Source: Salisapilia sapeloensis CBS 127946 (Eukaryota > Protista > Oomycota). Taken from it: 58,174 nt of DNA. Position 1 is the first letter of the stretch; each line of letters begins with the position of its first letter. Below the pieces are notes generated by a model. That model searched no databases. It was not told the DNA's origin and saw only the letters and a list, made by a program, of their open reading frames with translations. Shown one piece after another: positions 1 through 58,174 of this stretch. The translations under genes were made by a program, and so were the position numbers. The stretch lies in NCBI GenBank assembly GCA_023334545.1, contig JAADVB010000107.1, positions 1 to 58,174 of the forward strand. The letters are read 5' to 3'.

Positions 1-141
1 AACCTTTCCCCAGAGGAAATCCAGCGGGAAGCCCAACAGCTCGCCAACGACACCAAGATCGTTCGCGAGATGCTTCTCGATCTCCTCCGACAGTCTGCCT
101 CCCCTCGTTCGATGGACACAGAGGTGCGATATGAAAGATAA
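1..141 (+). CDS. 3' end of an upstream gene (partial, unknown product)
   Basis: Frame 1 is open from base 1 (NLSPEEIQREAQQLANDTKIVREMLLDLLRQ...) to TAA at 139-141 and is followed by AT-rich sequence. No family recognised. Confidence 0.4.
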   Translation, partial: NLSPEEIQREAQQLANDTKIVREMLLDLLRQSASPRSMDTEVRYER

Positions 142-581
142 TGAGTATGAGAACAGTATTTTCTATGGGAATATATGTTATTGAAGTGATCGTGAAGGCT
201 ACGACGATCTTAGGTAGATACTTTCTTTGCTAAATGAAACGTCGGAATGTAGTGAAGAACGGCTCGAACATCTCAAATAGAAGTACGTGGGCGTTTCGTC
301 GAACCCCTCCCGATCTAGTTTATTTCCACCAAGGATCTGTTTGGTCTCAATTATCGACCTTCCAGTGGCACTTCTTGTCCAGAGTTGGAACTTCCCAATA
401 CAAGCTCGCATTGCTTAGCCCATTTACGAGATGAAGTACCAGTTGGAAAAGTATACTCATCACCCTTCTCGGAAATGGACGATAAGGAACTGATGACTAC
501 TGCGTCGCGTGAGGAAAAGGACAGTGGCGCGACAAACTTCTCGCGTATTCACCAGCATCCATGCCAAGCTGCCCGGTATCC

Positions 582-595
582 TCATTTTCGGATTG
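582..595 (+). promoter_or_regulatory. Oomycete INR+FPR-like core promoter of the GH3 gene
   Basis: TCATTTTCGGATTG is a near match to the oomycete TCATTYBNNNWTTY consensus, ~55 nt upstream of ATG 641. Confidence 0.45.
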
Positions 596-640
596 TCCTC
601 GACGACCCACAAACAACTTTCCTCTTGAGTCCAAGTTACC

Positions 641-3091
641 ATGCCGAATCTTCTCTTCTTCACACTGGCCACCGGTCTAGTCTTGACCAACTTTACGACC
701 TGGGCGACACTCTACGATGGTGGCTGGAGTCAGTTTGGCTGGCATGCTCAACACAGCTCGAATAAGAACGGTGGATGGGGCGAAAACGTCTTTGGTTGGG
801 GAGACGGAGGTGATGTTGCAGCTATCAATCAACGTGCATCGGACATTGTGCTGGGCTACACGGATGCTCAAGTGCTCGGCCAAATGACCCAAATTGATAT
901 TGGACAAGTGATGACTCCTGATAAGCAACTGGATGAAGACAAGATGCGAGAGTTTGCGAGAAAGCATGTCGGCTCGTACCTGAACACACCATGGACGGAG
1001 CCTATTGACGGCAAGTATGGATGGACCTCGGAAGAGTGGCGCGCGATCATTGCTCAAATGCAACTAATCACGTTGGAGGAGAATCCTGGTCAACCGTTAG
1101 TCTTCGGGATAGATTCTGTCCACGGAGCCAACTACGTGACGGATGCTGTTCTTTTCCCACAGCAGATTAACTTCGGTGCGACCTTCAATGCCGATCTCGT
1201 GTATCAAGCCTCCAAGTTTGCTGCATCTGACACTGCAGCCTCCGGTATGCACTGGATCTTTGGACCGATCGCTGACATCCAGCAGAATCCGCTGTGGGCT
1301 CGTACCTACGAGACATTCAGCGAAGACACGTACTTGACATCTGTGCTCATTGACGCCGCCGTGAGTGGTTTCCAAGAGAACAATGCCACTGCTGCTTGCT
1401 TGAAACACTTCATCGGGTACTCAGGCACGTCAACGGGTAACGATCGAACGGATGTGTCGCTCTCGAACTTTGACCTCCTCAACTACTTCATGCCACCATT
1501 TAAGGCGGGGATGGATGCAGGAACCTACACAGTCATGGAGTCGTACAGTTCGCTTAATGGAGTCCCTGTGGTCACGAGTACGAAGATTCTACGCGACTTG
1601 ATTCGTAAAGACCTGGACTACGATGGTGTGGTCGTCACGGACTGGCAAGAGATTGAAAACCTGCACTTGTACCACAAAGTTGCGTCGAGTGAGACGGAAG
1701 CTGTTCGCATGGCACTGACCCGAACGACGCTTGATATGAGCATGGTCCCGTACTCGACCGCGTTCATCGAGCAAGGAGAAGAGCTGCTAGCGGCATACCC
1801 ACAGTACATCGAAAGACTGCGAACGTCAGCACGTCGCATTGTCAAGATGAAGTTGATGCTTGGGCTGTACGATGAATCGGTCGCATCCAATGAAGACGAG
1901 AGCTACTCAGTCGGTAATCAGGAATCACAAGATGTCGCTTTGCAAGCTGCTCGCGAGTCGATCGTGCTGCTTCAGAACAACGACAGCAGTCTTCCCATCC
2001 CGGATGGATCCACTGTCTTCTTAACTGGACCAAACGCAGACGACATTGGTCGACAGTGCGGCGGTTGGACGTTGCGCTGGCAAGGGTACTCTGGTAACGA
2101 CATGTTTAGTCATGGGCAGTCGATCTACAGAGCCATGAAATCCATGGGAGACGACCGAATGGCCGTGTCGTACTTCAATGGCTTGCCCATCGACGGGTCC
2201 TACTCGGATGCGAACATGTCGACGGCTAAAGCATTGGCGGATGTGAACGAGTACACCGTTGTCGTTATTGGCGAAGATACCTACACGGAGAAGCCTGGCG
2301 ATATTCCCGACTTAGCTCTGCCTGGTGGACAGATCGAATATGTGAAGGAACTCGCATCTACCGGCACAAAGGTCATTGCCGTTTTCCTCGGTGGACGCCC
2401 TCGACTGCTGAACGGTCTAACCGAGTACGTCCATGCGTTCATCTATGGAATGCTACCGTGTGAATTTGGCGGTCAAGCCATCGCGGAGATTCTCGCCGGT
2501 GACGTCAACCCGAGTGGTAAGCTACCTCTGACTTACCCGAAAGACCCTGCGAACGTTGGCGTCAAGTACAACCACCTTGTCAACTTGAAGTGCAAGGATG
2601 AATACTGCGAGCCTCAATGGAAGTTTGGAGCAGGTCTCAGCTACACGACCTTTACTTATTCTCCGCTGCGCTTGAGCCATACCGAGGTGAGCTCCAATGA
2701 CGACAAGGTCATTGCAGAAGTGACGGTCACGAATTCGGGAGACAATGATGGGTATGAAACAGTCATGCTCTTCCTCACACAGACCTATCGGTCCATCTCG
2801 GTGCCTGAAGTGAAGATGCTGAAGAAGTTCACGAAGATTTTCCTCAAGGCTGGCGAGTCGGAAGTGGTAGAGTTCGAGCTCACGAAGAACGATTGGAGCG
2901 TGTATGATCCTCAGATTGGTGACGGACTAAAGACGACTGCCGAGGACGGACAGTTTGTCGTGAGCGTGCAGGCTGAAACGGATTGCGACGTCTACGGATT
3001 CATTGTCGATGAACGATGCGCAACATTCACGCTTCGTCGAGGCGAGCCCCCATTTCCGATTGAAGCGGAAGATCCTACGGTGACCTACTAA
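641..3091 (+). CDS. Secreted glycoside hydrolase family 3 beta-glucosidase
   Basis: Intronless 816-aa ORF with an N-terminal signal peptide. GH3 motifs FGIDSVHG, ACLKHFIGY and VVVTDW (nucleophile Asp), a C-terminal GH3 domain (VVVIGEDTYTEKPGD, GKLPLTYP) and an Fn3-like tail (ETVMLFL...LKKFTKIFL). Confidence 0.93.
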   Translation: MPNLLFFTLATGLVLTNFTTWATLYDGGWSQFGWHAQHSSNKNGGWGENVFGWGDGGDVAAINQRASDIVLGYTDAQVLGQMTQIDIGQVMTPDKQLDEDKMREFARKHVGSYLNTPWTEPIDGKYGWTSEEWRAIIAQMQLITLEENPGQPLVFGIDSVHGANYVTDAVLFPQQINFGATFNADLVYQASKFAASDTAASGMHWIFGPIADIQQNPLWARTYETFSEDTYLTSVLIDAAVSGFQENNATAACLKHFIGYSGTSTGNDRTDVSLSNFDLLNYFMPPFKAGMDAGTYTVMESYSSLNGVPVVTSTKILRDLIRKDLDYDGVVVTDWQEIENLHLYHKVASSETEAVRMALTRTTLDMSMVPYSTAFIEQGEELLAAYPQYIERLRTSARRIVKMKLMLGLYDESVASNEDESYSVGNQESQDVALQAARESIVLLQNNDSSLPIPDGSTVFLTGPNADDIGRQCGGWTLRWQGYSGNDMFSHGQSIYRAMKSMGDDRMAVSYFNGLPIDGSYSDANMSTAKALADVNEYTVVVIGEDTYTEKPGDIPDLALPGGQIEYVKELASTGTKVIAVFLGGRPRLLNGLTEYVHAFIYGMLPCEFGGQAIAEILAGDVNPSGKLPLTYPKDPANVGVKYNHLVNLKCKDEYCEPQWKFGAGLSYTTFTYSPLRLSHTEVSSNDDKVIAEVTVTNSGDNDGYETVMLFLTQTYRSISVPEVKMLKKFTKIFLKAGESEVVEFELTKNDWSVYDPQIGDGLKTTAEDGQFVVSVQAETDCDVYGFIVDERCATFTLRRGEPPFPIEAEDPTVTY

Positions 3092-3232
3092 GCAGAGCAG
3101 AATTCAGCCGAAGAGAAGACTCAATCTAAATGCGTTATATTTGAATCAAATCGTTCTTGTCATGCCGTTATTCGTTGCTGAGTTCATGCATACGCTTAAG
3201 CATACATTAATCGGTGCACAGTCTTTAGTCCT

Positions 3233-5399
3233 TTATAAGAGCGTTTCCTCATCGCTGTCGTCGAAATCGACATTAATGTCATCCGCTTGCTCGGTCAACT
3301 TGCTCAATCCGGTCAGCTCTTCCAAGTAGCCATTGACATTACAAGCCTGTACAAGTAGCTCCATCGCGTTCTCCTCATACTTTTCCAACACATTAGTGCC
3401 ACATGCAATGCACTTGTCAAACCGCTCGCCTTTCACGACAACGTTGCGGAACTCATTTAAAAATCCTCGCATTTGATGCGGAATAAACTCTAATCTGCCT
3501 GCACCAGAGGCATCCAGAGACGCATTCGTTTGAGCACCTTCCTCTGCATGTAGAACTGCCACTGCCAACTCCACAGCCATCGCTGACGCGATCGGTGCTA
3601 GACCAGGTCTCGTGACTGTGCACATTTGATCAAGTGTCCGGTCCTTGAGCGAGTCACGGGGACTGACAATGTCGTTACAAAAGTAGCACCCAAGCTCACG
3701 TTCCTTGCTCTCCGAGACAGCCACACCATGCCGCATGACGAGGTAGCTATCGAAACCCAGGGCTGCATTCATCAAGAGCTTATTCTCGACAGCACAGATG
3801 ACGGTCGGTAACCACCGGCTTTCCCGAGAGTCCGTCCCTACGAAGACGATATCATGCTGTCGAATCAATTCCTCAAGCTTTTGCAAGTTGGTCCTAGCCT
3901 CTTGCATCAGCGCTTCATTTGATAGGGCATGTCCTGCCATCGGAATATTCATCTCTACGCTCTCCGCTTGCACCATTGGAAAGATGCGTTTGAGAGCGTT
4001 AGCAGCACACTCTGCTTTGCTCTTACCGACGTCAGCGAACTCAAAAAGTGGCTGACGAACCGGATTGGAGTGGCTCACGGTCGAATTGTCTACCAGTGTA
4101 AAGTGTCGGAAGCCCCATGCCAGTAGACTTCGAGCCGTGTAGCATCCTAGTGTCCCAGCACCGAGCACAAGGCACTTGGTGCTGGCGATACGATCCAAGT
4201 CTAGATTCGGCAGTTCTCTCCAGCGCATCAAACGAAGATTCAGGTCCACGGACGACTCTGCCAGCTTGCTCGAGTCCAAGAAGCTCGCCAACTCCATTGA
4301 TCGAGGTCCCATTTTACCCCTTGCATTGGCTTCCCACCCAACAACTTTACAGTCCGATCGATTAAATACCGGGAGCGTGATCTTAAAAGTGAGAGAAGAC
4401 TTCCATGCGAAGTCTTCAGGAACACATGTGAGATGGTGCAAGTGCTCACGGAAGGATATGACTTGGACTTCTTGCTGCTGCGAATGTTGCGAAATGAAGG
4501 CTAGGTAATTACGAAGTGGCCAGCCAGGGTGCTCTGGTAATGCACACGGGTCAACAAAGGCGAAGATAGTTTCCTGTGTGTCCTTCTTGCCTGGACATGA
4601 GTTGGACCAGGATGCCAAGTCAAGTGCCGTGACAGTTGATTCCTTTGTCTTAATTTGAAGAACGAAGAAAGGAGGGATATTCGCCAATCCATGACTTTGC
4701 TTTAAATCCAGAAGACTGGTCAGTGCTTGGGTTTGCTGACTTGACGACAAGAGTGCGTCAACGGGCTGCAAAGAGTACGTGATGGGATTCGGCGGCGACA
4801 GAGCCGGGAAACCGAACCAGTATATGAACGAATGCTTCTTTAAATCGGCAAATGCGATGATAATGAAAGAGTTGAGGACCTGTGGGGATAAAGTCGAAGG
4901 GTTCTCGATAAACTCCCACAAGTTTTTGGCTACGTCCGATATAATGGACGCTTTATCCAAGTGACGAAAGTCCTATGGGCTCTCGTGAGATATATAACTC
5001 TTTTTCCCTTAGCATTATAATACCTCTAGCGTATTTGTGTTGTACAAGATGCCGGGTGCTTGCCATTCATACCGCGCTCGATCATTTCTAGATACACGAT
5101 AAGCATCAAGGAAGCTACAAAAGAAACGAGATAGTACGTTATAGACTCTGTGCTGTCGATATTAAACGAGGTATCATCCACTGTAAATCTCGCCGGAACA
5201 CTTGACGATCGTCCAGGGGCGAAATAGCCGCGTAACTCCTATATCAAGACTTCAGCGTTTGTTACCGCATCCTTCTTATAACAAGACAAACTTGGGGCTT
5301 GTCACTTAGCTGAAACTCGTTTAGCTTGAGAGATGTCAGTCTCTGCCAAAAGGACACGTCCGGAGCGCTGTTCCATGCCTGAAAACGTAGGTTCTCCAT
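3233..5399 (-). CDS. ATG7: Ubiquitin-like modifier-activating enzyme ATG7 (4 exons)
   Basis: The large exon has CLVLGAGTLGC, SHSNPVRQ, TDSRESRWLPT and catalytic DQMCTVTRPG. Manually read upstream exons: MENLRFQAWNSAPDVSFWQRLTSLKL (ATG 5399), ELRGYFAPG..., GILYNTNTLE, each with GT-AG introns. Confidence 0.95.
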
Positions 5400-5469
5400 G
5401 ATCTCTTCTTCTGATTTGATTTGACAACATCCAAATGGCTACATCAACCAGCCTTCCGATTGGTGGATT

Positions 5470-7835
5470 ATGGCATGTACCGGACGCGTGCCAAAGCACG
5501 ACGCAATAATTCGCTCCGCCATACAAGTGATGACGACGTCCACGCTGCCTTCCGGGACAATGCAGCCTGCACCTGAACCTCCGGCAATGTCATGCATCCC
5601 ACTGGAGGATAAGAGAGTACCGACTGAAATGCGGTCGGCTGCAGACCACGAGACTATCACGTATGCTGCACTAGTAGCCTCAGTGGGCGAAGTGTCCATT
5701 GCTGCCTTGCGCCAGAAATTGCTTGCACTACCGGAGGAGCATTGGACGGAAGAGTACAATCGAGTGCACAACGTCCATTTCCAGCGTCCGTTCCACGACA
5801 AGCTTGGAGTCGGCAATATTATGGCCATCTTCTCCGATACGCAGCTGGAGACTGTGCTTGAGCTGCCCATGTACGACGAGTACAAGCCTTATCTCACGCC
5901 TATATTCGAAAAACTAAATCTCCAGCCCGATCAAGTAAGCTCTCTTATATGTTGTTGGATTTATGAAGAGTATATAAAGTCTAATTCTTCCTAGGTCGTT
6001 CGCTGCCTCTTTGCTCGGATGCCAGGACACACTCTCATCCCACCTCATCATGACAATGGGTATCCTTTGTTTAGCATGTCGCACACGCTTCAGTTATATT
6101 CACATTACCAATAGTCCATGGGTGAGCAAGACGCATCGAGTCCATGTTCCTATCGTCACTTATCCAGAGGTACACATCTCAACGTCCTTCCTCCTGCAGA
6201 CAGTCCATCTAAAACGTACAAGTAGGTCGAGTTTTCCAGTGGACCGTTGGAAGAATCGATGAAGAGGTACGCGTTTAATGAAGGCTCTATCGTCGAGCTG
6301 AACAATGCAGCCAAGCACAGTGTTTACAATCCACTCGAACGTCATCGTATCCACCTCATCTTTGACTACGTGGAGACGTCCCAGCTAGTCCGTCAGAGGC
6401 GCCAGAAGCTATCACCCGGCCAGATCTGTCAGCAAGTTCGTGGTCGAGTCCACGTGCTGTCGTCGGCGTCCAGTCAGCAAGACCAGGAGACCGGTAGGAA
6501 GAAGGCCAATGCCTTGTTGAAGACCTTGTACGATTCGATCAACAGTAGCGTTGATAAGGCTGCAGCGGAGGCCTGCAAGACTGCTGTGCGCCACTTTTTC
6601 ATCGAACAAATAAACGCCAAGACTTTTGTACGTACGATGGAGGATCAAGTGCTACAGCAACTGCCAACTGAGAAGAAGGAGGGAGTGTGGCAGAATCTTA
6701 ACGACATGTTTGACTGTCTCGACACGGAGATGAAGAAGCAAGTAAAAGAAGCGAGATTTCCGCCGCTTACTGCTCCCAACTGGGTTATCATCGGTGCTCA
6801 GAAGTGTGGCACGACGTCCTTGTACGACTACTTGGGTCAGAATCCGGACGTTGTCAAAGGTGAACGACGAGAGCCTCATTTTTTCGATCGGAATTGGAGT
6901 AAAGCTGTTCAGATTAAGCTCAATGACCAAGTCCGAGAGGTCTGCGATCCGATCTTGACCGCCTACAGCAAGACGAGGGAAGAGGAGGAGGTGGATGATA
7001 CCTATGAAGGGAACTCAATTCGAGACTTGAGGTACATTTTTATATTACTTTACCAGTAACGCATTGACTCAAGACTATCTTGCGATAGGATAAAGTACAT
7101 TTGCTCTTTGCAGTACAAGGAAGAGAGACCTTTGTGTCCTCCAGTGCAGATAGGCGAGTCCACCCCTAGCTACCTCGTGTACGGAGAACCAGTCGCCAAG
7201 CGATTGAAAGCAGTACGCACCTATATCCTATCATCATGATACACAACTAATGATGAGCATAGCTATATCCGGAGATGAAGCTCATTATCATGCTGCGAGA
7301 CCCAGTCAAGCGAGCGTACTCGCACTTCCAGATGACAGCTGACCCGTCCGGCACGCCAGCGCAACTGGCCAGTCGAAAGTCTGTGCAGGGCAAACCGTTC
7401 CAGGAAGTCATTGATGACGACCTAGCTCTCCTCCAATCTGCAGGTGTCACGGGTACAGATGTGGCGTCGGATGAGGTCCTAAACAAATTTCAAGACTATG
7501 CGGACAACCTTCCGCTTGATCATGGCTCCCACTCGTACGTCGGACGAGGGCTCTACGCCTTCCAGATTGCCCTCTGGCTGCGTGTTTTCAGTCGCAACCA
7601 GATCCTAATCCTCGACATGGACGACATGAAGACAGACGACGGAGTGCAGCAAACGACTACCAAGGCTTGTGAGTTTGTCGACTTGAAGCCGCATCAAGTA
7701 GCGGATGCTAGACCGAAGAACACTCGGTCGTACGAGCCGATACCAGAGGACATGGAAAAGAGACTGAGAGAGTTCTACCGACCGTACAATGAGCAGCTCT
7801 TTGCTCTCCTCGGCCATCGATTGAACTGGAAGTAG
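5470..7835 (+). CDS. Aspartyl/asparaginyl beta-hydroxylase-like 2OG-Fe(II) dioxygenase fused to a PAPS-dependent sulfotransferase (multi-exon)
   Basis: Spliced hydroxylase motifs ARMPGHTLIPPHHDNG, HRVHVPIVT and VELNNAAKHSVYN...RIHLIFD. Sulfotransferase motifs IIGAQKCGTTSLYDYL (5'-PSB), REPHFFD and KLIIMLRDPVKRAYSHF (3'-PB). The exon 6247-7059 ORF spans both domains. The true start ATG is uncertain (several candidates 5470-5630). Confidence 0.85.
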
Positions 7836-7875
7836 AAGAAAGAAAGAGAAGAAAAAAGATTTTGCTCTTGTTCAT

Positions 7876-8187
7876 TCATCCGGCCTTGTACACCATGACG
7901 GACTTTTCCTGGAAGTGGAAGAAGACAAAGTTCCGCGTCACGTGCGTCACGAACGACCCAAAATTTCGCCCGATGCACACGACCCAGTGGGGTTCCCACG
8001 TCTTGTCCAAATGCGCTCGGATCTCCTCACACACGCCGAGTCCCTTGCGCTCCCACTCTTCCGTCTCGAACTCCGTCAGCCGACTCGTCACGTGCTTGAT
8101 CGTGTCTTCCAGAATGTCGTCTTCCATATCGCACGGCATCTTGACGCGTGCGCCCCACATATGCTGCCAACTAGGCGCCTCCCCCAT
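7876..8187 (-). CDS. Dynein light chain, LC8/type-1 family
   Basis: 103 aa with DMEDDILEDTI...IRAHLDKTWEPHWVVCIGRNFGSFVTH...FVFFHF, the typical dynein light chain type 1 signature. Confidence 0.9.
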   Translation of the reverse strand: MGEAPSWQHMWGARVKMPCDMEDDILEDTIKHVTSRLTEFETEEWERKGLGVCEEIRAHLDKTWEPHWVVCIGRNFGSFVTHVTRNFVFFHFQEKSVMVYKAG

Positions 8188-8207
8188 ACCGATCTACGTG
8201 GCTCTTT

Positions 8208-8221
8208 ACAAATTGAAGTGA
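8208..8221 (-). promoter_or_regulatory. INR+FPR-like core promoter of the dynein light chain gene
   Basis: Minus-strand TCACTTCAATTTGT, ~20-35 nt upstream of ATG 8187. Confidence 0.4.
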
Positions 8222-8285
8222 ACACGACTCTTCGCTCGCTATGACAAGACACAAGTAGACGGCAAAGTAGTTTCATATTGCTCCA

Positions 8286-9886
8286 TTAATTCATGTTGCC
8301 CATGCACATGAACTTGGTCTCCATGTACTCTTCTAGCCCCATGAACGAGCCTTCGCGACCAAGCCCAGACTCCTTCACTCCTCCGAACGGCGCCTGCGCA
8401 TTCGACAAGAGACCAGTGTTGATGCCAATCATACCGACCTCGAGGGCCCTCGACACACGCCACACGCGCTGGTGGTCGCGCGTGTAAAAGTATCCTGCTA
8501 GACCGACGTCCGTCGAGTTGGCCATCGCCAGCGCCTCCTCCTCCGTCTTAAACGTGAAGATCGGGACCACAGGTCCAAAGATCTCTTCACTCCACACCCG
8601 CATGCTCTCGTTCACGCCTGACAGAACCGTCGGCTCGTAGTAGTTGTCTCCATACGCACTCGACTTGCCTCCCGTCAAGGCCTTGGCACCCTTCTCCAGC
8701 GCATCCGACACGATACCAGACGTCTTCTCAAAGGCCTGCGTGTTGATCAACGGACCGATCTGCGTGCCTTCCTGCAGCGGATGGCCGATACCCAGCTCAT
8801 TCACCTTGGCCACTACCTTTTGCGTCACTTCCTCCGCAATGGACTCGTGGAGGAAGATGCGGTTGCTGCAAACGCACGTCTGACCAGTGTTGCGGAACTT
8901 GGACGCCATTAGACCATCCACAGCTGCATCAATGTCAGCGTCTTCGAACACGATGAAGGGAGCGTTGCCGCCCAGTTCAAAGGAGACGCGCTTGACGTTA
9001 GAAGCAGCCTGCTGCATCAACAGCTTTCCAACTCGAGTGGAGCCTGTAAAAGATATCTTACGGACGTCTTTGCTCGTCGTCAGAGCTTCTCCCACTTCCG
9101 CTGCCTTGTCGTGCGTGGCAGTCACAAAGTTAAGTACACCGGACGGGATCCCCACGTCTTCCGCTAACTTGGCGAGAGCGAGGGCGGATAGCGGAGTAGA
9201 AGCATCGGGTTTTACCACGGCCGTGCAGCCGGCAGCAAGACAAGGACCGAGTTTGCGCGTGATCATGGCCAGAGGGAAATTGAACGGCGTGATGATGCCC
9301 GTGACACCCACTGGTTCTTTCACAGCGACCATCTCCTGACCTGATTGAGACGGAGGGATAACAAAGCCAGACGAGTGGAGGACTTCGTGGGCGTAGTAGT
9401 CGATGAAACTCGCGGCGTACGCGACTTCCCCTTTCGCTTCGGCCAAGGGCTTGCCACACTCCACCGACGCGATAGTGCCCAAGTCATCTGTGTTGGCAAC
9501 AATGGCGGCGTACCATTTTTTCAAGAGCTCTCCCCGAGCTTTCGGTGCCACCGTCTTCCAGCTCTCAAAGGCTTTGGCAGCCTTCTGGATCGCGTCCTTA
9601 GTCTCTTTTTCCCCCATATTGGGCACTTGCGCTAGCTCCATCCCATTCGCTGGGTCTGTATACACGAGTCAGTTTCTCCAGGTCCATTCATACTAATACA
9701 AGAAACGTATATACCAGTAACAGGGAAGGATTCGGGGGCACCGACCCATTGTCCCCCGATAAAGCTCTTGCTGCAGAGCAGACTCGGGTCATTCAGAAGC
9801 GACGGTAAAGAGTATGTGTGCATGGCTGATCTAGGCGCTGACAAGGTCAGGTTTTTCGTGGCACTCGCTCTCGCAGCACGTAGCAT
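8286..9886 (-). CDS. ALDH5A1: Succinate-semialdehyde dehydrogenase, mitochondrial (ALDH family)
   Basis: ALDH motifs ITPFNFP, SFTGSTRVGK, ELGGNAPFIVF, catalytic GQTCVC and EEIFGPV. Arg/Ser/Ala-rich transit peptide MLRAARASATKNLTLSAPRSA. One 59-nt intron at 9656-9714 (phase 1, rejoining as VTDPANG). Confidence 0.92.
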
Positions 9887-9931
9887 GGAGTTGGCACTGC
9901 TCTTGTTCGAGGCAAATGGCGATTTGGTTCC

Positions 9932-10370
9932 CTAGAGATCGAATTCCTGTGAGACGATGCACATTGAAGGTAGAGGCGTAACGTACTGTCAAAGGTTGCA
10001 GATATGACACATCCGGATCCGGGACGACGGGGTCTGCCGGGCCGAGAACAGACCGCTGACTTCCTTCACGGAGATAGCTGCAGATACGGCTCGTGCTCAC
10101 GGGTAAGTCGAGCTCTTCACGAAGCTGATGGGCCGATTTGTTACCTGTGCTTGCAGCGTACCGTAGCCGAAGGATGTCCTCGGGGGATAGTTTACGAGGT
10201 CGACCTGTAGGCTTTTTCGTTCCGTACGTATCTGGGTCTTTCAAAAACTTTTGGATCACTGATCGAGAGCGACCGACGCGTGCGGCGATGACTGTTTTAC
10301 CAATGCCTTCGGATGACAGCTCGAGAATGTGAGCCCGCTCTTCTTCCGTAAGTGACTTTCCATGACCCAT
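9932..10370 (-). mobile_element. Tc1/Tc3-type transposase DNA-binding (double HTH) coding segment with no DDE domain; possibly domesticated
   Basis: MGHGKSLTEEERAHILELSSEGIGKTVIAARVGRSRSVIQKFL...GRPRKLS...SAHQLREELDLPVSTSRICSYL matches the paired-like HTH1, the GRPR AT-hook-like linker and HTH2 of Tc3 transposases. No catalytic domain or TIRs seen. Confidence 0.8.
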
Positions 10371-11946
10371 TTCACCATCCAGGGGGTTTAAAAGATCTTC
10401 GAAGGTGGAGACGGAGTCAGGAAGCGAAAAGTTGGTTTGGCGACACTGGATTCAATTTTGAGTCCGGTCGATCTAAAATCGAAACAAGAGCTGAATACTT
10501 GACCGTCAACTTCCTCATCACATGCATATGGTGTATGGTACATAACAAGCAACAAGAAGTACATCAGAAGACTAATAGAGCTACTGTCTTACCGATCCAC
10601 GCAGTGGGTTTATCCTTTTGCACCGTGTGCTTACTTTTTCGCAATTTCGTGGTTGCAAACAGCTTAGTTCGAGTCATACAAATTTGTAGATAAACTAAGA
10701 TTTGCCTCTTTGTACCATCTGCGGAGGACAATGGGAGCAGCTCTGCTGCCCGATGTGCGTGCAAGCAAAGCTGCAGCAAGAGTTGCATCTGATGGATGAC
10801 ACTTTGGATCTGTTGTACGAATGATTGAAAGATAGGTACACTTTGTAGGAATTCCAGGCTTTGACTATGACAGATCACATCTACCTTTCTGTGCTACACG
10901 GGAAAGCGGACCATTTCATCGTTTTAGATCGTTTTCTTAAACAAAACCAGTGCAAAGAAAGTCAGCGTTTTCATGGAAATACACTATGCTGCTTCATGTG
11001 CTTGTCGTCTTTACACAAGGATATCTTGTTAAGTTGTACTTCGATTGAAGACTGTGTTTTTCCAGAGTATGAACGGTGAAAACGTATTTCTCGCTATAAA
11101 GCACATGCAAAGACAGTATAATCTAGCAGAGTGCTGCAATGCGATTTTAATCCTTTCTCTTCATTGATTGATCCAGTTAGATGAAACTTGAGAAGCTTTT
11201 TCTTCGAATACCCTTATTTATCTCGCGAATTGATTTCATTTCCACCATCTTTTAATCTCTTTTATTCTTCGGTATAATTTAATACTTTCTATCTTGAGCT
11301 TTTAACTTCATGTTTCCGAGACAATCGACCAAGTAGTGAGACCCAGTCGCCAGCTTGTACGTCGAATACTTACCACCACGTTTCGCTCACCATCGAGTAT
11401 GGCTGTCCATCGCTACCCATCTCTGTAGATAATTGAAACCTATATTTCAACAGTCAGAATTCTACGGTGAGAACTTCGGTCTTATCACATTCAATTCTAC
11501 AGCCAACAGAGTATCTGTAGTACGACATGAAAGCTTAGAACTGTACAAAGTGTTTCCACAAACTGAGAGAACGTATAAAAGTAGAGCAAGTCTTCATGTG
11601 ATTGTTTTGTCTGTGGCGCTAAAGTGGGGTATTGAACGAGAAGACTTGACATCGGCATCATTACAAGTACATACACAGACACTAACCAACTATGGCCGTA
11701 TTGTTGTATGTCATTGATGAATGCGAATTTCTTTGAGACATTTTACCCAGAACAAGGTAGAGCAGATTCGCGCCCAAACATGTTTTTATGAAGCTGTTTT
11801 TCGTCTAAGACACGATTCGAATACTAAGCCGTGACAAAACTCGGCAAAGTGCTGGCAGTTGAAATCCAAAGATGAAGAGCGCATAATATAACACTAGCAA
11901 TTTCAAGCTAAGAATAAACTATTCACCCTGAAATCAGCACAAAAGA

Positions 11947-13479
11947 ATGGACAAGTATTTCCTAGATATAGCCCAAGAAGATGTCGAGCGAGCAAAAGGT
12001 CTACGCAAGATGCTTCGAGGTTTCCATCATCTAGTACCTTCTAGAGAGGACATTGAAGTTACTAAAGAGACTAAGGACCCTAAAAAGGATGATTTAAAGT
12101 CCCTAGAGACGGAAAACGAGAAGTTGAATGCCACATTGCAAGAGAGAGACAATCAATTGAGATCACTAAGGGATGAATCGCATGTTGCTCTTGGCTATTA
12201 CAAAGAACAGATTGACACTTTGAAAAAGGAGAAAAGCTCCCTTCAAACCCAACTAACGGAGACCAAATTTGCCTTAGAAGACGTGAAAATGAATGCTGCG
12301 GAAATAACTGACACCGTAGTTATAAATCTACGTCAAGAGTTAGCGGATTTTCGACAAAAAGCCGATGAGAAGGAGTGCGAACTGCAATCAAAGTTGCAGC
12401 TTACAGAGAAGCAGCTTGCAGAAACCATGCAGCAAATGGATCAAGATTACATTACCCAAATGGCACAAATGTCTTGCAAACTCGTAGACGTATCGAAGGA
12501 CTCGGCGAGTAACATGTCAGAGATGAAAGGAGAGGTTGCTGGCCTTAAACAAGAAATTAAAATGTTGCTTGATGCGCTTGATCAAAAAGACTTCCACTTA
12601 CGGGAATTAAAGAAAGCATTGTATCAGTGTCAAATAGATAAGGAGAGGCTATCCGTGAAAGTAAATCGTGATGCAAAGACGGTTGCAATCGTCCAGAAAG
12701 AGTACAGCGATGCACAGCGACTTCTTGAAGAGCAACAAGGGTCCATGCTAAAAGTTGAACGACTAAGTAATGTCCATCGGTCGCAGGTCGAACTTCTACA
12801 GCGACACATTGTGCCAAAAGATAGAGAACTACGACAAGCGCAAGAGTATGTGACGGAATTGCATTCAAAGAACCAAGAAATAATGGTACAAGCAACCGTA
12901 AGTGACCGTCTTCGTGTGAGTACAGCAGCCCGGAGTAAGCGAATTGAAAGTGAAGCGATGTCAACTCAACGTAAGTTGGATAATGTACGTCACTCGGTCG
13001 ACGTCTTACTCGAGGAGCTTGGCGAGTTGGTTCGACAGAGCACGGTGAAAGAAAAGAGTTCACTCGTTGGGGAAATCGTTCGCATTCACAAGCGAATTTC
13101 GAGGGAACGAGCGATAATTCAAGGCCAAGTTGATGGAGAAGAAGATCAAGTTAGTGCTGAATTGCATCGACAAAACAACTTTTTATTAAAAAACAAGCAG
13201 CATCTTCGGCGCCAAATGGAACTAGCTCAGCAAGGCAAACACAAGCTTGCCTCTGCACTTTCACACCAAAACGCTTCCTTAATCTCCGAGCTCAATTCAC
13301 TCAAAAAGCAGAATAAGGAGCTGGAACGCCGATTAAGACGGTACGAAAAGCAGGACGGGCACGCCGCTAATACAACTACCCGACCAGCTAGTGCTAAAGC
13401 AGATAGAAATATGCACGGGATGAAGAGAACAGCGATGAATAGACCTATGTCTGCAGCCGCACATACCCGGCGTCATTAA
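11947..13479 (+). CDS. Long coiled-coil protein resembling the CFAP57/WDR65 C-terminal region (5' exons unresolved)
   Basis: 510-aa heptad-rich ORF. ELLQRHIVPKDRELRQAQEYV and AELHRQNNFL...HQNASLISELNSLKK resemble recalled CFAP57 segments (KQIEPRENEI; EYTRQREHL...QENVSLIKEINELRR). No WD40 repeats in this ORF. Confidence 0.55.
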   Translation: MDKYFLDIAQEDVERAKGLRKMLRGFHHLVPSREDIEVTKETKDPKKDDLKSLETENEKLNATLQERDNQLRSLRDESHVALGYYKEQIDTLKKEKSSLQTQLTETKFALEDVKMNAAEITDTVVINLRQELADFRQKADEKECELQSKLQLTEKQLAETMQQMDQDYITQMAQMSCKLVDVSKDSASNMSEMKGEVAGLKQEIKMLLDALDQKDFHLRELKKALYQCQIDKERLSVKVNRDAKTVAIVQKEYSDAQRLLEEQQGSMLKVERLSNVHRSQVELLQRHIVPKDRELRQAQEYVTELHSKNQEIMVQATVSDRLRVSTAARSKRIESEAMSTQRKLDNVRHSVDVLLEELGELVRQSTVKEKSSLVGEIVRIHKRISRERAIIQGQVDGEEDQVSAELHRQNNFLLKNKQHLRRQMELAQQGKHKLASALSHQNASLISELNSLKKQNKELERRLRRYEKQDGHAANTTTRPASAKADRNMHGMKRTAMNRPMSAAAHTRRH

Positions 13480-13631
13480 TAGTACCAATAGCATCACGCA
13501 TTTTGAAGAGCACCGTGAACATAGGAGGAGATGAAGAAGAATCAAGTTATCGTTATCATATCGCGAAATTTCCTACGCTTGAGAAGGCAATTGCGTGAAG
13601 TCAATCGTCTGAGGAGTTTCTATAGCGAATC

Positions 13632-14928
13632 CTATCCGATGCACACGCTCTGATATGTTGGAACGAGATACTTGATGTTGATGAATGCATCCTCGCCACC
13701 GTGTACTTCCAAGGTTTCCAGCGTTTGTTGAATAAGGTCACCGAGATTCAGCTGCTTGCGCTGGCCGTAGTCAATAGCATCACCCAAGTTGTCTACAAAA
13801 GCAATAATTCTTCGAATTAAACTCATTTAAAGCATTATGTAAATAGATTACCATTCTTGCGCACAAAGATGTTAAGCACTGGCAAAATCTGACGGTAGTA
13901 CGGCACAAGAGCTTGTCCAATAAGGCCAGGCCCACTACCAGGACTTGCAGCAGATTCACAAGTCACCAGCAATTGAATAATATTCAACGTCTTCACGATG
14001 ATCGCGGCATTTCGAGTATTCAATGCATCTAGTCAAGATTACATTCGTGAAAACCATATTCTCTGCAATAAATGGTATGAGGATTTTCGTACTTTTGATT
14101 GGGATAATGAGCTGAGGAATAACAGGCAGCACTTTGTTGCTAGCGTTGATCAACATATCTTTAGCGCTTTGTTCCGATAGGAACGCGTATGGCTCTTCCA
14201 TCTCCCTCAGACCATCAAAGAAAATGGGTAGATAATGATGGAAATCAAGCTAATCCAGTTATCTCATAAGTTTTCAGGTATGCTACTCACTATATATGTG
14301 TGTGTGTGTTTACCTTTGTAATGTCGACTTTCCAAGCAACCATGTTTCGAACCCCTCCGTGGTCAATTTGTATTGGCAAATCTCCACGTTCGTAGAACCT
14401 GCACCGAGCAAAAACTAGCTCATCATCATATAGCGTTTGTGCTTATGAGCTACATTCTATACCTGCGGAAGGATGTATCAGGAGGATTCGGGCGCTCTCG
14501 ATAAGCGACAGGTTTGACTTTTCGGGGAGAAGAAGTTTGGCTCTCTTTTTCTTCCTATCGTGATAAAACCGCGAGGTTACCATCTATTCCGATGAAAATC
14601 GAAGGTAAATAACACAATTGTACCGGTGGGTGTTTTGTTCCTGCCGTAGCTCCTTTACCCTTCTTTAAAAAGTGTTGCGGGGATGTTGGGCTTAAAGGTT
14701 TCGACAATGAAAATGCGCTGACGAGCTCCGGATCTCCATGTTTTGGCTCAGCGCTTTCCCGACGCTACATCAAAGAACCATTAGCCGTTGTACCTTAATA
14801 ATTACGCCCTACCTCCTAGATACCTTTTGGCTCACAGGAGATGTCGTGTCGAAACAGCTTCCAGTTTCTTTCATCGTAATTTTCTTCGCTACAACGCGCG
14901 TGTTCACATTCGGAATCCCAGTAGACAT
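13632..14928 (-). CDS. PACRG: Parkin co-regulated gene protein (axonemal inner-junction protein), multi-exon
   Basis: Exons read manually: [12 protein letters not shown]|[15 protein letters not shown]..., [68 protein letters not shown]...[18 protein letters not shown]. The start at 14928 is inferred from an in-frame upstream exon. Confidence 0.92.
14291..14308. repeat. (TA)3(TG)6 microsatellite within a PACRG intron
   Basis: The sequence reads tatatatgtgtgtgtgtg. Confidence 0.7.
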
Positions 14929-15171
14929 CCTGTACTACGCTTTTATCTCAATGGGGCAACGAGGTTCACTTGACTACAAACGGCGAATAAAACTTGCCAG
15001 CAGAAACGGAGGCTTGGTCACTCGGTAGTAGTAAAAAGTGAGAACGCAAAAGTTTTCTCAAAACGTCTCAGCTGCTAAAAATAGATGGCGGTGAAGTCTA
15101 GCAAAGTAGAACGCCCATGTACTCTTATTATACTTTTGATTTATTTTTACACACATTTTAATGCAAGTATA

Positions 15172-16666
15172 TCACGTCCATCTTATGCGACATCTTGGAT
15201 AACGCTTCTTGACGATCGAGATGTACTGCAGAGTAGTTCGTGTGGTAGCACAACCTCCAATGTTGAGTGTCTTCAGTTCGTTATCTTGATTGCTTCTCTG
15301 ACTAATAGCGTGAAATGCTGTTTGGGTGATCTGATTGCAAGCTCTCAAGTTGAGATTCTGAAGCTTGGTGCATTGAAGAGCGATCGCAGAAATTCCAGCG
15401 TCTGTTATATTGTAACAAAACTCAAGCGAAAGCGTTTTGATAGCTTTTCCATGCGAAGCAATAGATTGCAAAGCAGTATCGGTCAGCTGAATACATCCTT
15501 GCAGCAAGAGTAATTGGATATCTGTGCAATATGTCATAATACGACCAATGTCTTCATCTCGGACACTCTTACACATGGAAAGATCTAAAGTTTTTAAACG
15601 TGTACATGATGCCACAATTTCTTGATACGTTTTGGAAGTGAGCGAAAGCACTGAGGCAATACGGAGTGACATTAAAGTCGGACGGTGTTGGGAGAGCAAA
15701 GCGGACACACCCTCATCATCGATGCAGGCACATCCGCTGACTGAAATGTGAGATAATTGACAAGAATGCTTTTGAGTAGCTTGTGAAGTGCTCATAAAGC
15801 CAATCCCTTGGACTTTGGGGCAATTTTCGAAAGAGATGGATGTAATGTTTTTCTGGTTCGCAAGCAGAGCTTGTAGTGGCCATGCAGAAACCTAACAACG
15901 ACACAGATCAGCGCATGATATGAGCTATAGCTTTTAGGATCCAAGTACCTTGATGCATCTGTTTAAAGAAATTGCTGTGAGAGTTTGATGCTGCCTTGAT
16001 GCCATTGCAAATACAGATCGATCTGTTATGCGATGACACATATCCAAGTTAATACTTGTAAGATCATCACAGTAGGCAGCGACTGCGATAACACCTTCGT
16101 CACTCACTCGACTACAACCAGATAAATCTAAATTTTCCAGCTTGCTACATCCGCGCGCTATCTTGACAATAATTGAATCATGAATTTTGACGCAGGAAAG
16201 GTCGAGACGGGTGAGGTTTTGACATTGACTGAGCTGTACGACAGTCGTGTCTAAAACTTGCTTTGACTCGACATGAAATGCAGACAGAGTATCCAAATCC
16301 ACTGCAGATAATAGCTCCTCGATAGTCGTATAATTTATTTGTGGACCGTACAACGATATCTCTTTGATATGACTCTCTGTTTTGTTCGAAGTACGATGCA
16401 GTGCCTTTACAACAGAGTCCAACTCGTCATCACCTGTGCACCAAGTCTAGTAAAATGACAATAAGTTTAACTCTTGCAGCACTATAAATGGGATGCATCA
16501 AGTATACCAAGTCGAAGCTGCCTTCTAGATGCATGGATTGAAAAACAATATGTCTCCAAGCGGTTGAAACCTTTCGTAATGCACGCCAGCGATCGAGCAA
16601 CGGTACAAACGGAACGATACTGCCGATAAAGACATACCATGGGATACAACTAATATGCTCCGCCAT
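15172..16666 (-). CDS. F-box-like / RNI-like leucine-rich repeat protein (3 or more exons)
   Basis: N-terminal F-box-like segment (PFVPLLDRWRALRKVSTAWR) and repeated LxxLDLSGCSRVSDEGV / LSLEFCYNITDAGI cysteine-containing LRRs across ORFs 15934-16422 and 15172-15795. Confidence 0.85.
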
Positions 16667-16842
16667 CGCCGACGCCAGAATAGCCTACTAATGTGTGCAA
16701 AGGGACTGCGAAACGAACATCGTCTACTGCCTAGTTGAACCTGATACGCCCTTTCAAGCTATATCTTACGCATATGGTACCGTCTATCTGCTATTTTCGA
16801 CCAATCCGACGCGTCGTCTTCAACACAATCTGAAGAATCGCG

Positions 16843-18018
16843 ATGGGATCGAAGAATGCGGCCGTTCTAGAAGACTTTCGGCACTTGATGCAGAAGCAAT
16901 TGCTGTCTGATGCACGTCTACGAGAATGGGAGATGAAACTATCATCTAGCAATGACGATACACTTCATAAGCAGGCATTGCATGAACTACGTGGCCTTCA
17001 TCAGCAAGATCTAGACAAAATCGTCTCTGAATTACTCGCTTCTCACCAGGAGGAACCCAAAATATCCGGTAGCGACCTCCTGACTGCCACTGCTGGAGGC
17101 CTGCTAGGTGCTTGGAGTGCATACTCTGCACAACCGTCGACTCAGTCCACCAAGCAGAAAGAAGTGGCTCCTTCGATATGGGGCAGTGCTTGGAATGCCG
17201 CTCAGTCGTCACTAAAGGTGTCCATGGAACGCAACAAGATTGACCATTTGTATCTAAAGCACATGAGAGGAGATGAAGGCAAGAGCGACCATGTTCTCAT
17301 CTGTATCAATGGATTCATGACCAAGGGCGGAGATCCGCTGAAAAACTGGCAAGCGTGGGGCGACCCTGACTCGTGCGTCGTGTACGGACTGCTCTGGGAA
17401 GCCGGCGGTCTGGACGACTGGAACAATTTCTCCCATCATGTGAACGAGAAATTGGGGACAGCAAGCGCAAGTGAGCTTGTGGCGCATATTGCAGGAAATC
17501 CGTGGCACAAAGCGCAACAAAAGGCAGACCAGATCGGTCAGTTGCTAGCACAAGTGCTGTCAAAGGACCCTACTTTCTGTCGAGGACGCAAGGTGACATT
17601 GATGGGACACTCGTTGGGTGGTGCTATCGTCTACAGTACGCTGAAAGAGATGGATAAACTGAAGAAGACGGTGCGAATAGAGAACGCAGTCTCCTTTGCT
17701 GGAGCATTCGTCCCCAGCGAAGCCGGGCTGACGGCTGTCATGAACCAATTAAGCCAGACAGGTCGATTCGTCAATGTCTTTTCGACGCAGGACAACGTTC
17801 TGACACGCATCTTTTGGGCGCTGGGCAATGGCACAGCAGCTGGATGTGCCGCCATCGACTTTTCACCAGTCTGCCAATCCAAGTCCATAAATGTGGACGT
17901 ATCAGAGCTCGTTCCGGCATCCAGTGAGAACCAGTTCGGCCATAGCTACGGAAAGTATATGGAAGCGATTCGATCACTCGTCGCTCCGCATCTCTCTTCT
18001 TATCCTGATCGAAACTAG
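16843..18018 (+). CDS. DUF726/TMCO4-like alpha/beta-hydrolase
   Basis: 391 aa. HVLICINGF, VTLMGHSLGG nucleophile elbow, RFVNVFSTQDNVL and a C-terminal GHSY histidine motif. Confidence 0.75.
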   Translation: MGSKNAAVLEDFRHLMQKQLLSDARLREWEMKLSSSNDDTLHKQALHELRGLHQQDLDKIVSELLASHQEEPKISGSDLLTATAGGLLGAWSAYSAQPSTQSTKQKEVAPSIWGSAWNAAQSSLKVSMERNKIDHLYLKHMRGDEGKSDHVLICINGFMTKGGDPLKNWQAWGDPDSCVVYGLLWEAGGLDDWNNFSHHVNEKLGTASASELVAHIAGNPWHKAQQKADQIGQLLAQVLSKDPTFCRGRKVTLMGHSLGGAIVYSTLKEMDKLKKTVRIENAVSFAGAFVPSEAGLTAVMNQLSQTGRFVNVFSTQDNVLTRIFWALGNGTAAGCAAIDFSPVCQSKSINVDVSELVPASSENQFGHSYGKYMEAIRSLVAPHLSSYPDRN

Positions 18019-18022
18019 AGTT

Positions 18023-18664
18023 TTATTTTTTGCTAAACATGGCGCCATATAGATCCTTTTCTTTCTCTCGCATGGCTTTCTCCGCCTCTTTTCGTTGGCT
18101 GATGACTGCCTGCAGCTCTTTCCGGGCACTTGCGTTCTTCGGTTCTGCCGTCGCGAGATCACGGAGCAACTTCTCTGCTTGTTCCCAGTTCTGCAGCTGT
18201 TTGTACGCCATTGCCATTCGGAAGGTGCCTTTGCTGTGAGTAGGCTGCTTCTCCAGAAGGTTTTTGCAGTATTCTAGCGCTTTGGACGGGTCGTCTAGCT
18301 TTAGTTTACACAGCGACATGTTGGACCAGACGGCGACCTTAAGTTCATCAATCGCAGCAGCCTGTTCTTCCGAAGCGCGCATGTTGGACGATTCAGGCGT
18401 GTACATGTCCATGCTGTCACCTTTCGTCGACAAGCCATTCACGTACGCGAAGACCTACAAACAAGTGCAAAATAAGTATCCTTGATCGTGTCTCCGAATC
18501 CAATAAAAGCTTACTTGTGCATACGATCGAAGTGCTTTTTTATAGTCGCCTCGCTTAAAGAAAAGGTTGGCCTTCGCCTTGAGCGTCTCACCTTCCTCAA
18601 TCTTCTCCTCCACCGTCAAGTTCCCCAGACGAGGCTTGTAGCTCTCCAACTCGCGTTCCTCCAT
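18023..18664 (-). CDS. Small TPR-repeat protein (FKBP/TTC9-like TPR module without PPIase)
   Basis: LKAKANLFFKRGDYKKALRSY, VWSNMSLCKLKL...ALEYCKNLLEKQPTHSKGTFRMAMAY. One intron. ATG (MEERE) at 18664. Confidence 0.85.
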
Positions 18665-18785
18665 TTTCAGATCTGTCACAGTTTCAAACGATTTTCGAAC
18701 GATTTCGTAATCGATAACATGTTAAAAACCGCTGACTCAGGCCACAAGCGACTCAGAACACTTTGACAAGCAAACTGAGGAGACA

Positions 18786-19919
18786 ATGGCGAGTCAAACG
18801 ATCGAAGCGGATGCGTCTCGACCAAGTGCTCAAATAGAACATATTGCCTGGGACGACATCGACAAGCTCCGGTATTTTACCATCGGACCTGCTGCCTTCA
18901 TCTGCGTCCGAGCTGCTGTGTATCCGAGCAGCCTCGTGAAGACGCGATTGCAAGTGCAGTCTTCGTCCAAACCTCTTTACAACGGAACCTTTGATGCTTT
19001 CAAAAAGATCTTCAAATCGGAAGGACCGAGAGGATTGTACAAGGGCTTTGGAGCGAACACTGCCAACGTCATTACGGGCAACATCTACATCAGTGTCTAT
19101 GAACTTGCACGCAAATTCTACGTCGAAAACACTCCTGTAGGTTTATTTATTCTCTTCTATATCGGCATGCTTGTATTTATTCATCTTTCGTATTAACAGG
19201 TAACTGCGAAAACATCGAACTTCCTCGGCGGTGCGACGGCATCCTTGGTGTCGCAGACAGTGGTGGTACCATTAGACATTGTATCCCAGCACATGATGAT
19301 CAGCGGGCAAGGCACGCGGTCAAATTGGACTAAAAAGGCAGGCGACGCAGGGGTCATCGGCATTACCAAACGAGTATTCCAAAGAGAAGGCCTGAGGGGA
19401 TTCTATAAGGGCTATGTTGCATCTCTCATCACCTATGCGCCATCGTCCGCGCTCTGGTGGGGGTCCTACGGTCTCCTCATGCCCTTCTACTTTGACAAGA
19501 TGCAGAATTTGGACTTCAAGGACAAGTACAAGCAAGGTAAAGCAATTTCGTCTATTATCAGAGGATCATGCCTTCAACCAATGAGATAGTGGTTGCGCAA
19601 GCGACGGGTGGTGCGAGCGCTGGGGCTGTGGCAGCGGTCCTGACGAACCCAATGGACATTGTTCGTACGCGGACACAGATCTACACCAACTACGGCATGG
19701 TTGACGCTTTCAAATACATTGTCCAGACGAACGGCTGGCGGGGTCTTATGACAGGAACGACGGCTGTAAGCTACCATATTTCTTCCTATGAACACGATAT
19801 GCTGACGTACGCTCTATTAGCGACTAATGTCCATGATTCCATCCGGCATGCTCGTATTCTCCACGTACGAGTTCGTGAAGCGGCAGTCGCGCAAGCCCGA
19901 GTCGGACCGCGAGGCCTAG
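18786..19919 (+). CDS. Mitochondrial carrier, SLC25A44-like (4 exons)
   Basis: Three carrier repeats (YPSSLVKTRLQ, VPLDIVSQHMM, NPMDIVRTRTQ). IAWDDIDKLRYF resembles the SLC25A44 N-terminus. Stop TAG at 19917-19919 after splicing. Confidence 0.9.
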
Positions 19920-20034
19920 ATAGAGTTTTGTAGACGAGGCACCAAATATACAGTTTTCAAGCTATACCGAAGATATAATATAGCTTACGTAAACTACGCG
20001 ACAGGCGACTCACGCAATATCCAAGAGGACAGGT

Positions 20035-23000
20035 ATGAGCACCGTGGACGAGCTGCGTCGGCAGCTCACGTCTCGCCAAGCACTACGTGAAGCCAATTCC
20101 TTAGAGGCTACGACAAAGGTGCGGGAAGATATCTCCCAAGGACGCGTGAAACTCAAGTCGGACATTAAAAAGTCCTCTGCGTTCGTCAAAAAGCTCAAGA
20201 CCTTGGCCGAGCACAATGCCGACGCTGTACGACGAGATGCCAAGGAGCTCAACCTCACTCGTTACATCAGTGAGTGTGTCTCGGCCATCTCCGATGCTCC
20301 GCTGAAACTCGCGGATTTATCGTCCGCCGTGCTCGTCATCTCGGAGCTGCACCAACGATACTCCGAGTTCACATCAGCACTCGCAACATCGCTCGTGAAC
20401 AGCTTTGACCAGGCAGAGACAGCTGGCAGTGGAGATGACGGCGGAAGCAAGAACCGTATCGTTCGTCGGCGTGTCGTCCTGCGACTAGTCTCGGAGCTCT
20501 ATCTCAACGGTGTCTTCTCGGACGTGAAAATCGTTACAAAGCTACTCCAGAAGGCACTAAAGAAAGACGGCTACAAGTCCAAAAGCAAATCTTCATCTAG
20601 CTCTTCGTCCAGTAGCTCCCAAGTTGAAGTCCCGTTACTCGTAAGCTTTGCGAAATCTGTTGGTGTCGAGTTTATGCGCGTCGTTCCTCGAAAGTATAAG
20701 CAATTAGATCTACCAGAGGACGAGCAAAAGACTTTGGATGACCTCTTGTCGCAATTTCAAACGTTCGTGTCAGACCAAGTGCAGGATGAGTGTCGAGAGA
20801 TGCTTCATGAAGCCTTCGACGCCATCTGCAAATACTTTTTAGCCCAGCATAAGAGTCTCGTCAAAACAGAATCTCGCAACGAGCGGGAAGAAGCGAACAA
20901 GGGAGAGGTGTCTGAGGCGCATCTGAAGGAGCTGGAGCAGGCCAAGTTCGTCTTTGAAAAGCTCCAGACGAGTCTCCAGTCACTGGCAGATGCTCTGGAT
21001 AAAGACGTTCCGCCTCTTCCTGAGAGCAAAGACGATGAAGACAACGCAGGCGGTGGCATCTCTGTGTGGGAAGGAGGAGCAGGCGACGGCACCGACTTGG
21101 TCGCAGACTCTCCTTTCGATGACGAAGACACGCGGTCATTCTACGAAGACCTGCCGGATCTTCTAGAGCTCGTGCCAGCCGTCGTACTAGGATACTCAGA
21201 AGCAGAGGTCGCAGAGCTCAAGAGTAAGAAAGAGGAAACGAAAGAAGAGGAAGAGGATGCTTTAGAGAGTGAAGAGGCGTTGGAAAAGGAGATTGAGGAA
21301 GCTGTGGTGGAAGACAAGGAAGAGGAAAAGGAAGAAAAGGAAGAGAACGCCGTATCTAGCACTGCCCAGCATGACGCGTACTTTAGCTCTCTCGAAGAGA
21401 TTGTCAACCGTGATCGATGTGACAAGGCTGCCGTCGACTTTTGCTATCGTAACTCCAAAGCTAACCGCACTCGGCTAGTACGGACGCTGTACCAGGTGCC
21501 TCGCACACAGCTGGAGCTGTTGGCGTACTATAGTCGATTAGTGGCGAGTCTCCAGAGCGTGCTAAAGGAAGACATCGCAGGCGACTTGGTCCAGATGCTC
21601 GTCAAGGAGTTTACGTTCCTCGTGGCGAAGCGAAATCAGTTCCGACTCGAAGCCAAGATCAAGAACGCCCGTTTCTTAGGTGAGCTGACAAAGTTCCGTC
21701 TGTGTCCTCCTGACACGGTCTTTCGTTGCTTAAAAAAGTGTTTTGCCGACTTTTCGGGACACAACATCGTCTTGGCAACGACCTTGTTAGAATCCTGTGG
21801 ACGTTACCTGTACTGCTCTCGTCACTCTCGTAAACGCACAGAGAACTTTTTAAACGTCATGATGCGACTGAAACAGGCCAAGCACTTGGACTCGAACTCG
21901 GAGGTACTGGTCGATAACGCGTACTACATGTGTAAACCTCCAGAGCGAAGGGAACGGCAGGTAAAGCAACGAGACCCAGTGTACACGTTCACGTTAAGAA
22001 AGCTAGAGCAGTTGGAGACAGACGCGAACGTCGTCAAGAGTCTTCGTCAGCTTCAGTGGGACGACGAAAAGACGATCCACATTGTCGTAAAAAGCATTCT
22101 GAAAGTCTGCAAGGCCAAGGCCACGCAGGCCAAGGCTATTGGGGACGTTGTACGGGCGCTGGGGAGGTACCAGGATGCTCTTCCAGTGTACCTTGTGGAC
22201 GAATTGCTGGAGCGACTGACGAGAGGGCTGGACGTGAATGACTATCGAGATCATCAGACGCTCCTGTCGTACGTGCGACTGCTGGGTGCCTTGTACACTA
22301 GAGGCGTGGTGAACCAGGCGCTTATCTTTGACATCCTCTACTCTTTCGTCCAGAGATCTCACGACCTGCTATCCTTGCCAGCGTACAACGTGCCTGCCAT
22401 GGACGAGACGCAGTTTGTCGAGATGAAGAGACGCTTTGTGCTGGTGCCAGAGATGCGCTTCGACCCTCGCGTTCCGGCTGACAATGACTCTCCAGACGAT
22501 ACGTTCCGTCTGCGTCTCGCGTGTCTCCTCTTGGAAAGCTGCTTGAGCTTGGGGAGAGGAGAAAAGTCACTGTCTAAGCCTCGACTCAAGAGGTTCATCG
22601 CGTACTTGCAACGATACTATTACAGCAAGGTCGACGTGTCTCTCGAAGCAGAGTTTGTCTACTCGGATGCGATGGATCTTGTCAAGAAGGTGGCGTTGAG
22701 AGAGCGCATGCCACGTGCAACTGACTGGGAAGAGGCGCAGGAGGAGGTGCACCAAGTGCAGCTGTCTCAACTGGCTGAAGCTGAGAAGCGAGTGGCGAAG
22801 GGACAGACGATTAATGAACTGGAACTGCTGCCGTCAGAAGATGCGATGGATGAGGACGACGGGTCCGAGTACGATGCGTCCGAGTCGGAAGAGTCGGAGG
22901 AAGGAGAGAGTGATGAAGAGGTGGTGGTCAAAGACCGAGTGGTGGAAGAAGAAGACGAACTCTTTGAGAAAGAGTTTAAGGCTATGATGCAGGCCACAGG

Positions 23001-23424
23001 TGGAGAGACGAGAAAGAGAGTCAATGTGGACAAGATGGCGCTGCCGGCCAACGTCAAGAGTGCGCCAACGACATCCGCTAGTAACAGCATGCACCAAGGA
23101 GTGCAGTTCCGGATGCTTAAGCGCGGCAACAAGGGAAAAGTGGAGGCGCGCGAGCTGATTGTGCCAGAGGAGACTGCATTGGCACAGCAGAGCCAGCTTC
23201 AGCGGGATGAAGGTAAGAAGGAGATGAACGAAGTCAAGCGACTGGTGCTGCAGAACGTCGAGCGAGACGAGATGATGGCGGCGAAAGAGATGGAGGGCAT
23301 CCGCATGGGCGCTGCTTCCTATGCTTCGCGTAATGATGAGGAGACGGCTGGGTTTGGAGGTGGGAGCGAGTGGAACAACGCCGAGTTTGGACTGCGACGA
23401 GGGCGGAGTTTCCGTGGCAAGTAA
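20035..23424 (+). CDS. UPF2: Regulator of nonsense transcripts 2 (NMD factor)
   Basis: Intronless 1129 aa with MIF4G domains (ELNLTRYISE, FDDEDTRSFYEDLPDL, KIKNARFLGELTKF, HNIVLATTLLESCGRYL) and an acidic C-terminal tail with FRMLKRGNKGKVE. Confidence 0.95.
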   Translation: MSTVDELRRQLTSRQALREANSLEATTKVREDISQGRVKLKSDIKKSSAFVKKLKTLAEHNADAVRRDAKELNLTRYISECVSAISDAPLKLADLSSAVLVISELHQRYSEFTSALATSLVNSFDQAETAGSGDDGGSKNRIVRRRVVLRLVSELYLNGVFSDVKIVTKLLQKALKKDGYKSKSKSSSSSSSSSSQVEVPLLVSFAKSVGVEFMRVVPRKYKQLDLPEDEQKTLDDLLSQFQTFVSDQVQDECREMLHEAFDAICKYFLAQHKSLVKTESRNEREEANKGEVSEAHLKELEQAKFVFEKLQTSLQSLADALDKDVPPLPESKDDEDNAGGGISVWEGGAGDGTDLVADSPFDDEDTRSFYEDLPDLLELVPAVVLGYSEAEVAELKSKKEETKEEEEDALESEEALEKEIEEAVVEDKEEEKEEKEENAVSSTAQHDAYFSSLEEIVNRDRCDKAAVDFCYRNSKANRTRLVRTLYQVPRTQLELLAYYSRLVASLQSVLKEDIAGDLVQMLVKEFTFLVAKRNQFRLEAKIKNARFLGELTKFRLCPPDTVFRCLKKCFADFSGHNIVLATTLLESCGRYLYCSRHSRKRTENFLNVMMRLKQAKHLDSNSEVLVDNAYYMCKPPERRERQVKQRDPVYTFTLRKLEQLETDANVVKSLRQLQWDDEKTIHIVVKSILKVCKAKATQAKAIGDVVRALGRYQDALPVYLVDELLERLTRGLDVNDYRDHQTLLSYVRLLGALYTRGVVNQALIFDILYSFVQRSHDLLSLPAYNVPAMDETQFVEMKRRFVLVPEMRFDPRVPADNDSPDDTFRLRLACLLLESCLSLGRGEKSLSKPRLKRFIAYLQRYYYSKVDVSLEAEFVYSDAMDLVKKVALRERMPRATDWEEAQEEVHQVQLSQLAEAEKRVAKGQTINELELLPSEDAMDEDDGSEYDASESEESEEGESDEEVVVKDRVVEEEDELFEKEFKAMMQATGGETRKRVNVDKMALPANVKSAPTTSASNSMHQGVQFRMLKRGNKGKVEARELIVPEETALAQQSQLQRDEGKKEMNEVKRLVLQNVERDEMMAAKEMEGIRMGAASYASRNDEETAGFGGGSEWNNAEFGLRRGRSFRGK

Positions 23425-24364
23425 GCGAGGAACGTGCTTTCGTCGCGCTGACAAAGAGTATCGGTCAAACGAGCCTGGCAAACGAATGCATTTGCACTAG
23501 TCTTGAAAAAAGCAACGTGGTCACGATGAAGGCAGGATTTGCTTTGGCGATTATCGCGACGCCAACGTAAGGTCTCGCCGTTCGTCAGTCCAGATCCTAA
23601 TGTCCTAATGACCTTGCCAACATGCAGACTCGTTTTTCTTTCGATCCTTCAAGTACATTCTGTGCCAGTTCGATTGTTTTGCAGACTATACGCATGTGGT
23701 GACGAGATCAACGCTCTCTGCGTGGAGCGCTAGCTGTTTAACTACAGGTTTCCACTGCCATTGTGCATGAACAGTTCTACAACCAGCAGCGATCACGACT
23801 CGATGACACAATTGCAAACGCAAGAAGGTTCCAATTGCAAATGCAGATCTCTAGAGCATGTTGCTACATAGCCTATTCCGGTCTCGACAGCAGTATCTCT
23901 CTCAACTATGATAAGCGGGATCGTATACTTCATCAATAGTTTAAAAGTTCAGATCAACCATGGCAAGGCATGTCTATGTAATCCTAGGTTGCTTCCTAAG
24001 CATGCCGCAGCTATCATCAAGCACACAAGCCTACGGTCGATCGCAATGCATGGTTTCATTGCAAGCTAAAATGATGCCTGTCATTGAGCCATCGCGATGA
24101 TGACTCCAGGTACCTTGGTAAGCCAAGTAGACCTCATGGCATGTCTCTTGTAAACTGATTACATGCGCATTTTATCCCGGACAAGGATCGTGGTGTCGAC
24201 TGTAGGAAGACTGTACTTGATAATCTAAGACGGCACTTCTTCAAGCACGAAAGAGGACTCATCACACGAGTCTAGACGACGAATACTTCCGGCCTTTTTC
24301 ATCTATCACATGCTTCTATCCCTCTACCCTTAGCCGTCCGTGAACTTTGTCAGTGATTCTAAAT

Positions 24365-27300
24365 ATGACCCTTCGAGGTACCTTCATGCACCTGCAGGCG
24401 CCACCAACGCCAGAAGCCCCACCAGGCCTGGTCTTTTTACCCAACGCCTCCACGCCAGTCACGATCGGATGCGTCGTGTTGTACGCATCTCTAGCGGCGA
24501 TTGCAGCCCTGCGAGCTCGCTCCTTACGACCACCGCCACGCTCGTCCCCAGACAATGCTCGCGTCGGTTATAATTTCCAATGGCTTTTAGCAGCTTTCGC
24601 CATGGTCCGAGCTTTGAGCTTTGTAGGAAGAGCTGCCGCCAGGGACTTGCTCAACCGCACAGCATTATGTCTATTTTTCTCCCTCGTCCTCTTCCAAGTC
24701 CTCTTCTGGGTCGACATTGCTAATCCAAAAGTGTCATTACGATCTAGATGGATCTGGAAGGCCTTTGTCTTATCAAATCTTGTCTTCTACGCACTAGTTC
24801 TCGGCCTGGCACTCCTTCAGCTCTGGTTGCACGACAAAAATCATCCTGAAAGCACTGATTGGGAAGGTGAAGAGGAGATCTCGACGTCGACAGTCTTCAC
24901 TGGCATCGTTCCTGTCTTGTTAATTTCTTTGGGCAGTTTCATAAGTGCGTTAGGACTTCTCATGACCACTTGCAAGACCCGTCGTCGCGTCGGGCGTGTC
25001 CTGAAGCAGTCTCAGTCCTTCGCCGCGACAGTCCCAGAGATGATTCAAAACCGGAGGAGACCGATGAATGAGCACATGGCTGCCAAACTACAGCGTGCTC
25101 TCCAACTAACTATCTTTGTCATGATCGTATGCTCTATTGTTTTCTTCCTACGCGCCGTCTTGTATCTCCAGCGTCCCTTCTCCCATCGAGGTTGTGGAGA
25201 TCTGGAAGACCCGGATGTATGTGTTGTCGTCGGATACGCCATTCCAGAAGTGCTGCCTTGCGTCCTGTTTCTAATCCTCATGTGGCAGATCGACCCCGGG
25301 TTCAGTGCACTCTCAGAGCAACAGTCCAGTGCACGCATGCAGGCAGTGGAGACGACGCCACTGCTGGAAATACAGCAGGCTCAGAATAACTCTTGGTCTC
25401 TATTCACTCATTACACCAAGGAGAAAAAGGTGGTGAAGAAACAGTCCACGCCACTGTCCAAAGGTCTCGGTCAGAACGTCCTGCAACGAGCCAAGCGACG
25501 ACTTGGGGCCTTTAAGCGCCGCATGAGCTCCTCTAGTACGATGAATCGAGATTTGGAGAGGTACCAGTCCTCCAGCGACGCCGCTGACTTAAGTGCAAGC
25601 TTGCCAGACATGAATGTCGAGAGGGAGATGGAGAACTTTGCTAGCAGCGCACCTGAAGATACACAACTTCCACCTGCTGTACCGAACAGTCCGATCTCAT
25701 CCGACATTGCCTCTGCGTGGTTTTCCTTCCACTGCTTTAGTCTCCAATTACCCACTGTCTTTTCACCAAGTTTCCTCGTCTTGTACCGACAGAATGACTC
25801 ATTGGCAGACCCATTGACAGAGCTCGGTCGAACAGAAGTGTCGACGGACAGAGACCCTTCCTTCCATTTGCTCTTAGCAGTAGAAGCTCGTCCGCAAGAT
25901 CTCCTTCGTGCCTCTATCTACTCTGTACGGAACTTTCAGACGCTATCAGACGTACGGACACAGTGGCTTGTAGGTTTCTGCGACCTAGAGCTCTCTTCCT
26001 ATATGTCCAACGACTGTTTCGAGCTAGGCAAAGCGACTGTCCATAGTCTCGCATCTCCTCTCACTCGATCTAACTCTTCTGGAGAAATCGTCGTCAGATG
26101 CGAGGCGATGGTGAAGAAGGCAGGAAAAGGCATTCGAGACGATGGCAAGCAGCGTGTTACGAGAGCGTTTACGTACTTGTCACAGGAAGAAGACGCGTCG
26201 CAGGAAGGACAGAACAAAATGCTAGTCGAAGAGGAACTGGTTGAAAGTGCTTTTACGTGGGAAGTGCCGTATCAGCTGTTGCAGCTCGTGTTGCATAGTC
26301 TCGTAGAGCAATTGGATCGACTAAAGGAAGAGAATGGGGGGAGTAACGATGAAGACGAGGAGGAGGAAGTGCATAAGCTACAGGCATCTCCGTCTATGGA
26401 CGTTGAAATGGTAGGTAGCGTTGAAAGCGACACTGGCGGCGACGCGAGTAGCGTCCAGATGCAAGAGACGACTGACGACTTCGATCTAACTCGACCTCGT
26501 AATGCGTCTAGTATCGGCATTCTGTCCGAGCTGATCCATCAGATCCAGGACGACGCTTTAGAACGTAAGAAGCGCAAGTGGCGACTAGAGCTCATTGCCA
26601 AGACGGAAAAGTACATTGCCGAGGTGGAAGATGCGATCGTTCGGTACGGAAACTCACTCCAATGCGACCTTTCCTTTAAACCAAGCACCATGAAGGCTGA
26701 TTCAGCACTCAAGTTCTTGCCGTTGAATCTCCATCAGCACCTTATGACTGTCGGCACAGCCGTCCCGACGTCCAAGCATGACGTGTCTTCCAAAGGCAGT
26801 CGGTACAAGAAGATGCTATCGCAAGTTCCTTCGATGTCTCCAAGTGAATCCGCCGACAGCGACGTCATGGAAGTCACGAATGAAATCGACGACACGTTCC
26901 TCGATCTCGACAACACCAATACCAGCATGGAGCAGGTGGAGCAGACGCAAATGCAGCCGCATGAAGCTCTGAGGCAGCGTGTCATCTCTTTCGAATCAGC
27001 GCAGAATCTGGTAGAGCAGGAGAGAGCACAGAGGCAGGAAGTGCCGACGGAACAACGAAAGCTCGCAGAGACGATTGTCGCGTTAGGTATGAGCGAAAAG
27101 GATTTGACACATGTCGATGCATCGGAGAGTGGAGACAGCTCTCCGAGTGATAAAGAAGGTCAGTTTGCAGTGGACGAAGGAGACGACATCGCCAACTACC
27201 CTCACAACGGCGGGTGGAGTCGTCGCTCTCGCTCCCAGAAACCCACTTCCACTCCTTTCCAGCACTTCCGCATGTACGCCACGACTACCGTGGGAGCATT

Positions 27301-28564
27301 TGCAGCTCATGCGTATGGTTTCAGACAAGGTGGAGTGCGGCAGCTGAAGGACAAGCTAGAGCAGTTGCGAGAAACGTTAGCTCAAGAGGCAGAGAGACCT
27401 CGATCGGACTTGACGATGGAGGCGTTGGAAAGGCAAGTGAATGAACTCCGGTGGCACATTGATCGACGGATGGAAGTCGTCTTCTGCCAAGCTCTAGGTG
27501 CACTCGTCACGTGTGTCCAGCAGACGCTTTTCGTCCAGTTGCACAATTTCATCGGCGATGGGTCTTCCAAGACAGACATGGACTTGAACTACCTGGAGAT
27601 GATATCAAGTATCGGCTTCCTCTTTAGCGTCGAAAGTCTTCTGTCGACGTATAGGAACGAGGCTGGTATGCTTGGAGACATGGATGCTGCCGTGAAACAA
27701 CTTGCGAGGATTAGCATCCGTCTGAAACCAGTGTACAACCCAGACGATGCTGCCTACCGAGTGCTCATCGAATCCGACTCGAGCCGAGGTGTTGTGGTCA
27801 ACGTTCCTGTCATCATCGCAGACGCATCGAGCCACATTGACAGAACCATGCACCGCATACCTGGTCAGGACGCACCCACCGCAGCTGTTTATCTATCACT
27901 TAGCAGTCCAGAGCACAAGGAGCGTGCTAAGAAGCTGTTTAAGCAGTACATCCAAGTCGTTCCTGTGCTCTTCTCTCAAGGCATTAACGAGATGCAGACG
28001 GTGGCCAACACTGTCGGTCGCAATGCGTTGCAGAGAGACATTAACTCTGAAAGTGTCGTGTTGCTGGAAGAGTACTCGAATCGTTTTGCTATATGGTGTG
28101 ATGAGCATGAGACGACATTACATAGGCGACTGGGGCAGGAAACAGAGCTCGAGACGGCCATGTATGACAAGGAAAACAGGACGCTGATCAAGCAGCTTCT
28201 GGCAAGACTGCATGTTAATGTGCACGAATCTGGTCGGTCGAAACGCATGGCAATCTTAAGTTTGTCGTCGAGTATTGCGAGATGCATGGGCGGTGGGCGC
28301 GTTACCTGTTGCAAGTCAGCGAAAGACCGCACGGCTATGTCGATTACGCTGGAGGAAGCGAATCTTCTCGTTCGACTGCACAACTTGCCCCCGCAACGAG
28401 CACCAGCGCTTGTAGCCGTAATGAGAACCAGTGGCGTTAGGATAGAAAACGCGTTCAAGAACATTGGCAAGCGTCAGTTCGCCTTTAACATGCTCCAGCG
28501 ATCGTTGTTGCCAGAGGAGTATCGATGTCCAGATCAAGTCGGCGGAACTGGAAATGAAAGTTAA
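24365..28564 (+). CDS. GPCR-like 7TM domain fused to C2 and inositol polyphosphate 4-phosphatase (GPCR-INPP)
   Basis: About seven hydrophobic helices in aa ~40-320 (TOM1/GPCR-like), a C2-like segment (ELGRTEV...DPSF), INPP4 motifs FKPST.K...L.FLPLNLH and VPVLFSQGINEMQT, and catalytic CX5R CKSAKDRT. Intronless. The first ATG is 24365 (the ORF track starts at GTG 24347). Confidence 0.9.
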   Translation: MTLRGTFMHLQAPPTPEAPPGLVFLPNASTPVTIGCVVLYASLAAIAALRARSLRPPPRSSPDNARVGYNFQWLLAAFAMVRALSFVGRAAARDLLNRTALCLFFSLVLFQVLFWVDIANPKVSLRSRWIWKAFVLSNLVFYALVLGLALLQLWLHDKNHPESTDWEGEEEISTSTVFTGIVPVLLISLGSFISALGLLMTTCKTRRRVGRVLKQSQSFAATVPEMIQNRRRPMNEHMAAKLQRALQLTIFVMIVCSIVFFLRAVLYLQRPFSHRGCGDLEDPDVCVVVGYAIPEVLPCVLFLILMWQIDPGFSALSEQQSSARMQAVETTPLLEIQQAQNNSWSLFTHYTKEKKVVKKQSTPLSKGLGQNVLQRAKRRLGAFKRRMSSSSTMNRDLERYQSSSDAADLSASLPDMNVEREMENFASSAPEDTQLPPAVPNSPISSDIASAWFSFHCFSLQLPTVFSPSFLVLYRQNDSLADPLTELGRTEVSTDRDPSFHLLLAVEARPQDLLRASIYSVRNFQTLSDVRTQWLVGFCDLELSSYMSNDCFELGKATVHSLASPLTRSNSSGEIVVRCEAMVKKAGKGIRDDGKQRVTRAFTYLSQEEDASQEGQNKMLVEEELVESAFTWEVPYQLLQLVLHSLVEQLDRLKEENGGSNDEDEEEEVHKLQASPSMDVEMVGSVESDTGGDASSVQMQETTDDFDLTRPRNASSIGILSELIHQIQDDALERKKRKWRLELIAKTEKYIAEVEDAIVRYGNSLQCDLSFKPSTMKADSALKFLPLNLHQHLMTVGTAVPTSKHDVSSKGSRYKKMLSQVPSMSPSESADSDVMEVTNEIDDTFLDLDNTNTSMEQVEQTQMQPHEALRQRVISFESAQNLVEQERAQRQEVPTEQRKLAETIVALGMSEKDLTHVDASESGDSSPSDKEGQFAVDEGDDIANYPHNGGWSRRSRSQKPTSTPFQHFRMYATTTVGAFAAHAYGFRQGGVRQLKDKLEQLRETLAQEAERPRSDLTMEALERQVNELRWHIDRRMEVVFCQALGALVTCVQQTLFVQLHNFIGDGSSKTDMDLNYLEMISSIGFLFSVESLLSTYRNEAGMLGDMDAAVKQLARISIRLKPVYNPDDAAYRVLIESDSSRGVVVNVPVIIADASSHIDRTMHRIPGQDAPTAAVYLSLSSPEHKERAKKLFKQYIQVVPVLFSQGINEMQTVANTVGRNALQRDINSESVVLLEEYSNRFAIWCDEHETTLHRRLGQETELETAMYDKENRTLIKQLLARLHVNVHESGRSKRMAILSLSSSIARCMGGGRVTCCKSAKDRTAMSITLEEANLLVRLHNLPPQRAPALVAVMRTSGVRIENAFKNIGKRQFAFNMLQRSLLPEEYRCPDQVGGTGNES

Positions 28565-29014
28565 GTTTACGCATGTTTCGAAGACTAAACGATTCTGTAC
28601 TATACTCCTAATTTCGTCAAGATTAATACTGCTTGTTTTTAACTTCTACCTTACTGTAGTGTATCGTGCATTTCATACAAATGTATATCTTGGCGCGCTT
28701 TGCGTTCAAAACTCAAGTATTCTTAACTTGCTGTTTGTATTGAGGCGCCGATTATGACGAGGATAAGGCGACACGGTTAAATCGATCCAACTGGGAAATT
28801 TGAAGTAGAACAAGCAATGGGCGTTCTTGTTCGAGGAGGGCGTGAAGCCATACCGATATTTTTCATAAATATAACTGCGTGGTCCAATGACTCAGACTGA
28901 AGTGCTTAATACTTGTAATCGAAATACGTGTACTAAGTTTACTTTTACTTGCTATTGATTTTGTTTCCAAAAATTAAAAGTGCCATGAGGAAGCATTTGC
29001 ATCCGATGGTCCGA

Positions 29015-30028
29015 CTAGGCCGTTCGAGTTGTCAAGATGTCTCGCATCGACATCCTTCGTGAAGTAGACTTTTCATCCGCTTGCGAAGGTGTGGGACGAG
29101 ATGACGCGGGCGTTTGACTCGATGCATTGTTTTTGAACGATGTCAAGAGTGACGCATCCACGAGCAGATTAAGTGGTGGCATTGCGTTTGTCTTGTCTCC
29201 TTGCTTATTTCCTTCCCATTCCGAGCCTTCGCTTCCTTTTGGAATTCCACAAACGGAGGACGGAGAGAAGTGGTGACTTGGGCCCATGGACCCCTCCGTT
29301 CCATTCAGTCGCTTCGGACTGATAGATGGTAACTCATTGGCAGACATGTGCGGGGATGTTAGGAATGGTGGCGTAACGAATTGCTGCTGGTCGTATGACG
29401 GTCGACGGGATTTTGAGCCGGCATCGTTCCATCGAGGACACGCTTCCGGTAAGTTGGTAGCAACGGTAAGCGACGGTTTCGAACTCGACTGCATTTGTGC
29501 GTTCGAGTGGCTTTCTTGAGTAGGCGCGTTCGGGTCTTGCGGCATCTTCACTTGCAACAACCTCTTCGCACTGGCCCCACGAAGTGAAGCAGTGTTGGGA
29601 TAGAGGACAGAAACCGGGGAGGAGCTTGCATCGGACTCGAGTTTCCGGCGGAGGTTGTCGATAGCTTCATGGCGAATGCGCTCTACATTCTTCTCGCTGC
29701 GGAAACCCAGGTAAGGCCAACGACGGATACCAAGTGAGCGACAGACACGAATGAGCGTTCGGCTGGAGATACCGAGATCTTCAGCAGCTTTTTTGGCAGT
29801 CGAAGTGAAAAACGCGGCAAGGACGTCAAAAGACAGCGTTTTAATACCGTGACGAGTATGTACTCGGACAACGTACGAAGCGTAAGCCGCTTCAAGTGCA
29901 GACCGTCGTGGGGTCGTAGGTCTCATTTGGCGCGAGTGCCCCATCGCGGTCATGCAGCTGGTGGGATTTGAGCGGTCCGTTGAGATAGCACTGGGCGGCG
30001 CCGAATAATACTGAAGCGTAGAGTTCAT
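29015..30028 (-). CDS. RWP-RK (NIN-like) transcription factor
   Basis: LSFDVLAAFFTSTAKKAAEDLGISSRTLIRVCRSLGIRRWPY followed by a low-complexity tail ending in an SMRDIL-type motif. Confidence 0.85.
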   Translation of the reverse strand: MNSTLQYYSAPPSAISTDRSNPTSCMTAMGHSRQMRPTTPRRSALEAAYASYVVRVHTRHGIKTLSFDVLAAFFTSTAKKAAEDLGISSRTLIRVCRSLGIRRWPYLGFRSEKNVERIRHEAIDNLRRKLESDASSSPVSVLYPNTASLRGASAKRLLQVKMPQDPNAPTQESHSNAQMQSSSKPSLTVATNLPEACPRWNDAGSKSRRPSYDQQQFVTPPFLTSPHMSANELPSISPKRLNGTEGSMGPSHHFSPSSVCGIPKGSEGSEWEGNKQGDKTNAMPPLNLLVDASLLTSFKNNASSQTPASSRPTPSQADEKSTSRRMSMRDILTTRTA

Positions 30029-30117
30029 GCTGTAGAAGAGTGGTCAAGAAGTTGTTGACCGTCTTGGTGTGGACGTTACAGAAACCAGAAATAGACCTGG
30101 TGTTGGCAGCAGCAAGC

Positions 30118-30131
30118 GAATTGGAAAATGG
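30118..30131 (-). promoter_or_regulatory. INR+FPR core promoter of the RWP-RK gene
   Basis: Minus-strand CCATTTTCCAATTC fits YCATTYBNNNWTTY, ~90 nt upstream of ATG 30028. Confidence 0.55.
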
Positions 30132-31001
30132 ACCAAGTGAACCTAAGATAAGGTCTGGATTGAGAAATGTAGGCGGCGGGTAGCACGAAGTGGAAAGTCG
30201 TATTGCGAAACGCGACTGGAAGAGTTCAGACGACTGGCAAGTCGTCGCTGTCGGGACGAGCGAAAAAGAAGAAGGAAAGAAGAGCAAATGGAAGAATTGC
30301 CGTAAGTTTTCCTCTTTTTCGATCCATCATACCTTTTGGCCATCGCGCAGGCCAAACGTCTGTTATTTCTTCTGGTTGGAATGTGCATGGAAAGCTGACG
30401 GATACGTGAAAGGTACATCTGTCAAAGCATTGGGAATTGATGGCTTACAATGTCTGAAGGAGTACGGAGTAAAGTTTGCTTGGAAATGAAAGACATATCA
30501 TGTGCTACGTCCGACTTGCTAACGGGTGTATCTGATATCCACTGGTTCAAGAGGACGCGGTAGCTCACGGTACCAAAACGGTTAAGACTCATTTGTTCGC
30601 TTTCGTCATTGGAACTTATCGCATTTGAACCTACAACGACGACTCCTGGCGTGCGGAATATCGCAAAAGGTGGCCGATTGACCCTTCAGACGAAGCACTA
30701 CGTGTCCGTATCTCTTGCAGATGAGGGACGCTTCTAACGAACTCGATTAAAAGCACCTTTCTTATTCCCGCCGGACCGTTCTAGACTTTCGTTTTTCATA
30801 AGTAGTAGTGTCCGTCTCGATTGCTTCAGGCAGCGCATACCAAACCCAGATTCAACTCAGTGCGTCGACAGGCGAAAGCACGAATGTTGCGAAAGACTCT
30901 AACGTTCGAGCCCATAGAGCATCCAGGATACGCTTAAGAGATACAAACAGTGTTTAAATGCTATAGTGCCGACACTCGAGCAGTGAAATAGGCAGAAAAT
31001 G

Positions 31002-31631
31002 TCATGCCAAGGAATAGTTATGGCTAGTGCACGTACTTGAAGATAGACTGCCAAGTTGCGTCGACAAATTGTGTGACTTTCTGTTGTTCGATGAATTCTC
31101 TTTTGGTCGCATCATGCGTTGTCCTTTGTAGAGCTTTATCCCAGCTCTACCTTTATTTCCTACCAGGCGATAGCTCTGTGCTGAATCCTCTGCAAAATTC
31201 ACATTGCATGCAGCATACTTGATAGCATTTCATTGCATAAGATATTGAAATGACAAGTCAAGACCTGCCTGTTTCATCTCCATAATACTTATGCTTACGC
31301 AACGCTCTGTTTCTATCTCCTGTCGGCCATTTTTGAATAACACGAACGTGTGTACGTAGAAGAAATCGGCTAAGACATCCATAATACAATCCAAGTGGCG
31401 GATAAGAAATTTTTTGTACTTTTCTAAGGTCACTTTTGGGCGCAAGACGTGCACAAATGTTTCTACTCTTTACCTCACCCGTGGTCTAGTCGTCACCAGA
31501 CTTTCTTTATTTGGTTGCTGAGTGTCCAGTTTCCGCAAAAAGTCGGGACTGAGCAAAGAAGGATGTGATTGTGAGCTACGTGGCGGCTCAATAGTAACAT
31601 GGAACGATAACAAAGTTAAGCACGATTTCAT
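31002..31631 (-). CDS. Putative multi-exon gene of unknown function
   Basis: Short coding-like segments (MKSCLTLLSFHVTIEPPR..., KYKKFLIRHLDCIMDVLADFF, EIETERCVSISIMEMK) separated by GT-AG-like spacers. Splice phases are not fully resolved. Confidence 0.35.
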
Positions 31632-31717
31632 ATCGTTGCCTCATGTTTGCTTATACGAGCGTTATCTGTGTGTATTGGTATGCCGTTTGGTTCGTCAACA
31701 ACGAGGTTTTCGTCCCT

Positions 31718-32214
31718 TTATAGAGCCCCGACGCCGACACCTTCATGTGAGTTGCCACCATCCAGCTCCATTGCTTCAGCATCTGCTGCTTCGGACTGAA
31801 TTTTTCCCTTCTTTCCGCCTTTTACTTTGGTCTTGTCGCCAGTCGCTGGCTTGGTCACTGTCTATAACCGGACTAAATTAGCCACGTATGATATCAATCG
31901 GTGAAAACCACATACAATCGGGATGCCGAGCTCCTTGCACAGTGCTTCAGCTTCACTCCACTTTAATATGCCATATTCTATGCACCATTTGCGTGCCATT
32001 GTGCTTTCAGGACGCTGTCGGAGTAAACTTTCGTAAAAGACGCGATCGGCATATGCCTTTGGAACGGAGAATAGTACTTGTTAAGCATCTTGCCTTGATA
32101 TATAAATGCATGCATGTGTGGTGTGCCTACAGGAGCTGGTGTGGGGTGCTTTTGTCCTGGCTTCCTGTTCTCCTCCAGCTCCTTCGACCACTCCTCTTCG
32201 TCCGGTTCAGCCAT
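31718..32214 (-). CDS. Small conserved eukaryotic protein of unknown function (PGQK...FYESL...MA..W..EYG family)
   Basis: Spliced reading MAEPDEEEWSKELEENRKPGQKHPTPAP|...DRVFYESLLRQRPESTMARKWCIEYGIL...|Lys-rich tail. The motif resembles, from memory, uncharacterised plant proteins such as Arabidopsis At5g11600. Confidence 0.6.
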
Positions 32215-33552
32215 TTGCCTATTTTTCGATTTTGTGTTGGCATATGTGTCATTCCACACATTGCCATACAACCTGGTTACTGGTAAGGATATAGATTCCT
32301 CCCCAAAGCATGCTCTTCACGAAGCCTTTTAGACTGCTAACAGTGATTCAAAGTCACTCTGCTGTCGTTTTTATTAGCAATTCATGCATGTTACTCGTTC
32401 TTACTCATATATACCTTTGAAACGCCATTATTGTACAAGTGGACTACTTGCTAAAGGATAAGAATCTACCCCAAGTAGCCATTCAAAGCAAAACTCCCTT
32501 TATATAATTCTAACACTATATTAGCTGCGAGGATCAGCAGCATTATTCTCCACGCACCAGCCTTTGCCATAGGAAAGATTCAAGCATAAATTAACTGCCA
32601 TATGAGGCTCTTTACATTCAAAGACCCAGTCCGAATGTTTGATTCTGCATCAATCATTTTAAAGTGAGGCTGGCGACGGTAATATCAGCTTAAATGATAC
32701 CTCGTCAACTAAATACGAAATGAATCATATTGAAGAAGCATGAAAGCATCTGAGCAATGTGTGTCAAAGTCAAATGACCAGAAATCAGCAAACGCAGAGT
32801 CGGATGATCCGAGTTACCATAAATACGCATCCCGAGCGTGGCTCCTCAGTTTTAACACATAGCGAGTCAGTGTGAGCATAGTCCAAGCATTGTAGTAGTA
32901 TGGCTTTTCCGCATGCGATAAAGTGTCGGCAGTGACTACTGGTGTCGTGGACAAAGATGCGTTTGCGTCTATGAAAGCAGTGGTTTACATCAACAAAAGC
33001 TCTTTCTAAGACGTCAAAGGAGTCATGTTTTGCGTTGGATGGGTAAATGGTAGCGAGTAGTCTGGTTTGATGGCACTTAGTACTTCAATGTCATTCGCAA
33101 ATGCCAAACTTGCTACCCGGGATAGATAACAAACTTGAACCCCAACTTACCATGCTTTATCAGTCATTCTGTGGTGTTACGTTGTGTCTATTTGAAGAGA
33201 TTATGCCCATCAAACAACCTCCTCGTAGTGATCGCAGGGTGATTATCAATATTAAGATTACTGTATCGTGGCAAGTAAAGATTCGAAATTTGACTTGTGA
33301 TGCTCACTGGGATAGTTTGATTCTAGAACGCATAACGCAGCGTATTGGTGGCAAACACTTAAAGCTTTCGACAAGAAGAGGACATCTAGCAACATGAATT
33401 GCATTATGTACCAGACTGACAAATCTCGTGCTTGAGAGAGCTTCGTCAGCTCCGCACATCGAAACCATATAAAAACATCCATCATATATTTAATACACAT
33501 TCAGAGCGTATAAATAGTCACTTATACATGGATTCGTTCTATCGTAAATGAG

Positions 33553-36348
33553 ATGTCCGTATCTCAAATACTTGAATGCGAGCGAAGACAAATGAGTATG
33601 GGTGATAACGATGCTGTTTTTGCCCACCTACACTCGTCTCCACTAGTGGTACGACGCCAAGGAGCTGCTCCAAAGGACTTGGCTCTACTGCGCAACCCAA
33701 GCTCTGGTTCAATCCCTTCCGTGCCTCGTCGCACGTCGTCCATGTCGTCTTCATCTTCCGGATCGTCTGAAGTCGATGACACTTTCTTGGGCGCTCGCAG
33801 TGGATTGGAGCCAGTGGAGATCATCGACGTGAAGGAAGAGAGACGACTACTTATACAGTGTCTCCGGGAAGCTCATCGACGCGTTGTTTGGCGGACGGAA
33901 GTGGCGGATCTTCACACATTTCGCAAAGTACTGAGCTACGGCTGTCGAGCGCTGCATTTCTCCGGCCATGGTGTTCCAGGTCGTGTCATTTTCGAGAATG
34001 CAAAAGGAGAGGCTCAGTTCCTCTGTCAGGACGAACTACGCGAGCTTTTATTGGCAGGAGGTAGGACAAGGAAGACAAAGGACACTGGAAATGTCACGTG
34101 TAGCGGCAGTTTCATGCAACAGCTTAATGCACTTATGGCAAAGAAGTGCCAGGCTTTTAGTCAGGACAGCTTAGTGGAAGCAGAGAGTCTAGCGAGGGAG
34201 ACAGAACGGATATCTCTGCAGGATCCTACTCGTATTAAGAACACAGAACCGCCGATGCGTTTGGTCTTCGTAAGTGCTTGTCACTCTGAAAGCGTAGCGT
34301 CCGCTTTCGTAGCAGTAGGTGTTCCTCATGTCGTCGTCGTGTCACGGAACGACAAGGTGCTGGATAAGACAGCCATGGAATTCTCGAAAGCCTTTTACAC
34401 TGCACTCTTCGCCGGCCATGAAGTCGACCGAGCGTTCGAGATCGGACAAGTGCAGGCAGATCTGGCTGCTGGCGCTTTCAATTCAAGTGATTCTAGTCAT
34501 CACCATCACACCAAGTCTGGACGTTTTAAACTTCTAGGCAACGGCGACCACAGTGAAAGACTGTTCAAGGACTTGACTCCAGGCGAGTTTATCACGCAGT
34601 CGCCATCTCTCCCGACGAACGAGTGTGACGCCGTGGCAGAAGTCTTTGTCGGTCGGTCACTAGAAGTCCACAGCGCATACAAGTCACTCGTGGAAGGCGC
34701 TCGTCTCGTTAGTATCACAGGAGAGTTTGGCATTGGTAAAACTGAAGTCGCTCTGCAATGTGCTCAGTACGCGACGGAGCGTCGCATTTTCCAACACATC
34801 TTTTTCCTTACATTCGACTCTAGATGCGACACTGACAGCACCAACTTTGTCGCTCGATTCGCTAAAGCGTTGCATGTACCGGCCTCAGGAGACTGCTATG
34901 ACGATTTTGCTGATGCTGTGAGGTTTAAATACGCCGAAGACGGCAAGTTCCTGCTCGTGCTGGACGGATGCAACCGTGTCATTCGTCAAAACAATGCTTT
35001 CCGTCGTATCATTCGCCTCTTGCTTCGAAGAGTAAGTTCGTTAGCTATACTCGTCACAGGAGACGGTAAGATAGGCGGTATGGATGGCGTTGGGGAGAAG
35101 ATAGTGGCGATCGATCGGATGCCGCCACTAGACGCTGCTCTGCTCTTCACGCTCCGAGCGCCACGGAAGATCAAGGCGCATGAAATGGGTGACAGTCCGG
35201 ACTTGGCTGCCTTTGGAGAGCATCCAGTCATTAAGAAAGTAGATGGCCATCCGCGAGCTATTTGCGCCGTATCCCAGTTCCTCGACCATAAGGACATGGA
35301 ACTGGATCAGCACGAGTTTTTGAATTACATTATTCCCTCCGTCAACGTCGGATTGCGCTCCTGCAGTTCATCCTCCATCGATACGTTGTCTGACACGAAT
35401 TCTAAAGAGTCCATGAACACAAGCATGTCCACTCCTACGTCACATTCAGATCTACTGCCGCACGGGAGCAGTAGCGGTAGTTGGAAGTCGTCTGCTTCGA
35501 GTGCCGACATCCTCGTTGATCGTCATCCTCTGCGCAAAAGTTTGAGTGAGCGATCTTCTCGAAGTGACTCGGAGCTAAGGAGCCACATATCATCTACTCC
35601 TCAAGCTTCTGTCGTTCAAATGTGCATCACCAAGGTGGCCGAAGACGCCATCCAGACGGTGGAAAGTTGGGAGGCAAGTGGTATGTGGGCGTTTGCCGTC
35701 ATTGAAAGCTTTGGAAAAGATCAGCTCGAGTCTTCTAATGAGTGCATTACTCGGCTGTTACAGATCGAGAGAGTACCCATGCAATACCTCGCTGTGCAGC
35801 TCTGCCGATACTTTGCCATCCAGTTGAAAGGTGACGCTGTCAAGCGGCCATTGTCCCTTCGAAGTATTGAGTTTCTAGTTCAGAGCGCTTGTATCTGGGG
35901 TGTCACGTCTCCACCGTCGACAGCTCCGAAGAAACATGTGACGAAAAGGATGTTTGCCTGCTTTTGGAAGTGGTTCGAGCCACTGACGGAAGCTATTGTC
36001 GCATCTGGACTGTGGGGATATACCCAGCCTCGCTTACTCCATGGCTTTCTCTCCAAGAGTGCGACGATCAATATGCTGCAGAAGGCGCCTCCTGGTACCT
36101 TTTTACTACGATGCAGTGAAACGAGACAACGGTGCATCGTCATTGCGTACGTGCATGACGACGGAAATGTGCAGTTTGTGCCTGTGACGTACCAAAAGGA
36201 GGAAGGAAGGTGGTTTGTTGAGCTGCAGAAGCAACGTCGCGGAGTCACGTTTGCGACGATAACGGAGCTTATACTGAGTGTGTCCGTACTCAAAGTTCTT
36301 TTCCCGTACACGCCAAAGGAGACTGCGTTTCCAAGTTTTCTCAACTGA
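33553..36348 (+). CDS. CHAT (caspase-like) protease + NB-ARC/STAND ATPase + STAT-type linker-SH2 protein
   Basis: LHFSGHG (H139) and LVFVSACHS (C243) CHAT dyad. Walker A GEFGIGKT (390-397), Walker B LLVLDG (D471), ILVTG and GHPRAI (GLPL-like). C-terminal FWKWF...LHGFLSK...PGTFLLRCSE (R853) SH2. Intronless. Confidence 0.88.
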   Translation: MSVSQILECERRQMSMGDNDAVFAHLHSSPLVVRRQGAAPKDLALLRNPSSGSIPSVPRRTSSMSSSSSGSSEVDDTFLGARSGLEPVEIIDVKEERRLLIQCLREAHRRVVWRTEVADLHTFRKVLSYGCRALHFSGHGVPGRVIFENAKGEAQFLCQDELRELLLAGGRTRKTKDTGNVTCSGSFMQQLNALMAKKCQAFSQDSLVEAESLARETERISLQDPTRIKNTEPPMRLVFVSACHSESVASAFVAVGVPHVVVVSRNDKVLDKTAMEFSKAFYTALFAGHEVDRAFEIGQVQADLAAGAFNSSDSSHHHHTKSGRFKLLGNGDHSERLFKDLTPGEFITQSPSLPTNECDAVAEVFVGRSLEVHSAYKSLVEGARLVSITGEFGIGKTEVALQCAQYATERRIFQHIFFLTFDSRCDTDSTNFVARFAKALHVPASGDCYDDFADAVRFKYAEDGKFLLVLDGCNRVIRQNNAFRRIIRLLLRRVSSLAILVTGDGKIGGMDGVGEKIVAIDRMPPLDAALLFTLRAPRKIKAHEMGDSPDLAAFGEHPVIKKVDGHPRAICAVSQFLDHKDMELDQHEFLNYIIPSVNVGLRSCSSSSIDTLSDTNSKESMNTSMSTPTSHSDLLPHGSSSGSWKSSASSADILVDRHPLRKSLSERSSRSDSELRSHISSTPQASVVQMCITKVAEDAIQTVESWEASGMWAFAVIESFGKDQLESSNECITRLLQIERVPMQYLAVQLCRYFAIQLKGDAVKRPLSLRSIEFLVQSACIWGVTSPPSTAPKKHVTKRMFACFWKWFEPLTEAIVASGLWGYTQPRLLHGFLSKSATINMLQKAPPGTFLLRCSETRQRCIVIAYVHDDGNVQFVPVTYQKEEGRWFVELQKQRRGVTFATITELILSVSVLKVLFPYTPKETAFPSFLN

Positions 36349-37895
36349 GCAAGACAAGTCTGATTTTATGTAATATGAAAAGTGTTCAAACAAGATTAAA
36401 TTCGGTCACGTGTGTCTGAGCTTCTGACAAGTAGTAATATTTTAGCAACGAGTTTCCACGTATCCTCGTATTCTTCAAAGCGTCATTGTCGTTTTTAATA
36501 AATTCTTATGCTGAGTGAAAAGATACCTAAATAAAGTATCTTTTATTGATAGTCCCTAGACAATTTTTAAAACTAGGCTAGCCTCTTTATGCGTGGAATT
36601 AAATGCCCGATTCTACCTTTATCATGAACTGTACTTACTACTTGCCGTCAATTAAGCAAATGTCTACAACTTATTATTGCAAATCGACTTATAAAGCAAA
36701 AGTTTATCAAAGCAAGTAATAATTTCCACAGCTTTCATTATCATGTACATTTCTCGCTCTTCATCGATCGCCTTATCATGCTGAGGAAACGCCAACTTTC
36801 GGAGTTCCTCGAGTAACCGAATTTCATATCGCAGATCGAATCGTGCAAATATGTCGTGGCAGAGAACTTTTAGACCTACACTGCAAATGAAAAGCTTTTT
36901 ATTTTCTACTATCGAACTCGTCTAGTCGAGAAAAGTCCGTCATACTGTAGCTTGACCAACGTTGACCTGAGCACTAGATGATAAATGAGTTCAGAACGAA
37001 TGTACTGGCAAACTAAGAACAGCTTCAATTGTTGGAAGAAGGATACAATTGGTCCTCCATTATCCATGCACCAAGCTCTACATGTTGATACAGCAACACG
37101 TTTGCAGAATGAAGTAGATAAAACCACTAAAGCAGGAAGTCGTACTAGCGGACTTCAAGTTGACGGTCATGTCTCACAAATTTCTTTCAACTTCACATGT
37201 CCTCTTCGTCTTATTCGTCGCTTTTTATATAGGACAGTAAAAGTAACCGAAGTGGTCATTAACGTTTCCCGCCGTCTCCGCGTGTGGCGCGTGATGCGCA
37301 TCACTAGCTTTCCCCAGCCTATATGAATAAACTTCAGTCTATCAATTCAATGATTGCAAGCACCCATTTTTCTTCATCTACATTTTCGGTTGTACCTTGT
37401 GAAGTAAGCCTAAGGAGCGAGGAAGAGCTCGCTCCATTTAAACTGATGAAGTAGCGCTACCCCTCGAAGGATGAATTCACTTGGCTTGACTATGCCTCGA
37501 CATGCTGAATCGTCAGCATCGCTTTGTGATCCAGTCATATAATTCAAAGCGGGAAAGAAGAGTTTGTGGAGCCGCGAGACTTTTGAACATACGCCCACAC
37601 GCTTTCGAGATACGTCGACAAACATCCCTCCAGACATTCTGTACGACCCTGCACGACAAAGGTACATGTCTTTCCTATCACGAGATAAATCATGCTCGTC
37701 CGTACGAGCTCTCGCTTTCATCCCGCCGCTTGTGCTACGTGCGCCACGCACCAAGTGTTGGCACTTGTCGATTAACTCATGATCGCATGTCATTTTCCAT
37801 GGAACTTATAACTGGATCCAATACACTCGAAACTAGTCATGCACAATGCACAATACACAATACACTGGTACTAATGCATACGAATCCATAGGAAA

Positions 37896-39332
37896 ATGAC
37901 TTGTGAAACTGAGAAAACACCAGAAGAGGTGCCAGCGAGTCCGGACCAGGAGAACGAGGCCGCACTGAGCAACACGACGCTCGACTCGCAGTCAGAGGAC
38001 ATGCCGGTCAAGCAAGAAGGGTCAAATAACATTGACCCAGAAGAGACAGCCATGATTCTCACCTCCCTTTCCAAGCCTGGAGGCAAGACGATGCCGGACC
38101 GGAAAGCCAAGGGCAAGAAGAAGGTCACACCAGCTAAGCGGAAGCGCGCCGCCAAGCCCGAACCAAAGAACAAGAAGGTTCGTGCCGAGTCGGAGGAAGA
38201 AGACGCGTTCGACCGCGAGAGCCATCGCATCGGACAGGTCAACTTTGACGGTCCCGAAGGCAAGAAACTCGACTTTACCGACGCTCAGGGGAATGCCCAC
38301 TCATTCCATAAAGAGAGCAACCGTGTCAAGAGTCTCGTGACGAGTCAAATCGGTCTAGACGAGCTCCGTAGGCACTTTGATCGTCCGATTCTCGACGTCG
38401 CCAAGGACTTTGGCGTCTGCATCACGCTCATGAAGAAGATCTGTCGTCGCAACGGCATCAACCGGTGGCCGCATCGTCAGATCCGATCTATTTCCAAAAG
38501 CATTGCGTCCATGGAAGCCGCCCTGCTCTCTGCTTCCGGTCCAGAGAAGGCTCGGTACCGACAACAAATCGACTTTCTTCGTCAAAAGCGAGAGTTGGTG
38601 ATCAGCGATCCGAGTGCGCATGCCGAAGCGCCTGGATCGTCAGTCCCGAAGAACAAGCCGACGAAGACGTATCGGAAGAAGACGCCTAGGGAAAAGGAGG
38701 AAAGTGGTGAGAAGAATGCGTCGAAAGGTGGACGATGGACAGCTGAGGAACACGCTGCTTTTCTTGAAGGCATCCGTCTCTACGGAAAGGAGTGGAGGAG
38801 GGTCGCACAGGTGGTCAAGACCCGATCGGCCGTACAGACCCGGACGCACGCGCAAAAGTATTTGCTTAAATTCGCAGGCTCGAACCGCTTTGACGCTCCT
38901 TCGCCTGCGATTCTCGGAGGAAATTTCCCTGTGGATAAGCAAGAGCCGACGGAATCGTACACGAGTATGATGAGCGACGGCAAGGAAGAGAGGGACGATA
39001 CGTTTGCGTTCGATTTGTCAGCGTATGCGTCAACGATGCCTGCCGATGGCGACAATGGATCCAACGGAGACGGCATTCCGAGTCTGACGATCGGCATCTC
39101 GTCGCTCGAGTCGGACCCGACGAACATGCAGCTTCAGGACGACAACGCCTCGGCCGGAACGGAGGAAGAAGCTCCCGTTCGGTCTCCGCCAAAGGAAGCT
39201 ATGGCGATGATTTTGAATAGCCCCGAGTTTCGGTCGCAGGCGTTCCAGGACTCGATGAGCGGGAACGAGCGCAAGCAGATGGAGGAACCGCTGACGTTGT
39301 CCGAGTCGCACGAGATGGCGGACCTCGTTTGA
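37896..39332 (+). CDS. RWP-RK + SHAQKYF-class Myb double DNA-binding transcription factor
   Basis: IGLDELRRHFDRPILDVAKDFGVCITLMKKICRRNGINRWPHRQI (RWP-RK) and GRWTAEEHAAFLEGIRLYGKEWRRVAQVVKTRSAVQTRTHAQKY (Myb). Lys/Arg-rich NLS-like segments. Confidence 0.9.
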   Translation: MTCETEKTPEEVPASPDQENEAALSNTTLDSQSEDMPVKQEGSNNIDPEETAMILTSLSKPGGKTMPDRKAKGKKKVTPAKRKRAAKPEPKNKKVRAESEEEDAFDRESHRIGQVNFDGPEGKKLDFTDAQGNAHSFHKESNRVKSLVTSQIGLDELRRHFDRPILDVAKDFGVCITLMKKICRRNGINRWPHRQIRSISKSIASMEAALLSASGPEKARYRQQIDFLRQKRELVISDPSAHAEAPGSSVPKNKPTKTYRKKTPREKEESGEKNASKGGRWTAEEHAAFLEGIRLYGKEWRRVAQVVKTRSAVQTRTHAQKYLLKFAGSNRFDAPSPAILGGNFPVDKQEPTESYTSMMSDGKEERDDTFAFDLSAYASTMPADGDNGSNGDGIPSLTIGISSLESDPTNMQLQDDNASAGTEEEAPVRSPPKEAMAMILNSPEFRSQAFQDSMSGNERKQMEEPLTLSESHEMADLV

Positions 39333-39705
39333 GACTTGTAGATCGTACGAACGTCAGTAGGAAGCTCGCTTTACGTGCGTATGAAGTTTCCGTTCAAAGG
39401 CAGGCTTGGGCGGCGCAAGCGATTTTCGGTAGGACGTGGAGCTAAGAATCGAATGGAAAGAGAAAAGAAAAACACGAATACTTGGCACATGCATCGTTCG
39501 TACCTAGGCGTATAAGACCTGTCGACTAGGAGTGTCCTGAAGAGAGAGCGCGTAAGAGTAAGTGAAAGGATAGAAGAGGCAGGAGTATGACGTCCGTCCG
39601 TGACAGTTCATCTCGTTTATTGCTGCTTACGAAACTTTTGTTCTCTCGCGATGTCTTCGGAAGCACACGGAAAGGAAAGGAAAAGAGACCTTTTACAAAG
39701 CAAAC

Positions 39706-40107
39706 TTACTGCTGCTTGCTCTCCACTTCCTTGACAAGCTTGGCCAGCTCCTCCGGGTTGTAGAGCTTGAAATACTTCTCGATCTGTGGCAGGTAGTGGA
39801 TCTTGCCCTGCTTCAGGTTGAACCAGAAGATGTACGACGCGTCGTTGTGCGAGACGCCGACGGCACGCTCTTCGTGGAACGACGGCACGAGGATTGGGTC
39901 GTCCTTCGAGTTGCCCTGCGCCTCGGTCGTCTCGATCGGATCACGGTTGAAACGATCGCGGCCCTGCCACATGGCCTCGAGCTCTTCACGTTCACGACCG
40001 ACAGCGTGCTCCGAGTCGTCCGGGATGCCTCGAGACGAAAGGAAGCGAGCCTGCGAGTAGGCAACCGACCGCTTGAGCGGGGCGGAGAGTGCACGGATCA
40101 GAGTCAT
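39706..40107 (-). CDS. COX5B: Cytochrome c oxidase subunit 5b (cysteine-free)
   Basis: Transit peptide, IPDDSEHAVGREREEL, GNSKDDPILVPSFHEERAVG and WFNLKQGKIHYLPQIEKYFKL align with the COX5B core. Confidence 0.82.
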   Translation of the reverse strand: MTLIRALSAPLKRSVAYSQARFLSSRGIPDDSEHAVGREREELEAMWQGRDRFNRDPIETTEAQGNSKDDPILVPSFHEERAVGVSHNDASYIFWFNLKQGKIHYLPQIEKYFKLYNPEELAKLVKEVESKQQ

Positions 40108-40234
40108 CGGTTCTGGTGGTTTTTCGCTTTTTGCTGTGTGGCCGAAGATGACCGGCCGAGTCGTGCGTTTTTATGAATATGTTTCTAACCACAAAATCAA
40201 AACATACGAACGATAAAAACGACTGGAAATTTCG

Positions 40235-43200
40235 TTAGATTGGGTGATGGGATGCGATAGTCGAGAAGGATTGGTATATCGTGCTAGTGTCGACTGGCTG
40301 AATGGTCTTGTCATTGGTCAGGTATCCGATCGAAAAGGCTGGTGGAGAAGTTGTGTCGGATCGAATCGGTAGAAGTAGCTTTTGTTGCTCCCATCGACTT
40401 ATCTTGTCAAAAGTCACCAGCTCTCTGCTTTTCCCACACACGATCCACTGCCGAGCACTTGCAGCATCAAGCACGATGAAGAGCTTACTTGAGTGATCAC
40501 CTTGGCAAACCTCGGCATTCAAATGCTCAACTGCGATCTCAACCTGAACCTGGTCCCCAACTTTCCACTCGACATCTTGTGTCCGAACTTCCATCTTGTA
40601 ATAACATCGATCGTACAGCTTTTCATCCATATCAGGAGCTTCCATCGTGCTCACCTCTGCATCGCCTCCTTCTAGTCGAAATTCTGCATGATACTTGGGT
40701 GCCAGGATCGGCTCCATTGTCGTTACGTTACACGACATTTCTACATCTTCCAATGGAGACAACGAAAGAGGAAACGACGGGCCTTTCGCATCTTCCACTT
40801 GGACGGGTGCATCTGAAATCACCCACTTGTCACCTAGTAGCTTAACACCGATGATAGAGTTGCAGCGTACTTTCACAGTAACCTTCCACTTGCCATTTGT
40901 CCACGCACAGAGAGAATAGCTCGCAACTAGCGGTTGGACTACTCGAACCTCTGCTGCACATTTCTTTTCCACCTGAACGGATGCTTCTCTAGTGTAATTT
41001 AAAGCTGCCTTGATCGACCAAGATGCTTCCTGTGATTCATCTATCAAGTGCGTAGGATCATAGTGAAGAGCATACGTAGCTCGCTGATCCTGGCTGAGTT
41101 GCACCTGGACTAGCAACGAGTCTTTGTCAGCTGACAAGGAGTAATCCATCTCTTCATGACCACACGTAATTTGCTTCACAAGAGCATCAGACAGGGTCAA
41201 CACTTCCTTTGAAGCATTATTAACAAAAGAAATGGTGAGACGTCCATCCATGTGCTCTTTGTTGCTTTCAATATCAAAGTGCAGAGGCTGTGGGCTAGAA
41301 GTCATGATAACCGGAGGAGATGACATTTGGAGTTGCAACAAGTCTTCCTTTCTCCATACCTGAATCGTCTGCAAACCACGACCTTCCGTTAATACATTGA
41401 ACACCTTGGACTTGATCATCATTTGCATCCGAGAGAAAATGTACGTGCCGTCGGTAACCTTGTTCGCATGAGAGCTAACGCCCATTTGGATCGATCCACC
41501 CGACTCGATAGATGTCTCTGCATGTGACTCCAAAACAAGCTCCTCTCTGGAGTCCTCTTTCGCATACACGACGAGTATACGTTGGAATGAAAACCTTCCA
41601 GACAGTGTGTTTTTCATACCCACAGCAGCTTTCATGGCATCTCCAGCAACAAAAGTCTCGCTCTTGCCAGCAATGAGCTCCACTTCCAGTCCAGTTATTA
41701 GTCTCTTCTCTTGACATGCATCTGACAAGAGCTTGGAGGTCAGTTCCAGATTCTGTGGCTCACTCGTATGCAAGAGTCTCATGACAGACTCCCAAAAGGC
41801 TGTCTGATCCGCTTCAGGTTGGACGGACGTTGCATTTAAAGTGTATGCTTTCACTGCCATATCCTTCCATCCATCTTGGATGCATACATCTGAGTACGAC
41901 GAGCTAAACGAAGACTTCTGTAAGCGTAATTTGTTCCTCATTTTCGTAACATCCAGCTCCAAGTATGCACTTAATCGTTTTCGACTACCTGCCGTTCGGT
42001 AGAAATGTATTGCTAGCTGCGTCACATCGGTAAGTAGACCTTTGCGACTAACATCCGTATCTTGTAGTTGAGAACGTAAGCTCATGTACCAATTCTCCTC
42101 TTCACAATCCAACGGGTCCCAGGCTAATTCTTTAAAAAACGAACGAAGAAGCCTCCGACCGAGATACAACAAATCTCCAATTGCCGTTGCAACGGATGGA
42201 TCTTTGGCATTTAGGGATACGAGCTTTGCGAGTTCCAAGCAAGCTCCAATTGCCCATTGATACCCAAGGACTGTACCATCGTTGGAAGTCCAATGAGACC
42301 GCAGGACAGACATGAAGGACGGAATGAAGGTTTGGGCATATCGAACAAGACTTAAATCGTGATGATTCGACCGTAGTCCTTGCACACGCATGATGAACAG
42401 ATACAACGGCACGAGGTCAGATATGGCTGTACGTTCCTCTACTTGCACCATAAAGTCGTTGACATCAAGAGAAAGCTACGCATCAAGTTAGGAATTAGCA
42501 TGAGAAGCATACTAGAACTCAGCTTACAGGAGTCAATGTCAAAACGGGATGATCCATTGGTAGTCGGCAGTTGTTCCCCAGTGCTGTCTTCGTGTCTTTC
42601 AGCTCCGAAAACACTGACTGGATGTCGGAAAGATGGCTCAAGCATAGGTCTAGCATACCACTTCGGCGGTACTCGTACGCTAGCTGTTCTTTTGCCATGA
42701 AAAACTCACTGAAATCCCATTTGGATGTATCTCTCTTGCCCATCATCAATTTCACGTTCTCCTCTGAGCTAGATAAAGTGGTTTGTATGCGGCTAACAAT
42801 GCAAGCCTTTAAGGACGATATGAACGGCTCCACTTCACTTGACCCCGCCTCTTCTCCACGGACAAAATACTCGATGTTGACTACGCGATTATACTCACCT
42901 CGAGAGTTACCATGCGCATCAAAGTCCATTCGAAGTGCATTTACAATCTGTTTATAGATACTTATGGTCTTCTTCGGATACGAGTATGTATCTTGTGTCA
43001 ACTGCGTTCCGAGTGGGACGTACGCGATCACGTACTCTCGGTCCTGTTCTTGCATCCTTGAAGTCCAGGACGACAGCCGAGGCTGAAGATGCGTCCGGTA
43101 GGACTCCATGTCTTCACAAGTTGCAAAGTAGACACAGACTGGAGGATAGTTGCTGCCTTTAATCGGCACAAAAGATACATCCAAGCTTGTACTTGATGAC

Positions 43201-43372
43201 GGACGATGCGTAGGCGTCGATACTTGAAGGTGTGATAGCGGAAGGTGGGTCTGAATCGGAGACGAAAACACTGGATAGACGTTCGACGGATCGGCGTACC
43301 CCACAATGTACTCTATTTGCCATGACCATGCACTATTATTAGCTGCCTTTCCTTACCAATTAGTATGTGCAT
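40235..43372 (-). CDS. TRAPPC10: TRAPP II subunit TRAPPC10/Trs130-like
   Basis: VCVYFATCEDMESYRTHLQPRLSSW and KRDTSKWDFSEFFMAKEQLAYEY match the TRAPPC10 N-terminus. Introns of 52 nt (~42474-42525) and 44 nt (GTAAGG...GCTAAT...ATAG) place the start at ATG 43372 (MHILIEYIVGYAD). Confidence 0.75.
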
Positions 43373-43660
43373 CCTCTACAACATGCAGGATCGCAGCTAA
43401 GAAAGACATGGATCAAATCTGATTCGCATGCATTGATGGCCATGATTGTCCACCACCAACGCCTCAATGCATACACTAGGTCAAAGGAAATGCATGGTAG
43501 ATAACGTACTCGAAGACTGCACGTCCAACGCAGATGCAGTCGTCAAAGAGTCAAAGCACACCGTCGACTCCATCCTGATTGTCCTACTTGACGTAGATCA
43601 GTCTCAGCTCTGTCGTCCAATCGCGGTTTCCCAACTTCAAATGCATATCTCCATCTTCCT

Positions 43661-43674
43661 TCATTTCCCGATTT
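43661..43674 (+). promoter_or_regulatory. INR+FPR core promoter of the FGE-fold gene
   Basis: TCATTTCCCGATTT exactly fits TCATTYBNNNWTTY, with TCATT ~30 nt upstream of ATG 43692. This supports 43692 as the real start. Confidence 0.65.
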
Positions 43675-43691
43675 CCACCACGTCTAGCAAG

Positions 43692-46016
43692 ATGCGGACT
43701 TCCAAATGGACATTGTCGATCTTGCAACTGCTACTCATTTCGAATCTTACGCTCGTATTTGGATGGGATCCTCAACCGGACGGGTATGAATTGATCGATG
43801 GACCGGATGCTGGGCAATCTACTGCAGAGTGGCTGGATCCATGGAGGACGTGGAGAGAGAAAGTGATCCAGACGAACCGCTACGACCCGACTGACGATTG
43901 CGTCGTTTATAATGCGCCATCGACACAATGGTCGCAAAGCAGCTTCATCCAGGGCTACGTGATGATGTTTGATCGAGCCATCTACGACCGCAAGACGAAC
44001 ACTTACAAGGTGGACGAATATGTGAATGCGATGAAAGACCAGATCGGCGGTATCGAAAGCGTCCTTTTGTGGCCGCATTATCCTAATATCGGCATTGACA
44101 ATCGAAACCAGTTCGACATGTTCCGTACACTACCCAAGTACAGTGACAACCTCGATGCTGTCACCGGTCTCGTCCGAGGTTTCCATGCTCATGGCATCAA
44201 AGTATTCCTGCCGTACAATCCGTGGGATGTAGCAACACGTGACGAAACGGGACGAGAGGACATGGTCCGATGGTACCAGGCAGACATTGAAACCATCTAC
44301 GACTTCCTCCACTCGGACGACTTGGACGCCTTAAACGGAGACACCATGTATGGCATTCCAACGCCCTTCTACAACTGCAGCGATCCTCAAGTGCTCAGTC
44401 CAGAAGGCGGCGTTCCAAACGCTTATATCGGCATCAACGCCATGTCTTGGGGATACTTTTGGGGCTATAATAACTTTCCTCCTGTCTCGAAGGCCAAATT
44501 TCTTGAGTCTCGTCACATGGTCCAGCAATGTGCTCGGTGGTCTGTGGATAAAGTCAAAGACGTTCAAATCGCTTTCTTTAATGGTGGCGGGTATGTCAAT
44601 TGGGAGAATATCTGGGGCATTTGGAATGGAAACACGAAGCGGGAGGATGAGGCCATCCGACGTGCTTTTGCCATTCTAAGAAAAGTTTCTTGGATTGTTA
44701 CAAGTGACAAGTGGACGCCGTATGACGTCCGCAATGATGAAAATACAGTCGTCGGCACTCGATTTGAAAGTGAAGATGGTTCGACGCACTTTATTCCTAT
44801 CATCTCGAGTGCGTCTGATGGTAATACAACCATCCGCGTGCCATTATCTTCCAATGAGACAGACATGAATGCTTTCGATATGTACTACGGAAAAGAGCTA
44901 GTCATTCACAATGACGCGTCTAATGGTAGCTACGTCGAAGTGACAGTTGAGCCGGAAGGCTTTGAGGCTGTGCTGCTTACCAGAGACACTTCGAAAGTGC
45001 CTGATCTTGACACTTTCCTCGCTAGCATGCGGGAGATGACACAAAATCCTTTGAGCAATTACTCCAATGACAGGCCTTATGCACAGCAAACGCTCCAAAC
45101 GTCTCAAGCTACTGTGGACAATCCATCGCTCGAGATACAAGATGGCAGCGTAGTAGATATGTCCAACGCCACGACGACAGGAAGTGATCGTGAAGGCATG
45201 GTGTATGTCTCTGGCGCCGATGAATGGCTTTTCAACGTTTCCGGCGTGCAGATCGAGCCTGTACCAGAGTGGACACCAACCTATCTTGACTTTGGCACGG
45301 GCGTTCAGTTTCCATGGGAAGATCGTCCGTGGAACAACCATTCTCACGTCCTCAAGATTAAGCCCTTCTACCTCGACCGTCATCCAGTCACGAACAAGCA
45401 GTACTTTGACTTCCTCGCTGAAAGTGGGTATGAACCGAGCGATCTGGACTACTTTTTAGCCCACTGGGAAAATCGTATGGAGGACAAAACGAACAAACTC
45501 AAGGACATTCACGACTGGAAGATCCCATTCTCGTTCGAAGACAGACCAGTGGTGAACGTAGCGTTGGAAGATGCACAAGCCTATGCTTCTTTCTACCACA
45601 AGAGACTTCCACATGACTGGGAATGGCAGTACGTTGCGTCGAATGGACATCGATACACAAAGTACCCGTGGGGAGATGACTTTGCTGCGGATAAAGTGCC
45701 GCCAGTGGACCGGAGCAAGAATCCACCGCCCCCAGCCTCCGTACTTTCGAACCAAGTCTCGCAGTCGCTTTCGTTTGGAGCACAAGACCTCGTGGGATAC
45801 ATCTGGCAAATGACAGACTCCTTCTGTGACGATCACACATGCGGGTTACTCCTGCGAGGCGGTAGCTACTACCACCCGATCGCGTTCACAGGAAATGATC
45901 CGAACTGGTACTTCCCGCAGGCCATGGCGTCCGACAAGCACAACCGTTGGCTCATGATCGGCGAGAGCTACGACCGGTCTCCGTTCATCGGTTTCCGTTG
46001 TGCTCAGGACAGCTAA
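43692..46016 (+). CDS. Secreted protein with a glycoside-hydrolase-like N-terminal domain and a C-terminal FGE-sulfatase (SUMF1/EgtB/PvdO-like) fold
   Basis: Signal peptide MRTSKWTLSILQLLLISNLTLVFG. GGIESVLLWPHYPNIGIDNRNQFDM and DALNGDTM in the N-domain. FYLDRHPVTNKQY, PVVNVALEDAQAYA, KRLPHDWEWQYVA, DLVGYIWQMT, LRGGSY and IGFRCA in the FGE fold. Intronless. Confidence 0.82.
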   Translation: MRTSKWTLSILQLLLISNLTLVFGWDPQPDGYELIDGPDAGQSTAEWLDPWRTWREKVIQTNRYDPTDDCVVYNAPSTQWSQSSFIQGYVMMFDRAIYDRKTNTYKVDEYVNAMKDQIGGIESVLLWPHYPNIGIDNRNQFDMFRTLPKYSDNLDAVTGLVRGFHAHGIKVFLPYNPWDVATRDETGREDMVRWYQADIETIYDFLHSDDLDALNGDTMYGIPTPFYNCSDPQVLSPEGGVPNAYIGINAMSWGYFWGYNNFPPVSKAKFLESRHMVQQCARWSVDKVKDVQIAFFNGGGYVNWENIWGIWNGNTKREDEAIRRAFAILRKVSWIVTSDKWTPYDVRNDENTVVGTRFESEDGSTHFIPIISSASDGNTTIRVPLSSNETDMNAFDMYYGKELVIHNDASNGSYVEVTVEPEGFEAVLLTRDTSKVPDLDTFLASMREMTQNPLSNYSNDRPYAQQTLQTSQATVDNPSLEIQDGSVVDMSNATTTGSDREGMVYVSGADEWLFNVSGVQIEPVPEWTPTYLDFGTGVQFPWEDRPWNNHSHVLKIKPFYLDRHPVTNKQYFDFLAESGYEPSDLDYFLAHWENRMEDKTNKLKDIHDWKIPFSFEDRPVVNVALEDAQAYASFYHKRLPHDWEWQYVASNGHRYTKYPWGDDFAADKVPPVDRSKNPPPPASVLSNQVSQSLSFGAQDLVGYIWQMTDSFCDDHTCGLLLRGGSYYHPIAFTGNDPNWYFPQAMASDKHNRWLMIGESYDRSPFIGFRCAQDS

Positions 46017-46091
46017 GGTTTCAGCTTTGAGTATCAAAGTGCAAAGTTTCAAGTAAAACAAAACATGATGTTGCTTATCCAGCTACAAATT

Positions 46092-48748
46092 TCAATCCTC
46101 AATATTGATCACGTCCGGCTGGAGCCACGCAGCGATACCAGTCGATCCGTCCTTTTCCTTCTCCTTGTCTTTCTCCTTCTCCGTCTCTTTCACGGACGCT
46201 TGTGTCTGCTCCTTGGCTTTCTCCTCTTCCTCTGCCTCCTTTCGCTGCACTTCCTCCCAATACACTCTTGCTCGCTTCATACGACTACTCTCGAGCTCAA
46301 TTTCCAGCAGTCTCTCCGTCTCGCAGTCGTCGCACCAGTGCGGTCCATCCACCTTTGGCTCGAGCTTCTTCACCTTGTCCTTTTCACCCGCACCAGAACG
46401 CACGCGCTTCTTCTTGGACCCGTCCTTCTTCTCCTCTCCAACTTCATCATTCTCTCCATCGACGTACTCCACTTCGTCTTCGTACGCGAGCCACGTGTCT
46501 CCATAGTCCAGATCGTCCTCGTCTTCCGAGTCCGAGTCAGCAGTCGACAAACTTTCTCCAGGCTCTTCTTCCTCCCACTCGTCGTCACTATCGACAGAAT
46601 AGTCGAAGCCACTGTACAGAGCAAAGGGACGTCGCCCTCGACGAAAGACATTCGTCTTCTTCCGGAACGTACCAAAGTAGGCAGGACGGTAGTTCTCATG
46701 GAACTGGAGGAGCTTCATCCGATGCTCACCTCTTTTCCGACGGTTACCACACACAGTCTTGCCTTTGCTTTCAACAAGTAGATCATGCGGCTCCATATCG
46801 ACGTCTTTCGTACTACTATGCAAGTAAGGGACACTCGCGTCCATTCGCTGCATCCTCAGCTCCGTCTTCCCTGCTTCTTGAACCACATCATCGTTCTTAC
46901 TATCCGAAACAGAGGTGAAGAAGGCCGTGAGACTCTGTCTCCTTCGTTTTTCCTCCTCCACCTTCTTTTTTTCCTCCTCCTCCCGCTTCCGTTTCCGACT
47001 CTCCTCCACCTTCCTCTGCTTTTCCAGCTCCACCGCTTTCTCCTTTTCCTTCTTCCCAACTTCCTTCTCCATCTCCTGTTCCATCGCGGCACTCAACTTG
47101 CCAATCTTGACTTCCTCCAAACTCACTTTGGCTTCATTCAACGGCTGCTTCTGGAGCAACGTAATCACTTTGCTTAGTGTCTTTAGCTGAGTCCCAACAC
47201 GCCGTCGGTTCTTTCGACTCTTCTTGATCGATCGAGCAGATGAGGGAGAAAAGTACTTGTCCACAAGATGCACCTCCCATGTCCACAGCGCATGAGGACT
47301 CATGTCTTCATACAAACTACCGTCCGATCCGGTCGACACGCCGTAGCTCTCTCGCTGCGCCAGAGCCTTGACTTCCGTTTCTAGTTTCAATCGAAGCGCA
47401 AAGGTCTCTTTGGCGTCAAGTGCACGAATCAAGTCACTTGTCAACGTCGACAGTGGGAGACTATTGCCTTGGATGTGCACAGCCAGAAAGTGCTTCACAG
47501 CATCTGGAAACTCCGTCTTGGCATCCGGGATCTCGCCTTCTTTCATCGCTGCAAGTGTCGGGAGCAGAGGTGCTAATTGCTCCTTTGCCTGCTCCTTAAT
47601 CTTGTCTATGGATTCCAACGCCAGAGCAGATTCTGCGCCATAGATGGACTTTTTCACCATGTCCTCTTCATCACTAGACATGCGGAGACTATAGAATGTG
47701 TCGGACAGGTCCTTCATCTGCTTTGTAAAAGTAGCAATTCTCGCCTTGACCATCGGATCCAGCTCCTTTTCTTCCTTGGCAAGCTCTTCTGCAGTGGCAC
47801 CTTTCTTCATGGATGCCTTTGCGGGTGTCTCTGTAGTTGTAGTTGCGGTTGCTTTGGATTTGCTACGTCGTTCTGCAGGCTGCTTTCCATTGGAGACAGC
47901 AAGCTTGCTAGTGACTCCATCTGCCACGTCTTTTACACTTGGTCTATCGAACGTCTTCGCTTCGTCTTTCGTTTTCTTCGTTGCTGGTTTCTTTACCGGC
48001 GCTTTCTTCTCTGCTACGACGGATAATGGTTGGTTGACACTCGTACCTTTGATCTTTGTCTTTGCAGCTGTCTTTGCCTTGCGCGTACTCTGTCGAGCAG
48101 AATTGTCAGCAGACTCGGTATGCGTATCATGGTTGCTGTCATCTTCTTGAGTTACATCTGTAATTCGCGCTGTACTGGCGGATGCACTCGCGTCTATTTC
48201 TTCTTTCGGAGGAGTTATATTTTCTCTTGCATCCTCCTTTGCTGTGTATTCAATTTCCATATCCACTTCTTCATCCTTGTTGGACGTCATATCCACATCA
48301 CTCGATTCTTTCTGCTCCAATGAATTCGTAGTGTCACCTTCTGTATCTGTATTTGTCTTTCGATTTGCGTCATTTGCAGTAAGATCGACCGCATCGAGTT
48401 CAGATAGCGCCTTGGATGGCGGTGATGGCGTCCTGTTCACATCCTTACTTGCTGCCTTCGCTTTCTTCTCTTCTGACTTGGGAGAAAAGAACGCGGCGAT
48501 CGTCGGCTGCTTTTTCTATACAATAGCAAAAGATTGAGTACAAGTTTATTTTACTTCTACTTAGTCATATTGCATATCTATGCGTATATTCTCGGGTCTA
48601 CACCAGTAGTATGCCCTATTCTATCGTATTCATGCACCACCGGAGCAAATTACATGACTTTTACTCCAAATTGCATTGCTGATCGCATTTTCGACCGAGT
48701 GATAACACGTAGGAGACTCATGAGAAAGTAAAAATGTACCTCAGTCAT
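46092..48748 (-). CDS. CHAF1A: Chromatin assembly factor 1 large subunit (p150/Cac1)
   Basis: KLLQFHENYRPAYFGTF and DYSVDSDDEWEEEEPGESL signature, a KER charged coil and PIP-like RQSLTAFF. The frame stays open upstream to 48515 (KKQPTIAAFF). A first micro-exon ATG-ACT-GAG at 48748 is inferred. Confidence 0.9.
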
Positions 48749-49162
48749 CTCTGGTGGTGTCCAAGGTGCTTATAAGTATCCCACGCGTGGATCAAGTGAC
48801 GTATGGTAAAGGAAAGAGTGATCACGAGCTGCACCCCGCACAAATGACCCTCGTTTCGTTTTGCCGCCAAGTTTGCCGCCAGCTATCTCACTTTATGCGC
48901 ATTTTATCCTTGCGTTTGTATTGCAGACGTAGACAATTCAGTGGAACGATATACCTACTTCACACTCTCGAATGAAAGTGCTACTTCATCATCCTTCCTA
49001 GAGCTACTTTGGATCGAGTTGCTACTTGGAGGCAGCAAGATATGATGGACGAGTACTAGATTTCCAATTCGCTACGTTCATTCTTCATCCTTGGCAAATA
49101 TACCTAGGAAGTCCAACTGCCAATTACTGTTTCAAAATTTGTTCTGTCCGTGCTGAGGGTCA

Positions 49163-50811
49163 CTACTCGTGGTCTTGATGAAATGATTGCTTTGAGAATG
49201 CCACCTTGATCTTTCGACCGCCGAGCTCGCTATTGTGCGCTAATGCTAGCATATCCGTCGCCATTTCTATATTGGAAAACTAGAGATCCATGAATCAATT
49301 GCAATACATGGGTTAGCTCCAACTGTCGCTTACCTCGACAATAGCCTGCTGCTTGTTGTTGTTACCTGGAAGCAGTCGGACCTTAAAGTTCATACGTCCA
49401 CTAAATCCTTTCAAATGTTGTTCCAAGAGCTACATGCCAAAGTAACCGAATAATGAAAACTAATTGATGCAGTAGAAACTAAGCACATACGTCGACCGAG
49501 GTTTCCTCAATGTTCGAGATGTGAAGTACTTTTGTCGGACTATAGATGTGACGATTCGAATGTGTGAACTTCCCAGTGAAGCGATTGGTCATCGGCCCAT
49601 AGTCCTTGGTCGTCACAATCACTCTATTCTATTGTCAGACCAATTTCGAGCCATTTGAACACAAGCCTTACACTTCGCTCCGATCTTCATTCGCAACTGG
49701 ATAATGTCGACGTGAGATATGCTTGTGCTTCGAGTAGCTAATTTCCAGAGATTGCTTGAATAGCAAAAATCCGCGCAGATGAAGCATTGCCAAGTGGGCA
49801 CCTTCCACGTTTTCATACTGGATCAACGCATGATCCGGTTTCTCCACCAGCTTCTTCACTCGAGTTACATTCCCATAGCAAGAGAATAAATTGAAGAGAG
49901 GATCACAAGACACACTTTGTACCAAATTGGATACGAGTAACACAGGAGAAGTGTGCGTTGGATTCGATCCTACTGCGTCTTTTTCGACCTTGGCGGGCGA
50001 TTCGACTGGTGGTAACTTGGCATTCGTAAAGTCACGAGAGCGTGTACCATTCACTTTGACGACTAGTTCATCCTATTTTATATCAGTATATATAGAAATG
50101 AAAAATGACGACGATATACTTCTAAGTTTGAGTACGTAATGAGAAGAGAGCAGCAGTTGGGGAAGATCGAGACACCGGCAAATCCCGTCTTGGCTGCGAC
50201 CGCCGCCTCTTCCTCTGCAAATTGCACTAAGCTCTATATGCACAAGTAAATTACCGAGTAACATCTAGTGTGCGTGCAGCAACTACCTGAAGACCGATGG
50301 GCTTTTCAAAGATGACGCACTTTTCGATCGCACCAAAGCGTCCGAAGACCTCCTGAATGAGATCACAGTCAATGTCATAGATAGGATTTTGGATGGTCAC
50401 GAGTAATATGCGATTGGGTATCTCCTCTTTTAATGTTGATCGTCCACGACGATAACCGGTACCGTCCTCGCCGCCATGTTTCTTATCGTCATGCAGCTCC
50501 TGAGCCTTGGCGAATTCGCCGTGCACTCGTCTCTCTTGTCTGCCAATGGCAATCGGCCCATTATTTAACCTTTCCAGCACAATCGTCGCATCCTCCAACG
50601 TTGCAAACTCCACCAGTGCTTGAATACCAGAGTATGGCACCTTTTCTTTCGTCTCGGCATCAAAATGGGAATACAATGCGTTACGTTTTCGAAGTAGCAG
50701 CAGCTTGGTGATAGTCGTCGCAGATGTAGACAATGCTTTACAGAGCTGAGGCTCCGTCACATCGTGTGGCAAGCCCTCCAAGTAAAGCACCTTTGAATGT
50801 ACTGCGCTCAT
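49163..50811 (-). CDS. Polypyrimidine tract-binding protein / hnRNP L-like 4-RRM protein
   Basis: RRMs SKVLYLEGLP..QALVEF, RILLVTIQNPIYDI..FGRFGAIEKCVIFEK, PVLLVSNL..LFNLFSCYGNVTRVK..HALIQY and YSPTKVLHISNI..KIKVAFSK across ~5 exons. Confidence 0.88.
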
Positions 50812-50996
50812 ACCGATGTGAAAAGAGCCGACGAGAAGGTATTTGAAGTTGGTGACCTCGTCACATGTTGTCGTCTCAGATTGCAATTGAGCCAATCAAC
50901 GACATGATGCATGGATATCTGAGAATAACACTTCAATATGATAAATATACCTCCTTATCTGACTAATTTAGGTCACTGGATCGGATAAACGACGAA

Positions 50997-53900
50997 ATGG
51001 ACGAACGTCGAGCCCGATGGCAGCGCAGTTTCACGCTCGTGGATGCGAGCTTTTGTTTCTTAGCAAAGCACCGAGCTGTGTTAAGTGTTCGCAATGTGTT
51101 GAATATGGTCCATAGCTTAGATACGACATATAGTATGACTGTGAACGAATTGCGTGAACTCACTCGAGTCGCACCACATTTGATCAAGCTGCAGTCCGCC
51201 AAGGAAGACAGTGTCCAGCATAAAGGTTCTACCCGATCTATTTGCATCCATATACTCGCATTCATAGTCGGCTGTAGATGACATGTTTCGACAGCCAGAA
51301 GACGTACCGCAGGAGACGACAGTCGTCTCCTTCCCAACCATTCCACATCCGTCCAAACGGGCATCCACAAAGCGTCTAAAGCAATTTAAACAAGCTCTGG
51401 AGCAATATAAAGATCCACCTCAGCAAGATGAAATAACAGAACCAGCAGTTAAAAGCACACAGCTGCTCCCGCCCGTTGCGAATGACTATCTCGAAATTCT
51501 GTGGTACGCCGACTTTTACGACAATCAGATCACATTTGCAAAGCAGATAGAAGGTCGAGAAGGAAGGTACCGAGACATTACAGAGCTGAAGTTATCACCT
51601 GTATTAGCTGAAAGTCTACATGCCAAAGGGATTGACCGTATCTACTCGCATCAGTTCCAAGCCATACACAGCTTACTCTACGATGGAGATAACGTTGCTC
51701 TCGCTACATCTACAGCCAGTGGAAAGTCTCTCACCTATACTGTACACATGCTATCGACTCTCCTGGCAGACGATCAAGCCACGTTTCTCTACCTCTTTCC
51801 TACGAAAGCACTTGCACAAGATCAGCTGCAAGCGACTCGATCCTACCTCGAGTCCGTTCACTTGCCTCTTCATCTAGCAGAAACATTTGATGGAGATACA
51901 CCGATGAGAGAGCGACGACAGGTCATACAGGACACGCGTGTCTTCTTCTCCAACCCAGACATGCTTCATCTTTCCATTCTGCCAAACCATAAACAGTGGA
52001 AGCGCATGCTCTCCCACTTAAAGCTCGTGGTAATTGATGAAGCACACATGTATCATGGCATCTTTGGCTCCCACGTCTCTCTTGTTCTGCGTCGTCTTTT
52101 TCGTCTCTGTGCTTACTACGGTTCAAATCCACAGGTGATCACTTGCTCCGCGACCATTCCGAACGTATCAGACCATTTCAAATCCTTGCTACCGACCCTC
52201 CCATCCCCAGACGATGCTCTTCCATCCCATTTTGACTTTTTCCGACAACGAAATCTCCGTGAAATTACAAAGGATGGTTCTCCAACAGCGTCAAAGTGCT
52301 TCTGTCTGTGGAACCCAAAGCAAAGGAGTGAAGCATCGGAGACGAAGGAGGACGAGACGGACAAAACCCGAGTATCTATATCGCCAATCTATCAAACATC
52401 TCTCCTCTTGACAGCCTTAATAAAGAAACAAGTGGCAACGTTAGTCTTTTGCCGTGGTCGAAAAGTAGCAGAGCTCGTCCTCATAAATGCACATGCGAAC
52501 TTAAGAGGCAAGGACAAGGCACTGCGGAAGATGATTGCGTGCTATCGAGGTGGATACTCTACGTTCGATCGACGTCGCATTGAGCAAAAGCTTTGGAATA
52601 ATGAACTGCGAGGTGTCGTGTCAACAAACGCATTGGAAGTAGGTGTAGATATACAGCAAATGGACGTGACAGTCCATTTGGGACTACCATCCAGTATCTC
52701 TTCCCTGTACCAACAGGCAGGACGAGCTGGACGACGAAAGGGCCAAGGCAAGACGTCCTCTCTAGCTGTCATCGTCTGCTTCGACTCTCCACTCGACCAA
52801 TACTTTGCCAAGCATGGAGACGAGCTCTTCCATCAGTCTCCAGAGAGTGTGGTTTTGAATCCAACGAACCCTCAAGTGTTGGAACAACATTTACTCTGTG
52901 CCGCAAAGGAATTGGCTTTATTTTCCAAAAGCAGTGGTACCCAGATCATTGATTCCTATGTCTTTGACAAACCGTTTAAAGTTGTGGACAAGCTGGTAAG
53001 AGAGAAGAAACTCATGAAAGGGGATGAGGAGTGGAGGGTGCACTATGCTGTTCGCAAAGGAGACTACATCGTCAACTTGCGCTCCATTAGTGATATTAAC
53101 TATAAGGTGCGTATATTTGTATACACTATGCAAGGTCAGACGTCTCACGCTATGCTTAGGTGGTTACGGACGATTCGTATCAGCAAGAGATAGACACTAT
53201 AGCTGGAGACAGAGCTTTCTTTCAAGTGTATCCCACCGCAGTCTACTTACATCAGGCAAAGGAATACCTCATCACAAAGCTGGACGTATCAACCCGAACG
53301 GCCTACGCAAAGCTCGTGACTACCCCACTCCAGTACTTTACTAGCTGCCGCGACTACACGGACTTAAATGTTCTGCACATCCAGCATACAAAACGGTATA
53401 CTGATTCGACGGGCGATGATCTACTCGTCCAAAAAGGAATCATTGGTGTCACGACACAAGTGTTTGGGAGCTTTCTATTGGAAAAGAAGAGCATGAAAGT
53501 TCTTCAGACGAACGAGTTCGCACTGCCTCCGATTGAAATGACGGCTGAAGGACTGTGGTTTGAATTCCCACAGTCACTGCGAGATCGAGTAGAAAAGGAA
53601 AGGAAGTTGGACTGGAAAGGAAGTTTACACGGTGCTGGTCATTTGGCTGCTGAAGTCGTGCAGCTTTTCGTCAAATGCTCAAGCTCCGACATTAACACGC
53701 AGCACTACCATCCGTTGGAAAAGCGACAGAGGTGACAATTGGATTAGGATATGTATTCGTCAAAGTGCTAATTCGGATATTATACAGCTCCAATCGACTG
53801 ACACTATACGAGGCGAGAGAAGGTGGAAGTGGAATCATTCCATTTCTTTTACAGATTCTACCCCAGGTGGCTACTTGTCTTTCTATATATCCATTGCCAT

Positions 53901-54121
53901 GCACTGATATAAATTGTTCGGTTCCGTGCCTTCAGCTCATCGATCGCATATGGACAATTGCAAACGAATGTGACTGCACGTACGGATGTCCAGCATGCTT
54001 CCAATCGGTTAGCTGTCCAGAATTTAACGTCGTGCTCGACAAGCAGGGCGCACTCGTAGTTTTAGACTACTTAAAGAAACGATTCGCATATGCTGATGGC
54101 CAACCTCCACTACCAACATAA
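50997..54121 (+). CDS. HRQ1: Hrq1/MrfA-family (RecQ4-like) DEAH helicase with DUF1998/MZB zinc domain
   Basis: ATSTASGKS, YLFPTKALAQDQ, VVIDEAH, CSAT, STNALEVGVDI and QQAGRAGRR, plus C-terminal TLYEAREGGSG and CDCTYGCPACFQSVSC. Four introns of ~50-66 nt. Confidence 0.92.
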
Positions 54122-55328
54122 TATTTTTAAAACTTGAACAAGCTTTATCTTCTTGTATGTTAAAAGTACCAATTGTTCTCGTCTAGATCGATTTCTTGCG
54201 AAATGATGGCTGGCTCTATTCAAACTTTGCTATGGCTGTTCATTGACTTGCTGGACTCAAATCGTCGGACCTTTAAATGACATATTTAAGGCTCCTGAAA
54301 GCATAGCGACAGGAAACATATTGCGAAGAGTGCATTGATGAGCAGTTCTCGGAACAATAGAGTAGTGGAAAATCTCATTGGTTTCTCGATGCATTTCGAA
54401 GGATGATAGATGGAAGATGTAAATGACCGTAGTTTGAAAACTTTTGGGGCTGGACAGTGTTTTTCTTAGTTTTCCACCTTCTCTATCTACATCTATCCAT
54501 CCTAATCATCTCGGACGTTTTGTCTATCTTTCCAATTTAAAGTCACATCTTCTATTAATTTCGAGCCTTATTTAAGCCGTTCATATTTCGATATCCCATC
54601 GCGCTCATTGTGCAAGACTTTCGAAGAGACCAGGTTTTTTAGCGGTCACTTCTTCGCCAACGTGTAGTGGTCAACCGGAGGGTGAACGCAGTACGACTGA
54701 AATATCTTACACTGTTACATCACTTAATGCAATACTGCCAGGGATCTGAGTTTCTACGACCGAGATGCGCACAGCTACGAGATGCGGTCGCTAAAGAGGT
54801 GCGGTTGAAAATGTTAAAACGAGGACTCGATGGGTATTACGAAAACACAATGCGGGGTAAAAGCTTTTTAGTGCGTAGGCTGCTGATAGGTGTAGTCATC
54901 CACATTTGAATATTGTTAAGCATAAGATGACCAGTAGGCTTCCAATACTTTTCTATTTTCCTTCTACTTAGCTAGTAGTCGGTAGACTTTAATAAAAATG
55001 GCAATTTCACAGCGGTATTAGCGAACTATATACTTAAAAATATGATCAGAGGCAGACTTGAATATCTCTCCCGATCCGACGTAGCCTTCTTTTAAATTAT
55101 GAATAGTCTATGTCCGTGCTTCCTATTGAGTGATGCTATAGCACCAATAGATTGACCCAAGTCAAGCTAAGCAATAGATCGCACCTATTGGCGCTAATCT
55201 TTTCGTTCGTTTCAACTTTTATTACATAGAGCTAGCAAGTCTATTAAATGCTGCTACGCTTGGACTATATTTGAAAAGCATTTCGCTACTTCACAAGCTG
55301 GAACTACCGATCAACACAAACCAGCAGT

Positions 55329-57887
55329 ATGCGGTCGAACACTCGTATCTGCGATAGTGATGCTGCCACTACGGAAGGGAATGGAAAATCAAAGAAAAAT
55401 ATACGGAAAGACACTAGTTCCGAGTCTCCATTAGTCACGGACAACTTGGATGAAGATTATATCACTTCCAAACGGTCTGCAGTCAAACCGCTCCCGGCGA
55501 GTGTTAATTCATCCACCAAGATTTCTCAACGTCAGGCGAGCCTAGCAACGGTCATCCCACAAAGCAACTTTTCTTTTTTTGGTGTGTTTGGACGATACGG
55601 ACCTCCGCTATTAGCTCTTGCCATAACTTCGATCATTTGGGTGGTGTGGCTCATCGCACTAAACATGTATCCAAATGAAATGGCCAATGTGCTCACAGGT
55701 ACATCTGGCTACGACGACGGTGAATTTTGGCTTATTGGAAAGCCAAATCTAGGACTCACGGTAATAAGCGTTATCAGCTTGACGGTTGTCACTTTGCTGT
55801 ATGCAAAGGTGTTGGTTTTGCTTGTCTTCCGAGGCGCAACCAAATCGATTTTTAAGCAGCAGCATCGAATTGCTCGAAACAAATCTTTCTCTAAGAGGCT
55901 ATCATTTCTTCTCCAACCCATTAACGATGTTTTAGATTATGAGGGACCATATCGCCGTCTATGGGTATGCACCGATCTTTATTGTACTTAACTCCATTAT
56001 AAATGCTACAGCTGAATGCATTGTTTGGTTAGAACACCGGGCAGGAAGTTTTCGACATTACATTGCAAGCAACCGCGCTCTATCGGCTTATGGAGTCAGG
56101 CTCACTCGAACTTATGTATGCCTGTGGAGCATTAATATTCTGCAATTGTATCTCGTACGCTGGATTGATAGTCTGCGGGAGGCGCGTATCATCCTTCGCT
56201 GAAGCTGTGATCGGACTAGTGTGCGTACATCTTACACTTTATGATAGACTACCTGCTCACCATACCTTTTTCTAACAGTTTCGACACAATGATCGCGATC
56301 GGCTTTCCGATGACTGCTCTGTTTTTCTGTTTATCAACTTTAAAACTGGATCACGATATGCTGGATTTGAACGATGAGGTTCTTCCAAGAGGCTACTTTG
56401 GTCGGATTGCTCGGCTTGCAGCTGACCCAATAGAGACAACGCGATTCCTGGTCAGCTTTAACGCCCTTTGTATTCGTCATTTTTCAGAATTTGCTGTGCA
56501 AATAGCCCTGCACTTGTCCTCATCCTATCGCTTAATTAAAATCACCGAAACTTTAATATATGAAGCGAGTAGCCTCAAGACGAATTCGCAACCGATTTGT
56601 GTAAAACGGGTGAAGCCGAAACAGATAGAAGTGCCTCGAATAGTAGCGATCTTATTCGTAGCATGCGCTGCCCTTGCACTTGCCGTTCCAATGGAGGCTG
56701 TCCGATACTCTGAAGCCGCTTGCTTGCATCAGCCTGAGTGCGTCATTTTTGCCTATCGTTGGCAAAAAACAGATACCTGTCCTTGCCTTGGGCTCGTGGA
56801 CGTTGAAAAATCACCCAAGAGTTACGAAGAGTGGTTGGAACCAAAAGATGCGACGAACACCTTAAAAAAGCTGTCAACTTCAGGGGATCTACTTATAATA
56901 AAAATTATCAATCGAAGTGTGAAGGAATTACCGAAGGGAATGGCTCGTTGTACAAACCTGAGACAAATGTACGTGTGGATGGACAACTACCCGTATCATT
57001 TGTTCTTACATCAACATGCTCTACTTCAACACGTAGGTACCTGATGTACACTGGACTGATGGAGATACCTGACTGGGCCAACGCACTTTCAAATCTTGAA
57101 ATACTGTACGTTGGTGATGTTGCAATCTTTTGTTTATACTCAATACTTTTGCCTTAGGCACATTGAAGGCAAAGTGGAAGACACCAATTTGGTTCGGATT
57201 CCTGGAAACTTTTTTGACAATAAGCAGCGCCTTGTCTTTCTTCACCTCGCTATACATCCTTTTCTCACAGAGATGCCCTCTTTTGACGGACTTATCAATC
57301 TTCGGACATTTACAATAGTCCAATTTCATTCAATTACAAGTCTGCCATCCTTTGAAAAAATGGGCAATCTGAAGGCGCTAGCACTGATGGATGTGCCAAG
57401 ACTACGTACTCTTCCCAGTTTCGACGCTGATGTAGATTTGAAACAGTTTGCAGTTTTATATCCAACTCCTCTGTGTTGCAATGGGTTTCTCGGGCAATGT
57501 AATCTGGAGCATCAATACTGTCGAGCAAATCCAAGCAGTGGCGGTCCTTCATCTACATGCTTGTCTGCTAATGTCAGTGTGGCATCTCCAAAGTTGTTAG
57601 CAATGTTTAGCAAATTTAATGAAACAGCGTGTCGACTACCACGAGCATCATACGAGAGTTCTATCTTAGTCCCGATGGAAGAAAGCACAAAGATATGTGG
57701 GGGTAAAATGTACAAACAATGCTCCTTAGGCACGGATAGGCCACCGTCAATTTGCTACAATCGCCGTCTGATGGCTATTATGTGCATTACCGATCCCACT
57801 TTCATAGAGCTTCGTAAGCAGCAAATCGAGAGGAACATTGGGCCTCCGTGTGATCCGGAGGTCGAAGCTTGGCTAGGGTGCAAATGA
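55329..57887 (+). CDS. Oomycete WLGC-family multi-pass membrane protein with extracellular LRRs and a Cys-rich C-terminus
   Basis: Several TM segments, CxxFAYRW...CPCLGLVD, LRRs (LKALALMDVPRLRTLPSF) and terminal CDPEVEAWLGCK. Multi-exon. Confidence 0.85.
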
Positions 57888-58174
57888 TAGACGCCACTTG
57901 GTATCTGGAAACTCTTTTTTTGAATAATTAATTTTCGCTTGGTTTTTCAGTAAATTATTAACATTCATACATATAACTTTTACTTGTTAATTTCTCAAAA
58001 GTTCGAAAGTTTCAAGGTATGTCCTTTTCATATAGTCATGTAGGTTGGATCCTGGACAGCAAGTTATAGAGCTAGCCAGGTGCGGAATTCTTTGGTGTAG
58101 CACAGAGCGCTCTGTGGTTACAAGTAGGATACTCCACACACTGCTATGTTCATCAACCGCATAACCGATCGGGA

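What the first reader, a model, noticed from the sequence alone, without database searches (positions are those of the whole stretch)
8286..10370. Tc3-transposase HTH exon can splice in frame onto SSADH; tandem 3' splice sites give HTH-only or HTH-SSADH fusion
Seen: the HTH exon (10370-9987, 128 codons) ends at a GT donor (9986). There are two AG acceptors 15 nt apart. The proximal one (9947, 40-nt intron) gives ...PLTEFDL*, a 132-aa HTH-only protein. The distal one (9932, 55-nt intron, typical size here, CTCAC branch site ~17 nt upstream) gives ...PLT-GTKSPFASNKSSANS-MLRAARAS, exactly in frame with SSADH ATG 9886. The only stop between the two frames is the TAG that itself forms the distal acceptor. 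Inference: transposase-domain capture (SETMAR-like) could yield a DNA-binding, possibly nuclear SSADH isoform with a buried transit peptide, alongside mitochondrial SSADH from ATG 9886.
Basis: partly seen in the sequence, partly recalled or inferred. Interest (0 to 1): 0.78.

Follow-up and report, generated by a model that had tools for sequence, protein, structure and literature searches.

The report
Transposon DNA-binding exon joined to SSADH
In this water mould, the DNA-gripping head of an old jumping-gene enzyme sits just upstream of a normal metabolic enzyme gene (SSADH); three other oomycete lineages keep the same pairing, so it is probably a real, very old gene fusion, but no RNA data could be checked.

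Summary
The 128-codon ORF is the complete two-part DNA-binding domain of a Tc3-type transposase. It has no catalytic domain, no terminal repeats and no second copy in the window. It is not a species-specific relic. The closest relatives among 1.84 billion proteins lie directly upstream of SSADH, on the same strand, in two unnamed oomycete assemblies and in both Nothophytophthora sp. Chile5 copies. GenBank already models one Nothophytophthora copy as an HTH-Aldedh fusion. In all four lineages, the last consensus donor in the HTH ORF and the first AG after the last SSADH-frame stop join in frame. In Nothophytophthora, SSADH exon 1 has no ATG, so only the HTH exon can supply a start codon. The HTH has decayed or is absent at this locus in five other oomycetes.

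My reading (about 0.6) is an ancient host-transposase fusion. The HTH exon would be an alternative first exon giving HTH-SSADH, while mitochondrial SSADH is made from ATG 9886. The proposed tandem-acceptor switch is weak.

Earlier notes of this scan record other HTH-enzyme fusions in this genome, but not this one.

The parts
9987..10370 (-). HTH exon: 128 codons from ATG 10370 to the last base before the donor
   Evidence: Orthologous exons with the same M-G-x-G start lie upstream of SSADH in L006, L007, L008 and L009.
10062..10370 (-). Two-part Tc3-type DNA-binding domain (aa 1-103): two three-helix subdomains joined by a TGRPRKL basic linker
   Evidence: Pfam HTH_Tnp_Tc3_1. The A1 profile hits Tc3 transposase DBD 1u78 residues 1-103 at E=1e-21. 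The AlphaFold model has six helices with pLDDT 83-93, and Foldseek's top hit is 1u78.
9987..10061 (-). Pro/Asp-rich tail (aa 104-128), predicted disordered, with no transposase homology. It begins with the motif YLxxxxxRS(S/V)(L/I), which only the SSADH-linked orthologues share.
   Evidence: pLDDT is below 50 for residues 106-128. Alignment A1. The motif was found in only 3 of the 150 best hits, all SSADH-linked.
9932..9986 (-). Candidate 55-nt intron: donor GTACGT (9986-9981), branch-like CTCAC (9953-9949), acceptor TAG (9934-9932)
   Evidence: The equivalent in-frame introns are 339 nt (L006), 271 nt (L007), 75 nt (L008) and 76 nt (L009).
9947..9948 (-). Proximal AG, which would give a 40-nt intron and the ending EFDL*. 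It lies 3 nt from the only branch-like A.
9887..9931 (-). 15-codon stop-free linker (GTKSPFASNKSSANS) in frame with the SSADH ATG. It is 5' UTR if transcription starts downstream of the HTH exon.
9715..9886 (-). SSADH exon 1: ATG 9886, an Arg/Ser/Ala-rich N-terminus with no acidic residue (presequence-like), then the start of the ALDH fold
   Evidence: The N-terminal length matches annotated oomycete SSADHs.
9656..9714 (-). SSADH intron, 59 nt (GTATAT...CTGAC...ACAG), at a position shared with relatives
8286..9655 (-). SSADH exon 2 including the stop codon. The catalytic motifs ELGGNAP and GQTCVCSNR are intact.
   Evidence: Aldedh E=2.8e-163. TIGR01780 SSADH scores 628 bits. Identity to oomycete SSADHs is 61-71%.
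10376..10378 (-). Out-of-frame ATG 8 nt upstream of the HTH ATG. It opens a 40-codon overlapping ORF and has T at -3; the HTH ATG has G at -3 and G at +4.

Best explanation
An ancestor of a broad group of oomycetes acquired the DNA-binding head of a Tc3-type transposase just upstream of the SSADH gene. The catalytic domain and the terminal repeats were lost. The head has since been kept as a protein-coding exon physically tied to SSADH.

In the window it most likely serves as an alternative first coding exon. Transcripts that start upstream of 10370 would splice 9986 to 9932. They would encode a protein of about 656 aa: the two-part HTH, a disordered linker, and the whole, catalytically intact SSADH. 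The presequence would then be internal, so this form should not enter mitochondria as the ordinary form does.

Transcripts that start downstream of the HTH exon would give ordinary mitochondrial SSADH from ATG 9886.

Shown: the domain's identity, its conservation, its linkage to SSADH, and frame compatibility.

Inferred: the splice itself, the two start sites, the localisation, and any regulatory role of a DNA-bound GABA-shunt enzyme.
For: 1. Identity. The ORF is a complete Tc3-type DNA-binding domain and nothing more.

2. Linkage. Among 1.84 billion representatives, the two best hits (P0121, P0122) and the fourth (P0124) each lie immediately upstream of SSADH on the same strand. The loci are L006, L007 and L008, and a second Nothophytophthora copy is L009. 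The window shares neither flanking gene of those loci, so only the HTH-SSADH pair has stayed together.

3. Single origin. The five SSADH-linked HTHs form one group in a tree of 82 relatives (SH-aLRT 77; 0 of 500 label shuffles as clustered). They also share a tail motif absent from transposases.

4. Selection.
- The ORF is intact at 42-45% aa identity to the window across lineages whose SSADH is only 61-71% identical. Relics in L005 and L003 show what decay looks like.
- Between L008 and L009, the HTH exon is the best-conserved segment: 95.1% identity and no indels, against 90.7% upstream. Intron 1 carries a 1-nt indel.
- dN/dS is 0.27 for the domain and 0.34 for the SSADH body.

5. Fusion.
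- In four independent lineages, the last consensus donor of the HTH ORF and the first AG after the last SSADH-frame stop are in frame. Each has a yUnAy motif 15-32 nt upstream. By chance this is about (1/3)^4 = 0.012.
- In L008 and L009, the SSADH exon-1 frame has no Met, yet its ALDH part is conserved.
- In L006, codon-position GC bias stops at the donor and resumes about 140 nt before the SSADH ATG, at the predicted acceptor. The 44-codon linker has GC3 0.82, against about 0.6 in the intron.
- GenBank RLN79082.1 is modelled as HTH+Aldedh.
Against: - There is no RNA evidence.
- SSADH keeps its own ATG and presequence in the window, L006 and L007, so it does not need the HTH exon there.
- The HTH has decayed in L005 and L003. 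It is absent at the same syntenic locus in L004, Lagenidium giganteum and Phytophthora ramorum. It is therefore dispensable in many lineages.
- The candidate introns of L006 and L007 (339 and 271 nt) are long next to the verified SSADH introns (59-115 nt) and could hold a promoter.
- The donor/acceptor rule behind the 0.012 figure was chosen after looking at the data.
- The window HTH has GC3 0.51, against 0.69-0.80 for neighbouring genes.
- An out-of-frame ATG lies 8 nt upstream of the HTH ATG.
- The GenBank fusion is a prediction, and it skips the SSADH N-terminal exons.
Confidence: 0.6

Rival explanations
1. Two separate genes. A small domesticated HTH-only protein (132-179 aa in the window) is encoded just upstream of an independent mitochondrial SSADH gene. 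The in-frame splice options are coincidence, and the adjacency is inherited tight synteny.
For: - In every lineage the HTH ORF reaches a stop soon after the donor if the intron is kept: 130-191 aa.
- SSADH has its own ATG and presequence in three of four lineages.
- HTH-only Tc3-type proteins exist in oomycetes, for example Achlya hypogyna OQR96880.1 at 147 aa. Unchecked notes of this scan list several solo Tc1/mariner DNA-binding domains in this genome.
- The gaps of 271-339 nt in L006 and L007 could hold a promoter.
Against: - In the window, only 46-100 nt separate the end of the HTH from ATG 9886. The SSADH promoter and the HTH 3' end would have to overlap.
- L008 and L009 have no ATG for a conserved SSADH exon 1.
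- All four lineages are frame-compatible.
- The linker upstream of the L006 SSADH ATG has a coding-like composition.
- The pair stays together while both flanks change.
Confidence: 0.27
2. The HTH ORF is translated only as a regulatory upstream ORF, or is simply a 5' leader of SSADH mRNA. Its peptide has no function of its own.
For: The ORF lies in the SSADH 5' region. An out-of-frame ATG at 10378 suggests a cluttered leader.
Against: Conservation is at the protein level: the fold and 19 invariant residues are kept across lineages and relatives, dN/dS is 0.27, and GC3 is host-like at 0.88 in L006. A uORF that mattered only for its position would not preserve a two-part DNA-binding fold.
Confidence: 0.07
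3. A neutral, decaying fragment of a Tc1/mariner insertion in the SSADH promoter, whose ORF is still open by chance.
For: There is no DDE domain and no terminal repeats. GC3 is lower than in host genes. Such relics do exist at this locus in L005 and L003.
Against: Orthologous intact copies occur in four lineages at 42-45% aa identity to the window, with aligned start codons. The copies are monophyletic. The exon is more conserved than its flanks and has no indels.
Confidence: 0.03
4. One reading: two acceptors 15 nt apart (9947 and 9932) act as a switch between an HTH-only protein and the fusion.
For: Both AGs exist. The proximal one gives EFDL*.
Against: - The only yUnAy motif in the intron has its A 3 nt from the proximal AG.
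- The orthologous introns hold several AGs upstream of the in-frame one with no conserved pattern.
Confidence: 0.12

Closest known systems
Host-transposase fusion genes formed by transposase capture through alternative splicing (Cosby et al., bioRxiv 10.1101/2020.05.07.082677)
   Same: A transposase DNA-binding domain, stripped of its element, is joined by splicing to a host gene. The original host isoform can persist beside the fusion.
   Different: Those cases are in tetrapods and mostly join the DNA-binding domain to regulatory domains such as KRAB. Here the partner is an intact metabolic enzyme, the DNA-binding domain is the 5' exon, the host is an oomycete, and the splice has not been seen in RNA.
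SETMAR (Metnase), a SET domain fused to an Hsmar1 mariner transposase (PMC2847698, listed; its DNA-binding domain 7s03 is a weak fold match)
   Same: A Tc1/mariner-superfamily DNA-binding domain has been recruited into a host protein.
   Different: SETMAR keeps the whole transposase at the C-terminus of a chromatin enzyme and is restricted to primates. Here only the DNA-binding domain is kept, it is N-terminal, and the arrangement spans several oomycete lineages.
GenBank RLN79082.1, hypothetical protein BBJ28_00006961 of Nothophytophthora sp. Chile5 (P0124)
   Same: It is the orthologous locus and is already modelled as HTH_Tnp_Tc3_1 + Aldedh.
   Different: The automatic model skips the SSADH N-terminal exons. 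It is unnamed, and the one three-term paper search run here found no paper on it. In that species SSADH exon 1 has no ATG of its own, unlike in the window.
Bacterial PutA, a DNA-binding domain fused to proline dehydrogenase and an ALDH-superfamily P5C dehydrogenase (from my own knowledge; not tested here)
   Same: It works alike in principle: an N-terminal DNA-binding domain sits on an active enzyme of the ALDH superfamily, so the enzyme can double as a regulator.
   Different: The DNA-binding fold is unrelated (ribbon-helix-helix), the organism is a bacterium, there is no transposase origin, and no splicing is involved.
Oomycete HTH + enzyme-like-domain proteins noted earlier in this genome (s1-303213, s1-282301)
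   Same: They occur in the same genome and have the same architecture: a transposase- or CENP-B-type HTH spliced to an enzyme fold.
   Different: Those enzyme folds are reported as catalytically dead. Here the SSADH motifs are intact and the gene also encodes the ordinary enzyme. I did not check those notes.

Membership tests
Tc1/mariner (Tc3/IS630-type) transposase or transposon | Two-part HTH DNA-binding domain at the N-terminus | tested here: met
   Pfam PF11427 E=8.8e-9. The profile hits 1u78 residues 1-103 at E=1e-21. Model and Foldseek. 43% identity to residues 1-92 of a complete 331-aa transposase in L001.
Tc1/mariner (Tc3/IS630-type) transposase or transposon | DDE_3 catalytic domain | tested here: not met
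   tblastn with the L001 transposase finds only residues 1-92 anywhere in the 58-kb window. No DDE family was hit in Pfam.
Tc1/mariner (Tc3/IS630-type) transposase or transposon | Terminal inverted repeats, and other copies | tested here: not met
   No inverted repeat flanks the ORF. There is no second copy in the window by tblastn or blastn.
Succinate-semialdehyde dehydrogenase (ALDH5 / GabD, TIGR01780) | Full-length Aldedh domain and best match to the SSADH subfamily | tested here: met
   PF00171 E=2.8e-163, covering profile positions 12-460 of 461. TIGR01780 is the best NCBIfam hit at 628 bits with exon 2 alone; the whole-protein cutoff is 646. The nearest proteins are annotated oomycete SSADHs, and the gene nests among them in the tree.
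Succinate-semialdehyde dehydrogenase (ALDH5 / GabD, TIGR01780) | Catalytic Glu and Cys motifs | tested here: met
   ELGGNAP and GQTCVCSNR were read in the translation. Assigning these as the catalytic motifs rests on general knowledge of ALDHs.
Host-transposase fusion gene | Transposase-derived domain kept under purifying selection across species | tested here: met
   Intact orthologues in four lineages. One clade. dN/dS 0.27 between L008 and L009, with no indels in the exon.
Host-transposase fusion gene | Transposase and host parts joined in one mature mRNA or protein | not testable with these tools
There is indirect support only: frame compatibility in four lineages, no ATG in L008/L009 SSADH exon 1, and a coding-like L006 linker.
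SETMAR-like fusion | Complete transposase (DNA-binding domain plus catalytic core) fused C-terminal to the host domain | tested here: not met
   Only the DNA-binding domain is present, and it lies 5' of the host gene.

The most novel reading that the evidence does not exclude
HTH-SSADH would be a eukaryotic 'trigger enzyme': a catalytically active GABA-shunt dehydrogenase that also binds specific DNA through a transposase-derived domain. It would couple succinate-semialdehyde or NAD(P)H state to transcription. One gene would supply both this form and the mitochondrial enzyme through alternative first exons. In Nothophytophthora the two roles would have been split after duplication, with one copy losing its own start codon.
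Probability: 0.22. Interest if true: 0.8.

Novelty: new variant of a known kind. Interest (0 to 1): 0.62.

Why it matters
Transposase capture is known as a source of new transcription factors in vertebrates. Here the same process seems to have joined a DNA-binding domain to a working enzyme of central metabolism in oomycetes, a group that includes major plant and animal pathogens.

The arrangement has been kept across lineages that diverged deeply, and lost in others. That gives a natural set of presence, decay and absence cases, and one species where the fusion looks obligatory. With these, one can ask what a DNA-bound SSADH does.

It also corrects public gene models. RLN79082.1, and the paralogue model P0025 (the GenBank protein at the second Nothophytophthora copy, L009), appear to mis-join or truncate the SSADH N-terminus.

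Tried and rejected
- Exact look-ups of window proteins found no public gene call for this genome.
- The word-index search with the HTH found nothing among proteins of 70-224 aa. The same search with P0124 residues 1-130 found only P0124 itself.
- The phage collection gave no match.
- A metagenome scan gave only a complete Tc1-like element (L001) and a weak fragment (L002).
- The first comparison with the nearest SSADH loci (L003-L005) found no HTH and seemed to favour a species-specific relic. The exhaustive HMMER search overturned this.
- Framing alone was rejected as evidence, because 22-29% of GT-AG pairs in the window are open and in frame.
- GC3 of the region upstream of the SSADH ATG is only moderate evidence. 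L005, whose HTH is dead, also has a 46-codon open stretch there with GC3 0.74.
- A paper search for SSADH + oomycete + transposase returned nothing.
Exons were searched separately by reference, and joins were made only inside scripts to test reading frames.
Full report
**Observation**

On the minus strand, an ORF starts at ATG 10370 and runs 128 codons to 9987. It is followed by ACA|GTACGT, with the GT at 9986-9985. AG dinucleotides lie at 9948-9947 and 9933-9932.

- Splicing to the proximal AG gives ...PLT-EFDL* (132 aa).
- Splicing to the distal AG gives ...PLT/GTKSPFASNKSSANS/MLRAARAS, in frame with ATG 9886.
- The TAG at 9934-9932 is the last stop in the SSADH frame.
- Left unspliced, the ORF runs to a stop at 9831 (179 aa).

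Pfam calls the ORF HTH_Tnp_Tc3_1 (E=8.8e-9) and the downstream gene Aldedh (E=2.8e-163). NCBIfam's best family for the downstream gene is TIGR01780 SSADH.

SSADH itself is exon 1 9886-9715, a 59-nt intron 9714-9656 and exon 2 9655-8286, giving 513 aa. Its N-terminal length and Arg/Ser/Ala-rich start match annotated oomycete SSADHs, and the ELGGNAP and GQTCVCSNR motifs are intact.

Framing by itself is weak evidence, because 16 of 72 or 60 of 210 GT-AG pairs in this stretch give an open in-frame join.

**What the HTH is**

- A profile of the ORF and its relatives hits the two-part DNA-binding domain of Tc3 transposase (1u78, residues 1-103, E=1e-21).
- An AlphaFold model shows two three-helix subdomains (pLDDT 83-93) and a disordered tail from residue 106. 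Foldseek's top match is 1u78, followed by paired domains.
- A complete Tc1-like element from a metagenome (L001) has a 331-aa transposase with HTH and DDE_3 domains. It aligns start codon to start codon with residues 1-92 at 43% identity.
- Nothing of a DDE domain exists anywhere in the window. No inverted repeats flank the ORF, and there is no second copy.

It is therefore a DNA-binding domain alone, not a transposon.

**The turn in the evidence**

The word-index search found no short relatives. The nearest SSADH loci first fetched (L003-L005) showed no HTH. At that point a species-specific relic looked likely.

The exhaustive HMMER search changed this (803 hits, best identity 50%).

- The two best hits, P0121 and P0122, come from Logan assemblies SRR15309572 and SRR15309551. 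Each lies directly upstream of an Aldedh gene on the same strand (L006, L007).
- The fourth hit, P0124, is GenBank RLN79082.1 of Nothophytophthora sp. Chile5. It is a 490-aa model carrying both HTH_Tnp_Tc3_1 and Aldedh.
- A second Nothophytophthora contig (L009) carries the same arrangement at 88.9% nucleotide identity.
- These loci share flanking genes: a flavodoxin/FAD-binding reductase upstream and an LRR_FBXL15/WW gene downstream. The window has neither next to the pair. Only HTH-SSADH has stayed together.

**One origin, kept by selection**

- The five SSADH-linked HTHs form a single group in a tree with 77 relatives (SH-aLRT 77; none of 500 label shuffles as clustered).
- Beyond the transposase homology they share the tail motif YLxxxxxRS(S/V)(L/I). 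It occurs in no other of the 150 best hits.
- They are 42-45% identical to the window HTH in alignment A1, while SSADH is 61-71% identical. Neutral DNA would not keep an ORF at that distance.
- What decay looks like can be seen at the same locus. L005 has a frame-shifted relic that still begins MG..LS.SER.Q (combined E=7e-4). L003 has a fainter one.
- L004, Lagenidium giganteum (L010) and Phytophthora ramorum (L011, L012) have none.
- Between the two Nothophytophthora copies, the HTH exon is 95.1% identical with no indel. The upstream region is 90.7% identical with six gap columns, and the first intron is 93.4% identical with a 1-nt indel.
- dN/dS is 0.27 for the domain, with few sites, and 0.34 for the SSADH body.
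- In GC-rich L006, the HTH exon has host-like GC3 (0.88, against 0.94 for SSADH).

**Is it spliced to SSADH?**

The indirect evidence is as follows.

1. I took, in each lineage, the last consensus donor in the HTH ORF and the first AG after the last stop of the SSADH frame.

| Locus | Donor | First AG after last SSADH-frame stop |
|---|---|---|
| Window | ACA\|GTACGT | 9932 |
| L006 | CAG\|GTATGT | 6788 |
| L007 | GCG\|GTACGT | 6820 |
| L008 | TCG\|GTAAGA | 6464 |

   All four joins are in frame, and each has a yUnAy motif 15-32 nt upstream. By chance this is about (1/3)^4 = 0.012. I chose the rule after seeing the data.

2. In L008 and L009 the SSADH exon-1 frame has no Met at all. Its ALDH part is nevertheless conserved between the copies (PELVCTKG..KWVDALNQQHFPVI). 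Only 75-76 nt separate it from the HTH exon. The HTH exon is the only visible source of a start codon. The GenBank model of L009 starts instead at an ATG inside an intron and truncates the fold.

3. In L006 the codon-position GC pattern disappears at the donor. It returns about 140 nt before the SSADH ATG, at the predicted acceptor. The 44-codon linker there has GC3 0.82 against about 0.6 in the intron, and it contains an acidic run and NKRRRV. This point is tempered by L005, which also has an open, mildly biased stretch upstream of its ATG.

4. In the window only 46-100 nt separate the end of the HTH from ATG 9886, which leaves little room for two independent transcription units.

Several points count against the fusion.

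- SSADH keeps its own ATG and presequence in three lineages.
- The HTH was lost repeatedly.
- The introns of L006 and L007 would be 339 and 271 nt.
- The window HTH has GC3 0.51, against 0.69-0.80 in neighbouring genes.
- An out-of-frame ATG sits 8 nt upstream of the HTH ATG.

**Evolutionary reading (inference)**

The SSADH tree follows a species-like order, with HTH-linked copies scattered through it. That fits an ancestral capture followed by several losses.

Nothophytophthora has further SSADH paralogues (P0028, and a tandem SSADH-like hit at the end of L008). This may have allowed the HTH-linked copy to lose its own start codon.

**The tandem-acceptor idea**

The 55-nt intron holds a single yUnAy motif, CTCAC. 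Its A is 18 nt from the distal acceptor and only 3 nt from the proximal AG. I rate this sub-claim low. Intron retention, which gives 130-191-aa HTH-only products in every lineage, is the likelier source of an HTH-only protein.

**Comparison with known systems**

The mechanism matches host-transposase fusion by alternative splicing, described for tetrapods (10.1101/2020.05.07.082677), and more loosely SETMAR. It differs in three ways: the partner is an intact metabolic enzyme, the DNA-binding domain is the 5' exon, and the host is an oomycete.

From my own knowledge, the nearest functional analogue is bacterial PutA, a DNA-binding domain on an ALDH-superfamily enzyme.

Earlier notes of this scan report HTH fusions to dead enzyme folds elsewhere in this genome (s1-303213, s1-282301) and several solo Tc1/mariner DNA-binding domains. 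I did not check those notes. They raise the prior for this architecture, and none covers this locus. A full-text search for SSADH, oomycete and transposase found no paper.

**Limits**

- The identity of the window's species and of the five Logan samples is unknown.
Exons were searched by reference, and joins were made only in scripts to test frames.

**Verdict**

| Claim | Estimate |
|---|---|
| Observation | confirmed |
| Domesticated Tc3-type DNA-binding exon conserved in cis with SSADH | about 0.9 |
| Spliced in frame to SSADH as an alternative first exon in the window | about 0.6 |
| Tandem-acceptor switch | about 0.12 |

Noticed in passing
L008:6001-8169 and L009:5346-7511: The public gene models at the two Nothophytophthora sp. 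Chile5 copies look wrong at the 5' side. RLN79082.1 jumps from the HTH exon into the middle of SSADH and skips about 100 conserved N-terminal residues. The paralogue model (P0025) starts at an ATG inside an intron.
   Followed up: partly
L008 versus L009 (4.7 kb): Nothophytophthora sp. Chile5 carries two copies of the whole locus at 88.9% nucleotide identity on different contigs. This suggests diverged haplotypes, a hybrid genome or a segmental duplication.
   Followed up: partly
L005:4774-5029 and L003:187-348: Frame-shifted relics of the same HTH exon lie upstream of SSADH in two other oomycete assemblies. They show independent decay of the exon.
   Followed up: yes
L001:1-1714: A metagenome contig (Ga0307414_10176353) is a complete Tc1-like element. 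It has a 331-aa HTH+DDE_3 transposase flanked by long inverted repeats; the ORFs at 9-197 (minus) and 1371-1619 (plus) mirror each other.
   Followed up: partly
window:10400-11946: The 1.5 kb upstream of the HTH exon is AT-richer (GC 0.39-0.44). It has no long ORF, no match to the transposase and no repeat pairing with the HTH region. Any upstream promoter of the HTH exon would have to lie here.
   Followed up: partly
P0029 (Phytophthora ramorum KRP22_004446, 591 aa): A second oomycete SSADH paralogue is modelled with an N-terminal signal-peptide-like extension of about 100 aa that is unrelated to the HTH. It may be another fusion or a mis-merged model.
   Followed up: no
window:7876-8187: A dynein light chain gene (PF01221, E=3e-20) lies on the same strand and starts only about 100 nt after the SSADH stop. 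This shows how tightly genes are packed here.
   Followed up: no

What the first reader, a model, noticed from the sequence alone, without database searches (positions are those of the whole stretch)
33553..36348. NLR-like protein with a caspase-like CHAT effector, NB-ARC switch and an SH2 module in place of sensor repeats
Seen: CHAT dyad H139 (HFSGHG) and C243 (VSACHS); a full NB-ARC motif set (Walker A 390-397, Walker B D471, ILVTG, GHP 565-567); a Ser-rich linker; then a STAT-type linker-SH2 with the pTyr-binding Arg (R853). No LRR, TPR, WD40 or ankyrin repeats. Established: STAND ATPases (Apaf-1/CED-4, NLRs, bacterial Avs) oligomerise to activate N-terminal effectors, and CHAT-STAND proteins occur in fungal and bacterial immunity and cell death. 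Inference: a phosphotyrosine-triggered protease switch that couples kinase signalling to regulated proteolysis or cell death in oomycetes. I know of no characterised example of this architecture, but could not search.
Basis: partly seen in the sequence, partly recalled or inferred. Interest (0 to 1): 0.9.

Follow-up and report, generated by a model that had tools for sequence, protein, structure and literature searches.

The report
Caspase-like protease switch with SH2 sensor
This oomycete gene encodes a caspase-like protease joined to an NLR-type ATP-binding switch and a STAT-type phosphotyrosine-binding SH2 module, an uncharacterised design that is shared by many stramenopile and rhizarian protists and appears to derive from bacterial defence-like proteins.

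Summary
ORF 33553-36348 (+) is intact, intronless and transcribed. It encodes three modules.

- **CHAT protease:** the His139/Cys243 dyad aligns with the mutation-validated dyad of SAVED-CHAT (8TL0, Z 24.6).
- **STAND NTPase:** its nearest relatives are AfsR, CED-4, Apaf-1 and plant NB-ARC domains.
- **STAT-type linker plus SH2:** STAT6 is hit at E 7e-15 (Z 14), and the phosphate pocket is intact (K835, R853, S855, E856, T857).

"Full NB-ARC" overstates the case. Only the nucleotide-binding domain and first helical domain (ARC1) are present; there is no winged helix or MHD motif. Oomycete orthologues have also lost the Walker-B-proximal acid (N474) and the sensor-1 Arg (D504), so I predict ATP binding with poor hydrolysis.

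The architecture is not confined to oomycetes. It occurs in brown, xanthophyte and chrysoparadoxophyte algae and in Cercozoa. The sister proteins are bacterial CHAT-STAND-TPR proteins, so the linker-SH2 sits where their TPR arm sits.

The gene appears to be single copy (not systematically checked) and strongly conserved, which argues for signalling rather than arms-race immunity. The most likely mechanism is phosphotyrosine-dependent recruitment or oligomerisation that activates the protease; this is untested. No paper found describes it. Other first-stage notes cover this same stretch, not other DNA.

The parts
33553..36348 (+). Complete single-exon ORF (931 codons plus stop) encoding the CHAT-STAND-linker-SH2 protein
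   Evidence: Orthologues cover 97% of it. RNA contigs are colinear with no gaps.
33553..36403 (+). Transcribed region seen in RNA-run contigs. The 5' ends lie at 33553/33573/33577 and the 3' ends at 36396-36403, about 50 nt after the stop.
   Evidence: table 8. Flanking bins 32600-33404 and 36464-36624 have zero RNA depth.
33592..33600 (+). Met14 and Met16 codons (the stretch covers codons 14-16), the probable true start. The protein would then be 918 or 916 aa.
   Evidence: Two of three RNA contigs begin after the first ATG. Orthologues begin 2-4 residues before the conserved FAHLHSSPLV. Sequence read.
33610..34584 (+). CHAT (caspase-fold cysteine protease) domain, aa 20-344
   Evidence: Pfam PF12770 at 37.5 bits. 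In the AF2 model with pLDDT 85.5, aa 20-344 align to the SAVED-CHAT filament 8tl0_A at Z 24.6, rmsd 2.1 over 195 residues. The profile hits 8tl0 at E 5.5e-17.
33967..33969 (+). Catalytic His139 (SGHG)
   Evidence: His in 117/119 family members. It aligns with SAVED-CHAT H375, which was validated by mutation.
34060..34257 (+). Variable insert between catalytic His and Cys (aa 170-235). It has low confidence and is absent in Saprolegniales orthologues.
   Evidence: Alignment; pLDDT 50-69.
34279..34281 (+). Catalytic Cys243 (SAC)
   Evidence: Cys in 115/119 family members. It aligns with SAVED-CHAT C422.
34600..35370 (+). STAND NTPase module, aa 350-606: nucleotide-binding domain plus first helical domain (ARC1/HD1). 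No winged-helix domain follows.
   Evidence: VIA gives ZAR1 152-411, CED-4 113-384, NRC4 and Apaf-1 at Z 16-18, and the top 24 rows are all AP-ATPase/NB-ARC proteins. The profile hits AfsR at E 1.2e-14. AFDB hits Rv0894, AfsR, GutR and plant NLRs.
34645..34665 (+). hhGRExE-type motif FVGRSLE (aa 365-371) preceding the P-loop strand
   Evidence: G367 and R368 are invariant or nearly so. Naming the motif rests on established NB-ARC literature.
34720..34743 (+). Walker A GEFGIGKT (aa 390-397)
   Evidence: G395 is invariant and K396 is Lys in 113/119.
34951..34974 (+). Walker B LLVLDGCN (aa 467-474). D471 is kept, but the +3 acidic residue is Asn474.
   Evidence: Position 474 is D/E in 23/23 TPR-type relatives and 25/29 non-oomycete SH2-type relatives, but N in 14/15 oomycete sequences.
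35047..35064 (+). Sensor-1 strand ILVTGD (aa 499-504). The family's Arg at 504 is Asp here.
   Evidence: R in 20/23 TPR-type relatives; D/T/I in oomycetes.
35245..35253 (+). GxP motif GHP (aa 565-567) of the helical domain, equivalent to GLPL
   Evidence: It aligns to AfsR 'flPLAI'. G565 and H566 are invariant in orthologues.
35359..35598 (+). Ser-rich, poorly conserved, length-variable disordered linker (aa 603-682)
   Evidence: pLDDT under 50; alignment.
35599..36027 (+). STAT-type helical linker domain (aa 683-825), including the invariant R765 and the FWKWF junction helix
   Evidence: VIA aligns 682..931 to STAT5a 459-684, STAT3 439-687, STAT6 403-630 and Dictyostelium STATa 489-691 at Z about 14. 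Relatives hit Pfam STAT_linker and EF-hand_12 below their cut-offs.
36028..36327 (+). STAT-type SH2 domain (aa 826-925)
   Evidence: Pfam SH2 at 26.9 bits. PDB searches give STAT6 at E 1.6e-6 with the single sequence and 6.9e-15 with the profile, against 1.8e-4 for the best Src-type SH2.
36109..36111 (+). Arg853, the betaB5 phosphotyrosine-binding arginine
   Evidence: R in 37/37 oomycete and 46/48 non-oomycete SH2-type sequences. K835, S855, E856 and T857 are likewise conserved.

Best explanation
The gene encodes a conserved signalling protease built from three modules. It appears to be single copy per species. At the N-terminus is a CHAT caspase-fold cysteine protease with an intact His139/Cys243 dyad. 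In the middle is a STAND/NB-ARC-like nucleotide-binding oligomerisation module reduced to NBD+HD1. After a disordered Ser-rich tether comes a STAT-type linker-SH2 unit with an intact phosphotyrosine pocket.

Most likely mechanism (inferred): the SH2 unit occupies the place of the TPR sensor arm of the bacterial ancestors. It docks on a phosphotyrosine motif of another protein, since the protein has no conserved tyrosine tail of its own. Docking concentrates or releases the ATP-bound NOD so that it oligomerises. The CHAT domains become active through proximity and ordering, as in SAVED-CHAT filaments and apoptosomes, and then cleave a limited set of substrates.

In oomycetes the NOD has lost the residues needed for hydrolysis. 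Nucleotide probably serves as a structural cofactor, and the regulated step has moved to phosphotyrosine recognition.
For: **Shown**
- The ORF is intact and transcribed.
- CHAT fold and dyad: 8tl0 at Z 24.6 and E 5.5e-17. The family His and Cys align to H375/C422, whose mutation kills SAVED-CHAT, and SAVED-CHAT is switched on by ligand-induced filament formation. His and Cys are kept in 117 and 115 of 119 relatives.
- The NOD is nearest to AfsR, CED-4, Apaf-1 and plant NLRs. Walker A Lys and Walker B Asp are conserved.
- The linker-SH2 is STAT-type. The pocket residues K835, R853, S855, E856 and T857 are conserved family-wide.
- In the tree of the CHAT-NTPase cassette, SH2-type proteins lie on one side of a 95% SH-aLRT branch from the TPR-type and N-terminally extended proteins (not all of these were shown to be bacterial or eukaryotic), and a single SH2 clade is not rejected (p-AU 0.735). 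The TPR-type is bacterial in the cases checked.
- No conserved Tyr lies outside the folded domains.

**Context**
- Phytophthora has two putative tyrosine kinases, 139 TKLs and only four SH2 proteins (PMC3019232).
- Dictyostelium TKLs phosphorylate STATs on tyrosine (PMC4196871 abstract).
Against: - No biochemical data exist for any member.
- Without a winged-helix domain or MHD motif, the usual STAND autoinhibition and oligomerisation geometry may not apply.
- Loss of the Walker-B-proximal acid and the sensor-1 Arg could mean the NOD is only a static scaffold.
- SH2 domains outside animals do not always bind phosphotyrosine; Spt6 is an example (general knowledge).
- The full-length AF2 model gives no reliable inter-module packing (pTM 0.36). 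Autoinhibition by the SH2 unit is therefore pure inference.
- The ligand is unknown.
Confidence: 0.45

Rival explanations
1. Phosphotyrosine-directed proteolysis. The SH2 unit does not gate activity. It acts as a targeting module that brings an otherwise competent (or nucleotide-regulated) protease to tyrosine-phosphorylated substrates or scaffolds. This would terminate or convert a signal, as Cbl's SH2-containing TKB domain directs an E3 ligase to phosphotyrosine proteins.
For: The long disordered tether (aa 603-682) between NOD and SH2 suits a reach-and-capture module. The C-terminal profile also hits Cbl TKB EF-hand/SH2 at E 0.002-0.05. The hydrolysis residues are degenerate, so the NOD may not be the regulated element. 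The pocket is intact.
Against: CHAT proteases characterised so far (SAVED-CHAT, and TPR-CHAT from general knowledge) are tightly switched rather than constitutive. The CHAT-NOD cassette is conserved as a unit across hundreds of clusters, which suggests the NOD controls the protease.
Confidence: 0.25
2. An innate-immunity or cell-death executor of the NLR/Avs type. It would detect non-self (virus, mycoparasite, incompatible hyphae) and kill the cell by proteolysis.
For: The cassette descends from, or is sister to, bacterial CHAT-STAND-TPR proteins of the kind found in conflict systems. Its best structural relatives are apoptosome and resistosome NODs and a CRISPR-associated protease. Eukaryotic cousins carry SPRY/LRR arms typical of immune sensors.
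Against: There is apparently one orthologue per oomycete species; paralogues were not systematically searched. Identity is 48-59% over aligned columns (42-56% by BLASTP) from Saprolegniales to Peronosporales, with dozens of invariant residues. There is no repeat arm, no family expansion and no sign of diversification. An SH2 reads an endogenous kinase mark rather than a pathogen molecule.
Confidence: 0.12
3. The SH2 fold is retained but does not read phosphotyrosine. It would bind phosphoserine/threonine, an acidic peptide or an internal segment, so the protein is a STAND protease regulated by Ser/Thr phosphorylation or by nucleotide alone.
For: The linker before the SH2 unit is very Ser-rich. 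Oomycetes have few dedicated tyrosine kinases. Some ancient SH2 domains such as Spt6 bind pSer/pThr (general knowledge).
Against: All five positions that contact the phosphate in STAT3 (K591, R609, S611, E612, S613 from general knowledge) are matched and conserved. The domain is STAT-type by about 10 orders of E-value over other SH2 classes.
Confidence: 0.1
4. A non-catalytic scaffold: the CHAT domain is a pseudoprotease, and the protein merely assembles a phosphotyrosine signalling complex.
For: There is no direct evidence of activity, and the NOD catalytic residues are already degenerate.
Against: His139 and Cys243, with their flanking SGHG and SAC(H)S motifs, are invariant in all oomycete orthologues and kept in more than 96% of 119 relatives.
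Confidence: 0.05

Closest known systems
SAVED-CHAT protease of the Haliangium ochraceum type III-B CRISPR/CBASS hybrid (PDB 8TL0)
   Same: It is the best structural and sequence match for the protease domain (Z 24.6, rmsd 2.1; profile E 5.5e-17). The catalytic His and Cys sit in the same motifs. It is a CHAT protease switched on by oligomerisation of an attached sensor module.
   Different: Its sensor is a cyclic-oligoadenylate-binding SAVED domain placed N-terminal to CHAT. It has no NTPase and no SH2, it is bacterial, and it has a known substrate (PCaspase).
Apaf-1/CED-4 apoptosomes and plant NLR resistosomes (NB-ARC STAND ATPases)
   Same: The NBD+HD1 fold matches (Z 16-18), with hhGRExE-like, Walker A, Walker B and GxP motifs. 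An N-terminal effector is followed by a NOD and then a C-terminal ligand-reading module. The logic of proximity-activated (caspase) proteases is shared.
   Different: Here the protease is fused in cis rather than recruited through CARD. There is no winged-helix/ARC2 domain, MHD motif or HD2. There are no WD40 or LRR repeats. The Walker-B-proximal acid and sensor-1 Arg are lost in oomycetes.
Bacterial CHAT-STAND-TPR proteins (e.g. Thermoanaerobaculia MAG protein HXU31953.1; P0093 on a 258-kb bacterial contig) and AfsR-type NB-ARC-TPR regulators
   Same: The whole CHAT+NTPase cassette is homologous at about 30% identity, with E 1e-50 to 1e-77 for the family profile. The domain order is the same. 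The AfsR NOD is the best solved sequence relative of the NTPase (E 1.2e-14).
   Different: Their C-terminal arm is made of TPR repeats and they keep the Walker B +3 acid and the sensor-1 Arg. They are uncharacterised themselves. AfsR has a DNA-binding SARP effector rather than a protease.
STAT transcription factors (STAT6, STAT3, STAT5, Dictyostelium STATa)
   Same: The linker domain and SH2 form one unit, with the FWxWF junction helix, the GTFLLRFSE motif and the phosphate-contact residues.
   Different: There is no N-terminal domain, coiled coil or DNA-binding domain, and no C-terminal tyrosine or transactivation tail. The protein ends about 6-9 residues after the end of the SH2.
Cbl tyrosine-kinase-binding domain (four-helix, EF-hand, SH2) coupled to a RING E3
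   Same: This is a functional analogy. An EF-hand-like/SH2 unit steers an enzymatic effector to phosphotyrosine proteins. The profile similarity is weak (E 0.002-0.05). One relative carries a Pfam Cbl_N2 hit (P0056).
   Different: The effector is a ubiquitin ligase rather than a protease, there is no NTPase, and the SH2 lies N-terminal to the effector.

Membership tests
CHAT / clan CD caspase-fold cysteine proteases (Pfam PF12770) | Sequence match above the family's curated threshold | tested here: met
   37.5 bits against a cut-off of 24, aa 65-296.
CHAT / clan CD caspase-fold cysteine proteases (Pfam PF12770) | Catalytic His-Cys dyad in the GHG and (S/A)AC motifs | tested here: met
   H139 and C243 are invariant in orthologues and align with SAVED-CHAT H375/C422.
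CHAT / clan CD caspase-fold cysteine proteases (Pfam PF12770) | Caspase-hemoglobinase fold | tested here: met
   In the AF2 model with pLDDT 85.5, aa 20-344 align to 8tl0_A at Z 24.6, rmsd 2.1.
CHAT / clan CD caspase-fold cysteine proteases (Pfam PF12770) | Proteolytic activity | not testable with these tools
   Needs an enzyme assay.
STAND NTPases, AP-ATPase/NB-ARC clade | P-loop NBD with Walker A GxxxxGK[TS] and Walker B hhhhD | tested here: met
   GEFGIGKT 390-397 and LLVLD 467-471, both conserved.
STAND NTPases, AP-ATPase/NB-ARC clade | hhGRExE motif and helical domain 1 (ARC1) with GxP/GLPL motif | tested here: met
   FVGRSLE 365-371. GHP 565-567 aligns to the AfsR PLA motif. The fold matches ZAR1, CED-4 and Apaf-1 NBD+HD1.
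STAND NTPases, AP-ATPase/NB-ARC clade | Pfam NB-ARC (PF00931) match above threshold | tested here: not met
   There is no PF00931 hit at E <= 1 for this protein; AAA_16 and NACHT score below their cut-offs. Relatives pass NB-ARC (P0107 at 46.6 bits) or NACHT (P0064 at 41 bits).
STAND NTPases, AP-ATPase/NB-ARC clade | Winged-helix domain (ARC2) carrying the MHD-type His that clamps ADP | tested here: not met
   Structural alignments stop at the HD1/WHD border (ZAR1 411, CED-4 384-387). Residues 603-682 are disordered and unconserved, and 682-931 is STAT linker+SH2. Several eukaryotic relatives end 0-70 residues after HD1.
STAND NTPases, AP-ATPase/NB-ARC clade | Catalytic acid next to Walker B and sensor-1 Arg for hydrolysis | tested here: not met
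   N474 and D504 in oomycetes, against D/E and R in the bacterial TPR-type relatives.
NLR (NOD + leucine-rich or other repeat sensor) | C-terminal repeat sensor arm (LRR, TPR, WD40, ankyrin) | tested here: not met
   No repeat family hits at E <= 1. The C-terminus is linker-SH2.
SH2 domain (PF00017), STAT-type | Sequence match above threshold, and closer to STAT than to Src-type SH2 | tested here: met
   26.9 bits against a cut-off of 21. STATs score E 7e-15 to 6e-9, against 1.8e-4 for the best Src-type.
SH2 domain (PF00017), STAT-type | betaB5 Arg and the other phosphate-contact residues | tested here: met
   R853, K835, S855, E856 and T857 are conserved in 37/37 oomycete sequences and most of 48 other sequences.
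SH2 domain (PF00017), STAT-type | Phosphotyrosine peptide binding | not testable with these tools
   Needs a binding assay.
STAT transcription factors | Coiled-coil and DNA-binding domains N-terminal to the linker-SH2 | tested here: not met
   The N-terminal 600 residues are CHAT and NTPase. Structural matches to STATs cover only the linker+SH2.
STAT transcription factors | C-terminal tyrosine phosphorylation site for reciprocal SH2 dimerisation | tested here: not met
   The protein ends at ...PKETAFPSFLN. The only invariant tyrosines are Y282 and Y406, both inside folded domains.

The most novel reading that the evidence does not exclude
CHAT-STAND-linker-SH2 proteins form an ancient signalling axis shared by stramenopiles and rhizarians. 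A bacterial conflict-system protease switch was domesticated by swapping its TPR sensor for a STAT-type SH2. Tyrosine phosphorylation is then read out directly as regulated proteolysis, a phosphotyrosine output unknown in animals.

In oomycetes the ATPase has become a non-hydrolysing scaffold. The missing TPR arm may be supplied in trans by the separate SH2+TPR adaptor with acidic YxxF motifs that other first-stage notes report in this genome. That adaptor is untested here.
Probability: 0.25. Interest if true: 0.85.

Novelty: new variant of a known kind. Interest (0 to 1): 0.72.

Why it matters
SH2 and phosphotyrosine signalling is usually treated as a holozoan and amoebozoan invention, and its role in stramenopiles is essentially unknown; Phytophthora has only four SH2 proteins. 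This protein ties one of them to a caspase-like protease through an NLR-type oligomerisation module.

That gives a concrete, testable output for tyrosine phosphorylation in oomycetes, brown algae and Cercozoa. It is also a clear case of a bacterial STAND-protease cassette being rewired in eukaryotes by swapping the sensor. Finally, it offers a natural experiment on what a NOD does without a winged helix and without hydrolysis residues.

Because the gene appears to be single copy and conserved in all sampled oomycetes, including major plant and animal pathogens, its biology is likely to be core rather than accessory.

Tried and rejected
1. The first AF2 run, on the full length with 19 orthologues, gave pLDDT under 50 for the whole CHAT domain. 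I solved this by building a 119-sequence alignment of the CHAT+NTPase cassette from the representative search, which gave pLDDT 85.5.
With P0094 it returned only that protein's own 3.9-kb MAG contig and two TPR-only hits. I therefore established bacterial origin from the 258-kb contig of P0093 instead.
3. A word-index search restricted to aa 685-931, meant to find other linker-SH2 architectures such as an SH2+TPR adaptor, returned only orthologues.
4. A profile search with non-oomycete SH2-type members added one named taxon (Scytosiphon).
5. Literature searches combining SH2, CHAT, STAND, NACHT, oomycete, Phytophthora and stramenopiles found no description of the architecture. Liu et al. 2011 (Sci Signal, PMC4255630), the SH2 census most likely to mention it, is not held.
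6. I considered classifying the NTPase as NACHT, because it has Pfam sub-threshold hits, a D-G-x-[DE] Walker B and a T-S-R sensor-1 consensus. I did not adopt this as the primary call, because the profile-to-PDB search and the structural ranking put AfsR, CED-4, Apaf-1 and plant NB-ARC first. The clade assignment within STAND stays open.
7. I rejected the idea that it is a STAT: the DNA-binding and coiled-coil domains and the tyrosine tail are absent.
8. The ESM Atlas search of the C-terminal part only re-found SH2/STAT_linker clusters.


Full report
**Gene model**

The window holds an uninterrupted 931-codon ORF at 33553-36348 on the + strand. Logan contigs from three RNA runs of the same organism lie colinear on it with no gaps. 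They span 33553-36397, 33573-36396 and 33577-36403. The flanking bins have zero RNA depth, and the DNA run covers everything evenly. The run types are the tool's guesses.

The gene is therefore transcribed as a single exon with a 3' UTR of about 50 nt. The contigs begin at or after the first ATG, and all orthologues begin two to four residues before the conserved FAHLHSSPLV. The real start is therefore probably Met14 (33592) or Met16 (33598).

**Check of the observation**

Pfam gives CHAT (37.5 bits, cut-off 24) and SH2 (26.9 bits, cut-off 21). It gives sub-threshold P-loop hits (AAA_16, NACHT, AAA_22, nSTAND3), no repeat family, and no NB-ARC hit.

**Protease**

With only 19 orthologues AlphaFold failed on the N-terminal third. 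I built a 119-sequence alignment of the CHAT+NTPase cassette from the exhaustive representative search. That gave a model of aa 20-610 with pLDDT 85.5 and pTM 0.85.

- Residues 20-344 superpose on the activated SAVED-CHAT filament (8tl0_A) at Z 24.6, rmsd 2.1 Å over 195 residues. This is far above every other row.
- The family profile hits the same chain at E 5.5e-17. In that alignment the family's GHG histidine and SAC cysteine fall on chain positions 355 and 402, which are H375 and C422 in the authors' numbering.
- The H375A/C422A double mutant is dead, and the enzyme is switched on by ligand-induced filament formation (bioRxiv 10.1101/2023.06.23.546230).
- His139 and Cys243 are invariant in oomycete orthologues and kept in 117 and 115 of 119 relatives.
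- A variable insert (aa 170-235) lies between them. It is absent in Saprolegniales.

**NTPase**

The evidence places this module in the AP-ATPase/NB-ARC-like part of STAND.

- Foldseek and VIA-align put plant NLR resistosomes (ZAR1, NRC2/3/4, Sr35, RPP1, Roq1), CED-4, Apaf-1 and Dark at the top, at Z 15-18. MalT (15.0) and ORC/Cdc6 (about 14) come below.
- The deep profile hits the NOD of the Streptomyces regulator AfsR at E 1.2e-14, then plant NLRs and Apaf-1.
- AlphaFold DB Swiss-Prot adds Rv0894/Rv0890c, AfsR and GutR.
- The motifs are an FVGRSLE (hhGRExE-like), the Walker A, the Walker B Asp, and a GHP that aligns with GLPL.

The module is incomplete, however.

- All structural alignments end at the HD1/winged-helix border (ZAR1 411, CED-4 384-387).
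- Residues 603-682 are Ser-rich, disordered, unconserved and variable in length.
- Residues 682-931 are entirely accounted for by the STAT linker and SH2. There is therefore no ARC2/WHD and no MHD motif.
- Several eukaryotic relatives end 0-70 residues after HD1, so this looks like a family trait.

Column statistics add a further point. The family's extended Walker B is D-[GN]-x-[DE]. The +3 acid is present in 23/23 TPR-type and 25/29 non-oomycete SH2-type members, but it is Asn in 14/15 oomycete sequences. The sensor-1 Arg, present in 20/23 TPR-type members, is Asp, Thr or Ile in oomycetes. I infer nucleotide binding with little hydrolysis. The Pfam NACHT-like flavour of these motifs means the clade assignment within STAND is not settled.

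**C-terminal unit**

- phmmer against PDB sequences finds only STATs (STAT6 at E 1.6e-6).
- A profile of the C-terminal 247 residues gives STAT6 at 6.9e-15, STAT3 at 2e-13 and Dictyostelium STATa at 6e-9. The best Src-type SH2 scores 1.8e-4 and Cbl TKB 0.002-0.05.
- Structurally, aa 682-931 align to STAT5a 459-684, STAT3 439-687, STAT6 403-630 and STATa 489-691 at Z about 14. That span is the linker domain plus the SH2.
- Relatives hit Pfam STAT_linker and EF-hand_12, both below their curated cut-offs.
- K835, R853, S855, E856 and T857 correspond to STAT3 K591, R609, S611, E612 and S613 (my knowledge of STAT3). They are conserved in 37/37 oomycete sequences. In 48 other SH2-type members, Arg853 is kept in 46, the alphaA basic residue in 39 and Ser855 in 45.
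- The protein stops about 6-9 residues after the end of the SH2. The only invariant tyrosines are Y282 and Y406, both inside folded domains, so any phosphotyrosine ligand must come in trans.

**Distribution and origin**

Full-length orthologues exist in Phytophthora, Peronospora, Nothophytophthora, Pythium, Globisporangium, Lagenidium, Aphanomyces, Saprolegnia, Achlya and Thraustotheca. BLASTP identity is 42-56%, or 48-59% over aligned columns. There appears to be one orthologue per species: the multiple hits per species look like alternative gene models, but I ran no paralogue search.

The exhaustive search found 7,003 proteins at E <= 1e-3 and 397 at E <= 1e-30. Among the listed hits the shared part is the CHAT+NTPase cassette.

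About 45 non-oomycete cluster representatives also end in the linker-SH2. The named ones are:

| Organism | Group |
|---|---|
| Ectocarpus, Scytosiphon | brown algae |
| Tribonema minus | xanthophyte |
| Chrysoparadoxa australica | chrysoparadoxophyte |
| Mataza sp. D1, Partenskyella glossopodia | Cercozoa |

Other relatives carry different arms:

- C-terminal TPR arrays. One such protein is in a Thermoanaerobaculia MAG. Another lies in a 258-kb contig among typical bacterial genes (RibD, dCTP deaminase, NadA, PQQ enzymes).
- A long SPRY-ARM-LRR N-terminal region, as in the labyrinthulomycete Mucochytrium quahogii.

In a maximum-likelihood tree of the cassette, a branch with 95% SH-aLRT support separates 62 TPR-type and N-terminally extended proteins from the 57 on the SH2 side. 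An AU test does not reject a single clade of all SH2-type proteins (p 0.735). The tree is unrooted, so the direction of transfer is inferred and not shown.

**Mechanism**

What is shown:
- a catalytically equipped CHAT domain of the kind activated by oligomerisation;
- an attached NOD able to bind nucleotide;
- a tethered STAT-type SH2 with an intact phosphate pocket, sitting where homologues carry a TPR sensor;
- strong purifying conservation.

What is inferred: the SH2 binds a phosphotyrosine motif in trans, this drives recruitment or oligomerisation, and that activates the protease. I give this 0.45.

The main rival (0.25) is that the SH2 only targets the protease to phosphorylated substrates, Cbl-fashion. 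An NLR-like immune or cell-death role (0.12) fits the ancestry but not the apparently single-copy, slowly evolving, repeat-less nature of the gene. A non-phosphotyrosine SH2 (0.10) and a pseudoprotease scaffold (0.05) are less likely given the conserved residues.

As context, Phytophthora has two putative tyrosine kinases, 139 TKLs and only four SH2 proteins (PMC3019232). In Dictyostelium, TKLs phosphorylate STATs on tyrosine (PMC4196871).

Unchecked first-stage notes report three other SH2 proteins in this genome. One is an EF-hand-like/SH2+TPR adaptor with five acidic YxxF motifs. It is an attractive candidate ligand or trans-acting sensor, but I could not reach that sequence.

**Novelty**

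Public databases label the orthologues only as hypothetical, 'SH2 domain-containing' or 'CHAT domain-containing'. Seven full-text searches found no paper describing the architecture. The 2011 SH2 census by Liu et al. could not be read.

STAND proteins with fused proteases, and with swapped sensor arms, are a known kind. An SH2 as the sensor arm, a NOD trimmed to NBD+HD1, and the range across stramenopiles and rhizarians are new variations. I rate it a new variant of a known kind, with interest 0.72.

Noticed in passing
window 37080-37320: RNA contigs from two runs end at 37320 and continue with the same 30 unmatched letters (TGTGAAGTAAGCC...). This looks like a splice donor. Depth here reaches 166 in run X4. 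It may be a 5' exon of the downstream RWP-RK/Myb gene (37896-39332) or a separate small, highly expressed gene.
   Followed up: no
window 33529-33552: An 8-codon mini-ORF (ATGGATTCGTTCTATCGTAAATGA) ends one base before the first ATG of the ORF. It lies outside all three RNA contigs, so it is probably promoter rather than a uORF.
   Followed up: partly
P0143 (Mucochytrium quahogii, 2466 aa) and P0101: These giant eukaryotic proteins have an N-terminal SPRY, GAT, armadillo and LRR region and end in the same CHAT-NB-ARC cassette. This is a reversed, sensor-first architecture, and it is uncharacterised.
   Followed up: partly
P0223, P0229 (metagenomic): These relatives of the cassette combine CHAT with LRR_6 repeats, and in P0223 also with a protein kinase domain.
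   Followed up: no
P0141 (Logan contig, 917 aa): This CHAT-NTPase relative shows two matched stretches for its Pfam SH2 hit, so it may have a tandem SH2. My own linker-SH2 HMM missed it.
   Followed up: no
P0054 (Ectocarpus, 1139 aa) residues about 1070-1139: Unlike the oomycete proteins, the brown-algal homologue has a tail of about 70 residues after the SH2, and the tail contains a tyrosine (..SLYPQP..). This could be a STAT-like self-ligand.
   Followed up: no
window 36735-36951: A short, low-depth RNA contig appears in one run (X3) in the otherwise silent spacer downstream of the gene.
   Followed up: no
P0048 (Logan contig, 821 aa): This sequence is sister to all named oomycete orthologues. 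It is the only member of that clade that keeps an acidic residue (Asp) at the Walker B +3 position. Its organism is unknown.
   Followed up: partly
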